Source of the DNA: Basidiobolus meristosporus CBS 931.73
Lineage: Eukaryota; Fungi; Basidiobolomycota
Length of the DNA: 64,000 nt
Reading direction: 5' to 3'
Assembly: GCA_002104905.1 (NCBI GenBank)
Contig: MCFE01000475.1
Span: forward strand, 1-64,000
The first letter of the stretch is position 1. Every line of letters begins with the position of its first letter. The position numbers and the translations under genes were made by a program. Under the pieces are notes generated by a model. It was not told where the DNA came from. It did not search any database and saw nothing but the letters and a program-made list of their open reading frames with translations. This document shows, one piece after another, positions 1 through 64,000 of this stretch.

Positions 1-540
1 CAACTATCAGAGTAATAAATCCTAACAATGGGAAAAATTTAAATATAGATTGGCATATGAATAGCTAAGTGCACCAGTTAGTGTATCTAGCATTTCCTCC
101 ACCTACCATATCCAGGCTTGCCATGTAACAACAGTCACTTTAATACTAAAATAAATCTATAATATACATCCTACATTATCAGAACCTTATTTTTTATGGC
201 ATTACTATTTGCAATATAGCTTTGGTACTGAGCATAGCCACTGTATTCTTAGTGCATAGTCCATGAGCAGCTGGCTCCTTGAGTTACTCAAGTCTTCAAT
301 TGTACATGGTGTTCAAAAATGCAGCTGACTGCTCCTTTACCATACTAGTTTGCTGAAGCTGTATTTTGGGAAACTAATTTGACTTGGCAATCTATCAATC
401 GATCAAAGCAGTCCCATAGAGTCTAGCGGATCAACAGTTTTGTAGTCAAATATTTATGATTGACAAAGGTTATAAAATACAGTGAGTAGATGATGCTTGT
501 TGCGAACTATACAAACCACACATTAATGAAGTCAGGGATT

Positions 541-1817
541 TTACTTCATCACAAGAGAATACGGGTGGAGCGGCCCCAGCACTGAAGTTACAAAGTCAAA
601 TTCCTCTTCCAACTTGTTGAACATTGCAAAAGTATCCTTTGCCAGTGGTCCTAGTGATTTTCCGGTCAGCTTTCTGTACAAAGTGGCGAATCTAGAAACT
701 GCAAGGGACATGAGTAAGTATGCTTAAACATAGCACCCCAACCACAAGACCACCCATTACTTATGATTCTCTTTCTTTGAGGGAAGTCAGCGAAGACAAT
801 GCTGTAGAGCTGCCTTATATGAGTTTTGACCTCAGTAGATACGCAGCTGCTGTGTAGCAGCATCAAATCGATTTGAAGGAACCCTTTACTCCCGTCGGGA
901 GGATTACCGAGTATACGATCAACATAAATAGAGTCCTTCCCCCAAGTAGAAAGCAGCTCGTCACACACTATTTGAGTAATTGTTTGCATGAATTGCCTTG
1001 TTGGATTGGAACACAATTCCAGGACCCATTTGAGAAGCAAGCCGGCAACCTCCTCTCGGAAAGTATCCCTTCCCGATCGGATGGTGATGTGTAAACCGCA
1101 GGATGATAACTTGGCTCCAATACTGATCAGTCGCTCTAGGTCGGTGGATAATTCTAGAATAACCCTTCCCTGTAAAAAGTTAATGAAGAACGCGCACAGA
1201 ATACCTTGGAGGGAAATACCTTTTCCTGGGCGATATTAATTACTTCAAGTACCTCCTCGTTGGTAAGACCAGTAGCTTGTTGGATTTGACTGGCGAAATC
1301 TGATTGGGTCTCTCCCTTTGCTCTTCCAAAGAACACATGCAAATGTAAACTGCTCCGTCTCCTCATTAGATATGCACAATCCGGCCAGGAAGGATTCTTC
1401 TTCAATATGCTGGGAATCTAGGATCTGCACGTTCCACCTAGGGGGAGAAAAGAGGTACGTTTCTTGTATATAATCCAAAGTCGTCCTTATAGTTTCGGTA
1501 ATCGACTGCAGCAATTCAAATGGCAACGCGTATAAGTCATTGTTGCTATTATGAAGGAGTTTAGCAGAGTTATTTGGCAAATACGCTTCAGAACAACCTT
1601 ACCTGACTTTAGCACTCTTCTGGAAAACGGTGTTTTCGTGAGTATATAGTAATTGGTGGTACTCTACACAATTTTTGCTCAAGGAAGTTCGAAATGCAAG
1701 TAATATCTCAGCCTCAGTAGAGGGAGTAAGATTGTACTTATGGTAATGCGGTGCTTGGCATAGATACTCGGATAATATGAGTCTATATGGGAGGATTGCT
1801 GTAGTTGAAGAATTCAT
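541..1817 (-). pseudogene. Truncated UBR1 (N-recognin)-like gene: N-terminus plus ClpS-like region, no UBR-box, one frameshift
   Basis: Joining ORFs 1599-1817, 1245-1580, 1154-1405 and 666-1040 across short GT-AG introns (e.g. 1546-1602) gives ...FACVLW/..FASQIQQATG..KGRVILELSTDLERLISIGAKLSSCGLHITIRSGRDTFREEVAGLLLKW..VCDELL..QIDLMLL..IRQLY..SRFATLY. This matches the remembered fungal Ubr1 pattern (VTIRSARDTFREQ; RFAGLY). Frameshift near 1315, stop at 541-543. Confidence 0.7.
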
Positions 1818-3674
1818 TGATATGCCGGTAAATGTTCTAATTTTTACAAAGAATTATGTTGTTGAAAATCAAATCTAAGTTCTATAGCAATGAGGGGTCA
1901 TTTAGGGGAGAATTATTATTGGACCATAGTAATATAATGACGTGTCAATAGCAACATACCAATAAAGAGTAAATTGATAGAATAGTTTTACGTCAGCTTC
2001 TGTCACAAACCTTGAAGATTATGCTTACTAATCATGATCCTCCACACTAAATATCTGAATTCTAGCCCCATCAGTATATATATACATATATGGTTCACAC
2101 TTGGAAGTGGAAGAAGCAATTATATTGGCTCTCCCCATTGTATCTCATCCATGAATATAAGCACAAGCTAAAGTAGCACCATTAGCAAGATTATTTATAT
2201 ATATATATATTAAATTTATTGATCCAATTATATACCCACATAGGATGGTAAACATGTATCTGTATTAATACTACATGTTATGCTGACTCTGATAGTGTGC
2301 TTAAGTAACATCATACCATTGGATAAAATTCATTGAAATCAAGGATGTATGGAAATTCCAATGTAATAAAGTAGGAATATAAGTGAGTAATTAGTAGGCT
2401 ATTCCACAATCGGACATTATTTTCAATTAAGGCTACACTACACCACTCACAACAATGCAGCCACTGAGCTTCTGAAAGAAAGCAGAGCTCATGAAGGTAA
2501 ATAGACTGGGTGTTAAGCGTATCTCTTACCAAAGTCCATTAAGGTTGAATCATGGTTACGATCAAAGTCAATAACCTGACCCATATCTAAATAGACTAAG
2601 AATAAGAAATGGGGGATGATGAAGGCGATGGGACCGGTGTACTTATATAGCTGACAGTAATGCTACATGATTGGATAAAGCAATATCTCTGGTATGCCAA
2701 ACCGTGATGCAAAAATACAGACAAGTCAGCACTTGAGTACAGGGGGGTGACTCATCTTAAATTATCAACTAAGATCAATCTTAAGGCAATCGGTTAATTA
2801 ATCACTCTGGAGTAGTAGTCATATTACTTCTTATGGATGTCACGACTTGAGAACCAATCGAAATATGAATACACCAACCAGACAGCCATGACATCATATT
2901 GATCAAACATTGCTTCAGCACAGTCACCATCCGACTTAATCAGCTGTCCCTATTGGCTGGCTTTGGGGCATATGTTGGAATACCAAATTTGCTGAACTAA
3001 TCAAAACCATGGCTGTGGTTCGTACTATTTTGTTCACTCTTCACTTCCATCATTGATCGGGAAACTCTACTTATGAATACATCTTGTGTAGAGGCAATGT
3101 AATATGTCAACTAGCCGATGGGAAAACTATTTGCGACAATAGTTAGGTGTGTTGTGTTGCCAAAGTCCCCAAGCGCCATACCAACAATGGCGTGGTATTG
3201 GGGCTTACTGATCCTGCGAAGTATGAGCATAGCAATGATTTTTTCTCTGACATTGAGTCTAGAGATGTGACTGATTATTGAGTAATCGTGTGTAGTTTTG
3301 GGGCGCAAAACAATCAGAACCATTGGCAGTGTTATAGATCGAAGGTGGTTCAAGTCAGGTTGCATTGGTATTCCAGAACGAGCTCAACCGCGATAGAGAG
3401 TATCCAAAAATAAAAGGCAGAGTAATCGTCTATTCAGGATGGATTAGAAATAAGCTTTACCAAATATGCGGGTCTGAACAATTATGGTCTAGCGATTAGA
3501 TCCTTGCCAAGCCGACCTGCGGGGAATATTTAGGCTTCTAAACAAAGAAAAGCTTTGGACCGTTGTTGAGGAGCTGAAGGTCAAGAGATCCTTCCTCATG
3601 ATTCATGGGTTGTGCTTACTGATCTTCGAAGCAACCTATTAAGCTGTTGATACCAATAAACTGGATACGTTCTC

Positions 3675-4950
3675 TACCATGGCTGCCTCCAATGCTGGTC
3701 AAATTAATATGACTTCAGACCGCTGTCTTCTTGTACCTGGGAGTCGGCCCATTTCAACCGCAAGTTCATACCGGAAAGGGCGGTTCGCCCTAAAGGTGCA
3801 GGCACTCATGGATGTTTCGCAGGGTGCTACTCATCTGACCAAGGTCAAGCTTCTTTAGTGGTGGAACAATATAGGTTGGTATTTATCCGCTTTTTCATAG
3901 TCACAGCGACAATGGCCCCGCCGATTGTGCTGCGTGGGCTTATCGTGAAACTCTACGCATGAGGAATCTGTGCATGACTGGGAACAACACCCCCATCCTC
4001 TTCATTCGTAACCCCATCAAATTTCCAAACTTCGTTCACACACCAACACTTAATCCGAAAAGAATCATCCAGATGCCAGAGTCCACTCATCAAACTAGAT
4101 CTTGTTCCCAGACCACTAGGGATCCTGCCGCATAAGTACCTACTAGAGTTACACACTGAAACTTGTGACTGAGAAAGGCGAGTTCATGTATGTCAAATAG
4201 TACCATAAGGTTGATCAGTGAACAGCGTTTTTACCGATGAAGCTGTTGCAATGGTTTGTCAAGGATCCGGATTATGGGTACAAATTCGTTCTCTAACCAT
4301 TGGGCAGAGGAACCACCACTCATGGAATGCGTATATTCAGGTGATGGTCCTGAGCACGGGATTCATTTGATGTCATTAAAGCATGACCTCACAGCGGCGT
4401 TCTACCTCAAGAGGTTGGCAGAATGACAATTAACAAAGTTTTGAACACCACATAGTGAAAATGGAGTAGGTACCGCTCTCACCCTCTAACATGGTACCTA
4501 GTATAGGGACTTCATACATCGTGGTCGTATGTTCGCTCACTCCAATGCCCATCGGTACCGGGATGCTGTACCTATGGTAGATGATGAGTATGCACAAGCC
4601 GGAATGCTCTATCAAATCTCCATCAAATACTGCCATTTTCCCCTCAATATCATGCTCCATATAAAAATTTCAACGCATGCACTACCGCCTGGATGATTGC
4701 ATAAGCCGCCACCGGCGATAGAAAATAGGAGCATCAATCCACTAAATAGATAAAGGATCTTGCACGTGACTCGCATGAAATGAGTTTTGCCATTTATTTT
4801 TCGAGGGTGCAGGCTAATATTACCGCAGTTTTTATCAAATGTCCCAACATTATGAGAAGTCGGCAGTCCGACCATCAAACCACCCTACCATGCTTTTGCC
4901 GTCAATGTACGTAATTACCACCACATGTCCGGCATTTTCAACTGCTTTGC
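3675..4950 (+). pseudogene. Catalase (monofunctional heme catalase) pseudogene
   Basis: Fragments in shifting frames: AHFNRKFIPERAVRPKGAGTHG (cf. [22 protein letters not shown]), GNNTPILFIRNPIKFPNFVHT, KLVTEKGEFMYVK*, DPDYG, FDVIKA*PH, SPSNMVP, GRMFAHSNAHRYR (cf. GRLFSYPDAHRYR). Many stops and frameshifts; catalytic His and heme-ligand Tyr are substituted. Confidence 0.9.
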
Positions 4951-5399
4951 AAACTGTACGGTGCATGAAGCAGCTGGATCCGAATCATCTCAGTTAAACC
5001 TGCTATGACCAAAATCCGGTTGATTGGGCCACGCTTTTTAGGGATTGACAACCCTCTTGTTGACAAATATGGGACTCGTGATTGCAAAGCAGCACGACTA
5101 TACCCCTTTAGCCCCTAAAGTGTAAAGAAGACTTGGTTTGATAAGCAGGTTACAAAAACGTTGGAGATCAGTCAGGTATGACTGTGAGATCAACTCCTTG
5201 ATATATATACTGTAATATATATGACTGTGGATCAACTCCACAGCGGAGTTCTGGAATTCAATCAATCCAATAGCCTCTTAACCAATCAGCCCGCGTAAAA
5301 ACCAAGCCCGATTGTTTGCATCAAGTTCATACTCATGTTTCAAACCCTTCTTTCAAGGCTGAGTTTTCTCCACCAAAAATGTTGAACAGATTCACACTA

Positions 5400-6440
5400 G
5401 ACCAGTGTCGATCAACGAAGATTTCTCCACATTGTTCTACTAGCAGAAACTGAAAACACGTTCTTGAATAGCCCCATTTCGGTATTCGTCATGCCAAGAT
5501 CAGTGTTGCCAGTAAAGCGATCGGGTAGGAATTTCTCCAGGTCTGGAAAATAGGACTTCTTGTTGTGTAACGGGAAGATGTTAATGGTGAGCTGAGAACG
5601 TTCTGGGACATAGTAACCAGCAAGCATCGTGCCGCTACGTGCAGTTCGAAGATTAAGAGGTACACTGGGGGATTGGCGCATGGCCTCAGCCAGTACAGCA
5701 TGTGTGTACTTGAGTTTGTTCATTTCTTCGTAATACGCTCAATAAAGAATCTATCCGAGATATCTCCGAAAACTGACTCGAGCTCCGCAAAAAGATTCCT
5801 CTCCACTTGACAGGACTAGTTGCCCGAGATGTGATGAGAATCGGCGGTTATCAGAACGTCAGTGTGCCTGTGTTGCCGAGGATTCATACAATCGAGGGAC
5901 CAACTTTAGGGTAAGTGAACGGGCCTCTGGAGAGCGGTTAATGACTACATGCTGAGTTTCTTTGGTATGTAGCACACTTGGAATCCAATCATTCACCGTA
6001 CCACTTTCACAATAATTATGGGACACGGACTTCAGGACAGAAAACTTTAGAAAAAGCAATATCGAAGTGGAATGCGGTCGTCAAGATTTTCCCATCCTCA
6101 TCCTCCAGGAAACTAATGATATGGATTTCAAGACCTTGTGTGAGCAAGAATACAGAGTTGCCTGTGATCACATAGTCGAGGTACGGTCATCACTGATCCG
6201 CATATGCATGGGATGGTGATGCTTACCAATTCAACAGCTGCAAGAAATCTTGAGTGCCCTACGAGGATTGAGAACTTCAGATGCTGAAGTGGTGACCGGT
6301 AACAAGGGGAAGATCACTGTACTTTGCTGTTTGTTTGCTTCGCTTCTCTTGCTTGATTTACTCAATGCGAATTATTCCATACCACAAGAGGGTCGGTCTG
6401 GAAAAATGAAAACCATCCACCCAATTTGCCTATTGTCGGG
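5400..6440 (-). pseudogene. Cytochrome P450 pseudogene
   Basis: ORF 5412-5723 has LKYTHAVLAEAMR (ExxR) and FLPDRF (PERF-like). Upstream KILTTAFHFDI resembles the CYP C-helix region. The heme-binding FxxGxxxC motif is destroyed and there are frameshifts. Confidence 0.85.
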
Positions 6441-8268
6441 GTCCAGTTTCGGGAGATCAAGTTCTCCAAGAAACGATCATAGCTCTATAGGAACCGAGAC
6501 TCACCGACCTAATCGCTGAACGCTAGCTCTCTGGTTGACCGCATCCTCCTGACTCACGCTCACAAGTAGCCCAGCCTTCGTCCTCAAACACCGTAGGTTT
6601 CAACCCGCCAATCTCCAAGGCAAACAAGGGGAGGCTATTGGGAAAAGTGCTCTCGGTACGTTCCCATTCCTCCTCAACTTGTTTGTGTCTTAGCAAATTC
6701 CCAGCCCAGGTTTTTCTGGGTGGGTACTTCTCTATGACCCAGGGACTGGTAACACCTTCGAACCTTCTCGAGTGCACTTTCAGTCTCTTCCCGTCGCATC
6801 TGCCGAAACGTAGAGTTGAACTTCACCAGGGATTTGAAGAGTATGTATAGTCGCATTATCACTAGCTTATTCCAAGGGCCTTGTGGTTGCAGTGTGGAAC
6901 CATGAGATCAGTTTTTAAGTCTTGCTACTATGCGGCATCTCTTTCGCCCTTTCTTAATGGAGGTCTTTTCCACACCTGTGCTTAATGGTTAGGTAACCCA
7001 GAGTTCTCCTGATCAGGCCCTTTAGTCAACCATGGATATGTAGTACAGATGATGTTGCCAATTATTGGAATTGCGACATATTTGGAATCTTCACTGCAAT
7101 TACTGGTGCTTGGATGGAATGGAATATGCTAAAATAGATCTAATAAAAGATTCTGCCTCTAATATCAAAATGATCTGCATACTCCTCTACTTGCAGTTTT
7201 GCTTGTGGTGAAAGTCCCATATAGCGAATATGTGTATAGTGGTGTGGTTCATCTGTATTTACATTTTGTAGAGTAAGATGTACAGTCATATAGTGATTTC
7301 TTTTGCAAGATTCTAGGCTGTGTTAGAAGTGATAAGGAGAACTACAAGAGTTGCATATGCAGTGTGCAAACTTTGGCGGCTTTTGGACAAGTCTGAAAAT
7401 ATAATACCTCCAGCCCTTCACCAATTCCAAGAATTAGCCAATAACTCACAAACCAAATCGTAAACAAGCAACTCATAACTTCGCAATAAGCCAAGTAGAA
7501 TCTCAAGGTATATGAATGGTGTAGATGTAAACTAAATGATTGTATTAATCTTAAGAGTATTGAGGTAACCCTCACCAGATTTCCTCAAATGTACAGCTGG
7601 GGGAATCTAGGAATACATGGATATTTTGCCCTAAGAAAACTACATATGCAATCAGCATGTGTTTTAACTTTACTTTAAAAAGCCTACTGAGCATCTAAGT
7701 ATGACAACACGGTGGGCAGCTATGTACTATTGATGATGCAGTATTTTGTTTACACCTTGACCATTTATATACCTCAAGATTCTACATAGCGTATTGCTCA
7801 ATTATGAGCTACTTAGCATTCAGTGTATAAGACACTTGAAAATCTTAGAATTTGTGAAGGCCTGGATGTTATGAAGATTACTCAAACTTGTACAAAACCC
7901 ACCACATTTAGCACACCACTTCTTGGGATTTTTCTCAAAACATCCTTGTCATTAGCTTTGCAAAGCTCTTCTGAAAGCAGAAATACTTTATTACAATAAA
8001 GCAACATGTATATATGATGCAGCATTTCTTGCACCCAAAGTCATTACTATTACTGCCTAGAATCTGATAACAATATAAGCAATTGAGATCTATGGTTGAT
8101 CGATATGAACGATTGTCCAACATTGGGTCAAAAATGGCCAAAAATCAACAAACCAATGCATATAATTATGTATTTGCTTTATTCTAAACAAGGAACCACA
8201 AAGTGTATTTATCGTCGCGTATATAACCAAGCACCACTAAATTAAGGATTGGTTATTAGTATGGATTG

Positions 8269-9160
8269 CTATTTGGCTGCTTGTGGAGCCTTGCTTAAGT
8301 GGAGAGCGAGAAAACAGCAGGCTGCAGCGAGGGTAACAAACCCTGAGAATAGTATTGGAGGAATGTACTCCATTTTACCGCCCCCAGCTGTACCCTTCAA
8401 AGCTGTGGCGATGGGTGTCCCTACTAGATTGCCGACTATTGTGGTAGCAAATACAAGACCTAGCGCATTTCCGAGCCGTTGAACACCTGAAAACCCTGTG
8501 AGTAGAGCTTCTCATTCTAGCATAGGCAAAGACTTACCAGTAATCTGCGCAGTCACTACGAAAAAGCCATACGCAAGAACAAAAATACACATAAGAGCAT
8601 AGTTATGAGCAAACGACCATAGCAACAGAATCGATATGCCTGCGAGGGAGGTACAACTGGTGATAGTGGCTGTATTCCCCAGTTTGTCGGCAACAAAGCC
8701 AAATATAATCCGGCCTACTGCATTTGCACCACTCATTAACCTACAAAGAGTCCACCAGCACCGGAGCCAAATCCGGCATAAGTGCAGTATTCTAGCAATG
8801 GAGTTAGTTTTGTGCTCATACATCGATACTGTAAACACTCACCTGGAGTTAGGAAAAACGGGATAACATAGGCGAAGTATTCGAAAAAGGCGGTGGTAAG
8901 CAAAATAACAAATCTCCTATCCTGAAGTGCGGAGAAATCTAGCTGGAATGGTCGCTTAGGTCTCTCAACACGTCCCTTGAGAAGAAATGCTGCGATAATT
9001 AGGAAAATAAATGCATGGATCGCAGAAATATTCCTAACGGTAGTAAAATTGCGCCTAACCCAACAAGCTTCCTTTGATTGGGCCCAGTAGTACGATCAGT
9101 GCGGTACCAACAGTACCCACCAACGCCAGGACAGAAATCGAGACGCTCTCTTTAACTAAG
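8269..9160 (-). pseudogene. MFS monocarboxylate-transporter-like gene, C-terminal half only
   Basis: LDFSALQDRRF, GANAVGRIIFGFVADKLG, LLLWSFAHNYALMCIFVLAYGFF, GNALGLVFATTIVGNLVGTPIA are typical MCH/MCT helices. One 42-nt GT-AG intron. Internal deletion and frameshift; the 5' half is replaced by copia LTRs from 9257. Confidence 0.8.
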
Positions 9161-9256
9161 CAACCATATAGATAGCATAATCAGGAATATAAGCATCTAG
9201 CTATGTCTATTCCCTATATGTGGCCTCTTCTGTGCTTGTACCTGGACATTTGTATA

Positions 9257-9592
9257 TGTTGTAAAAATTCGGAATCCCACCTAAATATTCACCTAACTTA
9301 GTCACTTGGATCATTACCTACAAATCTCAGAGAATACTGACCAAATTCCCTGTTGGTATTTACTTAGAATATTTTCACCAAAACATCAGGTACCCAGAGC
9401 ATGAAAATTAGAGGAGTTCCCCAAACAGCCCCAAACTTTGCTTACATGTTCTTGGGACCTTCCCAAATATGCTTTGCCAAGACCATGTAAAAGTATAAAT
9501 ACTACTTTTACATTCAATAAATCATTAAGTGAAAACCACAAAATCTACTTGTTCTCCCAATCACATCCAATATCTCCAAGACCTGTACAACA
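9257..9592 (+). repeat. Diverged copia-family LTR followed by a decayed PBS
   Basis: TGTTGTAAAA...TACAACA, homologous to 10170-10519. Followed by GGATAATGTGCCC, a degenerate GGTTATGAGCCC. No internal domain follows. Confidence 0.9.
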
Positions 9593-9817
9593 GGATAATG
9601 TGCCCCCATAGATTTCTGTCACTGGGACAAAAGCTAAAGTCTTTTCATAGATCTTCCATATGTAATTCATGATATATATTTTTCCCAAATATACTGTAGT
9701 TTATATATATATTGAACTGTAAGGAATCCCTACTGCCCAAACCTAGATGATTGATTATGAAAAGTCAAGCAATCAATGCACTTTAAATCTGACCATATAG
9801 TACCCAACACTAAATTG

Positions 9818-10149
9818 TGTTGTAAAAATTTGTATTTCCACCTAAATATTCACCTAACTTAGTCACTTAGATCATTACCTTCAAATCCTAGAGAATACTA
9901 ACCAAATTCCTTGTTGGGATTTACTTAGAATATTTACCCAGAACATGAAAATTAGATAAGTTGTCCAAACAGCCCCAAACTTTGCACACATGTTCTTGGG
10001 ACCTTTCTTAACCTATTCTACGTGTTTGTAATGCCAAGACCAGGTAAAAGTATAAATACTACTTTTACATTCAATAAATCATTAAGTGAAAACCACATTA
10101 TCTACTTGTTCTCCCAATCACTTCCAATATCTCTAAGACTCTTACAACA
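9818..10149 (+). repeat. Solo copia LTR
   Basis: TG...CA LTR nearly identical to 10170-10519 apart from a small deletion. Flanks AATTG/AGTTG look like a TSD with one mismatch. Confidence 0.9.
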
Positions 10150-10519
10150 AGTTGCAATCAACTTATAATTGTTGTAAAAATTTGTATTTCCACCTAAATA
10201 TTCACCTAACTTAGTCACTTAGATCAGCACCTTCAAATCCTAGAGAATACTGACCAAATTCCTTGTCGGGATTTACTTAGAATATTCTTCACCAAAATGC
10301 CAGGTACCCAGAACATGAAAATTCTCAAAGTTGTCCAAACAGCCCCAAACTTTGCACACATGTTCTTGGGACCTTCCTTAACCTATTCTACGTGTTTGTA
10401 ATGCCAAGACCAGGTAAAAGTATAAATACTACTTTTACATTCAATAAATCATTAAGTGAAAACCACATAATCAACTTGTTCTCCAAATCACTTCCAATAT
10501 CTCCAAGACTCTTACAACA

Positions 10520-10531
10520 GGTTATGAGCCC
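10520..10531 (+). promoter_or_regulatory. Primer-binding site complementary to the initiator tRNA-Met anticodon stem-loop
   Basis: GGTTATGAGCCC directly after the LTR is the reverse complement of GGGCTCATAACC in fungal tRNA-iMet. It contains the gag ATG (10524). Confidence 0.85.
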
Positions 10532-13500
10532 CAAGCTGTCACTCTCTGCAATGTCAACTACTGCTATTACTGGAATTTTTCCCTCTGCTGAAAAGTTGGA
10601 TGGATCTAACTACCAAGTGTGGAAGGTGAAGATGAAGATGCTGCTACAAGAAAGAGGCCTTTGGGATATTGTCATGGGAGAAGAATTCCCTCCTAAAAAC
10701 GTGGGAGAGGAAGCCTTGAAGTACCAGAAGAAAGAACAAAGTGCCTTTAACTGCATTTGCCTTAATGTCAAGGACAAATTGCTAATTCAATGCTCAAGAG
10801 CAAAAACGGCAAAGAATGCCTGGAAGGCATTAGAAGACACCTACTAGTCATGTTCAGCTGCCAAGAAAATGTATCTGAGAAGAAAATTCTTTGCTACAAA
10901 GATGCTGCCAGGAGAAGAAATGAAAAATCTAATTAACAGAATTACCCTGCTAGTAGATGAGATGGAATCTGTGGGCATACCAACTACTGATGAGGATGTG
11001 ATAGTTACCATCCTGAATAGCCTGACAGACAAGTTTCAGGGCCTTGTATCAGCCCTAGAGTCCAGAACTGAAGATTTGACCCTAAATTATGTATATGGAA
11101 GGCTCCTGGATGAAGAATTAAGAAAATCAAGTGCCAATAAGAAGGAAGAAGAAAATGCTTTAATAAGCAATGATAACCAACAAAGGAGGTACCCAAGACC
11201 CTACAAAGGCAACAGCAACCTATTTTGCAACTACTGCAAAAGGAAAGGACACACATCAGACCGGTGTTTCAAAAAGAGAGATTATCAGCAAAAGAAGCCT
11301 GAATATGGAAATGCTGCAACAACTGAAGATAGACTATTCATATCTGCACTAAATATGACCACAAACAAGGATTCTCAGATGTGGTATATTGACTCTGGAG
11401 CTTCTCAACACTTTACACACCAAAAAGAACTTTTTACCCAATATCAAGAAATTCCAATTAAGAAGGTTTTCATGGGTGACAATAGAACACTTGATGCAGT
11501 GGGAGAAGGAACTATCCAAGTAAACCTTAGAAGCAGTGAAGGAAGCCATACACTGACCTTTAAAGAAGTACTCTATGTACCAGAAATAGCCAAAAACCTA
11601 CTCTCTGTAAGCAAGGCCACAGCAGAAGGACTCAGTTTCAGTTTTGACAATTCTGGATGCAGGATCACTGATCAAAATGGTGCTCATATTGCTTTGGGCA
11701 TCAGAGATCAGAATCTATACAAGTTGACTTATATTCCATCATATCTGGAAGCCAATATAAGTAACTTAAATGAAGAAGCACCAATGCTTTGGCACAGGAG
11801 ATTAGGACACATCAATTTTGATTATTTGCATAAAATGATCAAAGATCAGCTAATTTCTGGAGTGAAAATTGATCCCCCAGCTAATTTGGAGCACTGTGAA
11901 GCCTGCATATATGGGAAACAAGCCAGACAACCGTTCAAGAGCTCTGGGTTAATCAAAACTAAGAAAAAATTAGATCTAATTCACTCAGATCTGTGTGGAC
12001 CTATGCAAAATTTATCCTTAGGCGGGATGAAGTATTTAATCACTTTTATTGATGATTATACAAGATACACATGGGTCTACTTCATGGAGAGAAAGGAAGA
12101 AGCTCTGTCTAAGTTCAGGGAGTTTAAAGCCATGGTGGAGAGAGAAACTGGTGAAAAAATCAAGAAAATACGCTCTGACAATGGTGGAGAATATACCTCA
12201 AAACTCTTCATCCACTTCTGCAAAATTCATGGGATAAAGCAAGAGACTACTGTACCATACTCCCCACAGCAAAATGGAGTAGCAGAACAAGCTAACAGAT
12301 CAATAATTGATATGGCAAGATCTATGATCCATGATCAAAAATTATCCTATGATTTTTGGGCGGAATCAGTTGCCACTGCTGTATATCTTAAAAATAGGAG
12401 TTATAACAGAATACTTCGTGATTCTACTCCACTTGAAGCATGGTATGGATACAGACCAAGTGCAGAACATCTAAGAATATTTGGGTGTACAGCATATGCC
12501 AAAAAACTGGCCGGAAATCAGTCAAAATTTGAGCCAAAAAGTGTAAAATGCATATTTTTAGGCTACTGCAATGAGAGTAAGGCATACAGACTCTACAATA
12601 CCGAAGCAAAGAAGCTGATCAAGTCCAGGGATGTGTTGTTTGATAAAAATTCAAAATTTTCACAAAAAATGACATCAGATGATGACGAAAATTTGATCTC
12701 AAGTCCACCAATTGTCAGGATTGAATCAGAGTAAAACAATGAAAATTTTTTCACTCCAGAGGACTCTACAACCGTGGTTCAGCCAGAATCAGTGCCCAGG
12801 AATATCCCAGAAGTGATCATTCCAGTATCAAATGCCCGGAGATCAAATCGGACAAGAAATAGCCCAAATTACTATATCAATGAGGGTACAAACTTAGCCT
12901 ATGCCTATTCAGTCCATATTGATGAACCCCAGACTGTAAAAGAGGCCCTAAATAGCCCTCAGACAAAGTTTTGGAGATCTGCAATGACTGAGGAATATCA
13001 GGCCCTGATGGAAAATCAAACTTGGGACTTAGTCTAATTACCAATCAACCAAAAATCAATTGGATGCAGATGGGTCTGCAAGACAAAATACAAGGCTGAT
13101 GGCACAATTGAAAGATACAAAGCAAGACTTGTAGCCAAAGGATACTCTCAAACAAAAGGACTTGACTATACTGAGACCTTTGCACCGGTAGCCAAGTTTA
13201 AATCCATCAGATTAATATTGGCTATTGCAGCCAAATATAAGTTTTTTATTCATCAAATGGATGTAAAAACTGCATTTTTGAATGGAGAACTTGATGAGGA
13301 CGTGTATATGGACCAGCCTGATGGGTTTGTTGACCAAAATAACCCCCATTTGGTCTGCAAGCTTAAAAAGTCACTCTATGGTCTCAAACAATCACCAAGA
13401 GCCTGGAATTGCAAGATAGATTCTTATTTGGAATCTTTGAGTTTCAAAAGGAGTAATGCTGACTATAGTATATACTATAAGCCAGATAGAGCAAGTCCAG

Positions 13501-14495
13501 TTCTATTAGCTCTATATGTGGATGATCTTATTATAGCCGCCAATAACCTAGAAACATTGGAAGAGACTAAATCCAGCCTATCTAAGGAGTTCAAGATGTC
13601 CGATCTAGGAGAACTTAGTTACTACTTAGGGATTAAGTTCTCCATAGACAGAAGTACCCAGACTATTACCCTAAGCCAATCCAAGTATATTCAAGATATA
13701 CTAAAGAAGTACAAAATGGAAGACTGTAAACCGGCAGCTACCCCAATGGAGACAAACCTTAACTTGATCAAAACTCAACCAAATCAAGAGAGCTTGGTGC
13801 CATCTGAAAGCCCTGACTTTCCTTATCAATCTATGGTCGGCAGTCTGATGTATATCATGCTTGGAACACGTCCAGATATCTCATATTCAGTGGGAGTTGT
13901 CAGCCAACATAATCAGAACTATGGATCTGATCATATTGCAGCAGTTAAGCGGATTTTTAGATACCTAAAAGGAACTGCTGATATCTGCTTAAGATACACT
14001 TATAAGGACTCAGAACAAGATCTTGTGGGATACTCTGATGCAGATTGGGGACAAAATTTGGAAGACAGAAGATCCACCACAGGATACACCTTTCTTTACT
14101 GTAAAGGAGCAATTTCATGGAATTCAAGAAAGCAACCAACCGTAGCACTTTCTACTACAGAGGCAGAGTATATGGCAGCCTGTGAAGCTACAAAAGAAGC
14201 AATGTGGTTAAGAAAGCTCTTTACAGATTTAGGCCTATGTCAAAAAACGCCTATTACTTTATTTCAAGATAATCAAGGATGTATACAATTAGGTAGAAAT
14301 CCAACTTTTCATGCTAGAACCAAGCACATAGATATTAGACATCATTTCATACGTGAAGCTATAGAGAATAACTTAGTTAGCTTAGTTTACTGTCCTACAG
14401 ATGAAATGATTGCAGACATATTTACCAAACCATTAGCTAGAGACAAGTTTGAATATCTTAGGTCAAAATTAGGACTAGTCAGTATGAACATTTAG
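10524..14495 (+). pseudogene. Copia gag-pol polyprotein (Gag/Zn knuckle, protease, integrase, RT, RNase H) with three premature stops
   Basis: One reading frame: KLDGSNYQVWKVKM, CNYCKRKGHTSDRC, WYIDSGASQH, HSDLCGP, RSDNGGEY, PQQNGVAE, HQMDVKTAFLNG, LYVDD, GYSDADW, TKHIDIRHHF. In-frame stops at 10845, 12732 and 13035. Confidence 0.97.
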
Positions 14496-14949
14496 CTGAG
14501 TGGGAGTGTTGTAAAAATTTGTATTTCCACCTAAATATTCACCTAACTTAGTCACTTAGATCAGCACCTTCAAATCCTAGAGAATACTGACCAAATTCCT
14601 TGTTGGGATTTACTTAGAATATTTTTCACCAAAATGCCAGGTACCCAGAACATGAAAATTCTCAAAGTTGTCCAAACAGCCCCAAACTTTGCACACATGT
14701 TCTTGGGACCTTCATTAACCTATTCTACGTGTTTGTAATGCCAAGACCAGGTAAAAGTATAAATACTACTTTTACATTCAATAAATCATTAAGTGAAAAC
14801 CACATAATCTACTTGTTCTCCAAATCACTTCCAATATCTCCAAGACTCTTACAACAATAATCACACAACTGGCTAATGGAAGTTATTGTCAGTTAATATC
14901 ACTTGAGGAAAGCCACCAACAGTTTAGAAGAATCCTGTGAGTAATGAGG

Positions 14950-17900
14950 TGCCAATGTGCTATAAGATGTGATAATAAACCTGTGATACTCAATCTACTC
15001 CATAGCACTAATTGCTTCCAAGGTTAAAGTGGGTTTCTAGCATATAATGATAGATTCAATAACTGATCTTACTTTTGTTGTTTCTACACATTTGCAGCTG
15101 CAATCAGTATCTCAGGCCAATGCTGTGTACTCCAGTAAGGTTGACTCTGGGTTGACATTTATATATTTTCATGAGTTTCCTATGAGACATGGAATCCTTA
15201 CCTCTTCAGATTATTATATCATTGATCAACCAGCACCAGGTGTGCACCTTGAGCCATTTCAACACAACCATACCCATTGGTTTCAATGCCCCAAATATAT
15301 ACAGCTGATACAGTTCCAGACTGTATAGGCTGTTACAAGTTGCAAGAGTCATACAGATATTGGAGTTAGTTAGATGACCAAATAGATTACCTGGCTTTCA
15401 CTCAATGCTTTACTGAATGACAAAGCTACATTGATACTTATCCAGGATTATGGCAATCAGTCACATTCATTGTGCTTAGAAAGATTGTATTAATATCTGT
15501 ACAGAGCTGGAGCACATTGGCCTAACTTGTTAAGCTATACACTCTATTAACATGACTTTTGAGCAGATATATTTGAAGCAAATCATATTGTGAGTTTGGT
15601 TACTACCCTTATGTACTCCCGTAACTTGGTCACTTGTGTGTGCAAGTCTCAGAGTATTTGTTTAAGTACCTTGCTCAGATTTACCTGGAATGCTTCACCA
15701 AAACATCAACTATGGAGGACATTATATATTGAAAGGTTGTCCAGACACCTCCAAGCTCAACACAAGTACTCTTGCAACTTTGCCAAGAATATTTAAGTGC
15801 TTGTCTTATAAGGACTGTATAAATATAACAATGACACACATACTTTCAATTATTTGTCAGGCTGGAACCACAAAATGCACTGGTTGTTTCAGTCATTGAC
15901 AAATTCTCCAAAGCTCTCACAATAGGTGATGAACTGCAAGCTGTGACTGTCTGAAATGCCTGTTACTAGGATCACTGGAATGGTCTCCTCTGTCTGAAAG
16001 GTGAAGATGAAGATGATGCAACAGCAAAATGGCCTTTGAGATATGCTCATAGGAGAAGAATGTCCTCCTAAAGAATACTTGAGCAGAGATTGAGGGCTTT
16101 GGGACAACTTTGAGAATGATCATAATCCAAGTACCTGATAATTTGGTGAAAATATTCCAAGTAAATCCCAACAAGAAATTTGGCCAGGACAGAATGCTAA
16201 TCAGGGAATAAGATTTATGTAACTAAGTTAGCATGAATATTCAGGTGACAACTTAATAATTACAACATATTAGCTATGTTGAGCTGTTAAGAAAATGTAT
16301 CTAAGACCAAAGTTCCCATGACTGAAGCTCCCAAAAAAGGTTATTGGTGCCAAAAAAGATCATCACAACAATCCCAATGACCTTAAAAATATTCATGATT
16401 TTGAGTTGATTAATTAATGCTAAAGTTGTAAGCTTAGGTATCATTGAGAGTGGTTGGAGAGACCTGCAAACCATCTGTGGCCTTTTGATGTTTGATTGTG
16501 CATATATAGAGCAACTCAAAGGAGATAGAGTTTTGGTATACTTTTGTCAGCTTGGTAAATATGGTAATAGTATAATTTTGTAAAAATATTTCTGGCAACT
16601 GTTTAGGTTTAATGGCAATAGCTGAACAATCTGGTTCTGGCCACAATTATTGCTGGCTTTACAGCTTGTAATACTTAGGACTTCAGACAGCTTTTCAGTA
16701 ATTTCTTCCTCTCACTGCTCCCACAACTCCCGCAAAAGAAATCTTGAAGCTCAATTTTTCAAGTCCAAGTTGGTTGATGCAGAGTTGAATTTAAATTTAT
16801 GTATGGACATCTCATTGATACATTTATGAAGGAAGGCAATGATAAATAAGTTCTTGATATGAGTAATCCTCAGTGGGATGACTGATGTATATCACAATTT
16901 TCAACAAAAATATTGAGCATGCAACTCTAACCTGTAGTGATTAGATTTGATGTCCACTGCTTTATCAATTAAGCTAATCATATATATTATTCCACTTTTC
17001 TGATATAGGATATACAAATGAGAAGCAGTGGCTATTGATTATGACTCAGAGTAGGTAACACTGTGCTTGCAAAACAGGTAAAAACTAATTATTTATCATC
17101 AACAGCTAGATGGATTTATATAGAGATAGTCCTGGGAGAAAAGCTGCCAAAAGAAGCTTCAATACTTGCTCAATAGCCTGTGTCATCCATGAAGGGACCA
17201 ATTGTTAGTGGCCATTTTAAAGAGTTTGATTTGTAGTGCTCAAGTAATTGCTAACAAAAACTATGAATTATACTCTGAAATACACCCTGCAATTGAGGGG
17301 ATTCTTCACCTGAAAGGTCTTGTTTATTGGACCTGTAATATCAGTATTTAGTTAGGACACTATAAGATGCTTTAACAGTGCTCTCTAAAGTCCATCTGTG
17401 TATGATAGATTTGCTCCTAACTTGTATGACGCATCAGCAATTTGAAATTAGTTCATAGACCTTTCTCTTGTGATATTTTAGGGTACAGCCCATTGTAACT
17501 CTTACTTCAGTCTACTTTCATTTCTGGCTAGTACAAGCTATGCTAGAGTCAAGAGACTTGCTCATAAAGTTTCATTGTACTGGTCATTCATTTTCTCTGC
17601 TTGGCTCTTTATATTCTTGATGGCATTGTGCTTTGTATGTAAATTGTATGTCAAAATGCTCTGTTTTGCCTGTTTTGAGCTTGACCAGATCTTTGAGTTC
17701 TTTAAGTTCCAGACATATGGTGACAAGGTAACTTAGGTGATCCATTGTTGTATACCAAGTACTACATAAAAGGAGGACTTCTGTGTTGCAAAGATAGCTT
17801 AGACACAATTGGCATGGAGGACTTGACATATGTGTTTATCCCATTAAAGTTTGGCTTTTCTGACATACTCCTAAAAGTTTTTGAGTACCTCTGTGGTATC

Positions 17901-19000
17901 ATGTATTCTAGGATGGTAAGTGGATACCATCATATGTTGAACCTCAGTCAGAGAGTTCCTCTAGGGCATCCAAGCTGCATGAAGATTTCCAGTTAAAGAA
18001 TCTACTGCATTGCTTGTACTTGATGCTGACATGGCTTTTTCTATGCATAACTTAGTGGTATGGGCAACTGATGTCACAACAAACCTGCTTCCTTTTGTAG
18101 CTTCAGGTAAGATCTCAATAAAGTCAACTCCCCAGTGGTAAAATTACACAACCTGTGACTCTGATGCTGCATATTCATTGTTATACTTAAAGATCTCTGC
18201 CATGGTAGTGTAGGAGACCTCCTTGGATATGCTTTACCATCTAAGGAATGTAAGGTTTCAGGTCTGCACAACAATCTCTGAGCTCAAATTGTTGGTGTCT
18301 CATTTACACTGTTTATTGCAATAAAATCTCATGCTCTTTAGGCCTCCTTAATGCTCTAAGTGTCTCCAAAGACCTCTATGGGTTCTTGGGCACTGCCTTG
18401 AAAAGCTCCTTGATGGCAAGTCTGAGGTATTACAGTTGGAAGTAGGTGCAGTGATCAAGAGCTAATCCATAAGAGGGAGTATTACTGAGAGAAGATATGG
18501 TTTACTGACTCCCTTATATGCTTTTCCTGATAGTTAAGTTATTTACAATGACAAAACTCTAGAAGATTCCAGGGACTGATGGCAATCTTAACAACATCAT
18601 AATTGGATAGGTATTGTCTGATGATATACTCTAAAGTCCTAAAAGGCACATCACAGTCAACCAATGAGTAGTCACTGATCAGAATCCTGTGTAACATAGG
18701 GCTACCTTATACAGTATGGAACAGCAAGGATTGTAGATACTTTACTGATTGCATATTTGAGTACTATAGAGAATAGCAAATGCTAATGACTAGGCAGCAT
18801 AGGTAATGTACAGAGAGAATACCAACAATATGGGCAAAGAGCAGTAAGTCCATAGTTGAACCTCTACTGAGTGATAGCTTAGACCTCATAACCTGCTGTA
18901 AGAGTTTTGGAGATACTGGAAGTGATTAAGCAAGCAAGCAGTTATATAGTTTTGACTTAATGCTCAATTCAATGTAGAAGTAGTAATTTTTTTCTTTTAT
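14950..19000. mobile_element. Heavily decayed AT-rich, CpG-poor repeat or TE relic, family unassigned
   Basis: No long ORFs, composition like the flanking TE DNA, embedded copia LTR fragment. No diagnostic motif recognised. Confidence 0.35.
16090..16267 (-). repeat. Degenerate partial copia LTR
   Basis: Reverse complement reads TGTTGTAATT..CACCTGAATATTC..AACTTAGT..CCAAATTTCTTGTTGGGATTTACTTGGAATATTTTCACCAAA, matching the LTR 5' half. Confidence 0.75.
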
Positions 19001-19046
19001 ATGGTCTTGCCAAAAACATGTAGAATATGTTTGCAAAGACTCCAAG

Positions 19047-19377
19047 TGCTGGAAGAGCCTTGGAGATATAGATGGCACCATTAGATCTTGTAGTTTTCAA
19101 ATAAGGATTTATTGAATGTAAAGGTAGTATTTATACTGATCATGGTCTTGGCAGAAGAACCTTTTAGATATATTCAACAAGGGCCCAAGAGCATGTGAGC
19201 AAAGTCTGGGGCTGTCTGGACCACTTTACAATTGTCATTATCTGGGCACCTGATGTTTTGGTAAAAATGTTCCAAGTCCCAACAAGCAATTTGGGCAGGG
19301 TTATCTAAGATTTATAGACTATGATCTAAGTGACTAAGTCAGAAGAATGTTTTGGTGTAATTACTGAACTTATAACA
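19047..19377 (-). repeat. Old full-length copia-family LTR
   Basis: Reverse complement keeps CTTAGTCACTTAGATC, CAAAACATCAGGT, CAGCCCCAGACTTTGC, AGTATAAATACTACCTTTACATTCAATAAATC and ATCTCCAAGGCTCTT. Confidence 0.8.
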
Positions 19378-19706
19378 TCTAGGAGGTACAGAAGTTTGCT
19401 TTGGAAATATAGAAAAGTTGTTGCTACCAAAGTTGTATATAAAGGGTAAACAGAGATGCAGAGACTATTGATAAGAATTGGCAAAGACATCTGGAGTCTT
19501 GATAAACTGATCAAAGTTGATACTTTATTGGCAGTAGTTGGAAGGATGAGCAAACCACTTGTTGGATTATTCCATATTTGCATGGATTAACAAGAGCACC
19601 AACAGAAAGGTTATCAAGTAGTAGCCAAGTACATAGAAAGTTATTAAGTAAAAGTATATTAAAGTGATCTAGCATTGTGGAATGCATAAAAGGTTGTTAA
19701 AGTGAC

Positions 19707-20771
19707 CTAGCACCATGGACCGAATTTAAGATCCCAATAGGTCATATGTGAAATAACGTCTACAGGTTGATAGCCACGGATGCAGTCATTATCCTCGGTC
19801 AACTGACCGTCATTGCAGTTGACGGTTTTACCGGTAAACCAGTGAATATATACTTCATGGGGAGAATGCTGGAATCCAAATGACTCAGGTGGCAAGTGAG
19901 GAACGGGGTCGTTCTTGGATGTAACACGAATCATGTTGGTACCGAGAGTTGAATTGGACAGCGTTTGGAAAGCTAATTGAGCAAATCTCTGATTCCCGAC
20001 TCTTGGCTGCCCGTAGGTGTGAAGAAGGATCTTGGAAGGATTAATGGTTTTGGTTGGCGGGGTAATACAACGCGGGCTCTTGGGGTTTAGCAAATGATTT
20101 TTGATCTCCATCGCACCATGAACAGCAACCGCACCACCCTGTAATATGCGCGTTAACGAGCAGTTCGATCCAATTCTATTCTCTGACCAACTTACCAACG
20201 AATGGCCGGTCACTAGAAGCTCATAATCATCAGGATTGCTGGGAAGTTGATCTACAACCTGCTTCAATCCGGAGATCACGTCTTCGGACACGCTGTTGAA
20301 AGCTTTCAGGAATCCTCCGTGAACAAGGGTGCCCTTCTCAGTGTTAGGGTACTGGAAGTCTAGCGGAAGGAAATCAAGATCGTGAACCCAGTTACGAATG
20401 TTAGAGGACCTTTCAGAAAAGCGGGCAGGTTAGATATGGGGGTATGTAGATAACCAGGTTGATCCATACCCTCTAAACGCTACAATGATGGTTTTTTCTT
20501 TGTGGTTGACACCAACATAGCCGGCTAGCCCACTGAGCAAGTCTTCAAAGTACGATGTTACTTTGACTTCCCCCACACATCTGCTGCCACAGTCCCACTT
20601 GAGAACTCGAGGCTTCAGGCAGTAGCTGGCGGCTGCATAACTACCGTGACGGATCAACATATCCTTGATCTCTGCACTTACTTCAGAGCCATCGCGTTTG
20701 GCCAGAGGAGCAGCAGTCAAAGAAGAGATGGCTGCACAGCAGAAAGTCAAGGCAGAAAGAAGCTTCATCAT
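19707..20771 (-). CDS. Secreted class 3 (fungal-type) triacylglycerol lipase, 2 introns
   Basis: Signal/propeptide MMKLLSALTFCCAAISSLTAAPLAKR. Splicing restores IVAFRGSSNIRNW, VHGGF and GHSLGG; also YGQPRVGN, DPVPHLPP and SHMTYW (Ser-Asp-His triad). Confidence 0.95.
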
Positions 20772-21960
20772 GATGATATCCCAGCGTCTGAGGTGTAGCC
20801 AGCTTTTGTGAGGGCCTTATATACTAGATTGACGTTACTCGGCTCATTTTCTTGTGATTTTTCTTCTCATGGATGCTCCACAAACCTTTAGTATCCTTCC
20901 ATGAACCCAAGTAAAATCTCAACCACATCGATAGTCTTTACGCTGTAGAGACATGTGAAAGTACTCACGAATAGATGGTGCTGCCACAAGAATTACTAAT
21001 TCGGGACCATCCATGAGAACCTCCAGCAAGAGCAGCCAAAAGCATACGCTCGGAAAAACTCAACGTCTGCTTTGTGGTTTAGTCTGTGAATTGTACCTCG
21101 TTCTCCTGCATAGTGGAATGTAATTGATCAATAAATACACAGCGTATGCGGTGTAATATTTATCAGGTCCTCAGCATCCACAAGGACCGCGATTCTACTT
21201 TACCAACTGATAGATTTGCTATATTTAACGAGCATTCTTTGGTCCACAATGTTTGTTTCTATATCTAGACCTGCACAACCTGGTGGTATCCGCCGAAAAC
21301 AACTGGTCGCAGATATCCGGTTGTATGTTTTTTTACCTTTTCTCTTCTCAGCCTGGACTTGTGCTGGTAGATAGTATGAATGGTCCGTCGACTTGGAGAA
21401 TGGCAAACAAGTCGGAATTGCGGTTTCTTTTTGCATTCATCGGTAATCGAAACGAAGCATGCAATATCGCATACGGTCATTTGCATTATCTCAGATATCC
21501 TCACATGTCTTCAAACTAGTGTCACTTTATGTTAACCACGTACACTTTGTGCACTGGATTATTCCAATTGGAGCTTTGGCCATATACTAGGCAGCCCCTA
21601 TTTGGCAATGATATGCTAGCCGGTAAGAATCGGCGGATTGATTGTTACCCTAAATATGCATGATCGGAGATCACTGCATTACCTAGGCATTGTTCAATCG
21701 ATACAATGTGTTGATTCCAGGTATCACTGAATCATGACCACTCCCAACATCATTAATATTGTCTTGAGGATATGTCGACAATAATGAAGCAATTTGGCCA
21801 AACATCATCCCCCTGCCAGTCACAGTATATCCAAAATCTGGTGTTTGGGCAACCATGTTTTACTAAGTTTCATTATTGGTTGGGTGGACATATATTAAGC
21901 AATGAGCTGTATGTTGCAACTTCGTATTTATGCGCTCTAGCTTAAGAACTCTACTATTTC

Positions 21961-21998
21961 CTGGCCAAATTCTCTGTTGGGATTTACTTCGAACATAT
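21961..21998 (+). repeat. Short relic of the copia LTR core
   Basis: CTGGCCAAATTCTCTGTTGGGATTTACTTCGAACATAT compared with LTR CTGACCAAATTCCTTGTTGGGATTTACTTAGAATAT. Confidence 0.55.
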
Positions 21999-22311
21999 AT
22001 ACGAAAACAACCCTAGATTACCAGGAGTCCTCGTTGGGAGTCAGGTGACTTCATTTAAAATAACTCCTACTCCGCTCGTGACCCATGATGTATTACATAC
22101 CCCTGAATTCAAGACTCACGGCTAAATTGTTGATAAATATGATACATTTATTACTAATCAACCGCGAATACTATCAGAACAACAGTAAACAAACTATGTA
22201 GCAGCGAGGAGCATTAGGGCTTGAGGGTGAATAAGTGATTACTTCAAGCCAAGAGAATTAATGTAATTTTGAAATGCTGAGGATATCAAAGGACCTCCCT
22301 ATAATACTAGC

Positions 22312-23486
22312 CTAGTTGGATGCTTCCTCAGGTTTGCGGGCAACAAATAGGAAGGCAGGGGTAAACAACTCACGGACACCACCATCTTGAAGAGCACGGT
22401 TGGCTTCATACAAAAGCTCAGATACCTTGGTGGAGCCAGGAGCGGCGATTCCGACCTTCTCGAGAACGTTGACCATGTTCATGGTACACCAAGCACCAAA
22501 GGATGACATGCGGAAGTTGGAGAATGTGGAACCTTGCAACCACTTGTACCAGGGCTCATCAGTGGGCTTGGGAACAATGACATCCTCATACTCGACGATT
22601 TCAAAGCCAACATTTCTAAGGGCCTGAAGGCACTCCTCGGTTGTATACAGATGAGAGATACCGTTACCCTCCTCAATGGCAAGAGCGATGCGCTTGTGCT
22701 CTGGGTTGGTAGGATCGTACTTGGAGGTCATGCACCATTCGTAGCAAGCATATTGGCTTCCGGGCTTGAGGACACGGAAGATTTGGCCGTAAACATCCTC
22801 CAATTTACGGGCATGGCAGGTGGCCTCAATGCTGTAGACAGCATCGAAGGAGTTGTCATTCAAGGGGATGTTCAAGAAATCGCCCTTGACATAGTCGGTC
22901 AGATCTTGGAGTTGGCACTTCTCACTGTAGGTACGGCCACGCTCAAGCTGGTAATCGTTGTTGTTCAATCCGGTGATGTGGGCACCGGTGAATCTAGCGA
23001 TCTCACGGAGGGGACCACCAACGCCGCACCCAACATCCAACACCTTCATGCCAGGCTTCAAAGCGAGCTTCAGGCCAATGTAATGTTCGTGACGCTTGAT
23101 GGAGTCGGTGAATTTGTCGTCTATAAAAGGAAACGGTTAGTCTCGAGCGGGACGTGAAAACCAAGCTATCGTATGTTACATTTGAAAGCGCGAGCGAAAT
23201 GGAATGATTCACCCCAGCCATACTCGTAGAAATCGGTGACCAAATCGTAGAATTTGTTGGTCAGGTACGAGGCGTTGGCACGACGCTTCTCGACGTTCTC
23301 GTCGTAGGTGTCCAAGTTCTTCTTCTCCTCCTCAGTCCAGTATTTGTAGTATTCATCGACAGCATTTTGGTTGAGCGATTTGTCCTTGGTGGTCAATTTC
23401 TTGACCAGGTTGCCCTCGTCGGCAATCACCGTGGCACCGTGATGCTTGATGGAGTTTTCTTTATCTTGCTGAGCAGTGGTGGACAT
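22312..23486 (-). CDS. ERG6: Sterol 24-C-methyltransferase
   Basis: FYDLVTDFYEYGWGESFHFA, RHEHY, VLDVGCGVGGPLREI, YSIEATCHA, YEWCMT, IEEGNGI. One intron joins ORFs 23166-23486 and 22312-23061 in frame. Confidence 0.97.
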
Positions 23487-24450
23487 GATTGAATCAGGGG
23501 ATGTGCGAGGAGAAGAATAGGAAACGAACTTCGGACCGCTCGCTTTTATAACCCGACTGCTGGCTCACCTCACCCCCATGATTTTGGCGACGAAATTCTC
23601 ACCCACGCTTCGTTGTACCTAATTAAGATATTGCGCTGTTCGATGAGCCAATTCACCGGCCAATTCATCGGCCACCCGTATTTCAGACTACGTAATACCG
23701 AAATCCCATGGATTGATTGGCGATCATGGCGGGTAAAAGTTGAAAAAATATGCGAAAATTGGATCATGCATTTCCCTTACTCCTTTATCATGTACTATTT
23801 AAGAAGCCCCAATCAACCAAGCGCATGTCGAGCTTCACCACGGCTCTACGGCCATACGCCGCTGCACTGCTCCTCCGCAGTCCGCTTTTTTTGCTCTCTC
23901 GCGCCCATTTCGAACCGTTTCGACCGAGAGGCTAGCAATCTCGTCTTCCTCCTGCAGATCCGGTTCGGGGTTTCCTTCGGAACATGGAGTCCGTAAAATC
24001 ATTACCACCGATTCCATATCTGGCTCATGAATGGTGCTAAATCCCCTTTAGTCTACAAGGGCTGCTTTCTAGGGGACTGATATAGCCGATGATCTAGCCT
24101 GCAATTCCACATGCATGAGGCTTGGGTTTCCCGATGAAAAGCCTCGAGAACCCACCGGCTTTTTATCGTGTCACGGAATCAACCTCAACATGGGTGACGA
24201 TGAGGTCATCACCTAAGCGTTGGGCTATTAACCAAATTAAGCGACCCGCCATTAGTAATGTTTATGAGCCGTCAAATTTCCCGCACTGTGGAGGAATGGC
24301 ATGTTCATATATGGCTCGATTCCGATCATCCACGGGAGCCACCAGAGGTTTCTCCCTGGTAAGTGGAAGTTGGGTGTTGACCTTTAGGTTTGGTAAATGG
24401 GTAATCGTCGTTTATATTTGCTTTGCGTGAAAGATCCTTCCAATGAAGCA

Positions 24451-27400
24451 TCACGATGTTTTGCTGAGCTCGTTCAGGCTAGCAATCAATATCCAATGGT
24501 CCTCTACATTGATACATACTTTAACCTGCTCCAGGATCTGTCGAAGCACTATTTGGACCTGGGCGAATGTTGAGTGCTGGCTCGCACTAACTGTGGTTGT
24601 AAGAAGTGTGATCAACCGCTTGATGATCTATTTCGAACGAATGAGTGTGAGCATCTATCGCTCATGATGATATGTGCAAATGCCCACTAACCTGTTGCTG
24701 CACCCGTTGCCTGGGAGTGGCGTCAAGTATCACTTGGGGTAATAAAAATGAGGTCTGTTGGATGATCAATTCCCGGGCATCTCTGCATAGCCACTCCTGA
24801 TAGCGAGGCACCCAAGTGTACTCCCGTTCCTCCAAATACTTGAACCATTTTTCGGAATCCGGCAACGTGGCGGGAGTTGATGTGCTTGAATCCCACCACA
24901 TGAGCAAAACTCCCCCAAGAATCCATGCCATTCCAGAACACAGAATGTCAAGGTTGATGTGCGACATTCCGTCACTGGACAGAATGATGAGGATGTCAAG
25001 GACTCGAACGATCCAATCCAGTTGCTCGCTACTATCTTGGGAAGTGGTGTAGAGGGTGCGGAGGATGTACAAAAATGTCCGTCGTGTGTCACGCTTATGA
25101 TCCTTGAGTGCCAATTTAAGAATGGTGACGAGGGAGCTCACAGTCTCGGCTCGCTGCAGCTCTACTAATGTGCAGACAGAAAGCACATATTTGCGTAGGT
25201 TCGCCGGTTCCAGAGACGAATGGTCATTCACATCCTGTAGACTGAACAAAGTGCATCGAACCATTTCTTGAATCACCAGCTCTTCCTCTACGGTGTCGGG
25301 GTCAGCAAGTTGGACGTACACGGGTCGCAGTAGATTCAGTAAATCCTTGTAAAGTCCAGCCACTTCACTGCTGACTTGGTTTGCGTGTTGTGGGTACTCT
25401 TGGAGATAATCACCAAGCGTTGTTAGGAATTGGCGTCTTAGTACCTATGGAAGGCTAGGGTTAGCACCCTTATGCTGAGTAAAACCAATTGCTACCTGAC
25501 GGTTACCTGATCCTTGCGCATTTCAAATAGGCCCCGGACCAAGATTTCCAGCAACTCGAGAACTCTCGAGGCAGGTAGCACCACCTTCTTCAGATCGGCG
25601 GAGGCACGTCGCTCCCTTTTTTCCCAGGTGATTTTCCCCTTGGCACATACGAGTCCACTGATGCTTAGCAACTGGCCGAGTACTCTGGGGGAAAATAGTA
25701 GCGCTTGTATCTCGGGATGCACGTGTTCCGCAACTGACTTTCGGATCAGTGAAATGATATATTCAACCAAAGAAGATGAGTACAGGCAGTGGGTGGCTGC
25801 GAACTGTATGCACTCTTTTTGAAGATCTAAGGAAGCATTCGCAAGTGAATGGAGAGGATACCAGTTGACAGGAGGAATGGGCGATTCTAGCAGAGTGCAG
25901 GAGTGAAGCAAGGTTAGGATGCTTTTGGTGAGATCCGAATCATGACTTGCCACGGAAAGCTCTGTTCAAGGAAAGTTAGATTCCACAATATGTAGGATGC
26001 CCAGTAAGGTGTGGAAACGTACTGATTGAAGCCTCTGTAATGCCTTCAAACACCGCTCGCAAATAGCTGGTGGGTGCCGGGAACCTTGAATAGTCTGGCG
26101 GTTCAGTGCTTACCGCTCCAGCCATGATACTCTCGTTCTGTTTAACCGTAAGTTCGTACACGACTCTTCCTAGTATCACTGCGGATATTCTGGCGCCTTT
26201 AATGTCTCCCATAGCGTCGTTGTTCAGGCCAGCACTCGAAGACAACGTCTGAATGATTTGAAGGACGATCTCGGGCTTGATCTTGGAGATATTGATTCTC
26301 AAGGCGTCTTGGGAATACGCGAAGAAATCGATCCCCAAGAGTATGCACAACGTGATCACTGAAATCAAACGATCGTCCTTCGAGACGGCTGTAGCAACGT
26401 TCTGCAGGTGGAAGTTGATTTGCGAGTAATAAGAGGGGAGCGAGGAGGTGGACGACTGACGGGATTGCACCAGCGAGTACAGCAGATAGGCGTAGCTCCA
26501 TTGGGCGTGCGAATTGCTGGACGGGAACTATCCGGGTTGTTAGTACAGGGCCGGCACGACGAAGTGGACGATATACTGGACTAGCCCTACCTTTGATTTG
26601 GCCACGTCGGCCGCTTTTTTCAATAAATTAAATACGTCCGCCCGAGGGTTTTTGCTTGCTACCACGGCGAGGATCCATAATGAGCTAGCAAATAGAGAAT
26701 GGTCCTCGACATCGAACTCCTCGTTGAGCGTGTCCTCGACAACTCCAAGTGAGCGATTGAAAAACACCTGATGTATCTCCGACTGCTCAGATAAGGATTT
26801 TCCTAGGCCAAACACGAGTGCGACGTTCACGTTAGTCGAGTGGGTCCCTGGAGAGTAGATCTCATCAACCCAATGGATCAGCTCGACGCGCAGATTGGCA
26901 GTGGACTCCGAAATAGTGGTCAAGCTGTAAAGTGAATCGATGATGATCCCTAGCCCATAGCCACAGCCAAATTGTGCCCACTCATGGTCGGTGCTAGAAC
27001 AAAGAAACAAATGAGCCCAATGGACAATGGAGAATACGCCAAGCAGACATACATGGGGGAGGCCTGTAGACCGCTAATGAGAAGCCCGGAAATCTCGACG
27101 AGCAGCTTTTCATCGCTTGGTATCAAGCCAGTCAATATGGCAATAGAGGTATACGCGGAGAACAACGTGTCATCTGTGACGCTTTGCGATGTGGGCTGAT
27201 CAACGATGTTCACTCGGAGATGGTGGATGATCCGTCGGGTCTGGGAAGTAGCAGAAGAAGAATTGATGTAGTGCATGTTACGAATAAGCCCTAGCCCAAT
27301 AGATTAGCATATATGTCCGTCTTTCAATCAAACCACACCAACCTGTTAGTGCAGCCACAATGTTGCAACTGGTCTTTGGAACTCTGGAGTTTTCCAATCT

Positions 27401-30400
27401 CTCCAGCAAGTCGGTGACCAGTTGGTCCATGATTGCTTCTTTATGCTTTGACTCGTAGGCAGTATCGAAAGTTCCATCGTTTTCGGGATCTTCAAACGTG
27501 GTTGAGAATAACGAGAACCACGCCTCGAAGATGCTCAAACGGGTGACCAAGTGGTCGGTTAATGATATGTCCTGGATTCCATCGGTGAGGAACCTGTAAG
27601 GTTTGGAAGATTTGAAGCTATGGTAGTCGGGATATGCCTCTGAGAATGGGATCTTCTCTTGCTCATTTATGAACCCGAAGCAGAACAAGGAAGCTAGAGC
27701 GTAGCCAACACGAAGCCCAGGCAGCACCTTTCCTCCCTTCCAGGATTCCGTAAACCTCTCGCCAGACCGGGTCAAAGACTCGAATAACTTCTCGTTCCCA
27801 GACGCATTTCCTTTGTGGGCACCTTTTCCTATGGTTCCTTTGAACATGGTTCGTCGCATGAACCGGATCTCATGCTGCATCAGGGTCAGCAACAGTTCGT
27901 GGTATTCATTTGGAGCATCGATGATTTGGTTGACTAGTAGCCTAGGAGTTTCAGGAAGGATGGGGAAGATCTCGGACGCTTCGAACTTTGCCAAACAAGA
28001 AATCACTGCCTTCTGCAGATCTTTGGGCAAGATCTTCCCTTCTTCTTCTGGGAAGATCAGAGGTTTGATGTAGTCGGATAATAAAGTGCTCTTGAAAAGG
28101 ACAAAATCCTCGCTTCCTGTGGAGCCATCGACACCGGTGTAAGTTTGGGTGGAGATCTCGTTTTCCTCTGCTAAACATCCACTTACCATCACTTTGCTTG
28201 GCAACTATGGAGTAGAATCCTGCAAGCTGGATTAGGACCAACCTGTCGGTCGTCTCCATCGCTTTTTTCGCTATCGGCAACAGGAGCACATTCCAAACTG
28301 ACACAGAAATCATCAATAACGCCACCAATTATTCGGCCAAATGCCAAACCATACCTGGCCTGGTCTCCGCGACGCCGGCTTGGATACATTCGTTGATGGT
28401 GGCCAGAGCGAGGCTCAAGCTTTGCGAGCTCAGTTTGGCGAATTGGACCAACGAGGAAACCATGGGGAAGATTTCGTGGCCATGCTCGTGGCCTTTGTGC
28501 TTGCATATGTCGCTGTCAACAACCGAATATCAGTACGCAACAAATCGATGTGTATGTAGCGGGGATCTACCTCATTGTCGCCAGAGCGGCGATTTCTATT
28601 TCGTATTTGGGATCGGTGCTCTCAATGGTTTTGCCTCCAGTAGCCATTTGCTTGCGCTGCTTTGTCCACTCGCTTAGAACATTTCTGAGCGATCTCCACA
28701 CCCGTGGCTGGCGTCGCCACAACGCGTAAACTCCGCGGATGCCTACAGCGTAGAGCGTGTTGTATCCGGCAATGCCTTTCTGAACAATGGTCATCGAGAC
28801 CTGGACGATCTTCGAGATCACAAAAGGATCGCCCGATTCAACTAGACGGGGGAAGCAGTGATGGATTATATGGGCCTCGACCTCTGGATACTTCTGATTC
28901 CGCATGACGTAGAGCAGTATCGGGAGTATTCCGAGAGTTCCAGGTTTGGGCGCATGAGTGGTGACCAAGGCTGAAAGACCCTTCACGCGGGTGCTCTGGT
29001 CTGGATGAAATGCAAATGGCACCGCGCAAAACCCGCTGACATTTGACAGATGAAAAGCCTCTGAGCTACTGGTTGAAATCAAAAGATTCTCGACACTCGA
29101 GCTCGTGTATAGCTGGGAAAGCTCAACTGTGATCCCGTTAAGATAAGCCATTATCCCTCTGATGTTAAGCTTCTGCGCCTTATCTCTGGACTTCTGGATT
29201 TCTTCTGCGACTTGCTCGGTATTGGCAGCGTGCTCAAGCGTTTCGATGCTATGAAGAAGCTGGACAGCCTTGTCTTTCAACGTGTCCAGAGTCCCCTCAG
29301 TTAGCACTTGAATGAGTGGGAACCTGGCAGTATTGCAGACAAAGGGGACACGTATCAGTCCGTCTTCGGAGCTTTCCAGCAACGAAGCAAGCATATAGAG
29401 CAAAATCTCCTGGTGATCGGATGACGGAGCATCAAGGAGCAAGTAGCTCACTATGGGAAACAAGAGATTGAAATACGTGGCCATAAGAGAGACTATCTTC
29501 ATGTCATACTCCATCAACTGTCGGATCTGGGAGAGCAGGGACAATGTGGACAGCCCATCGTAGCTCATGCTACAGATCGTAGCAAAAGTTTCGATGACGA
29601 ACTCGATTCCAAGTGTCTGGAATGCCTTTTCCTTGTTTTCCCGGATCTCTTCCAGCAACAGTTGCACGAACAAATCCGTGACAAGGTAACGCAAGTTATC
29701 CAACTTCACTCTGGGCGTAGGGATTCGACGGAGCACGTCGACCAAGTATCGAAGGATGTAACCCCGGTCCACTTCATGGTCCAAACGATATGTTCTGATT
29801 AACACATTGACCATGGTTACTCGCCAGCTCTGGAAACTGTCGTTCTCACTCAGCAGCACGAAATCAATAAACGGCTTGATTAACTCGAAGCCAGAGTAGA
29901 GTTTTGTCCGGCGCTCCAGATCAGTCCCGGAGTAAGCCTGCTTCTTGAGGATGTGCTCAACTCCCGAGAGGATCGAGTCCCACGTTTCCTCCTTGGCGCT
30001 AGCCACCACGATGAGTGGATGGGTCTTGCCTCTAGAGGAGCTTACTGTGAATGGTGAGGAGAGGAAATCTTTGGGTGAGCCGGCTTGTCCACTCTCGACA
30101 TAAAACACAAAGAGCTCGAACAGGGCTTTCACCGCGTTATCGAGCTGAATCTTCGACATGGTATCTAGGGCGCCCACAAATCCATTCACCGAATCGAACC
30201 AACCAAGGACGCCCTTTTTGGTCAGCAAAATAAGCGAAGAGGCTGCCGCCGAGGTGGTAATAGCTGAGGCCTTGGAGGAGGCGACACATTCCCATAATAA
30301 TGAAATGGACAGCTGGGTTTTCTGGTCTGTAAACGTGGGAGAGGCCAAAGTCAAGCGATTGGGGGCGTTGATTCGAGAGCCCAAGCATTGCTCCAGCAAT

Positions 30401-30474
30401 TTCCGAATGCTCTGAAGCTGCACTCCCCTGTGGGGTGAATACAGTCGTCGCTGGTATTCTAACTTGAAGTCCAT
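24451..30474 (-). CDS. Large multi-exon helical-repeat protein, focadhesin/RST1 (DUF3730)-like
   Basis: Consecutive minus-strand ORFs (28567-30498, 27278-28204, 26950-27276, 26540-27010, 25976-26470, 25492-25953, 24662-25363) separated by short GT-AG introns. The motif ALWRRQPRVW..EIAALATMR followed by HGHEIFPMV recalls DUF3730. ATG at 30474, TGA at 24451. Confidence 0.75.
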
Positions 30475-30749
30475 GCGTATCGGTTTGTGGAATATCAAGC
30501 TGGGCTATGGTCAGCTGCAGGATATTCAGTGCTTCGTGCTAGCCAAATCAAAAACCGGGGCGCCAAACGGCTCCCCCATACGTAATGTGGTTGAAATTTA
30601 TTTACTCAAGAAAACATATTGCAAATCGCCATTTATGTTCATGCTGCTTGGGGGCTGATGTGGATTTTAAGCATGTATAGAGACATGACAGGCTTGACCA
30701 TTTTTACACCATCGGTCCCTCGATGAGGGCAATCGATTGGGAGTGGGAT

Positions 30750-31694
30750 CTAGACCATGCTGGGAGTAGTGTACATGGAGTCCCATTGGGAATCGAAAAT
30801 CATGAATCTGTACCACAAAAACCAGATAAAAATGGTGGACGCGTGCCATAGCGAGTGAGCGTCGAATACTTCGAAGATGGGCGGGAAATCAAACAACTCA
30901 AGAGACACGGCAACACTGATGAGTAGGCCACACTTCAATGGCTCCCAGCGGTACGGGTGGTTGGGATTGACCACGCACCAGTAGCCCCAGGTGATATTCT
31001 GCAGAATCCCAACGATCACGTTCGCCCACATGTTGTAAGTGTAATCAAAGCTCCAGAACGACAGATACGAGATGTGTAGCAGATACGGAATCAGCAACAA
31101 CCCACCCAGTCGAATCTGGTTTTTCCTATCGCGCACGTGATTGATTCTTAGTAATGCTACATAGAGTCCGTACATAACGGTCAAGGCTGCGGAGAAGTAG
31201 TCGAATTTCTCGGTGACCGGGGTATCTCTGGTGTGAAACACTGCCGACCATAGCCAGGTGTTCACCCCCACCACCACGAACATGTAGTAGAATCTTTTCA
31301 GGAAGTATCCCTCTGGCACTTCGGACTTGATCACCTTCCAGTGACGCCAGTGTGCCCACCCGTTCAAAATGCTAAACGCCACACTGGCCGGCTCCTGCAT
31401 GCCCAGGAACCGGACGAACGGCCATTTCCCATAATACTGTACAACCGGTTGGCCCGCCTCTCGGGTCCTCTGGGTGATCTCCCGCATGCAGGTATATTTA
31501 CAATTGCTTTCACAGCTCCAGAAGGTCAAGCGCAACGAAAGGGGAAGGGTAGGGTTCGCCGCACAGGTGGTTCCGTTACACCTATCCAGACAGGCGAGGA
31601 ATTCGGGCTCCGTGTCGCCGTAGCCTTCGGCGGACACTGGAATCACTAGTAACAACAGTCCGAGCAACAAGCGGGTTGACCAAGCGCGCGTCAT
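30750..31694 (-). CDS. PER1: Per1/PGAP3 GPI-anchor remodelling protein, intronless
   Basis: Signal peptide, Cys-rich lumenal domain, WSCESNCKYTCM, QYYGKWPFVRFLGMQEPASVAFS, WSAVFHTRD, EKFDYFSA, ELFDFPP, DAHSLWH. Confidence 0.96.
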   Translation of the reverse strand: MTRAWSTRLLLGLLLLVIPVSAEGYGDTEPEFLACLDRCNGTTCAANPTLPLSLRLTFWSCESNCKYTCMREITQRTREAGQPVVQYYGKWPFVRFLGMQEPASVAFSILNGWAHWRHWKVIKSEVPEGYFLKRFYYMFVVVGVNTWLWSAVFHTRDTPVTEKFDYFSAALTVMYGLYVALLRINHVRDRKNQIRLGGLLLIPYLLHISYLSFWSFDYTYNMWANVIVGILQNITWGYWCVVNPNHPYRWEPLKCGLLISVAVSLELFDFPPIFEVFDAHSLWHASTIFIWFLWYRFMIFDSQWDSMYTTPSMV

Positions 31695-32098
31695 TTCGAA
31701 GACACTGACATACACTTGGCTCGCAGGCCCTCCGAGCGCTTATATATATGCATTTAGCCGACGCCGAAAATCCTTTTCTGCGGTGTATTAGCCAAGGATT
31801 TACCCGAACCCAATGGGATGGCCCTCCTGCCATTTTGGTCAAAAGGTGGGAATCAATTCGGAAGTGAGGCCAGATGCACAATTTCCTGGCAAATCAATTA
31901 GTCCAACCCGGCTGAAGACGATCATTTAAGCAGAGTCGGGACTTGCGTCATTGCCAACCATGGAGATACTTTTCATACTTTAATAAACTTGTAAATTAAA
32001 CAGAGAAAAATTCAACGTTATAGCAAGAGGGGGCTGATGAGATGGGATGAGTGCGTGTGATGAAAAAGATCAGATAAACCAAAGGCTTGGTGGGCGGT

Positions 32099-33526
32099 TT
32101 ATTGTTGCTTGCATTCTTGTGGCTTTTCGTTCGACTGAGTCTCCTCGTCACTACCTTCATCGGAGTCAAGCCCTTCTTCATCATCGGTGGTGTCGTCGTA
32201 AAACTCCTCCTCGGCGTAATCCATACCAAAGTCCTCGTACTGTAATGCCTTACCAGTGAACCAGTCAATGGCGTGCGGGATGATCTTTTCCTTGAACTCC
32301 TCTCCCAACTCGTAGTCCGCCTCCAGTCTCTCGCTGAGCTCACGCTCCTCGGCCTCGGAGATGTTGGTCACATCAGGAACAACGATGGGTGTGAAGAAGT
32401 TAAAGAAGGTATCGGCCTGGACTGTTCTTTTCACCACACGGGTTTGGTTGGTTCCCTTGTGCTTCTGCTTCTTGGACTCCACAGTGGTGCTTAGGTCCTT
32501 TCCTTCCTTCCATTGGATTTCGGTGCTAAACAGTGCGATCGTTAGTGGCCATCGGTGGTGTACTTGGGGCCATGGTTAGCTTACCCTTCGGCATGGTCGA
32601 AGACCAAATCACCGCTGCTGGCGGACTCCTGGTAGAAGTAGGATTTGACAAGCACCTTGTTGGTGAAATACTCGTTTTCTTCAAAATCAAACTCCAACTT
32701 GAAGCCCTATAAACCACGTCAGAGAGTGAACAGTCACCAAACGCCGCTCATTACACAACTTACGGGGTTATTTTCAAGGTATCCCAATCGTACATCGACC
32801 AAGTGTTTCAGTACGCCCTCGTCTTTGGCGCTGATCAATTCGGCAAGATGTACGTGATTCTTTAATACAGTGAGCCAGAAGGAAGGCACTCCCTTGGTTG
32901 GGCCTTGCTCCGATTCATCTTCACCATCTTCCAGATCTTCGGTAAGCTCTTCATCAGCCTGCTTACCAGACTCCACCTCCTCTTCGGTTGGCTCTGCACC
33001 ACCGGTAACGAATTCCTGTCTCTTCTGGTAGAGAGGGCGGTAGAGCTCCAGGTATTTCTTTTCAAGCTCCAGGATCTCCTCGTGGAACTTCAACTCAAGC
33101 TCTGCGTGTTTAGACTAGAAAGAAAAGGTCCACTTGAGTACCAGGGAAGGGCCCATCCAACACCTCAGCATGAAACCTACTTGGAGATGCTTAAGACCGT
33201 AAATCCGACGCTTCACGTCGACAGGGAGGTTCTTGATGTTCTGTGCACTCTCCTCAGCAAACGAGCCCAACTTGCCCTGGAGGTTCTGAAAGAGTTGCTG
33301 GTCGCCACTAGAATCCGCCTCCTCGTCTAGCTTGGATAAACTAGGTGGTCTCATGGAGGAATTTATTGGGGCGAAGACGCTGGGTGTGTTGTTGGGGGTG
33401 GGTGCTGTCCAGTCAGAATTCCTGGATTTGACTTTGATATCAACTAGGGATAAACGAGAGGTCAGTCAGACAGGCGAAGCCAGGAGGGAGGGGAAGGGAG
33501 GCGAGATTACCTGGTTTATGGTCCAT
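32099..33526 (-). CDS. NAP1: Nucleosome assembly protein 1, multi-exon
   Basis: [70 protein letters not shown], acidic tail, KPQECKQQ end. Confidence 0.96.
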
Positions 33527-34253
33527 GATGTTCCCTCGAGAGAATAGATTAAAAGGTGCGTGCGAAATTTACAAGAGTAGGTTGTGAGGATGAAACAAAA
33601 AAGCCCTAAAGAAAGTCTTTGTCAAGGAAACCTCCAAAATGGAAAAATAAAGTGGTGAAAAATTGGGTGCAGAAATTGGGTAGGTTTTTTCCGTTAAAAA
33701 AATCCGGTCAGGGTGTGGGTTAAGGTGTATGAGAGGGAGCGGGAGAGGGTGAGGGTGAGTACGTGCGATAGGTTACCATTCGATTCCAGTGGATGATGAA
33801 TGATGGATGTTATCTTACTAATGGTCCTCCATGATTGGTCGCCCAGCGTTCTCGGTATTTTCTGTGGGTTAACATCGACTTCTTGGGAACGTCCTCTGAC
33901 TGGTGGATTTCAAGTAGCACATCTATACAAAATACCCGTGAAAACGTTGGAATCCGTAAATAGGCTTTCCTGATTGGCTGACAGTAGATGAGAATAACTT
34001 GGTCAGGAATTGATGGCGTGCGTACTGAAACTGTGGACCAATTTGTTGCAGCAACGGAGATGAGGGTTAGGGTTAGGAGTGCCTTTCCTGAGTTAGTGAG
34101 TGTTTATTTCGTTCCAGATCACTTTGTTTATAATCATGATTTGTTTGATTTGAAAGCCTGAGATGATACTAGGTTGGGTTGGGTTGGGTTGGTGGGTGAG
34201 AGGGTAAATATGAGGAGTAGGGGACTAAGGAAAGATCAGGCTTGACACTCTGA

Positions 34254-36581
34254 TTACATGCTCTTGGCGTCCTTGAGCCTCCACATGCTGGCCGGAAGCG
34301 CTATTCAACAACATAGTTAGTAACCTGGGTGCTAAAAGGATGCGTCTGTGATAATACCTTCTATGGAACGAATCTGTCGAATAATGTATCCAAATAGGAG
34401 GGCGGCCCCGATAACCACACTAAGGGTACTGACAAGGTAATAACCATCCACCGAAGTGGCGCAGGTTCCTAACTGCTTAGTACATTGCTCTTTGGCAACC
34501 TCGGCCACGCAGGAGAATGCTTTGGACAATCCGGGTCAGAATGGGTGGTGTGGTTAATTTCGCAAAGGAGAGTTCTTACTGGTGTTGTCAGGCAGGGTGC
34601 ATGTGGCCTCGGTAAAATAATCCACTGCCTCCAAAACGAAGAATTTAGGCCAAGTCCCCCCGAGGTTACTGATGGTGTTCAAAAGCTGGAACGAATGGGT
34701 TAGTAGTTCCCTCGGTTTCGGAAGGTAACTCACTTACCGTCATGTATGTACCACCGATTGCTGGATCAGAGATCGACGTGATAAAGGCCGAAATGCTCAC
34801 AAATTGAACAGTGCTGATAACCAGAGGCTTAGCGGGGGACCCTGCTCGATCAATCGATACCTGTGAACTTACCTCGCAAACGAACTTAAAACCGTTGACG
34901 TAATGACAACAGCAAGATAGGAGTTGGTGACTCCCTCCGATGGGAATATGTAAACAATCCACATTCCAATGCTAGCGAATACCAGACGCATGTAAAATGC
35001 ATACAGCCACTGAATGCGGGTTGGGATTAGCTACCATCTCGATCCAGATCAAGTGGAATGGACTTACTGGCTTTAGCGGCCGAGGTCCGTTACTCCATTT
35101 TGCGGCATAGTAGCCGAACACTATTTGGAATGGGAAATCAATTAACACAGCCAGTGCAAGGTCTTCCTTGTTGAATCCCTTCTCCAGGAGCTTCAATCCT
35201 GTCACTGCGTCGTTGGCGATGAAGCCGATCTTGGCAATGAGCAAGATGGCTAGGAACCTCTTCATATCTGGATTTCGCAATTAAGGATAACTTCAACAAC
35301 ATGCAGGTTCACATTGATATTGGCGGTGAATCAAAGGATACGAGGAAGGGAGCAGATGCTTATCATGGTGCGGTAGACCGACTTGACATCCGTATGCTCG
35401 TCGTTTTCTTCATGCGACGGTTCCTGAATTTTTACCTTAGCCAATGACTTTGACTAGAATGGATGAAGCCTGAAACCTACCTCCTTTTTGACAACTATAA
35501 GCCACAACGTAACCACGAGGTACATAGCAGCCCAGAATGTAAAGTACCCGCCAAGTGAGATGGCTCCAACATCCTCAGGGATGGTGCGGATATACTTGTT
35601 GCTAAACAGAATCCGTTAGCTTCACCGTAGGTATGCATAATTCGCGCGCCGTGTCCGATTTACCAGAACTCTGGAGAGTTCAGCGCAAGAAAAACGGTGA
35701 ACGAGAGGAAATAGCCGGTGTTCAATCCGATGGTTTGGGAAGTAGAAGCGTAAGACAGGTTTTCCTTCGACAACAAGGTCAGAGCCCACCCTAACATATG
35801 AGCAGGGTTACATCCAAAATTAATTCCAACCATACGCGAAATCTCATGCACCAACCATCTACAGCAATATCTATATTATCGAACGAAAAGGGTGATTAGC
35901 TCGGGGAATCTTTGTCAGTGGGAAAGCTTCGGACACAAACCTTGAGTAGCGCACAATAAGATCAGCGAGAAGAAAATGGCGGTAAGGCCGTATACTTTGA
36001 CTTCATCCTAAGGTAGGTTCGCAGTGCCCGTTAATATCACCTAACTCGCGAGTTAACCCCGATAGAATTGGCTACTGTACCACGTCGTTCATCAAGCCGT
36101 CTATGTTGGCACCTAACCAGAAGAACATTGCACTGGTAATGAGCTGAATTGGGACAATCCACGTCTTTCTTCTTCCAATGGTTTTAGAGTAGATCGAGTC
36201 CACAAAAGGTGACCAAAGCAACTTCAAACTGTATGGGTATCCAGCGAGGGAAAAGATGCCAATCTGGGAGTAGCTCATTTTGGACTTTAGTAGGAAAGGA
36301 ATACTTCCGAGGGTAAGGCCCACTGGGATGCCTTGCAATAAATCTAGGCCGGCATGGGTTAGCGAGTCAAAATCAGTGTGGGGGAGAAGCATACGGACAC
36401 CATTCTACGTACAGAGGATTATTAAAAGCGTGATGTTTCCGGCATCATTTTGTTTTCTAGGCTGGCTTTTTTCCGGAGGAAAGGAGTTTCCTAGCTCCGA
36501 GAGAGACTCCACCTGGTTATCTCTGTCGCCCAGACCTTTAACCTCCACCCAACCGGAAGGTTTTGTGGAATCGATCGACAT
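34254..36581 (-). CDS. ER acetyl-CoA transporter (AT-1/SLC33A1 family), multi-exon
   Basis: LLQGIPVGLTLGSIPFLL, YPYSLKLLWSPFVD, GRRKTWIVPIQ, WALTLLSKENLSYAST, DPAIGGTYMT, DGYY. Start 36581 and stop 34254 were derived by manual splicing. Confidence 0.93.
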
Positions 36582-37230
36582 GAAAGTATTGGCTGTGCCG
36601 TGCTACGGTAACTGCTAACAGGAGGAAGAGTGTGGTAAGAGAAAATCCTTGTTCAAACCTTATCAAGTATGCACGATAGGGGTTAGAACACGACTGCTAT
36701 ATTTGAATGAAATGCGGGTTATATCCGAAGTATCCAATGCCGCCGTAGAATTGGTATATTATCCCGTCAGTGGATGGAGTCGCTCCAAATGATCACTGGA
36801 AATTGTATCGTTTGTGCCGTATATCAACAACTTGACCAATGGTCGCCCAACACGCTCAAACCGAATTTGCCTTCGGCCTCCCCTCGCGAGACCATCAGAT
36901 GATTAGTAATCTGGCTATCTGCCTGGCCACCCAACCACCCCTCAAACAAATTCTAACCCGCACTCCGGCGAAGGCAGCCTAATCTAACTAACATTCAACA
37001 TTAGTGAAAGCAAACTGACTAACAGTGAAGGCAAACTAAATAAATCTCGGGTGATTTCCTAACGATCGACTCAAGCCAATGATAATTCCACTCGAAAAAA
37101 AAACTTTCCCATCTGGGTCACGTGGTACGTGGGGACGTCCTGCTGCCGTTGGGTTATGAGTTCAAGGAATTTGCCAGTGGCGGGTTCTTTCTCTCGTTTC
37201 TTTCGTGACCAAAGTATCCTCTTCCTCAAG
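36582..37230. promoter_or_regulatory. Divergent promoter region shared by the acetyl-CoA transporter and RPL36
   Basis: Head-to-head gene starts. Contains GTCACGTG (bHLH E-box-like) at 37117-37124. Confidence 0.5.
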
Positions 37231-37641
37231 ATGGCCGTCACCCAAAGATCTGGTATTATCGTTGGTTCCAACAAGGGTCACATCACCACCCGTCGTGAAT
37301 TGAAGGTCAAGCCTTCCCACAAGAAGGGCGTAAGTAGCATTTCCAAATCCAAGCCATTTCGTTGGATGGATTCCAAGCCAACGATGGATATCTTTCGTAA
37401 TCCCCGATGCTGACCGACCCATTCCTAGGTTGCTTCCAAGCGTGTCAAGTTCGTTCGCGAGATCGTCCGTGAAGTCGCCGGTTTCGCTCCCTATGAGCGC
37501 CGTATTCTCGAACTTCTGAAGAACTCCAAGGATAAGCGTGCCCGTAAGCTCGCCAAGAAGAGACTTGGTACCTTCATCCGTGCCAAGGCCAAGGTCGAAG
37601 AAATGTCCAATGTCATTGCTGAATCTCGTCGTGCCCATTAA
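37231..37641 (+). CDS. RPL36: 60S ribosomal protein L36 (eL36)
   Basis: [23 protein letters not shown]|[59 protein letters not shown]. Intron 37330-37428. Confidence 0.97.
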
Positions 37642-38279
37642 GTTTCCTCTTGATTCACCACATATTCTTGGGCCAAAGGTCGCTTAGTCGAGACCTCTCA
37701 CCGACGTGAGTCTTCTTGCTCTATTCGTGTTCCCTTTGGCCAAAATGAAGTCTACTTTGATACGTCTTTGTATTTGAAGTATTTCTTTCAAATAAATCGA
37801 TGTCGTACATATGTTTTGTCTCAGTGAACCGGTGTTAGACCTGGGCAACTTACCCCAGTATCAATCATCTGGTCATGATCTCCGGATTGTTTGTTTATCT
37901 TACCACCCCCAAACAATCACAATTCCTGGATCACGTATCCCTGTCTTTCACTTAGGGTGGCTTAGCATTTCACTCCACTGTAGCTAAGCCACTAAACCAC
38001 TGCGAACGTTTCGTTGAATTGAATCATACAGAAAGTATGGTCAATAAGGAAAACTTACTGGTCGTCTCTCCTGATTAGCATCTGAATTGGTGGCTGATGA
38101 AGCGCCTGGCGATACATCATCACATCACGTCAATATATGCCATCTAACTCTCTGGTACACCATATGTCGCCATGCATTCGACCGGATTTTCTATAAATGT
38201 TAACCCCACCACCACTCAGTCGACATCTTCAAGCTACTGCAGCTTTCAGAAACCCCAGTTTCCTCTCCACCAGTAAAGT

Positions 38280-39434
38280 ATGAGTTATCACAATATTGGC
38301 CGTAATGTTTCTCGCGGAGATCAGGGCCGTCAAGAGATGGAAGAGCGCTATGGTCTTGGAAAAGGCTATGAACGCGAGAGAAGAACCGGTAAAGAAATGA
38401 ATGAGGGTTACGATCAAGATGAAATGTATGGCCGTCATGGTGGTCAGCATCGTCCTTATGGCCGTCATTATAACGATGAAGATGATATGGAATATGGTCG
38501 TGGTCACATGGGCCAAAGGTACGGCCGTCGATATGATGAAGACATGGACTACGGCCGTGGCCGCATGGGTCAAAGGTATGGTCGCCGCTATGATGAAGAC
38601 ATGGAGTATGGTCGTGGTCGCATGGGTCAAAGGTACGGTCGTCGCTACGACGAAGACATGGAATATGGCCGTGGTCGCATGGGCCAAAGGTATGGTCGCC
38701 GTTATGATGAAGACATGGAGTATGGCCGTGGCCATATGGGTCAAAGGTATGGCCGTCGATATGATGATGAAGACATGGAGTATGGCCGTGGTCGCATGGG
38801 TCAAAGGTATGGTCGCCGCTACGACGAAGACATGGAATATGGCCGTGGTCATATGGGTCAAAGATATGGTCGTCGATATGATGATGAAGATATGGAGTAT
38901 GGCCGTGGTCGCATGGGCCAAAGATATGGTCGTCGCTACGACGAAGACATGGAATATGGCCGTGGCCATATGGGTCAAAGATATGGTCGTCGATATGACG
39001 ATGAAGATATGGAGTACGGCCGTGGTCGCATGGGCCAAAGATACGGTCGTCGCTACGACGAAGACATGGAATATGGCCGTGGTCGCATGGGACAAAGGTA
39101 TGGCCGCCGTTATGACGAAGACATGGAATATGGTCGTGGTCACATGGGACAAAGATACGGCGGTCGTTATGATGAAGACGAGGGGATGGAGTATGGCCGT
39201 GGTCGCATGGGCAACAAATTTGACCATGGCTTCGACAATGACATGGAATATGGTCGTGGTCATATGGGACAAAGATATGGTCGCCATTATGATGAAGACG
39301 AGGAGATGAAGTATGGCCGTGGCCGCATGGGCCAGAGATATGGCAGTCATTTTGACGAAGGCATGGAATACGGTCGTGGCGGTATGAGTCAGAGATATGG
39401 CCGCCACTACGGCGGAAGAATGGGCTACGAGTAA
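38280..39434 (+). CDS. Unknown 384-aa Arg/Gly/Tyr/Asp-rich tandem-repeat protein
   Basis: Sixteen 19-21-aa units YGRG(R/H)MGQRYGRRYD(D)EDME from 38493. TATAAA at 38192. Units differ mostly at third codon positions. Confidence 0.85.
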   Translation: MSYHNIGRNVSRGDQGRQEMEERYGLGKGYERERRTGKEMNEGYDQDEMYGRHGGQHRPYGRHYNDEDDMEYGRGHMGQRYGRRYDEDMDYGRGRMGQRYGRRYDEDMEYGRGRMGQRYGRRYDEDMEYGRGRMGQRYGRRYDEDMEYGRGHMGQRYGRRYDDEDMEYGRGRMGQRYGRRYDEDMEYGRGHMGQRYGRRYDDEDMEYGRGRMGQRYGRRYDEDMEYGRGHMGQRYGRRYDDEDMEYGRGRMGQRYGRRYDEDMEYGRGRMGQRYGRRYDEDMEYGRGHMGQRYGGRYDEDEGMEYGRGRMGNKFDHGFDNDMEYGRGHMGQRYGRHYDEDEEMKYGRGRMGQRYGSHFDEGMEYGRGGMSQRYGRHYGGRMGYE

Positions 39435-39943
39435 GATGAGGACATGAAATATGGCTGGAGGAAGAGCCAAATGAACCCTCGTCGTTCAATGTATTATGAT
39501 GAAGAGGGACTTTCTTTCTAATGTTCAGGCTAATATCCCAGCATTGCGCCGAACCTTGTAACCAACAGTATCAATAAAATCTCTTTCTCTAATAGGAAAC
39601 CTCAGTGATATATTGTCTTATGCGTACGGGTTCTGCTATTCTTGCTCCAGATCGTTTATTAACGTTGATGTACAAATCATGCTTACCAGTGTGGAATGGA
39701 ATTGAACTGGAATAGGTTAGCGAAGACCAATACAATCATTTAAAATAATCAATAGCAGCGACCAATCAGATGCGTATATCAGATGGACTCGGGAATGGTC
39801 AAGCTCATCAAAATCGAATTAGACAACGGTAGTGGGGATAAAATTTGGAATGTTACAGGCCGGGAACAATTACACGGAAGTCAACGGGGGAAAATACAAC
39901 AAAAACCTATCAAGAATGGGAGGAGAGGGGAGTCGACGACCTT

Positions 39944-41995
39944 CTAACAGGGGAATTTCTCTTTCATGGAGAGTGGGTGTTTGGCGGTGAACGAATAGCC
40001 AGAAAAACAGTCTTGTACACTGGAACTCAAGTGATGTTTAGGTGGGGAAAGACGCGGTGTCATCTCCAAGAAGGTTTCGTCGAAGTTTGATAGATCTTGC
40101 TCGTCACTTAGCGGTGGTATATAAGGGCTATCTATCTGCTTGCTGTAGAGTTGATCCCAGTCAATGCCCTTGAAGTAAGGATGCGATTTCACATCTTCAG
40201 CACCATTAGCACCGCTTCCAAGTCTGTTTGCAGGATTCCTCTCCAAAAGCTGACAATATACCAGTTAAAAACGGCGGGGAATAAACTACTGCATTGACTG
40301 GTAAACTTACCCCAGCGATGAAGCTCATAGTATTTTCATCCAGATCCAAATCATCCGGGAATTCGAGTTCGTCTTGAAGCACTCGATGATACATGTGCGC
40401 GTGGTTTTCCGCCCAGAACGGTGTCTATAAGGGTGATGCGTAAGCAACACTTCTCACTGACATAACTTACGGAAAACCTACTATTCCGGTGAGCATTTCG
40501 TAGAGTAAAGTTCCCAAGCTCCACCAGTCGACTGCGAATCCGTAGTCCTCGGCCCTTAATACCTCAGGTGCAAGATACTCCGCAGTACCACAAAAGGTAT
40601 TAGTGGTCGGGGCGTTAAAGTGGAAACTGCTGTCAGAGATTTGCTTAGAGAGACCAAAGTCCGTGAGAACAATGTGACCGTCGTTGGCGATCAAGATATT
40701 CTCTGGTTTCAAGTCCCTTCGATTCGGATTTAGATAGTGGCCAGCCAAGACATCAGACAAACATAACACATACCTATACACAATACCAAGACGATGCAGC
40801 TCCTGGATCCCTAGGACAATCTCCGCCGCATAGAACTGGCATCTTTCCGGAGAGAAGGAGTGCCATTTGGCCAACTGGGTGGCAATATCACCGCCTGGAT
40901 AGTAATCGAGAACCAAGAAAAGCTGGGATTTGGTTTGGAACGAGTGGTGGAGACGGATCAAGAAAGGATGTTGCACCGAGGTGACGGTGGCGAGGATGTT
41001 CCGCTCAGAGTTGGTGTGCTCGATCTCCCGGTGAAGAATCACCCATTCCTTGGAGATTGCCTTCAGTGCCATGAGCTTGCCACTTTTGTACTCTTTAACC
41101 AGTAGCACCTTTTGGATTGGGGTCATTGAAGTTAATCTTCGAGCCAGGCATGGACCATGTGAACGTATCTAGTAAACCAACCTTTCCCATGCATCCTTTC
41201 CCAATCACTTTGATCAGGTGGAAATCCTCCAAGGTGATCTTGTTCCCAACACTGGACGCTGGAGTCTTGGGTAGATTTTCCTCAGAGGAGCTTTCAGAAG
41301 GCGCGCTAAGTTCCTTTTTATGCTTGCTGTCTCCGTCATGATGTAAGGTAACAAAATCCTTGAAAATGATCGAAGCCCGCAGTCTAGGATCGCTGACCAC
41401 CTTCTTTAGGTATTCATCGACTTTGCCGACGTTGGATTTCTTGATTATGTACTGTCGAGAGATAATGTTCTTCCGTTCGTCCAACGGTGGTAACGGGGGT
41501 CGATTCTTCGGGAAATTCTGCTTGATCTGAGGAAAATTCCCCGGATGGATGAGTTAGTCCAGTTTAGTATATTGGCAAGGTGGGGGGGGGGAGTGAGCAA
41601 TATGCGCACCTTTTGGTCAAAGTCAATGAAATCTTGCGAATATCTGGTGAGCTTTACAATCTGGCTACGGTCTTCGTAGAATACCGCGAAGCCCTAAGGA
41701 CAGTTAGGTTTAGGGTGGTATGAGGGCTGAACTATCACGACTGTACCATGCCGAGTTTGGTTAGCTTCATCGATTTGGGTGGGGCTTCTTCTACAGTAAC
41801 CGTAGGGGCTGCCAGGTCGTTTGCTGACGCATTGGTCAAGGTGATGCTGGTAGATTTTGCTGAGCTTTTGGACAATGAGGATGGAGGTATCATACTGTTG
41901 AGCGATTTTGAATAAAGAGGCGCGCTTGGAAGTGAAATGGAATTCGATAATTTAGCAGCCGGAGACGCTATTCTATAACCTAGGGTATTGAGCAA
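39944..41995 (-). CDS. PX-domain AGC Ser/Thr kinase (SGK/CISK-like architecture), multi-exon; exact start uncertain
   Basis: PX-like segment (QDFIDFDQK..FPKNRPPLPPL..DEYLKKVV..FKDF), VIGKGCMGKV, ALKAISK, YRDLKPEN, TDFGLSK, TFCGTAEYLAPE, DWWSLG, NFDETF, hydrophobic motif FSGYSF. Confidence 0.92.
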
Positions 41996-43701
41996 AAGAT
42001 AGAGGAACTGTATGGAATAGACTGAAGCTAGAAATCAAGATAGAAAAATGGACAGCAAAGAGGGTAAAATAAGCGAAGAGGAATGGAAAGGGAAAGGGAA
42101 AGGGTGAAAGAGAATGTCAGGATAAGATCCTAAGCATTTGTTTGCCTATTATTGAGACAACTACACTCATTCCCAATAATTCATGAATATCTCTGCTCAA
42201 CATCTACTCAAAACCATCTAATACTTCTCATGTAACCATGGAGTAATACAAAATTTATGCTCAACCCAATCGATTTTCCCCTCCTACTACATTACAACCC
42301 CGATTCAGTCCAGCCCTGTGAGCAAACGCAATGGAAATGCTGCAACCACGCAGATTCGTAGAAGCTGTGCGTTGAAAGCACTTGATCTGCAAATGAAGCC
42401 TGCTCTCTCGTACGGCCACTGATTGGCCTAGTGACTTTCATATGAAGGTGTTTGTGTTCTTGAGCAATGTATGCTTGCCTAAATTAAACATTGTGTTAAT
42501 GTGGTGTAGTTTGCATGTTTTTAATCACCATCTCGAATCTTGGTTTAGATAAACTCCGTTGATCAGCTTCAATCTCGTCCAAAAGCAATGTATTCTTGTT
42601 GGGCACATAGCCCTGATCACGGAAGTGTTTGTGAGAAACAAAGGGTTAGCTGGCTGGTGATGATTCCAAGAAAGCCTACTTAAGAGCTAACAATCCCCAA
42701 TGTGAGATCAACACCAACAGAATTGATCAGAAGAGAAGTTCGAGCTTTCGTCTCAGTAATCCTATCAAGAACAGACATGATGGTCATACTCTGCTAAAAA
42801 GGAATCATGCAGCATTACCCTTGTAATTGTTATGTTCTTGCGGATCCATAAATAACTGATGCTTCTAACAATGGTATATATACTTCGATACAGAGCGGAT
42901 GCTGGTAACAAAGGAGAGCAATTTGGTAGATATTTTCCCACTTCTGTGCATTCGGATCCTTATCTGGTTGATGCTTCAGAACATTGGAAAAGATCATTAC
43001 AAAGGTTATTGGAACTAGCCCAACTAACACCCGTTCTTAGTAATATGTCATGGGAGCAGTGAGGTACAAGATAATGAATAGACAGCGTCATACTGTCAGT
43101 CATCCGCAGCAGTGCTAGGTCTAGAAATGAAGAGAAGAGGAGGCTTATCCAATGGGTTGAATGCTGTTTATCGGTGGGAGATAAGTTTGCTCTTCCATCA
43201 CACCATATAGCAGTCACAACTTAGATCAATTCGCTAGCTGGGCCGAAGATTCGCAACATCAACATAATGGATACACAAGCATGGTAGCAGCCGTCACGGA
43301 CCAAGTAGTGTGAGTGAATTTCATTGGAGCTGCGTTCTCATCTGATTTTCCGCAGCAGGATTAACTGAACATTCACGTCACATGCCACCATGGCTTGTAG
43401 TTGGTGGATCGGGTGGTACAACCCCTGAGCAGTAGAGGACTGAAGAAACACTTGCCTTTCTGCCCAATAAGATGGTTCAATTTCTCGGTAGTTTTCACCC
43501 ATCAATTAACAGGCCTGGGTTTGTTGCGGTGCTATTGCAAACGTCGAGGAGCAAAGAAAATGCTTCCCAATGGCAGCCAAAACGTCCCTCGGCTGGATCA
43601 GGCGGATTTTCCCATGTGAGATAACATGAGTCACTCCAGATTGTTCAATATATATAATGATTATTCGTTCTCTTTGTCGTCATATCTCCTTCTAGGTAAG
43701 T

Positions 43702-44466
43702 ATGGTCGGTGTAGAGATGAAAACGTACGCTATGATGCGTAGCCAGATCGTCGAATGGGAAACGTTCGCCGCGGAGGTGCCCAAAAAGTCTGCAACGTTG
43801 TCTTTCCTTCAAGTACTAACCACGGGTTTCCGTTTTGGTAGAACGCCTGGGCAAAGGAGACAGCAGAAAGAGAGGCCTGGAACTATAGCGATCTACCTGG
43901 GAACTGTGTTGCCGTGTACTATGTAGTGGACAATGTTGCGAAGGTACCCCGTGCAGGAATTTGGGATCAATCCGGTTAATTAACCCAGCGAAATGTAGGC
44001 GATCACCAACAAGCTGCATGTGGTAACATGGTCCTCGGAGTATAAGCGGGAATTCAAGGAATTAAACTTGTTGTGGGTAAAGGGATTGTTCGAGGTGGAG
44101 GAGAGCGATGTCAAACAGCTGGATTATCCCGAGGAGAATATTTTGAAGACTGGTGGCCAGATATTCTTCCTTCTGGAAGGTAAAAAGGTGGCAGGAACCG
44201 TGGCAACCATTGTCCATGATGGTCAATGCGAGCTAGGGAAGATGACAGTAGCTGACGAATATCAAGGCAGAGGATACGCTCATCCACTTATGCAGGAAGC
44301 CATCAGCTGGGCCAAAAGGGAAGGCTATCCCAACATAATCCTGTTGACAGCCTTGAAGTTAATCAAGGCGGTCGCGCTCTACAAAAAGCACGGCTTCGAA
44401 ACCATTCATCTTGGCAAGCACCCCCATTACGAGAGATGTGATATCATCATGCAACTGACTTTCTAG
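43702..44466 (+). CDS. GNAT N-acetyltransferase of bacterial type with a 2-intron N-terminal extension
   Basis: FKELNLLW..LDYPEENIL..GGQIFF..ELGKMTV..YQGRGYA..AVALYKKHGF..YERCDIIM. ATG 43702 and two GT-AG introns splice in frame into ORF 44020-44466. Confidence 0.9.
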
Positions 44467-45323
44467 AACCACATCATACCTATATTCAACCCATCCGTCA
44501 ATATCGCACTCTTAAGGGGACTTATATCTAAAGAAGCTTATATGTAATCCACAGTCTTATGTACCTCAATATAGATTTGTCAATTTTCCACTTGCTAGTT
44601 CTTGAAATCATTTGTTATTCCTGAAGCGGTAAAATAGATTTGATTTCCACCACCTCTTACAGGAATCATGGTTGTGTATGACAGAGACAGGTTCTATACC
44701 ATATTCTTTTTCATCATCACACCAGGAGTTCACAGTTCACCTGATTCCATCGAGGTAGCTTGCAATTTCCAATGGCATAGCAAGTGTGGCCAAGAATCTA
44801 TGGTTGGCTTTGCACCTAGAACTAGCATTCGACAGTATAGTCTATGAGTATCCCATCTTGCTGAGAATTTGTTATACTGTGCCTCGCAGCTGTCGTCCAA
44901 TGTGAACAACCCACCAGTCGAACATCGGCAATATGACCAACTATTGAAACCTACACGCTCAGCCACGTGGAGGAGATTCGGGACAATGGTAGCACCTTTT
45001 CGATTTCCCACAACCTTATCGGAGATGAACCACCGTAAGACTTCCAGCAGAAGGGTGAAACCAAATGTATCAATTTGCGTGGGGTGAATCAACCTGGGTG
45101 ATTGTGGAGACAATGCGAGGGCAGAATGTGTCTGCAAGAAGCGTTTGCTTTATCGATGGTTCCCACGGGGGATGATACTTCCAACGGTTAGATTATATTC
45201 CATGATGTTCTCCAGGCGACCCCTGAACCAGCATTAATAATTCAAAAATTCATTCGAAGAGTCGAGAAGCATTCCCATGCCCAACAATGTGATTGAATCT
45301 CACTCACAAATCGCTCCAGCTTC

Positions 45324-45578
45324 GTGGAGATTGGGGAATGTGAGATAGCAAAGATGACGGTCGCTGAAGAGTACCAAGGCCGAGGGTTTGCTCATTCGCT
45401 TGCGCAAGAGGCCATAGGCTGGACAAAAAGAGAAGGTTTCGCGAATGTCATACTACTTCCCAACCAGAAACTGGTCAAGGCAATCTCACTTTACAAAAAA
45501 TACGGCTTCGAGACTATTCGTCTGGGCACATATCCGGGTTACGTGCGCCGTGATATTATTATGAAGCTGAGCCTCTAA
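45324..45578 (+). pseudogene. Partial duplicate of the GNAT gene (C-terminal half)
   Basis: CEIAKMTVAEEYQGRGFAH..KLVKAISLYKKYGFETI..DIIMKLSL aligns with the 3' half of 44020-44466. No N-terminal half is visible upstream. Confidence 0.85.
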
Positions 45579-45974
45579 GGAATCTAAAGGAGCCATTGGT
45601 ATGGCTCTAATAAATCTATTCAAGTATCAAGATGCATGTGGTTATATGCTGATCTGGGGTTGTAGACAGCACTATGCAAGATTGACTAGCCCCTTTATTT
45701 TGTACACTAGAAACCAGATATGTCAAGATCAATAATGGTAATTCAGAGTGGTCCATCATAAAATATTCCCTTGCATTTGATGCTGGCTACTAAGGAGATA
45801 GTGAGGGTGAACCATGTTTCCTAAAAGACCTCTTTGCCAGAGCAGATGACATCAGGAGCGTTGTCATATATCTGGCCACACTGAAGGAGTCAACCAATAC
45901 CTTACGCATTATGCACCACTTTGGCTTCAAGAAAAGGTTTGAAGTGGATTCTTCTCATCAACATGGGTGAAACA

Positions 45975-46400
45975 TGTTGTAAAAATTTGTAATTCCACCT
46001 AAACATTCACCCAACTTAGTCCCTTAGCTCATTACCTACAAATCTTGGAGTATACTGACCAAATTCCTTGTTGGGATTTACTTGGAATACTTTCACCAAA
46101 CATCAGGTACCCAGTGTTGCATTATTCTGAGGAGTATTGGAACCAATATGGAGAACTAGAGGATTTACATGTTAATCATTTGTAGATTTATTGATCAAAA
46201 GTAAGTTATCTGATACTTTTGATAAAGTAGGGCAAAAAGCATGTAGAGTCTGTTAAGAAAGGTCCCATTGATTCTGGGTGCAAAGTTTGAGGTTGCTTGG
46301 ACAACCCTTGAGAAAGGTCATAGTCAGGATACCTGATAATTTAGCAATAATAATCCAAGTATATCCCAACAAGAAATTTGGTCAGGACAGAATGCAAATT
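45975..46400. repeat. Two copia LTR fragments in opposite orientations
   Basis: Forward 5' half at 45975-46113 (TGTTGTAAAAATTTG...CAGGTACCCAG) and an inverted central fragment at about 46270-46400. Confidence 0.8.
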
Positions 46401-46402
46401 GT

Positions 46403-47850
46403 GTTGTGAAAACTTGTAATTCCTCCTAGATATTCACCTAACTTAGTCACTTGGTCATTACCTTCTAATCCTAGGGAATACTGACCAAATTCCTTGTTGG
46501 GATTTACTTTGAGAATTTTCATGTTCTGGGTACCTGGTATTTTGGGGAAAATATTCTAAGTTGTCCAAACAGCCCCAAACTTTGAACACATATTCTTGGA
46601 GACTTTCTTAACCTATCCTATGTGTGTGATGCCAAGACTATGTAAAGTATAAATACCACTTTTACATTCAATAAATCATCAAGTAAAAACCACATAATCT
46701 ACTTGTTCTCACAGTTGCTTCCAATATCTCCAAGACTCTTACAACAGGCTATGAGCCCCAAGCTGTCACTCTCTGCAATGTCCACTACCGCTATTCCTGG
46801 AATTTTTCCCTCTGCTGGAAAGTTGGATGGATCTAACTACCAAGTGTGGAAGGTGAACACAAAGATGCTGCTACAAGAAAGAGGCCTTTGGGATATTGTC
46901 ATGGTAGTAGAATGCCCTCCTAAAAGGATGGGAGAGGAAGTCTCAAAGTACCAGAAAAAGAACAAAGTGCCTTTGACTGCATATGCCTTAATCTCAAAGA
47001 CAAATTGCTAATTCAATGCTCAACAGCAAAAACGGCAAAAAATGCCTGGAAGGCATTAGAAGCCACCTACCAGTCATGTGCAGCTGGTAAGAAAATGTAT
47101 TGAAGACAAAAATTCCTTACCACAAAGATGCTGCCAAGAGAAGAAATGAAAAATCTAATTAACAGAATAACCCTAATGGTGGATGAGATGGAATCTGAGG
47201 GCATACAAACTACTGATGAGGATGTGATAGTTACCATTCTGAATAGCCTGACAGACAAGCTTCTGGGCCTTGTTACAGCCCTAGAGTCCAGAACTGAGGA
47301 TCTGACCTTAAATTATGTATATGGAAGGCTCCTGGATGAAGAATTAAGAAAATCAAGTGCCAATAAGTAGGAAGAAGAAAATGCTTTAATAAGCAATGAT
47401 AACCAACAAAGGAGATACCCAAGACCTTTTAAAGGGAACAGCAACCTGTTTTGTAACTACTGCAAAGGAAAGGACATACATCAGACTGGTGCTTTAAAAA
47501 GAGAGATAGTCAGCAGAAAAAGCCTGAATATGGAAATGCTGCAACAGCTGATGATAAACTATTCATATCTGCACTTAATATGTCCACAAATAAGGATTCT
47601 GAGACATGGTACATTGACTCTGGAGCATCTCAACACTTTACATACCAAAAAGAACTTTTTACCCAATATCAAGAAACTCCAATCAAGGAGGTTTTCATGG
47701 GAGACAATAGAACACTTGATGCTGCAGGAGAAGGAACTATCCAAGTAAACCTTAGCAGCAGTGAAGGAAGCCAATTGCTGACCTTTAAAGAAGTACTCTA
47801 TCTAACAGAAATAGCCAAGAGCCTACTATCTGTAAGCAAGGCCACTCCAG
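46403..47850 (+). mobile_element. Truncated copia relic (5' LTR, PBS, gag-protease)
   Basis: LTR 46403-46746, PBS GGCTATGAGCCC, gag/PR homologous to 10524-11620 with stops and frameshifts. Breaks off at about 47850; no 3' LTR. Confidence 0.95.
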
Positions 47851-47944
47851 CCCAGATCAGCTGCCAGAAACCTGCAATGAGTCTGTCATAATGTTGGCAG
47901 CTTGGAGTTATTGGCCCTCTACATAAACTTATGACAAGATTGTG

Positions 47945-48530
47945 AGAGCATTTTCTGATTTCACTGCCACAATAAGGCTAAACACTTGACTGTGTTTTAG
48001 AGGTCTTTTGAGAAGAATTGCATGATATTCTAATGGTTGTGATGCTCTATACATATATTTGAGTAGACCTAGCCAGTCAATACATCCAATTGTCTTATTT
48101 GGCAAGAAACTTGATTGTGTTCTGATGACCTCATTGCAAACCTCTGTTAGCATTATTATGGAAGTGTGGCAGCCTACAGCCGGCTCATACAATGTCACTG
48201 TATGTACACAACTCCTAATTAACCACTTATACAACTATAAGATGGGATTGAGTGGTGTTTAGCTGATTTAACTGCCAAATAAAGTTAAAACTTAACAGTG
48301 TTTAAGCAGTCTTTTGACAAGAGCTGCATGGCATTGTCATAATCTTCATGTGCTACCTTTACAAAGTGGATCTAACCAGCCAAAGCATACAATTGCCTTC
48401 TATAGCAAGAAACTTGACAGTTTTCTAAAGGCCTCATTGTAAGCCTTCAATACCATCATAATGGCAGTACAGTAGCCTACAGCTAGTTCAGAATAGTTCC
48501 ACTGTACCAATTTACCAAATGTTATTTCCT
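47945..48530 (+). repeat. Degenerate tandem duplication of about 300 bp
   Basis: 47945-48235 and 48255-48530 share CTGATTT.ACTGCC, GTCTTTTGA.AAGA..TGCATG, GCAAGAAACTTGA, CCTCATTG and GCCTACAGC in the same order. Confidence 0.65.
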
Positions 48531-48689
48531 TTTTCTGCCTCCCCTTGCTCCATTCTTATTACCACCTTAGAATCACCCCTCTTAATTTGCTTACACACTA
48601 GACTTGTTCCATTGTACCATACCAGGGTGTGGGCAAAATCCTCAGTTGTTAATAATGAATGGGTGCAATACTGTAGCTACCAGTAGGCA

Positions 48690-49760
48690 GAAATGCCCCA
48701 ATGAGAAATTATTGTAATGGTCCTCTCAAAAGACCATCACAAACTCTAAGTCCTGTGACTAAGAGATATTGGTTCCATCAGGATACCATGCAAAGACTGC
48801 CAAAAAAAATTTGCTCCCCAGATATCATAAAAACTTGGTGAAAATTCTTCATCACAACAATACAAAAGTGGATATTGATTGGTTCTCTGACAATTTTCTC
48901 ACTCTACAATCCCAGAAACTCTATCACCTCCTGCATTTGTGTGCATTGATTGGCTATTGCCTCTTTTTCACACTCCTTACTACTTGACTCACCATTTCTC
49001 TTACTTTTCATGCCTACAAGTTGATTTATTTCTGTTGAAACTTCTGTTGTACCTTAGTTGCTACTTGTATTGACCTACACAAGTCCCTATACCCTACATT
49101 AACATTAAGCCCAACCCCACACTCAGCAAGTAACTCCATTAAAATCACCACTCAATAAGTATTTCTGCTGTAACACTCTGGTTCCACAGCTTTGGCAGGA
49201 ACCCAATGGCTTTATGCCAATGTGCATTCACTGGTTCCCATACATACTGGTCTTCAGCCAGCACTGCAAGGTCTAGCACCTCATCTGTCAGTCTTTGCAA
49301 TACATCCTTCAAATATTCTAGTGTGTTTTCTTGAGCACTGCTCTTGGAGAGGTGCTGCAACCTCTTTAGGTGCCTATTAATGTTCCAAAATTCCACTGAA
49401 GGCATTGTGATAGTCTTTTGAGCTCTGGACATTGTAGCCCTGTCTGTCAGTGGGATCTCCACTCTGCCAACAATGGAGGATGTGGAGGCTGTGGTAGACA
49501 AATTGCCTTTTTCAGCAAACTCATCTACCTTGCTTGATTGTAGCTCAACTGGCTGTGCTTCCAACTCTTGTGAAAACAGATGGTATCTTGTTGGTAATTC
49601 TTCTTGGCTATGATGCAATTCAGTCTGTTCTGGGCTTGACAAGAGAAGTCAATGATAGATCTGTTTGAGCTCTTGCCAAAAGACTTTACTATGGCCCAGG
49701 TGACTATGATGAGCCTTCATAGAGCTATTTGGGCACTACTCATTAATCTAGCAGAACTAG
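48690..49760 (-). mobile_element. Unassigned repeat, ORF-X copy 1
   Basis: ORF 49145-49642 and its 3' flank are homologous to 51385-52119 plus 52922-53620. Confidence 0.7.
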
Positions 49761-49828
49761 ATACCTCAGAGAGCTGACAAAGAGGGAAGAACCTGAGTAG
49801 AAAGCGGTAGCATGAATTCTACATCAAG

Positions 49829-50915
49829 ATGCTGGTGGATGTATGTAAGAAGATATATAACAAGAGGAGCATTGATATCAATAATGAGCTGAGAGTGAGG
49901 GGATTTGATGAGGGCGCCATGCAGGAACAATTTTGCACACAATTTGCACAGTACAAGCTGGACGTGTCCATTTGTGCCTCAACTTTGGGAACCAATGAGA
50001 TTTTGAATCAGCTTTTGCCTCAAATTACCAATGTACTATGTGATATATTAGTAGAGCTAAGTGGCTTCCAAGTGCAATATACACAGGATTCATTCAGGCA
50101 AAAGTTCCATAGAATCAGACAGAGGGTAAGTGAATACCTTGAGGAATCAGAAGGTGAGATTCAAGAGGCAGAATACAGGCTGCAAGCAACAGCATCTAAA
50201 TTGCCCCAGCACACCTTGCTGGATTCCTTACCATCCCTTGCAGCTTCAGCATGCAGGCTCACATCAGTCCAAACTATGCCAACCCCCTTCACAAGAGCAC
50301 CCCGCATTGAGTTAACTCATGTTAGGTCAACATGCATGGTTCAGAGTAAAACCTCCGGCCCTTGCTAGACTGCTCACTTAGACACAAGTCCATTGGAGTA
50401 GGCTGAGTCACATCATCAAGCAGCATCACATCAAACTCAGCCAAGAGCCATGCCTGCACATCAAGTCACACCTGTGTGGGCCACTACACCTGACCATCAG
50501 CAAGTTTCTTGTGGTGAACTGACTGATGATGACCCACATGAAGCGCCTCTGCCACCAGAGCCTTTGGCAAGTAAAAGAATGCACCAGTACATAGCACTGA
50601 AGGCCAGTTCATTAGCATCATCCAGAGCAATTAAGTGCAGCTAAGCTGAAGCATTGCACTCATCAACTAGGAGGCAAAATACTGACTACAAATACACAAG
50701 TAGCCAAGAGAATAGTCAACAAGAAAGTAGCTTAGGTATGAAAAGTGAATCACTACCAAATGCTTCAGTAGTAGTCCCTGTGAGAAAAAAACTCAGAAGA
50801 TGATGCAATTACATTAAATCATTATTATATGTCATGAGCCAAACTACACATTTTTTTTGCAATCCAAATTGAGCCATTGCAAATCAGTGATCATTATATT
50901 TTTGATATAAGCAAT
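49829..50915 (+). mobile_element. Unassigned repeat, ORF-Y (divergent from ORF-X)
   Basis: ORFs 49829-50368 and 50450-50644. The segment 50262-50915 recurs inverted at 62337-63000. Confidence 0.7.
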
Positions 50916-52119
50916 ATGAGGTTGTTTCTCAGTTGAGACAGAACCCCAATATATAAACACCCTGCATATATATACATTGTCTGTAACACCAGTGCAGCCA
51001 TATGATCTGTTTTGCACCTATCCAATTGGCTGTGTGCTAGCTATGACACCTTGTCCAATCACTAGCATCAGCAACTTATTTGCTCAATGGGCAAAATGGA
51101 ATATTTGATGGTGAGTCAGGTAGCTTGAATTGGTCAAAGAGCTAATTGGGGGCTGACAACTTCAGTATACTTTTGGACCAATCAACCACTGGGATACCAT
51201 CCAATTGGGGTGAATGTGACCAAAATGGCAAGTATCAGTGTAGTTTATAGTGTGATAGGCATTTATTTCCATTTGCATTAAAGAAACATACTCAAATACC
51301 AGCTTTTACCAACAGTAATAGTGGTATCCAATTGCACATGTGATGCAAACATAACAAGTTGGCGCAATTATCTGTGCCAACCTCTCCCTATGAGAAATTA
51401 TTGAGATGATCCCATCAGAAGGCCATCACAAAGCAAAAGTCCCATGACTAAGAGGTACTGATCTTGTTAGGACAGCATCCAGAGACTGCTGAAAAATAAT
51501 TGCACCCCAGATTTCACAAAAAACTTAGTCAAAATTTCTCATCACAACAATGAATAAGTGGCATTAGATTGGTTCCCTGCCAATTTGCTCACTTTTGGAT
51601 CCCAGACACTCTATTGCCTCCTATATTTATGTGAATGAATTGGCTATTGCCTCTTTTTCACACTCCTTACTTCCTGACTCAACTATTTGCTTACTTTCAT
51701 GCATACAAATTGATTTCTTGCCATTGAAACTTCAGTTGTACCTCAATTGCCAATTTTATTGACCTATACAAGCCTCTAGGCCCTACACTATCATCAAGCT
51801 CAACCTCACACTCAAAAAGTAACTCCATTAAAATTACCACTCAATTGGTATTTCTGCTGTAACACTCTGGTTCCACAACTTTGGCAGGAACCCAATGGCT
51901 TTATGCCACTGATCATTCACTGGTTTCCACATATCCTGGTCTTCAGCTGGCACTCCAAGGTATAGCTCCTCATCTGCCAGTCTTTGCAATAAATCCTTGC
52001 AATATTCCAGTCCACGTTTGAGAGCACTGCTCTTGAAGAAGTGCTGCAACCTCTTGGTGTGCCTATGAATGTTCCAAAACTCCACTAAAAAAAGGCATTG
52101 TGATAGTCTTTTGAACACT

Positions 52120-52921
52120 GTGGTAGGGTAAACATACCTCCCACAGACAAGTTTATTCATATAGTCATTATGATATACTTATCCATATTTTATCTTATCA
52201 GTATTATCCCATTCTTCTTTTGCCCATATTATCAGTATTATCCCCATATGATGTTTACCCTGATTAGTTATTAGCATTAGTATCCCAGATGTTATTCAGC
52301 TTTGTGATCAGTAGATGTATCTATATAAGGCAAGTACCCGCGTCAGTACCTGTGACACATGACCTAGGTCTGTGTTACCATCCTTACCATTTCAATACCA
52401 TATATGGTATTTCTATGTTGCACAGGTTTCAGACTACTGATTCCTAATTGGTTGAGAGTGCTGTGCCTTTTAGAACCTTCCTGGACATTCTTGGCATATT
52501 TTTAGCTCATAGTGATGTCATCAAGAATTCCACTGATACCTAGAATCTTCTAGAACCTTGTCATTAGTAATCACTTGGCAATCAGGAAAAGTATTTAAGG
52601 GAAAGCAATCCCTCATCAATAAATCATCCCTTCTATCAGTAACACTTCTACCTTATTGATTAGCAGTTGATCACTGCACCTGCCTTCAACAGTACATCCA
52701 AGACCTGCCCTCAAGGAGCTTTTCAGGGTAGTGCACAAGACACACAGAGGCCTTTGGAGACACTTGGAGCACCTAGGAAGCTAAAGAAGCAGGAGCTTTT
52801 ACCATAGTGACATATTGACAAAGACACCAGCAGTTTAGACACAGAGGTTATTGCACCCATCAGACACCTCACACATCTTGAGTTGTGTAGCTTCTCCCAG
52901 GAGTACCTCTACACCACCACA
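52120..52921 (+). repeat. Solo LTR, gypsy-type family B (802 bp)
   Basis: TGTGGT...ACCACA ends. 4-bp flanks ACAC/ACGC (TSD with one CpG transition). Homologous to 63001-63709 and to 54748-55248 on the minus strand. Confidence 0.9.
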
Positions 52922-53622
52922 ACGCTTGACATTGTAGCCTTGTCTGTCAGTGGGATATCCACTCTATCAGCAGTGGAGGATGTGGTAGACAAATTACCTT
53001 TTTCAGCAAACTCATCTACCGTGCTGCGATGTAGCTCAACTGGCTGTGCTTCTAACTCATGTGAAAACAGCCATTTTTGTGTTAGCAGATTTTCCTGGCT
53101 AAGATGGGACTCAGTCTGTTCCTGGCTTGCGGCGCTAATTGGCAAGAACTGCAGTTTTTTTTGCATGCCTCCTTGTCTCAGGCTTGGGTAGACATTTTTC
53201 CCTTTACCTTTTCCTTTATCACTGCCAGGTCTTTCACTGCTACTTTGTCTGAGTGCTTCTTGTAAGAAATACATTTTCTCCTGGATAGATTGTGCTCTTA
53301 TGCACCTGTTTTGGCCTGCTTGTCCCTTGCTGGCACTCTTCTAGCAACCTAATGTTTCTTCTCCGCTTGTTTTAAGCTCTCAAATGTAGTTGTGACAGGC
53401 TCCTGTAAAGGCAGCTAGTTTTTATCACTGCCAGGTCCTTCACTGCTACTTTGACTGGGTGCTTCTTGCATGGTACTATGCTTTTTCCTTGATAAATGTT
53501 GTGCTGGTACATTTATGCCTGCCTGCTGGTCCCTAATTGACACTCTTCCAACTACCTGATGTCTCTTTGACACTTGTCTGGAGCTTTTTGCCCTACTTGT
53601 AATGGGCACTTAAGGAAGCTGC

Positions 53623-54692
53623 TGTGGTGGTGTATAGGTCCAAGGGAGAGATACAACCAACACTTCTCAAGTGTTTTGTGTGTGGGGTGCTCACTGGGTG
53701 CAATAACCTCCGGCAAAAGCTTGCTAGGAATACTTGGGTTCTGTCTCTAATCTAATGTGAAGGGGGATAAAGCCACAAGCTTGTCAAGGGAAAACTATTG
53801 AGCTATAATCCCCAACTTAGTTGGCATCTTAACAAAAGTATGTGCTGGGTTCAGTGTCCTTTGAGATGACAATGCACTAAAACTTCCAAAGTCAAAACAA
53901 CTGTTAACTCCACCAGCAGGGACTTGATAAGAATGCAGCTGTGATCAATAGTTACAAAGACAGAAAAGTATCTTTGCCCATACAAGAACAAACTTGGGAA
54001 AGAATCAAATATAGTAAAAGATACCTACTCTGAGTATTCCTCACAAGTGGTGCCTCTAAGGTCAGTTGGCTGTCAGCGCGGTTTCCTGGGAGTGTCCTGT
54101 GGGCTGGGGTTGGAAGTTCAGGTAGCAGCAGGTAGCAGTGATCACACTAATCAACAAGTTGGTATATTGATAAAAGGGATGATGAATTATTGTTGAAGGA
54201 TAGCCTCCCTTTTATACTTTTCTTACTGACTAAGTGATTACTAATCATGGTGTTCCAGAAGGTTCTGGATATCAATAGAAGTCTTGATGACATCAGAATG
54301 ACCTAAGAATGTTCTGAGTAGGTGCCGGAAGGTTCTAAGAGGCACAGCACATCCAACCAATGAGGAATCAGTATTCTGAAACCTGTGTAAGATAAGGATA
54401 TCATATATGGTATGGATATGGTAGGGATGGTGACATGGGTTGATCATGTGTCACAGATACTGGTGCAGGTATTTGCCTAATATAGAGGCAGTTATAGCTA
54501 GTAATCTTACAAAAAGTGAGGGGTAACTTATGCAATAAGGTGAGCAGGTGTGATAGTCAATCAGCTTATGGGATAGTACTGATTGGGTAAGACAAATGGG
54601 ATAAACTGAAATAAGTGTAGTAGAGATATTGGGAAGTAGAAAATAAGGGAATGAGCACATCTGTCAGTTGGTGTCACTGTCACCCCACTACA
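53623..54692 (-). repeat. Solo LTR, gypsy family A-related (1070 bp)
   Basis: Reverse complement starts TGTAGTGGGGTGACAGTGACACC and ends TATACACCACCACA, like 55372-56450. Perfect 4-bp TSD CTGC. Confidence 0.92.
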
Positions 54693-54747
54693 CTGCTGGT
54701 TTTTAGCCATGGCATCCTTGTTCTTCTGCCTTTGATAGTTTCTGCTA

Positions 54748-55248
54748 TTGATGAGGGATTGACTTCCTTTAAATACATTTCCTGATTGCCAAGTGAATAC
54801 TAATGAGAAGGGTCAAGAATATTTCAGGTACTAGTGGAAATCTTGATGACAATACTATGAACTAAGAATACTCCAAGAATGTCCTGGAAGGTTCCCAAAG
54901 GCACATCACCTCCAACCAATCAGGAATCAGTAGTATGAAACCTGAACAATGTAGAGATACTATATGTAGTATTGAAATGGTAGGGATGGTAACACAGACT
55001 TAGGTAATGTGTTGTGGGTACTCACACAAGTACTTACCTAATGTAGATACATATACTGATCACAAAGCTGAATAACATCTGCAATAACAAATGGTAATAA
55101 CTAAACAGGGTAAACATCATATGGGGATAATACTAATAATATGGGCAAAAGATGAATTGGATAAAACTGATAGGATAAGTTATGGATAAGTGCATCAGAA
55201 TTACTATATGATAAACTTGTTTGTGGGAGGTATGTTTACCCTACCACA
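54748..55248 (-). repeat. Partial family B LTR (5' part)
   Basis: Reverse complement starts TGTGGTAGGGTAAACATACCTCCCAC and follows 52120 onward until CCCTCATCAA. Confidence 0.85.
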
Positions 55249-56454
55249 TCAGCAGAGTTCTACTTGTTCAGCTTTATGTTTGTGGTATAGCCATGCAAAT
55301 CCTGTTACAAGCTCCTTGCACAACAGCTGTAGATGTGCCAAGTAGGCATTAGACTTGTTCCATTGTACTATTGTAGTGGGGTCACAGTGACACCCACAGG
55401 CAGATGTGCTCATTCCCATACATTCACTTCCCTAAAAAGGATTACCCCCCACCTATATTAGTACCATCCCAAATTGCAATATTTTCTATCTGTTTATGTG
55501 ATTATTACTATGCAACCTGACAAACTATTTGTAACTATTAACCCATTGCACAAGCTATTCCTATTCCTTGCCAAGATGCCAAGATAAGATAGTTACCATA
55601 TAAGGCAAGTACCCCCAACAGTGCCTATGTCATGTGACCATCCTAGTATCATAGCCCTCATATCCTACTACCATATGAGGTAGCTACATGACACAGAGGT
55701 TTCATATTACCACTGTCTGATTGGCTGAGTGCTACTATGTCTCATGGAACAAGCTGCCAAGAACTTGAGCTATTTCTAGTACACAATGACATGATTGGCT
55801 GTATACTACCTTCTGGAAACTTCCGGAAAGTATTTTTTAGCAAGAATTTGAGCAGCAAAAAAGTATATAAGGGAGGCTATCCCTTAAAATAAATCATCCC
55901 TCTTCCAATATTCCAACTTATTGATTAGTGAGATCACTGCTACCTATTACCACTACTTTCTGACTCAGACCTGACAATACTCCCAGGAAACCGCACTGAC
56001 AGCCAACTGACCTTGGAGGCACTACTTGTGAGGAATACTCAGAGTAGGTATACTTTATTATATTTGATTCTTTCCCAAGTTTGTTCTTGTACAGGCAAAT
56101 GTACTTCTCAGTCTTTGTAACTATTGGTCAAAGCTGCATTCTTAACAAGTCCCTGTTGGTCAGGCTTACAGTTGTTTTGACTTTGGAAGCTTTAGTGCAT
56201 TGTCATCTCAAAGGACATCAAAGCCATTATAAACTTTTGTTAAGACACCAACTAAGTTGGGGATTGTAGTTCAATAGTTTCCCCTTGACAAGCTTGAGGC
56301 TTTATCCCACTTCACATTAGATTAGACAAAAGACCCAGTATTCCTAGCAAGCTTTTACCAGAGGTTATTGCACCCAGTGAACACCCCACACACATTCACA
56401 CTTGAGAAGTGTTGGCTGTATTTTGCCCTTTGGACTTATACACCACCACATATT

Positions 56455-56471
56455 TGGCACCCAACGTGGGG
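56455..56471 (+). promoter_or_regulatory. tRNA-Lys primer-binding site
   Basis: TGGCACCCAACGTGGGG compared with canonical TGGCGCCCAACGTGGGG; the only difference is a CpG-to-CpA change. Confidence 0.85.
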
Positions 56472-56599
56472 GGTTCATACAAGCTCCCTAGGACCCAACA
56501 AGATTTACCTGAAGATTTGAGCCATTACCCATTTATTGAAAAGAGACTACCAATATTATCAAGACTACAACACCAACCTACCTACCCAAAATAAACTCT

Positions 56600-59500
56600 A
56601 TGCCCTTACCACTCTCACATGGGGCCCTACAGTTTGATGGAAAGAATGTGGAAAGCTTCATATTCAAATGGGAGAAGCTCTGCAAGATGTGCAGCCTATC
56701 TGAACAAGAAATGACTGAAGACTTCCCCTACTACTGCACCAATGATATTACTACTAAGCTTCTCAGACAAGGAGACATTCTCACTGACTGGGCCTTAATG
56801 AAGACCTACCTACAGACCAAGTATGGTAGACCCCAGATATACTACGGAATTGAAGACCTCAGACACTTCGGAAGGACAAGACTCTCCAAGCTACCACTTG
56901 AAGAGTTCATTCAACAGTATGAAGATATGGCCAAGCCACTCCTAGAGTCCCAGGCTATAACTGAGTTTACCATGACACTTTACCTTGCACAAGGGCTTCC
57001 CCAGGACTTGGCAAGGAAGGTTGACTTACATGCGGCAAAGGATGACAAGTCTGGCATTCCTTGCTTTGCAGAGATGAAATGTGTACTCCTAGAGGCAAAA
57101 CAGACTTCTACCTTTATGAGACTCCTGACATCTAATCTGCAAGACCAGTCAACCAAGGAGCCAAAGAGTGCTATTGTTGACAATCAGACCTACACTACCA
57201 ACAGAATTGACCAACTTGCTGAACAGTTACAAAAGCTAGCCCTCAAGATTAACGGCTCAGCTGAGGTAGCTACTGAGGGCCAAAGACCTTTGCCCAGACA
57301 CTGCATCTGGTGTGACTCTACCCAGCATGCCAGACAAGAATGCTCAGAACTTATTCAGCTACTTTGAGAAGGAACAGTGCAGTTTGATGCTGATGGAATG
57401 CTTGCTGACAAGGAAGAAAAAAGGATTCCCACTAATTTCTGAAGAGGTGGAATGAGAGCCCTTTTCCAGAAGTCTGACTCAGCAAGTAGAAAGATTACTG
57501 TTGATGCCCCTATTGAGACTCATACAGTGGTTCCAAGCAGCCCTGACAACAGAAAATACAAAGTAGATGCCTTTGCTACCAAGAGACACCTTGCTGAAGA
57601 ACCTGTTAAGCCCATCCTTAGAAGACCATGGTTTGAAGAGCCTGAGGTTATCATTGACAAGAGGCCTGGAATACTGCCCACCCAAGACCCATTGCCTCAC
57701 TTTCAGATGACCTCAAAGATAGCAGGCTACTCAAGCCCTCAACTGATTACTGAGAAACTGCTGAAGCAGAACCTCACTTTGTTGGTTGGAGAAATCATGA
57801 GTGTATCACCAACTGTTAGGAAGACCTTTGATGAGCAGCTAAGAACAAGAAGACAAGCTGTTGAACATATGGACTCCCATATAATCCAGACAAACCATGA
57901 AGACCACCAAAATGATGACAACACTACTAAATATACAACCTTTTACTCAGTTGCAACTGCTGTGGTGAAAGGGTATATATATGATGACCCTGTTGACTGC
58001 CATATTGACAGTGGTTTAGAGATTTGTGTTATGCCGCTAGACTTCTGGAAGACACTTAGAAGCAAGGAGCTACTGCCTGTTGATAGGGATATTGGATGGA
58101 ACATGACTGATGCAAACTCAGGATCTAACCCACTCTATGGTGTAGTGCACAAGTTCCCTATTGAGGTACAAGGAATCATGGTCTGGCTTCCCCTCTTTAT
58201 CTACCAGAAGGCAAACTTTGACCTTCTGTTAGGCAGACCATGGGAGACCAGTACTAAGGCTACAACTATCAACTATTCTGATGGGTCAGTGTGGTACACT
58301 ATACAAGGATCAAACCCAGCACTACAGTCAACATTCTGTGGGGTAACACCCAACAATAAGAGAACACATACTGCTTGCCAGAAGACACAGCTTGTTATAG
58401 AAGAAGATGAGGAGCCTGACAATATACACCCCAACAGTTGGAGCTGCTCATTAGGTATACAGGAGCAGACTGCTATGATTTGCACAAAATACAAGACAGT
58501 AGAACAGAAGATTGAACCATGCCTTACACCTTTAACTGATGGATCTTGACCTGCTGATTACATCAGAACACCAGAAGGAACACCTGCAGATATACAACTT
58601 ACACCTGAGAGACTTAAGCAACTTATCATTGGTGATGGAAATCTAACACCGGAGGAGATCTTATTATTTGAAGAAACCCTGAAAAGACATGATAAGGTTT
58701 TCTCAAATAATGATAAGGAGATGGGCTCTTAAAGACATTGGTTGAAAAACCTATCAAGATTCATACAGTGCCCCACACACCTTGGTCATTTAAGCCTTAC
58801 CCACTGCCTAGGGGACTCCAAGCTGATGTGAATGACCTACTTGAGAAGAAGATTGAAGCTGGTATCCTAGAACCTTGCCATGGACCTTATGCTAACAGAC
58901 AGTTTGTGACCAAAAAGAAGAATGGAAAGCTCCAATTCATTCAAGACATGCAACCTGCAAATGCTGTCACTATCAGAGATGCCGCAATACCTCCATCTAT
59001 TGATGACTTTGCAGAGAGCTTTAGTGGTCACTCCATCTACTCAGCATATGATCTCTACTCAGGATATGACCAGATCCCCCTAGATGAGACATCAAGAGAT
59101 ATGTTTGCACTCCAAACACCATTTGGACTATTATGAATGACAAGACTCAGCCAAGGGGCAACAAACCCCGTGGCTCAGTTCCAGAGATGCATGGTGAATG
59201 TGCTCTACCAGTTTATACCTGAGAAACTTGCTGTCTTTGTAGATGAAATAGGCATCAAAGGACCAAAACTCCAAGACACAACTGAAGTTAAGCCTAGAGT
59301 AAGAAAGTTTGTCTATGACCATATCTCAGACAATGATGCCATATTAGGAGCCATTGAAGAAGCTGGACTCATCATCAGTGGTGAGAAAAGCAGCTTTGGT
59401 GTATCAGAGATATCCATTGTTGGACAAAAATGCAACACCTTTGATTGTTCACCTGGAGACTCCATGACACAAAAAATATGCAACTGGCCTACCCCCACAA

Positions 59501-61438
59501 ATCTAACACAAGCTTGTGGCTTTGTGGCAGCTTGTGGGTTCTTTAGGATCTGGATCCCAAGATTTTCTGAAATAGCAGAACCAATTTATCAACTACAGAG
59601 AAAGAATACCCCATTTAACTGGGGAGAAGAGCAAGAAGAAGCCATGCAATTACTAAAAGAGGCCTTAGTATCTCCACCAGTTCTGAGACCTCTCAACTAT
59701 CAGAACACTGAATGCCCACCTATCTTGACAGTGGATGCAAGCCCTATAGGAGCTGGAGCACTACTTGGCCAAGATGATGAAGAGGGCAACCACTATGCCT
59801 GCAGATATGAGAGCTGCCTCTTCTCTCCTAGAGAGCAAAGATGCTCACAGATTAAGAGAGAGCTACTAGGAGTTGTGAAGATGCTGAGAAAGCTGAAGTC
59901 ACAACTCTACATGACATATTTCATCCTGGAGACAGATGCTAAGCCACCTATAGGAATGATCAACAAGCCTGACCTACCTGATGATGCCACAAATTGGTGG
60001 ATGGCATGGCTGAAGATGTTTGACTTTGAGGTCAGACATATCCCTGGCAAGACAAATGTTGTGGCCAATGCACTCTCTAGGAAGGGACCACAGTTGTCTG
60101 AAGATATGGACCCAGACTTTGATGACATAATTGATGCAGAAATCCAACAACTACATGTGAAGAAGCCCAGCAACTTTCCGTGGAACACCATTCAAGACTA
60201 TCTGAGAACCTTAGAGAAGCCTCCAGGAATGGGCCCACATGATTTCAGAAAGCTCAGGAAGAAGGCCCATCATTTCTACACAAAGGATGGCCTCCTCTTC
60301 AAAAAAGCCTGGACAGACACCAAGGAGAGTTATAGTTGAGCCCCAGGAACAACTGACTATTATGTCAAGCCTTCATGAAGGAAGACCTTGTGGTCATGGA
60401 GGCAGAGATGCCACATACAATGTTGTTTCCAGTAGATATTACTGAGAGCATATGCATCATGATGTCCAACACTTTGTTGAGTCTTGTGACATTTGCCAAA
60501 GAAGGTTAACCAAGAGATATGAGGAGCTGCTCCATCCAACCTACACACCTTGCCTATGACAGAAGGTTGGAATTGACCTGGTCCACATCCCAACTGCTGG
60601 AACCAAAAAGTACCTAGTTGTTGCCAGAGATGATCTGAGTGGGCGGGTAGAAGCTCAAGCTCTATCTAATAACAAAAGCCACACAATATGGAGATTTATT
60701 CTTGAAAATATAATATGCAGATTTGGCTGCATCAGCCAGTTTGTTGCTGACCAAGGAGAAATGACTTCAAATTTGGTCCAGGAACTCTGCTCACAATACA
60801 AGATTCATATTTCTTTCACCACCGCTTATCACCCACAAGCCAATGGAATGGTTGAAAGAGGCCATGGCCTGTTGGTTAACTGCCTAGTTGAGAGCTGCAA
60901 GAACATGACACTACAGTGGCCTAGACAACTTCATCTAGCACTCTGGGCAGATAAAATCACTACAAAACTCAGCACAGGCCTATCTCCATTCAAGTTGCTT
61001 TATGGACATGATTGCATTCTTCCCATGGAGCTTGACTCAACATCCTGCAACATGCTAGAGTGGAGAACTACAATGAGTACAGAAGAACTACTGACTACAC
61101 GCATCAAATAGCTTGATCACCATGGACTTGATATAACCCAAGCAGCTGCTAAACTCAAATAGACAACACTTCAGAACAAGGAACCATTTGACAAGTCACA
61201 TAGCCTTAGACCAAAGCCATTAATGCAAGGAGATCCAGTACTGCTCTATGATTCCACTTTAGACAAGCAGTGGAGTTGCAAGTCTGACAATAAGTGGTCT
61301 GGCCCATATATTATCTCCAAGGTGATTGGAAATGGAAGCTACTACTTGTCTGAACTTGATGAAACATGGGTAAGAGCACCTGTGGCAGGAAACAGACTTA
61401 AGCTATTCAAGCACTGGAATTTTGCACATCACATTTAG
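56600..61438 (+). pseudogene. Gypsy gag-pol (Gag with CIWCDS Zn knuckle, protease, RT, RNase H, integrase; no chromodomain seen)
   Basis: CIWCDSTQHARQEC, HIDSGLEICVM, DLYSGYDQIPLD, AVFVDEIG, LTVDASP, ETDAKP, HIPGKTNVVANALSR, TAYHPQANGMVERGH, WSGPYII. Many TGA stops and frameshifts. Confidence 0.95.
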
Positions 61439-62336
61439 TTTGCTTTGACCTGAGTTCAAAGCTGAGAGGGGGGTGGATGTAGTGGGGTCACAGTGACACC
61501 CACAGGCAGATGTGCTCATTCCCATACGTTCACTTCCCTAAAAAGGATTACCCCCCACCTATATTAGTATCATCCCAAATTGCAATATTTTTTATCTGTT
61601 TATGTGATTATTACTATGCAACCTGACAAACTATTTGTCACTATTAACCCATTGCACAAGCTATTCCTATTCCTTGCCAAGATGCCAAGATAAGATAGTT
61701 GCCATATAAGACAAGTACACCCAACAGTGCCTATGTCATGTGACCATCCTGGTTTCATAACCCTCCTATCCTACTACCATATGAGGTAACTACATGACAC
61801 AGAGGTTTCATATTACCACTGTCTGATTGGCTAGGTGCTACTATGTCTCATAGAACAATCCACCAAGAATTTGAGCTATTTTTAGTACACACTGACATGA
61901 TTGGCTGTCTACTACCTTCTGGAAACTTCCGGAAAGTATTTTTTAGCAAGAATTTCAGCAGCAAAAAAGTATATAAGGGAGGCTATCCCTTAAGATAAAT
62001 CATCCCTCTTCCAATATTCCAACTTATTGATTAGTGAGATCACTGCTACCTATTACCACTACTTTCTGACTCAGACCTGACAATACTCCCAGGAAACTGC
62101 ACTGACAGCCAACTGACCTTGGAGGCACTACTTGTGAGGAATACTCAGAGTAGGTATACTCTATTATATTGGATTCTTTCCCAAGTTTGTTCTTGTACAG
62201 GCAAATGTACTTCTCAGTCTTTGTAACTATTGGTCAAAGCTGCATTCTTATCAAGTCCCTGTTGGTGGAGTTTACAGTTGTTTTGACTTTCGAAGCTTTA
62301 GTACATTATCATCTCAAAGGACATCAAAGCCATTAT

Positions 62337-63000
62337 ATTGCTTATATCAAAATTTTAGTGATCACTGATTTGTGATGGCTTGATGTGGGTTGCAAAAAAA
62401 TGTGTTGTTTGGATCATTACAAATAATAGCAATTCAATGCAATTGCATCATCTTCTCCTAGGCTTTTTTCTGAAAGGGATTACTACTGAAGCATTTGGTA
62501 GTGATTCACTTTGCACACCTAAATTACTTTCTTGTTGACTATCCTCTTGGCTACTTGTGTATTTGTAGTCAGTATTTTGCATCCTAGTTGATGAGTGCAA
62601 TGCTGCAGCTTAGCTGCGCTGAACTGCTCCAGATGATGCAACTGAGCCAGCCTACAGTGCTACACGCTTAAGCATTCTATTACTTACCAAAGGCTCTGGT
62701 GGTGGAGGCACTTCATGTGGGTTATCATCCGTCAGTTCACCAGAAGAAACCTGCTGATGGTCAGGTGTAATGGCACGCCCAGATGCAACTTGATGGGCTG
62801 CCATGGCCCTTGGCTGAGTTTGATGTGATGCCACTTGTTGACGCAACTTGGCCTGCTCCAAAGGACTTGTGTCTTTTTGAGCAATTTGGCGGGTACTGGT
62901 GGTTTTGCTCTGAAGCACATGCGTTGACCCAATATGCATTGAGTCTATGCGGGGCACTCTTGTAAAGGGTGTTGGCATAGTTTGGACTGACATGCGCTGG
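62337..63000 (-). mobile_element. Inverted second copy of the ORF-Y 3' part
   Basis: SVQTMPTPFTRVPRI..DHQQVSSGELTDDNPHE matches 50262-50640, and the 3' flank matches up to 50915. Confidence 0.85.
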
Positions 63001-63709
63001 TGTGGCAGGGTAAACATACCGCCCACAGTCAAGTTGATGCATATAGCCATTATGATATACTTATCCATATTTTATCTTATCAGTATTATCCCATTGTTCT
63101 TTTACCTATATTATCAGTATTATCCCCATATGATGTTTACCTTGATTAGTTATTAGCATTAGTTATCCCTGATGTTATTCAGCTTTGTGATCAGTATATG
63201 TATCTACATAAGGCAAGTACCCGCATCAGTATCCATGACACATGACCTAGGTCTGTGTTACCATCCCTACCATTTCAATACCATATATGGTATTTCTATG
63301 TTGCACAGGTTTCAGACTACTGATTCCTGATTGGTTGGATGTGCTGTGCTGTTTAGGACCTTCCAGGACTTTTTTGGCGTACATTTAGCTCATAGTGATG
63401 TCATAATGAATTCCACTGGTGCCTAGAATCTTCTAGAACCTTGTCATTAGCAACCACTTGGCAATCAGGAAAAGTATTTAAGGGAAAGCAATCCCTCATC
63501 AATAATTCATTCTTCTATCAGTAACACTTCTACCTTATTAATTAGCAGTTGGTCACTGCACCTGCCTTCAACAGTACATCTCAGACCTGCCATCAAGGAG
63601 CTTTTCAGGGTAGTGCACAAGACACACAGAGGCCTTTGGAGACACTTGGAGCACCTAGGAAGCTAGAGCAGCAGGAGCTTTTACAATAGTGACATATTGA
63701 CAAAGACAC
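63001..63709 (+). repeat. Family B LTR, 3'-truncated
   Basis: TGTGGCAGGGTAAACATACC... collinear with 52120-52825. Confidence 0.9.
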
Positions 63710-64000
63710 TTAGCCTCCCTGGCACACTATGGCAACATTTAGCACTCATGGCTCAATGTGGCACTATCCAACAGAACAAGTCTAAAATATGTATCAAAAC
63801 CAATGTGATTGTTGAATTTTCCATATATTATGTATGATGCAACTCAGATTGCATTGACACAGATCAGATCACATCAATTGTAGATTTCCTATTTGATTAT
63901 AGACTTGTGAGTAAAACAACAATAAAAATACCCAGTCATTGTTTGACGATAAGTTTTGCAACATAATGATGGGATACATGGCATTTGATGGAGATTTAAT

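Follow-up and report, generated by a model that had tools for sequence, protein, structure and literature searches.

Can a reading frame that is built largely from tandem units, and for which the protein databases hold no gene model, encode a genuine protein, and what might such a protein do? The question is raised by a locus of the fungus Basidiobolus meristosporus CBS 931.73, located in a window of 64,000 nucleotides (the whole stretch of DNA that was analysed; GenBank assembly GCA_002104905.1, contig MCFE01000475.1, positions 1 to 64,000 of the forward strand). An initial annotation, made from the nucleotide sequence, had described there a protein of sixteen units, each with a basic block of Arg, Tyr, and Gly ahead of an acidic one, and had suggested a new condensate-forming, nucleic-acid-binding, or spore and dormancy structural protein.

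A 16-unit repeat array between RPL36 and a protein kinase gene

The repeat frame is the sole occupant of a 2.3-kb interval between the genes for ribosomal protein L36e (RPL36) and an AGC-type protein kinase. Upstream, on the same strand, the last exon of RPL36 ends at position 37641, ~640 bp from the repeat frame; downstream, on the opposite strand and in convergent orientation, the C-terminal exon of the kinase has its end at 39944, which places the kinase stop codon ~510 bp away. The GC content at third codon positions (GC3) is 0.44 in the repeat frame versus 0.48-0.70 in the neighboring genes, a codon usage that does not clearly point to high expression. The coordinates of the frame, of its repeat features, and of candidate signals on either side of it are listed in Table 1.

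Table 1. Features of the repeat locus (positions in the 64,000-nucleotide window)
Feature	Position	Strand	Description
TATA-box-like element, candidate core promoter	38192..38198	+	TATAAA at 38192, ~85 bp 5' of the ATG
Coding sequence	38280..39434	+	Intron-less, ATG to TAA, 384 aa plus TAA; from the ORF list and sequence reading; in no other frame is pN/pS between repeat units far below 1
N-terminal 71 aa	38280..38492	+	Strongly degenerate relatives of the repeat unit
16-unit array	38493..39431	+	19-22 aa per unit; in each, a basic block of Tyr/Gly/Arg/Met precedes an acidic one of Asp/Glu/Met
Three 39-aa (117-nt) higher-order repeat copies	38721..39071	+	Units 5-10; His-type (20 aa) plus Arg-type (19 aa)
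Degenerate repeat sequence, still in frame, past the TAA	39435..39521	+	28 codons to the next stop; from translation and sequence
AATAAA, candidate polyadenylation signal	39573..39578	+	~140 nt past the stop codon

When the protein is split at every YGRG, sixteen units are obtained (aa 72-384), each opened by this tetrapeptide, in agreement with the count and the reading frame given in the initial annotation. Units 2-11 match the consensus YGRG(R/H)MGQRYGRRYD(D)EDME exactly, and the amino-acid variation among them amounts to a choice of Arg or His at position 5 of the unit and to a single additional Asp, which is found in the His-type units. Unit 1 is one residue off the consensus, and from unit 12 to unit 16 the degeneracy grows unit by unit: the center of the array is conserved and both of its edges have diverged. 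The segment that follows the stop codon looks, from its sequence, like a decayed remnant of further units. The region ahead of the array contains the single Pro of the protein, within an HRPY motif (aa 57-60). Scanning the whole window with a degenerate back-translated pattern of the basic block gave 15 matches, all of them at the repeat locus (0 expected from shuffles), and no paralogue of the protein was found elsewhere within the window using tblastn.

Two periods were found in the array using Tandem Repeats Finder: one of 57 nt (15.9 copies, 77% matches) and one of 117 nt (8 copies, 84% matches). The longer period bears out the earlier description of a 39-aa higher-order repeat in which His-type and Arg-type units alternate three times. 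The distances between units 5-10 agree with it as well: over 54 core nucleotides, units that lie two apart differ at 2-4 positions, whereas adjacent units differ at 8-10. The alternation of His and Arg persists, in degenerate form, through units 12-15. A longer acidic block is present in five of the six His-type units and in none of the nine Arg-type units (Fisher p = 0.002, with units that are not independent events). Each Arg-type unit carries a net charge of +1 and each His-type unit one of -1, so that the double unit is neutral.

Selection on the encoded protein

Over the length of the array, four of the six frames lack stop codons. Besides the frame that encodes the Tyr/Arg repeat, one frame on the same strand and two antisense frames remain open, with lengths of 429, 413, and 302 aa. 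Together with the missing gene model, these open frames could be taken to mean that the locus is not a gene in the proposed frame, being instead a minisatellite with frames that are open by chance, or a locus whose product is read from an antisense or the +1 frame. Nei-Gojobori pN/pS values were computed in every frame across the repeat units. For the eight 57-nt units read in the proposed plus-strand frame, pS is 0.52 and pN is 0.011 (ratio 0.02), and 12 of the 13 variable columns fall at codon position 3; the cores of the first 12 units give a pN/pS of 0.042. The remaining three open frames have pN of 0.13-0.15 and pS of ~0-0.05. Thus, variation that is almost wholly synonymous is confined to one frame, and a non-coding satellite would not place 12 of 13 variable columns at one codon position. 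Coding in an antisense or the +1 frame is ruled out by these frame-specific values, the three additional open frames are mere consequences of the repetition, and it is extremely improbable that the locus is not a gene in the proposed frame.

Since pairwise values between units are not independent, changes were also counted within the youngest duplicates. Among His-type units 5, 7, and 9 and Arg-type units 6, 8, and 10, there are ten variable sites, and all ten are synonymous third positions. With approximately four non-synonymous sites for every synonymous site, this count is far from the neutral expectation. Gene conversion cannot give such a bias because it homogenizes both kinds of sites alike. 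The synonymous-only variation in this frame therefore indicates that the amino-acid sequence of the repeat protein is under strong purifying selection. The initial annotation had argued from the sequence that neighboring units differ mainly at third codon positions and that the protein is constrained; both points hold, as the ratio among units (0.02-0.04) is not near 1.

The constraint extends to individual residues. In units 2-11 there is not one exchange between R and K, Y and F, or D and E, and the Met and Gln residues are invariant, despite near-saturated synonymous divergence between the unit types. This residue-level invariance is stricter than phase separation driven by composition needs, and it hints at a constraint on the exact sequence, for example from a binding partner, a modification or the enzyme that makes it, or an ordered assembly.

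The locus is thus a genuine intron-less gene of a Basidiobolus fungus, and apparently a lineage-restricted one. Its product is absent from the deposited protein set of the source genome, and an exact-sequence look-up found neither this protein nor five other ORFs of the window. Tandem repeats are commonly masked ahead of gene prediction, and the absence from the deposited set could be due to such masking or to a lack of transcript support. No orthologue was found among the annotated proteins of Basidiobolus ranarum, either with a word-indexed search or with HMMER. The protein set of its own genome lacks the gene, and for this reason a blank in the protein databases does not show that it is absent from other Basidiobolus genomes. 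A pS of ~0.5 between units makes the array look old, and a missing orthologue in B. ranarum is therefore unexpected unless the gene has gone unannotated there too. By extension, repeat-rich genes under strong selection may be missing from the deposited protein set of a fungal genome, and surveys of such genomes probably underestimate the number of orphan disordered proteins.

Composition, charge pattern, and predicted disorder

The protein is composed mainly of Gly (21%), Arg (20%), Tyr (14%), Asp plus Glu (21%), and Met (10%), and it contains just six residues among I, L, V, F, W, C, and A. Charged residues make up 42% of the chain (80 Arg plus Lys and 81 Asp plus Glu), with a net charge per residue of -0.003. 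These charges are segregated (kappa ~0.27-0.33, z = 6 against shuffles). In the smoothed charge profile, positive blocks are mostly 11 residues long (3+7 in His-type units) and negative blocks 5-6 residues long; read from the sequence, each basic block spans ~11-14 residues, with four or five Arg and three Tyr spaced by Gly, and the acidic block behind it spans 5-7. Within the basic block, three dipeptides are enriched approximately threefold: YG (35 observed vs 11 expected), GR (44 vs 16), and RY (28 vs 10). The combination of charge blocks and Tyr/Arg clusters noticed in the initial annotation is thus non-random. There are 16 GRG triplets, and Tyr residues are regularly spaced at 4, 6, and 9 residues.

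The calculated pI is 7.48, and the net charge changes from -0.1 at pH 7.5 to +15 at pH 5.5, mainly via 14 His residues. The protein also has 37 Met, two of them at invariant positions in every unit, and its His residues occupy a fixed position. The chain is strongly hydrophilic (GRAVY -2.06 on the Kyte-Doolittle scale), and no hydrophobic stretch is present at the N-terminus or anywhere else, which excludes a signal peptide and a membrane anchor. The protein is predicted to be fully disordered: AlphaFold2, run without an alignment, gave a mean pLDDT of 36 and left the array without secondary structure, and such a single-sequence model is weak evidence for disorder but agrees with the composition. 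The sole predicted helix covers aa 12-24 (pLDDT ~63-65). Both the lack of a signal peptide and the lack of a folded domain had been anticipated in the initial annotation.

Searches for relatives

Searches for homologues returned no credible relative. No Pfam family matched the protein at E values up to 10, and this includes the LEA families (LEA_1 to LEA_6, dehydrin, and SMP). A word-indexed search of 5.8 billion clusters gave nothing at E 1e-3 and nothing at E values up to 10, the ESM Atlas gave no usable match, no PDB sequence scored below E 0.01, and no relatives appeared in metagenome scans (with the protein and with a degenerate DNA pattern) or in a viral scan. There was no Rfam match. 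A full HMMER search of 1.84 billion representative proteins of all lengths yielded 17 matches with E values from 1.9e-9 to 4e-4, which on inspection proved unrelated: they comprise two plant BURP-domain proteins, an FMRFamide-type neuropeptide precursor, and assorted tandem repeats. No credible homologue is thus left among the 1.84 billion representatives, in keeping with the statement in the initial annotation that no family could be recognized.

The best look-alike at the level of the motif is P0123, an uncharacterized metagenomic protein of 619 aa (HMMER E 8.6e-8, 43% identity over the matched stretches). It carries many copies of a Q-x-RYGRR-aromatic-acidic motif that is much like the end of the basic block described here, but these copies have their own unit length and context. 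Composition-adjusted pairwise BLASTP between the two proteins gives only E 0.01. In P0123 itself, the Pfam matches, to a zinc ribbon and to DUF7575, are weak and fall below the cutoff, and the PHROG match, to a Lar-like family, is weak as well. The resemblance is most likely due to convergence. The repeat protein is best described as a sequence family that is new but belongs to a physical kind already known, the block polyampholyte. The gene is real, constrained, disordered by prediction, and without known relatives; its function is what we infer from these properties.

A candidate condensate or gel former

The closest physical parallel is the N-terminal disordered region of Ddx4, a block polyampholyte of the nuage, or germ granules (Nott et al. 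2015). Droplets of Ddx4 need blocks of 8-10 residues with alternating charge, together with aromatic-Gly and RG/GR motifs within the positive blocks, and they are abolished when the charges are scrambled or the aromatic residues are removed (PMC4352761). Both proteins are disordered and near-neutral overall, with alternating charge blocks, and in both, aromatic-Gly and GR are over-represented in the positive blocks, whereas RG itself is not enriched in the repeat protein. The two features needed for Ddx4 droplets thus occur here in an extreme, periodic form. The proteins also differ in several respects: there is no sequence homology between them, and no helicase domain is attached to the repeat protein; Phe in Ddx4 is replaced by Tyr, and the repeat protein is rich in Met; the perfect tandem repeat gives it far higher regularity, and its charge density is higher (42% vs ~25%); and its blocks are asymmetric (~11-14 basic and 5-7 acidic residues), in contrast to the 8-10 residues of Ddx4.

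The initial annotation had instead drawn its analogy to FUS-like proteins. The part of this analogy that concerns charge blocks and the clustering of Tyr and Arg stands, and the repeat protein shares with the FUS family many Tyr and Arg as possible stickers, with Gly as spacers. The fit to FUS itself does not: charged residues make up 42% of the repeat protein, Gln plus Asn 6.5%, and Ser 1%, a composition that rules out a FUS-type prion-like low-complexity domain. It also has no RGG boxes and no RRM, and its Tyr and Arg lie within one block, whereas they lie in separate domains in proteins of the FUS type. A further suggestion, that RG motifs would make the protein a substrate of PRMTs, is weak. 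By definition, an RGG/RG motif comprises two or three RGG or RG repeats (di- or tri-RGG, di- or tri-RG) with 0-4 residues between them. The repeat protein has one RGG triplet (aa 366), no RG-x(0-4)-RG pair, and 17 RG dipeptides against 16 expected, and it is therefore not an RGG/RG-motif protein.

The reading favored here, with a probability of roughly 40%, is that the protein may be a self-associating, pH-tunable former of condensates or gels. Since both features required in Ddx4 are present, multivalent self-association into a salt-sensitive condensate or gel would be the most likely behavior. The protein would reside in the cytoplasm or the nucleus rather than being secreted, as a fully disordered block polyampholyte whose 16 units provide a highly multivalent chain, almost exactly neutral at ~pH 7.5. 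Basic blocks could pair with the acidic blocks of other chains, and Tyr-Arg and Tyr-Tyr contacts could add cohesion. The resulting self-association into a condensate or gel would be reversible and would peak near pH 7.5, the pH at which the chain is neutral. The 14 His would shift the net charge from ~0 at pH 7.5 to ~+15 at pH 5.5, and because of this shift, assembly, or alternatively the binding of RNA or another polyanion, should respond to acidification of the cytosol, as happens in starvation or dormancy. The 37 Met could in addition make assembly sensitive to oxidation. For instance, Met oxidation is reported to control phase separation of the low-complexity domain of Pbp1 (review PMC8394241). 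The chain also lies above both numerical thresholds for hydrophilins, so the protein might alternatively act as a stress protectant, with drying or dormancy as its likely biological setting. Self-association, tuning by pH and redox state, and any role in stress or spores are proposals drawn from the sequence.

The condensate model leaves the residue-level invariance of the units unexplained, as would any model based on composition only. A more elaborate scheme supposes an ordered and switchable assembly: a gel or glass, gated by pH and Met oxidation, that would solidify the cytoplasm of Basidiobolus spores on acidification and dissolve at germination. The protein would then belong to one of several such families expanded independently in the genus, and would be a fungal counterpart of the CAHS-type protectants of tardigrades, evolved from scratch. 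We consider this scheme decidedly unlikely.

If it is expressed, the protein would be a natural one that looks designed, with sixteen near-identical sticker-and-spacer units, zero net charge at cytosolic pH, a fixed titratable His, and oxidizable Met. As such, it could serve as a clean system in which to study the dependence of phase behavior on charge blocks, Tyr/Arg contacts, pH, and redox state, and it would be a candidate component of stress responses or dormancy in a poorly studied, early-diverging fungus.

Alternative functions

The first alternative to a condensate or gel former is a nuclear or nucleolar protein that binds or chaperones RNA. The Arg/Gly/Tyr blocks would bind RNA, the acidic blocks would act as auto-inhibitors or as mimics of nucleic acid, and the HRPY motif, in its basic N-terminal context, would be a PY-type nuclear import signal. 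Nucleolar proteins commonly contain alternating acidic and basic tracts, which agrees with this proposal, as do the GRG triplets and the threefold enrichment of GR. The only Pro of the protein sits in an H-x5-PY arrangement (aa 53-60), but the probability that a single PY occurs by chance at the only Pro is ~0.14. Droplets of the Ddx4 kind concentrate single-stranded nucleic acid (PMC4352761), which the alternative would also accommodate. However, Pfam detects no RRM, KH, or other RNA-binding domain, the RG pattern is not that of an RGG/RG-motif protein, and with a net charge of ~0, the binding of a polyanion must compete with the protein's own acidic blocks. An RNA-binding or nuclear role is considered unlikely.

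A second alternative is that the protein acts as a molecular shield, similar to hydrophilins or LEA proteins: it would stay soluble, form no separate phase, and protect proteins and membranes during the drying or osmotic stress of spores. Hydrophilins are defined by a Gly content above 6% and a mean hydrophilicity index above 1.0 (PMC11277543). The repeat protein lies above both thresholds, with 21.4% Gly and a hydrophilicity of ~2.06 (from the GRAVY value), and it is predicted to be fully disordered. Its repeated hydrophilic motifs of ~20 residues resemble LEA repeat architectures. Basidiobolus, moreover, forms resting zygospores and air-dispersed conidia. On the other side, no LEA or hydrophilin family was matched in Pfam even at E values up to 10, and a content of 14% Tyr and 20% Arg is atypical of these proteins. 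High Tyr and Arg contents together with blocky charge favor self-association over simple shielding. Inspection of positions 37642-38279 by eye, which is weak evidence, also recognized no stress-response promoter element. A purely soluble protectant is rated quite unlikely.

An extracellular material or peptide precursor is very improbable. The protein would in this case form, for example, an adhesive coacervate, rich in Tyr and Arg, for the sticky capilliconidia, or would be a polyprotein from which cleavage at RR pairs releases 16 peptides. The RYGRRY-type motif recalls the Gly/Tyr/Arg-rich adhesive proteins of mussels, there are 12 dibasic sites, and the weak HMMER matches include true repeat-peptide precursors (of the FMRFamide type and with plant BURP domains). 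However, precursors of the Kex2/RiPP type are not resembled here: no hydrophobic segment is present at the N-terminus, RR pairs are internal only, and no KR motif for Kex2 lies between units; nor do RPL36 and the AGC kinase provide processing or modifying enzymes in the neighborhood. A secreted peptide precursor is ruled out for want of a signal peptide.

The idea of a metal or oxidant buffer, in which 37 Met, 14 His, and 81 carboxylates bind Cu, Zn, or Ca, or scavenge reactive oxygen by reversible Met oxidation, draws on a Met content of 9.6% with two invariant Met and a His at a fixed position in the unit, but it is highly doubtful because the protein has no Cys and its Met residues (M-x6-M, then 10-11 residues) are spaced unlike those of the known copper motifs of the MxxM type.

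Elsewhere in the window, a Per1-family ORF lies on the minus strand at 30750-31712. Beyond its own database entry (P0001), its best matches are a B. ranarum protein with 76% identity and B. meristosporus paralogues with 58%.

Extent of the array and overlapping reading frames

The tandem array of the repeat gene seems once to have been longer, with a 3' end that was later truncated or decayed, because codons still similar to the repeat unit continue in the same frame beyond the TAA stop and the stop itself occupies the position of a Tyr codon in a unit (see table). Three further open frames, two of them antisense, lie over the array. In all three, non-synonymous differences among the repeat units (pN) greatly exceed synonymous differences (pS), and thus these frames were rejected as genes and are regarded as by-products of the repeat. 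The predicted product of one antisense frame is a repeat rich in His, Cys, Asp and Pro, which is open to misreading as a metal-binding protein.

The intron-less 384-aa repeat ORF (38280–39434) was not found in the public protein collection, and its Per1-family neighbor on the same contig is present there, which suggests that repeat masking removed the repeat ORF from the annotation of the source genome.

Features of the window around the repeat gene
Feature	Position	Strand	Remarks
Retrotransposon remnant	10869–14495	+	Copia-type gag, integrase, reverse transcriptase
Long ORF, 307 aa	27278–28204	-	No Pfam family
Long ORF, 642 aa	28567–30498	-	No Pfam family
Ribosomal protein L36e gene	36900–37641	+	Intron-containing
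10-bp inverted repeat	37957–37995	+	Arms GTGGCTTAGC and GCTAAGCCAC, spacer ~17 bp
ORF over array, 429 aa	38200–39489	-	Antisense
ORF over array, 413 aa	38229–39470	-	Antisense
ORF over array, 302 aa	38401–39309	+	+1 frame
Unit-like continuation past stop	39435–39521	+	In frame, 28 codons
AGC-family protein kinase gene	39944–41126	-	Intron-containing
Retrotransposon remnant	56600–60339	+	Reverse transcriptase, RNase H, DUF4100 ORFs

Genomic surroundings

The inverted repeat lies in the promoter region, ~290 bp 5' of the ATG of the repeat gene, and could be a binding site for a regulator or a chance occurrence. On the other side, the repeat gene and the AGC-family kinase gene are convergent, and a hydrophobic motif, FSGYSF, is encoded in the C-terminal exon of the kinase. 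The long ORFs of 307 and 642 aa are both located in a GC-richer, gene-dense part of the window; the copia-type remnant sits in a low-GC stretch.

A metagenomic look-alike

P0123, an uncharacterized metagenomic protein of 619 aa (a cluster of five members, on contigs of 14–31 kb), seems to have arrived by convergence at a design of basic and acidic blocks like that of the repeat protein. It contains about a dozen RRYGRR-aromatic-acidic repeats. Its zinc-ribbon-like matches (CPNCGH) are weak, as is its PHROG match, which is to a Lar-like family of restriction-alleviation proteins.
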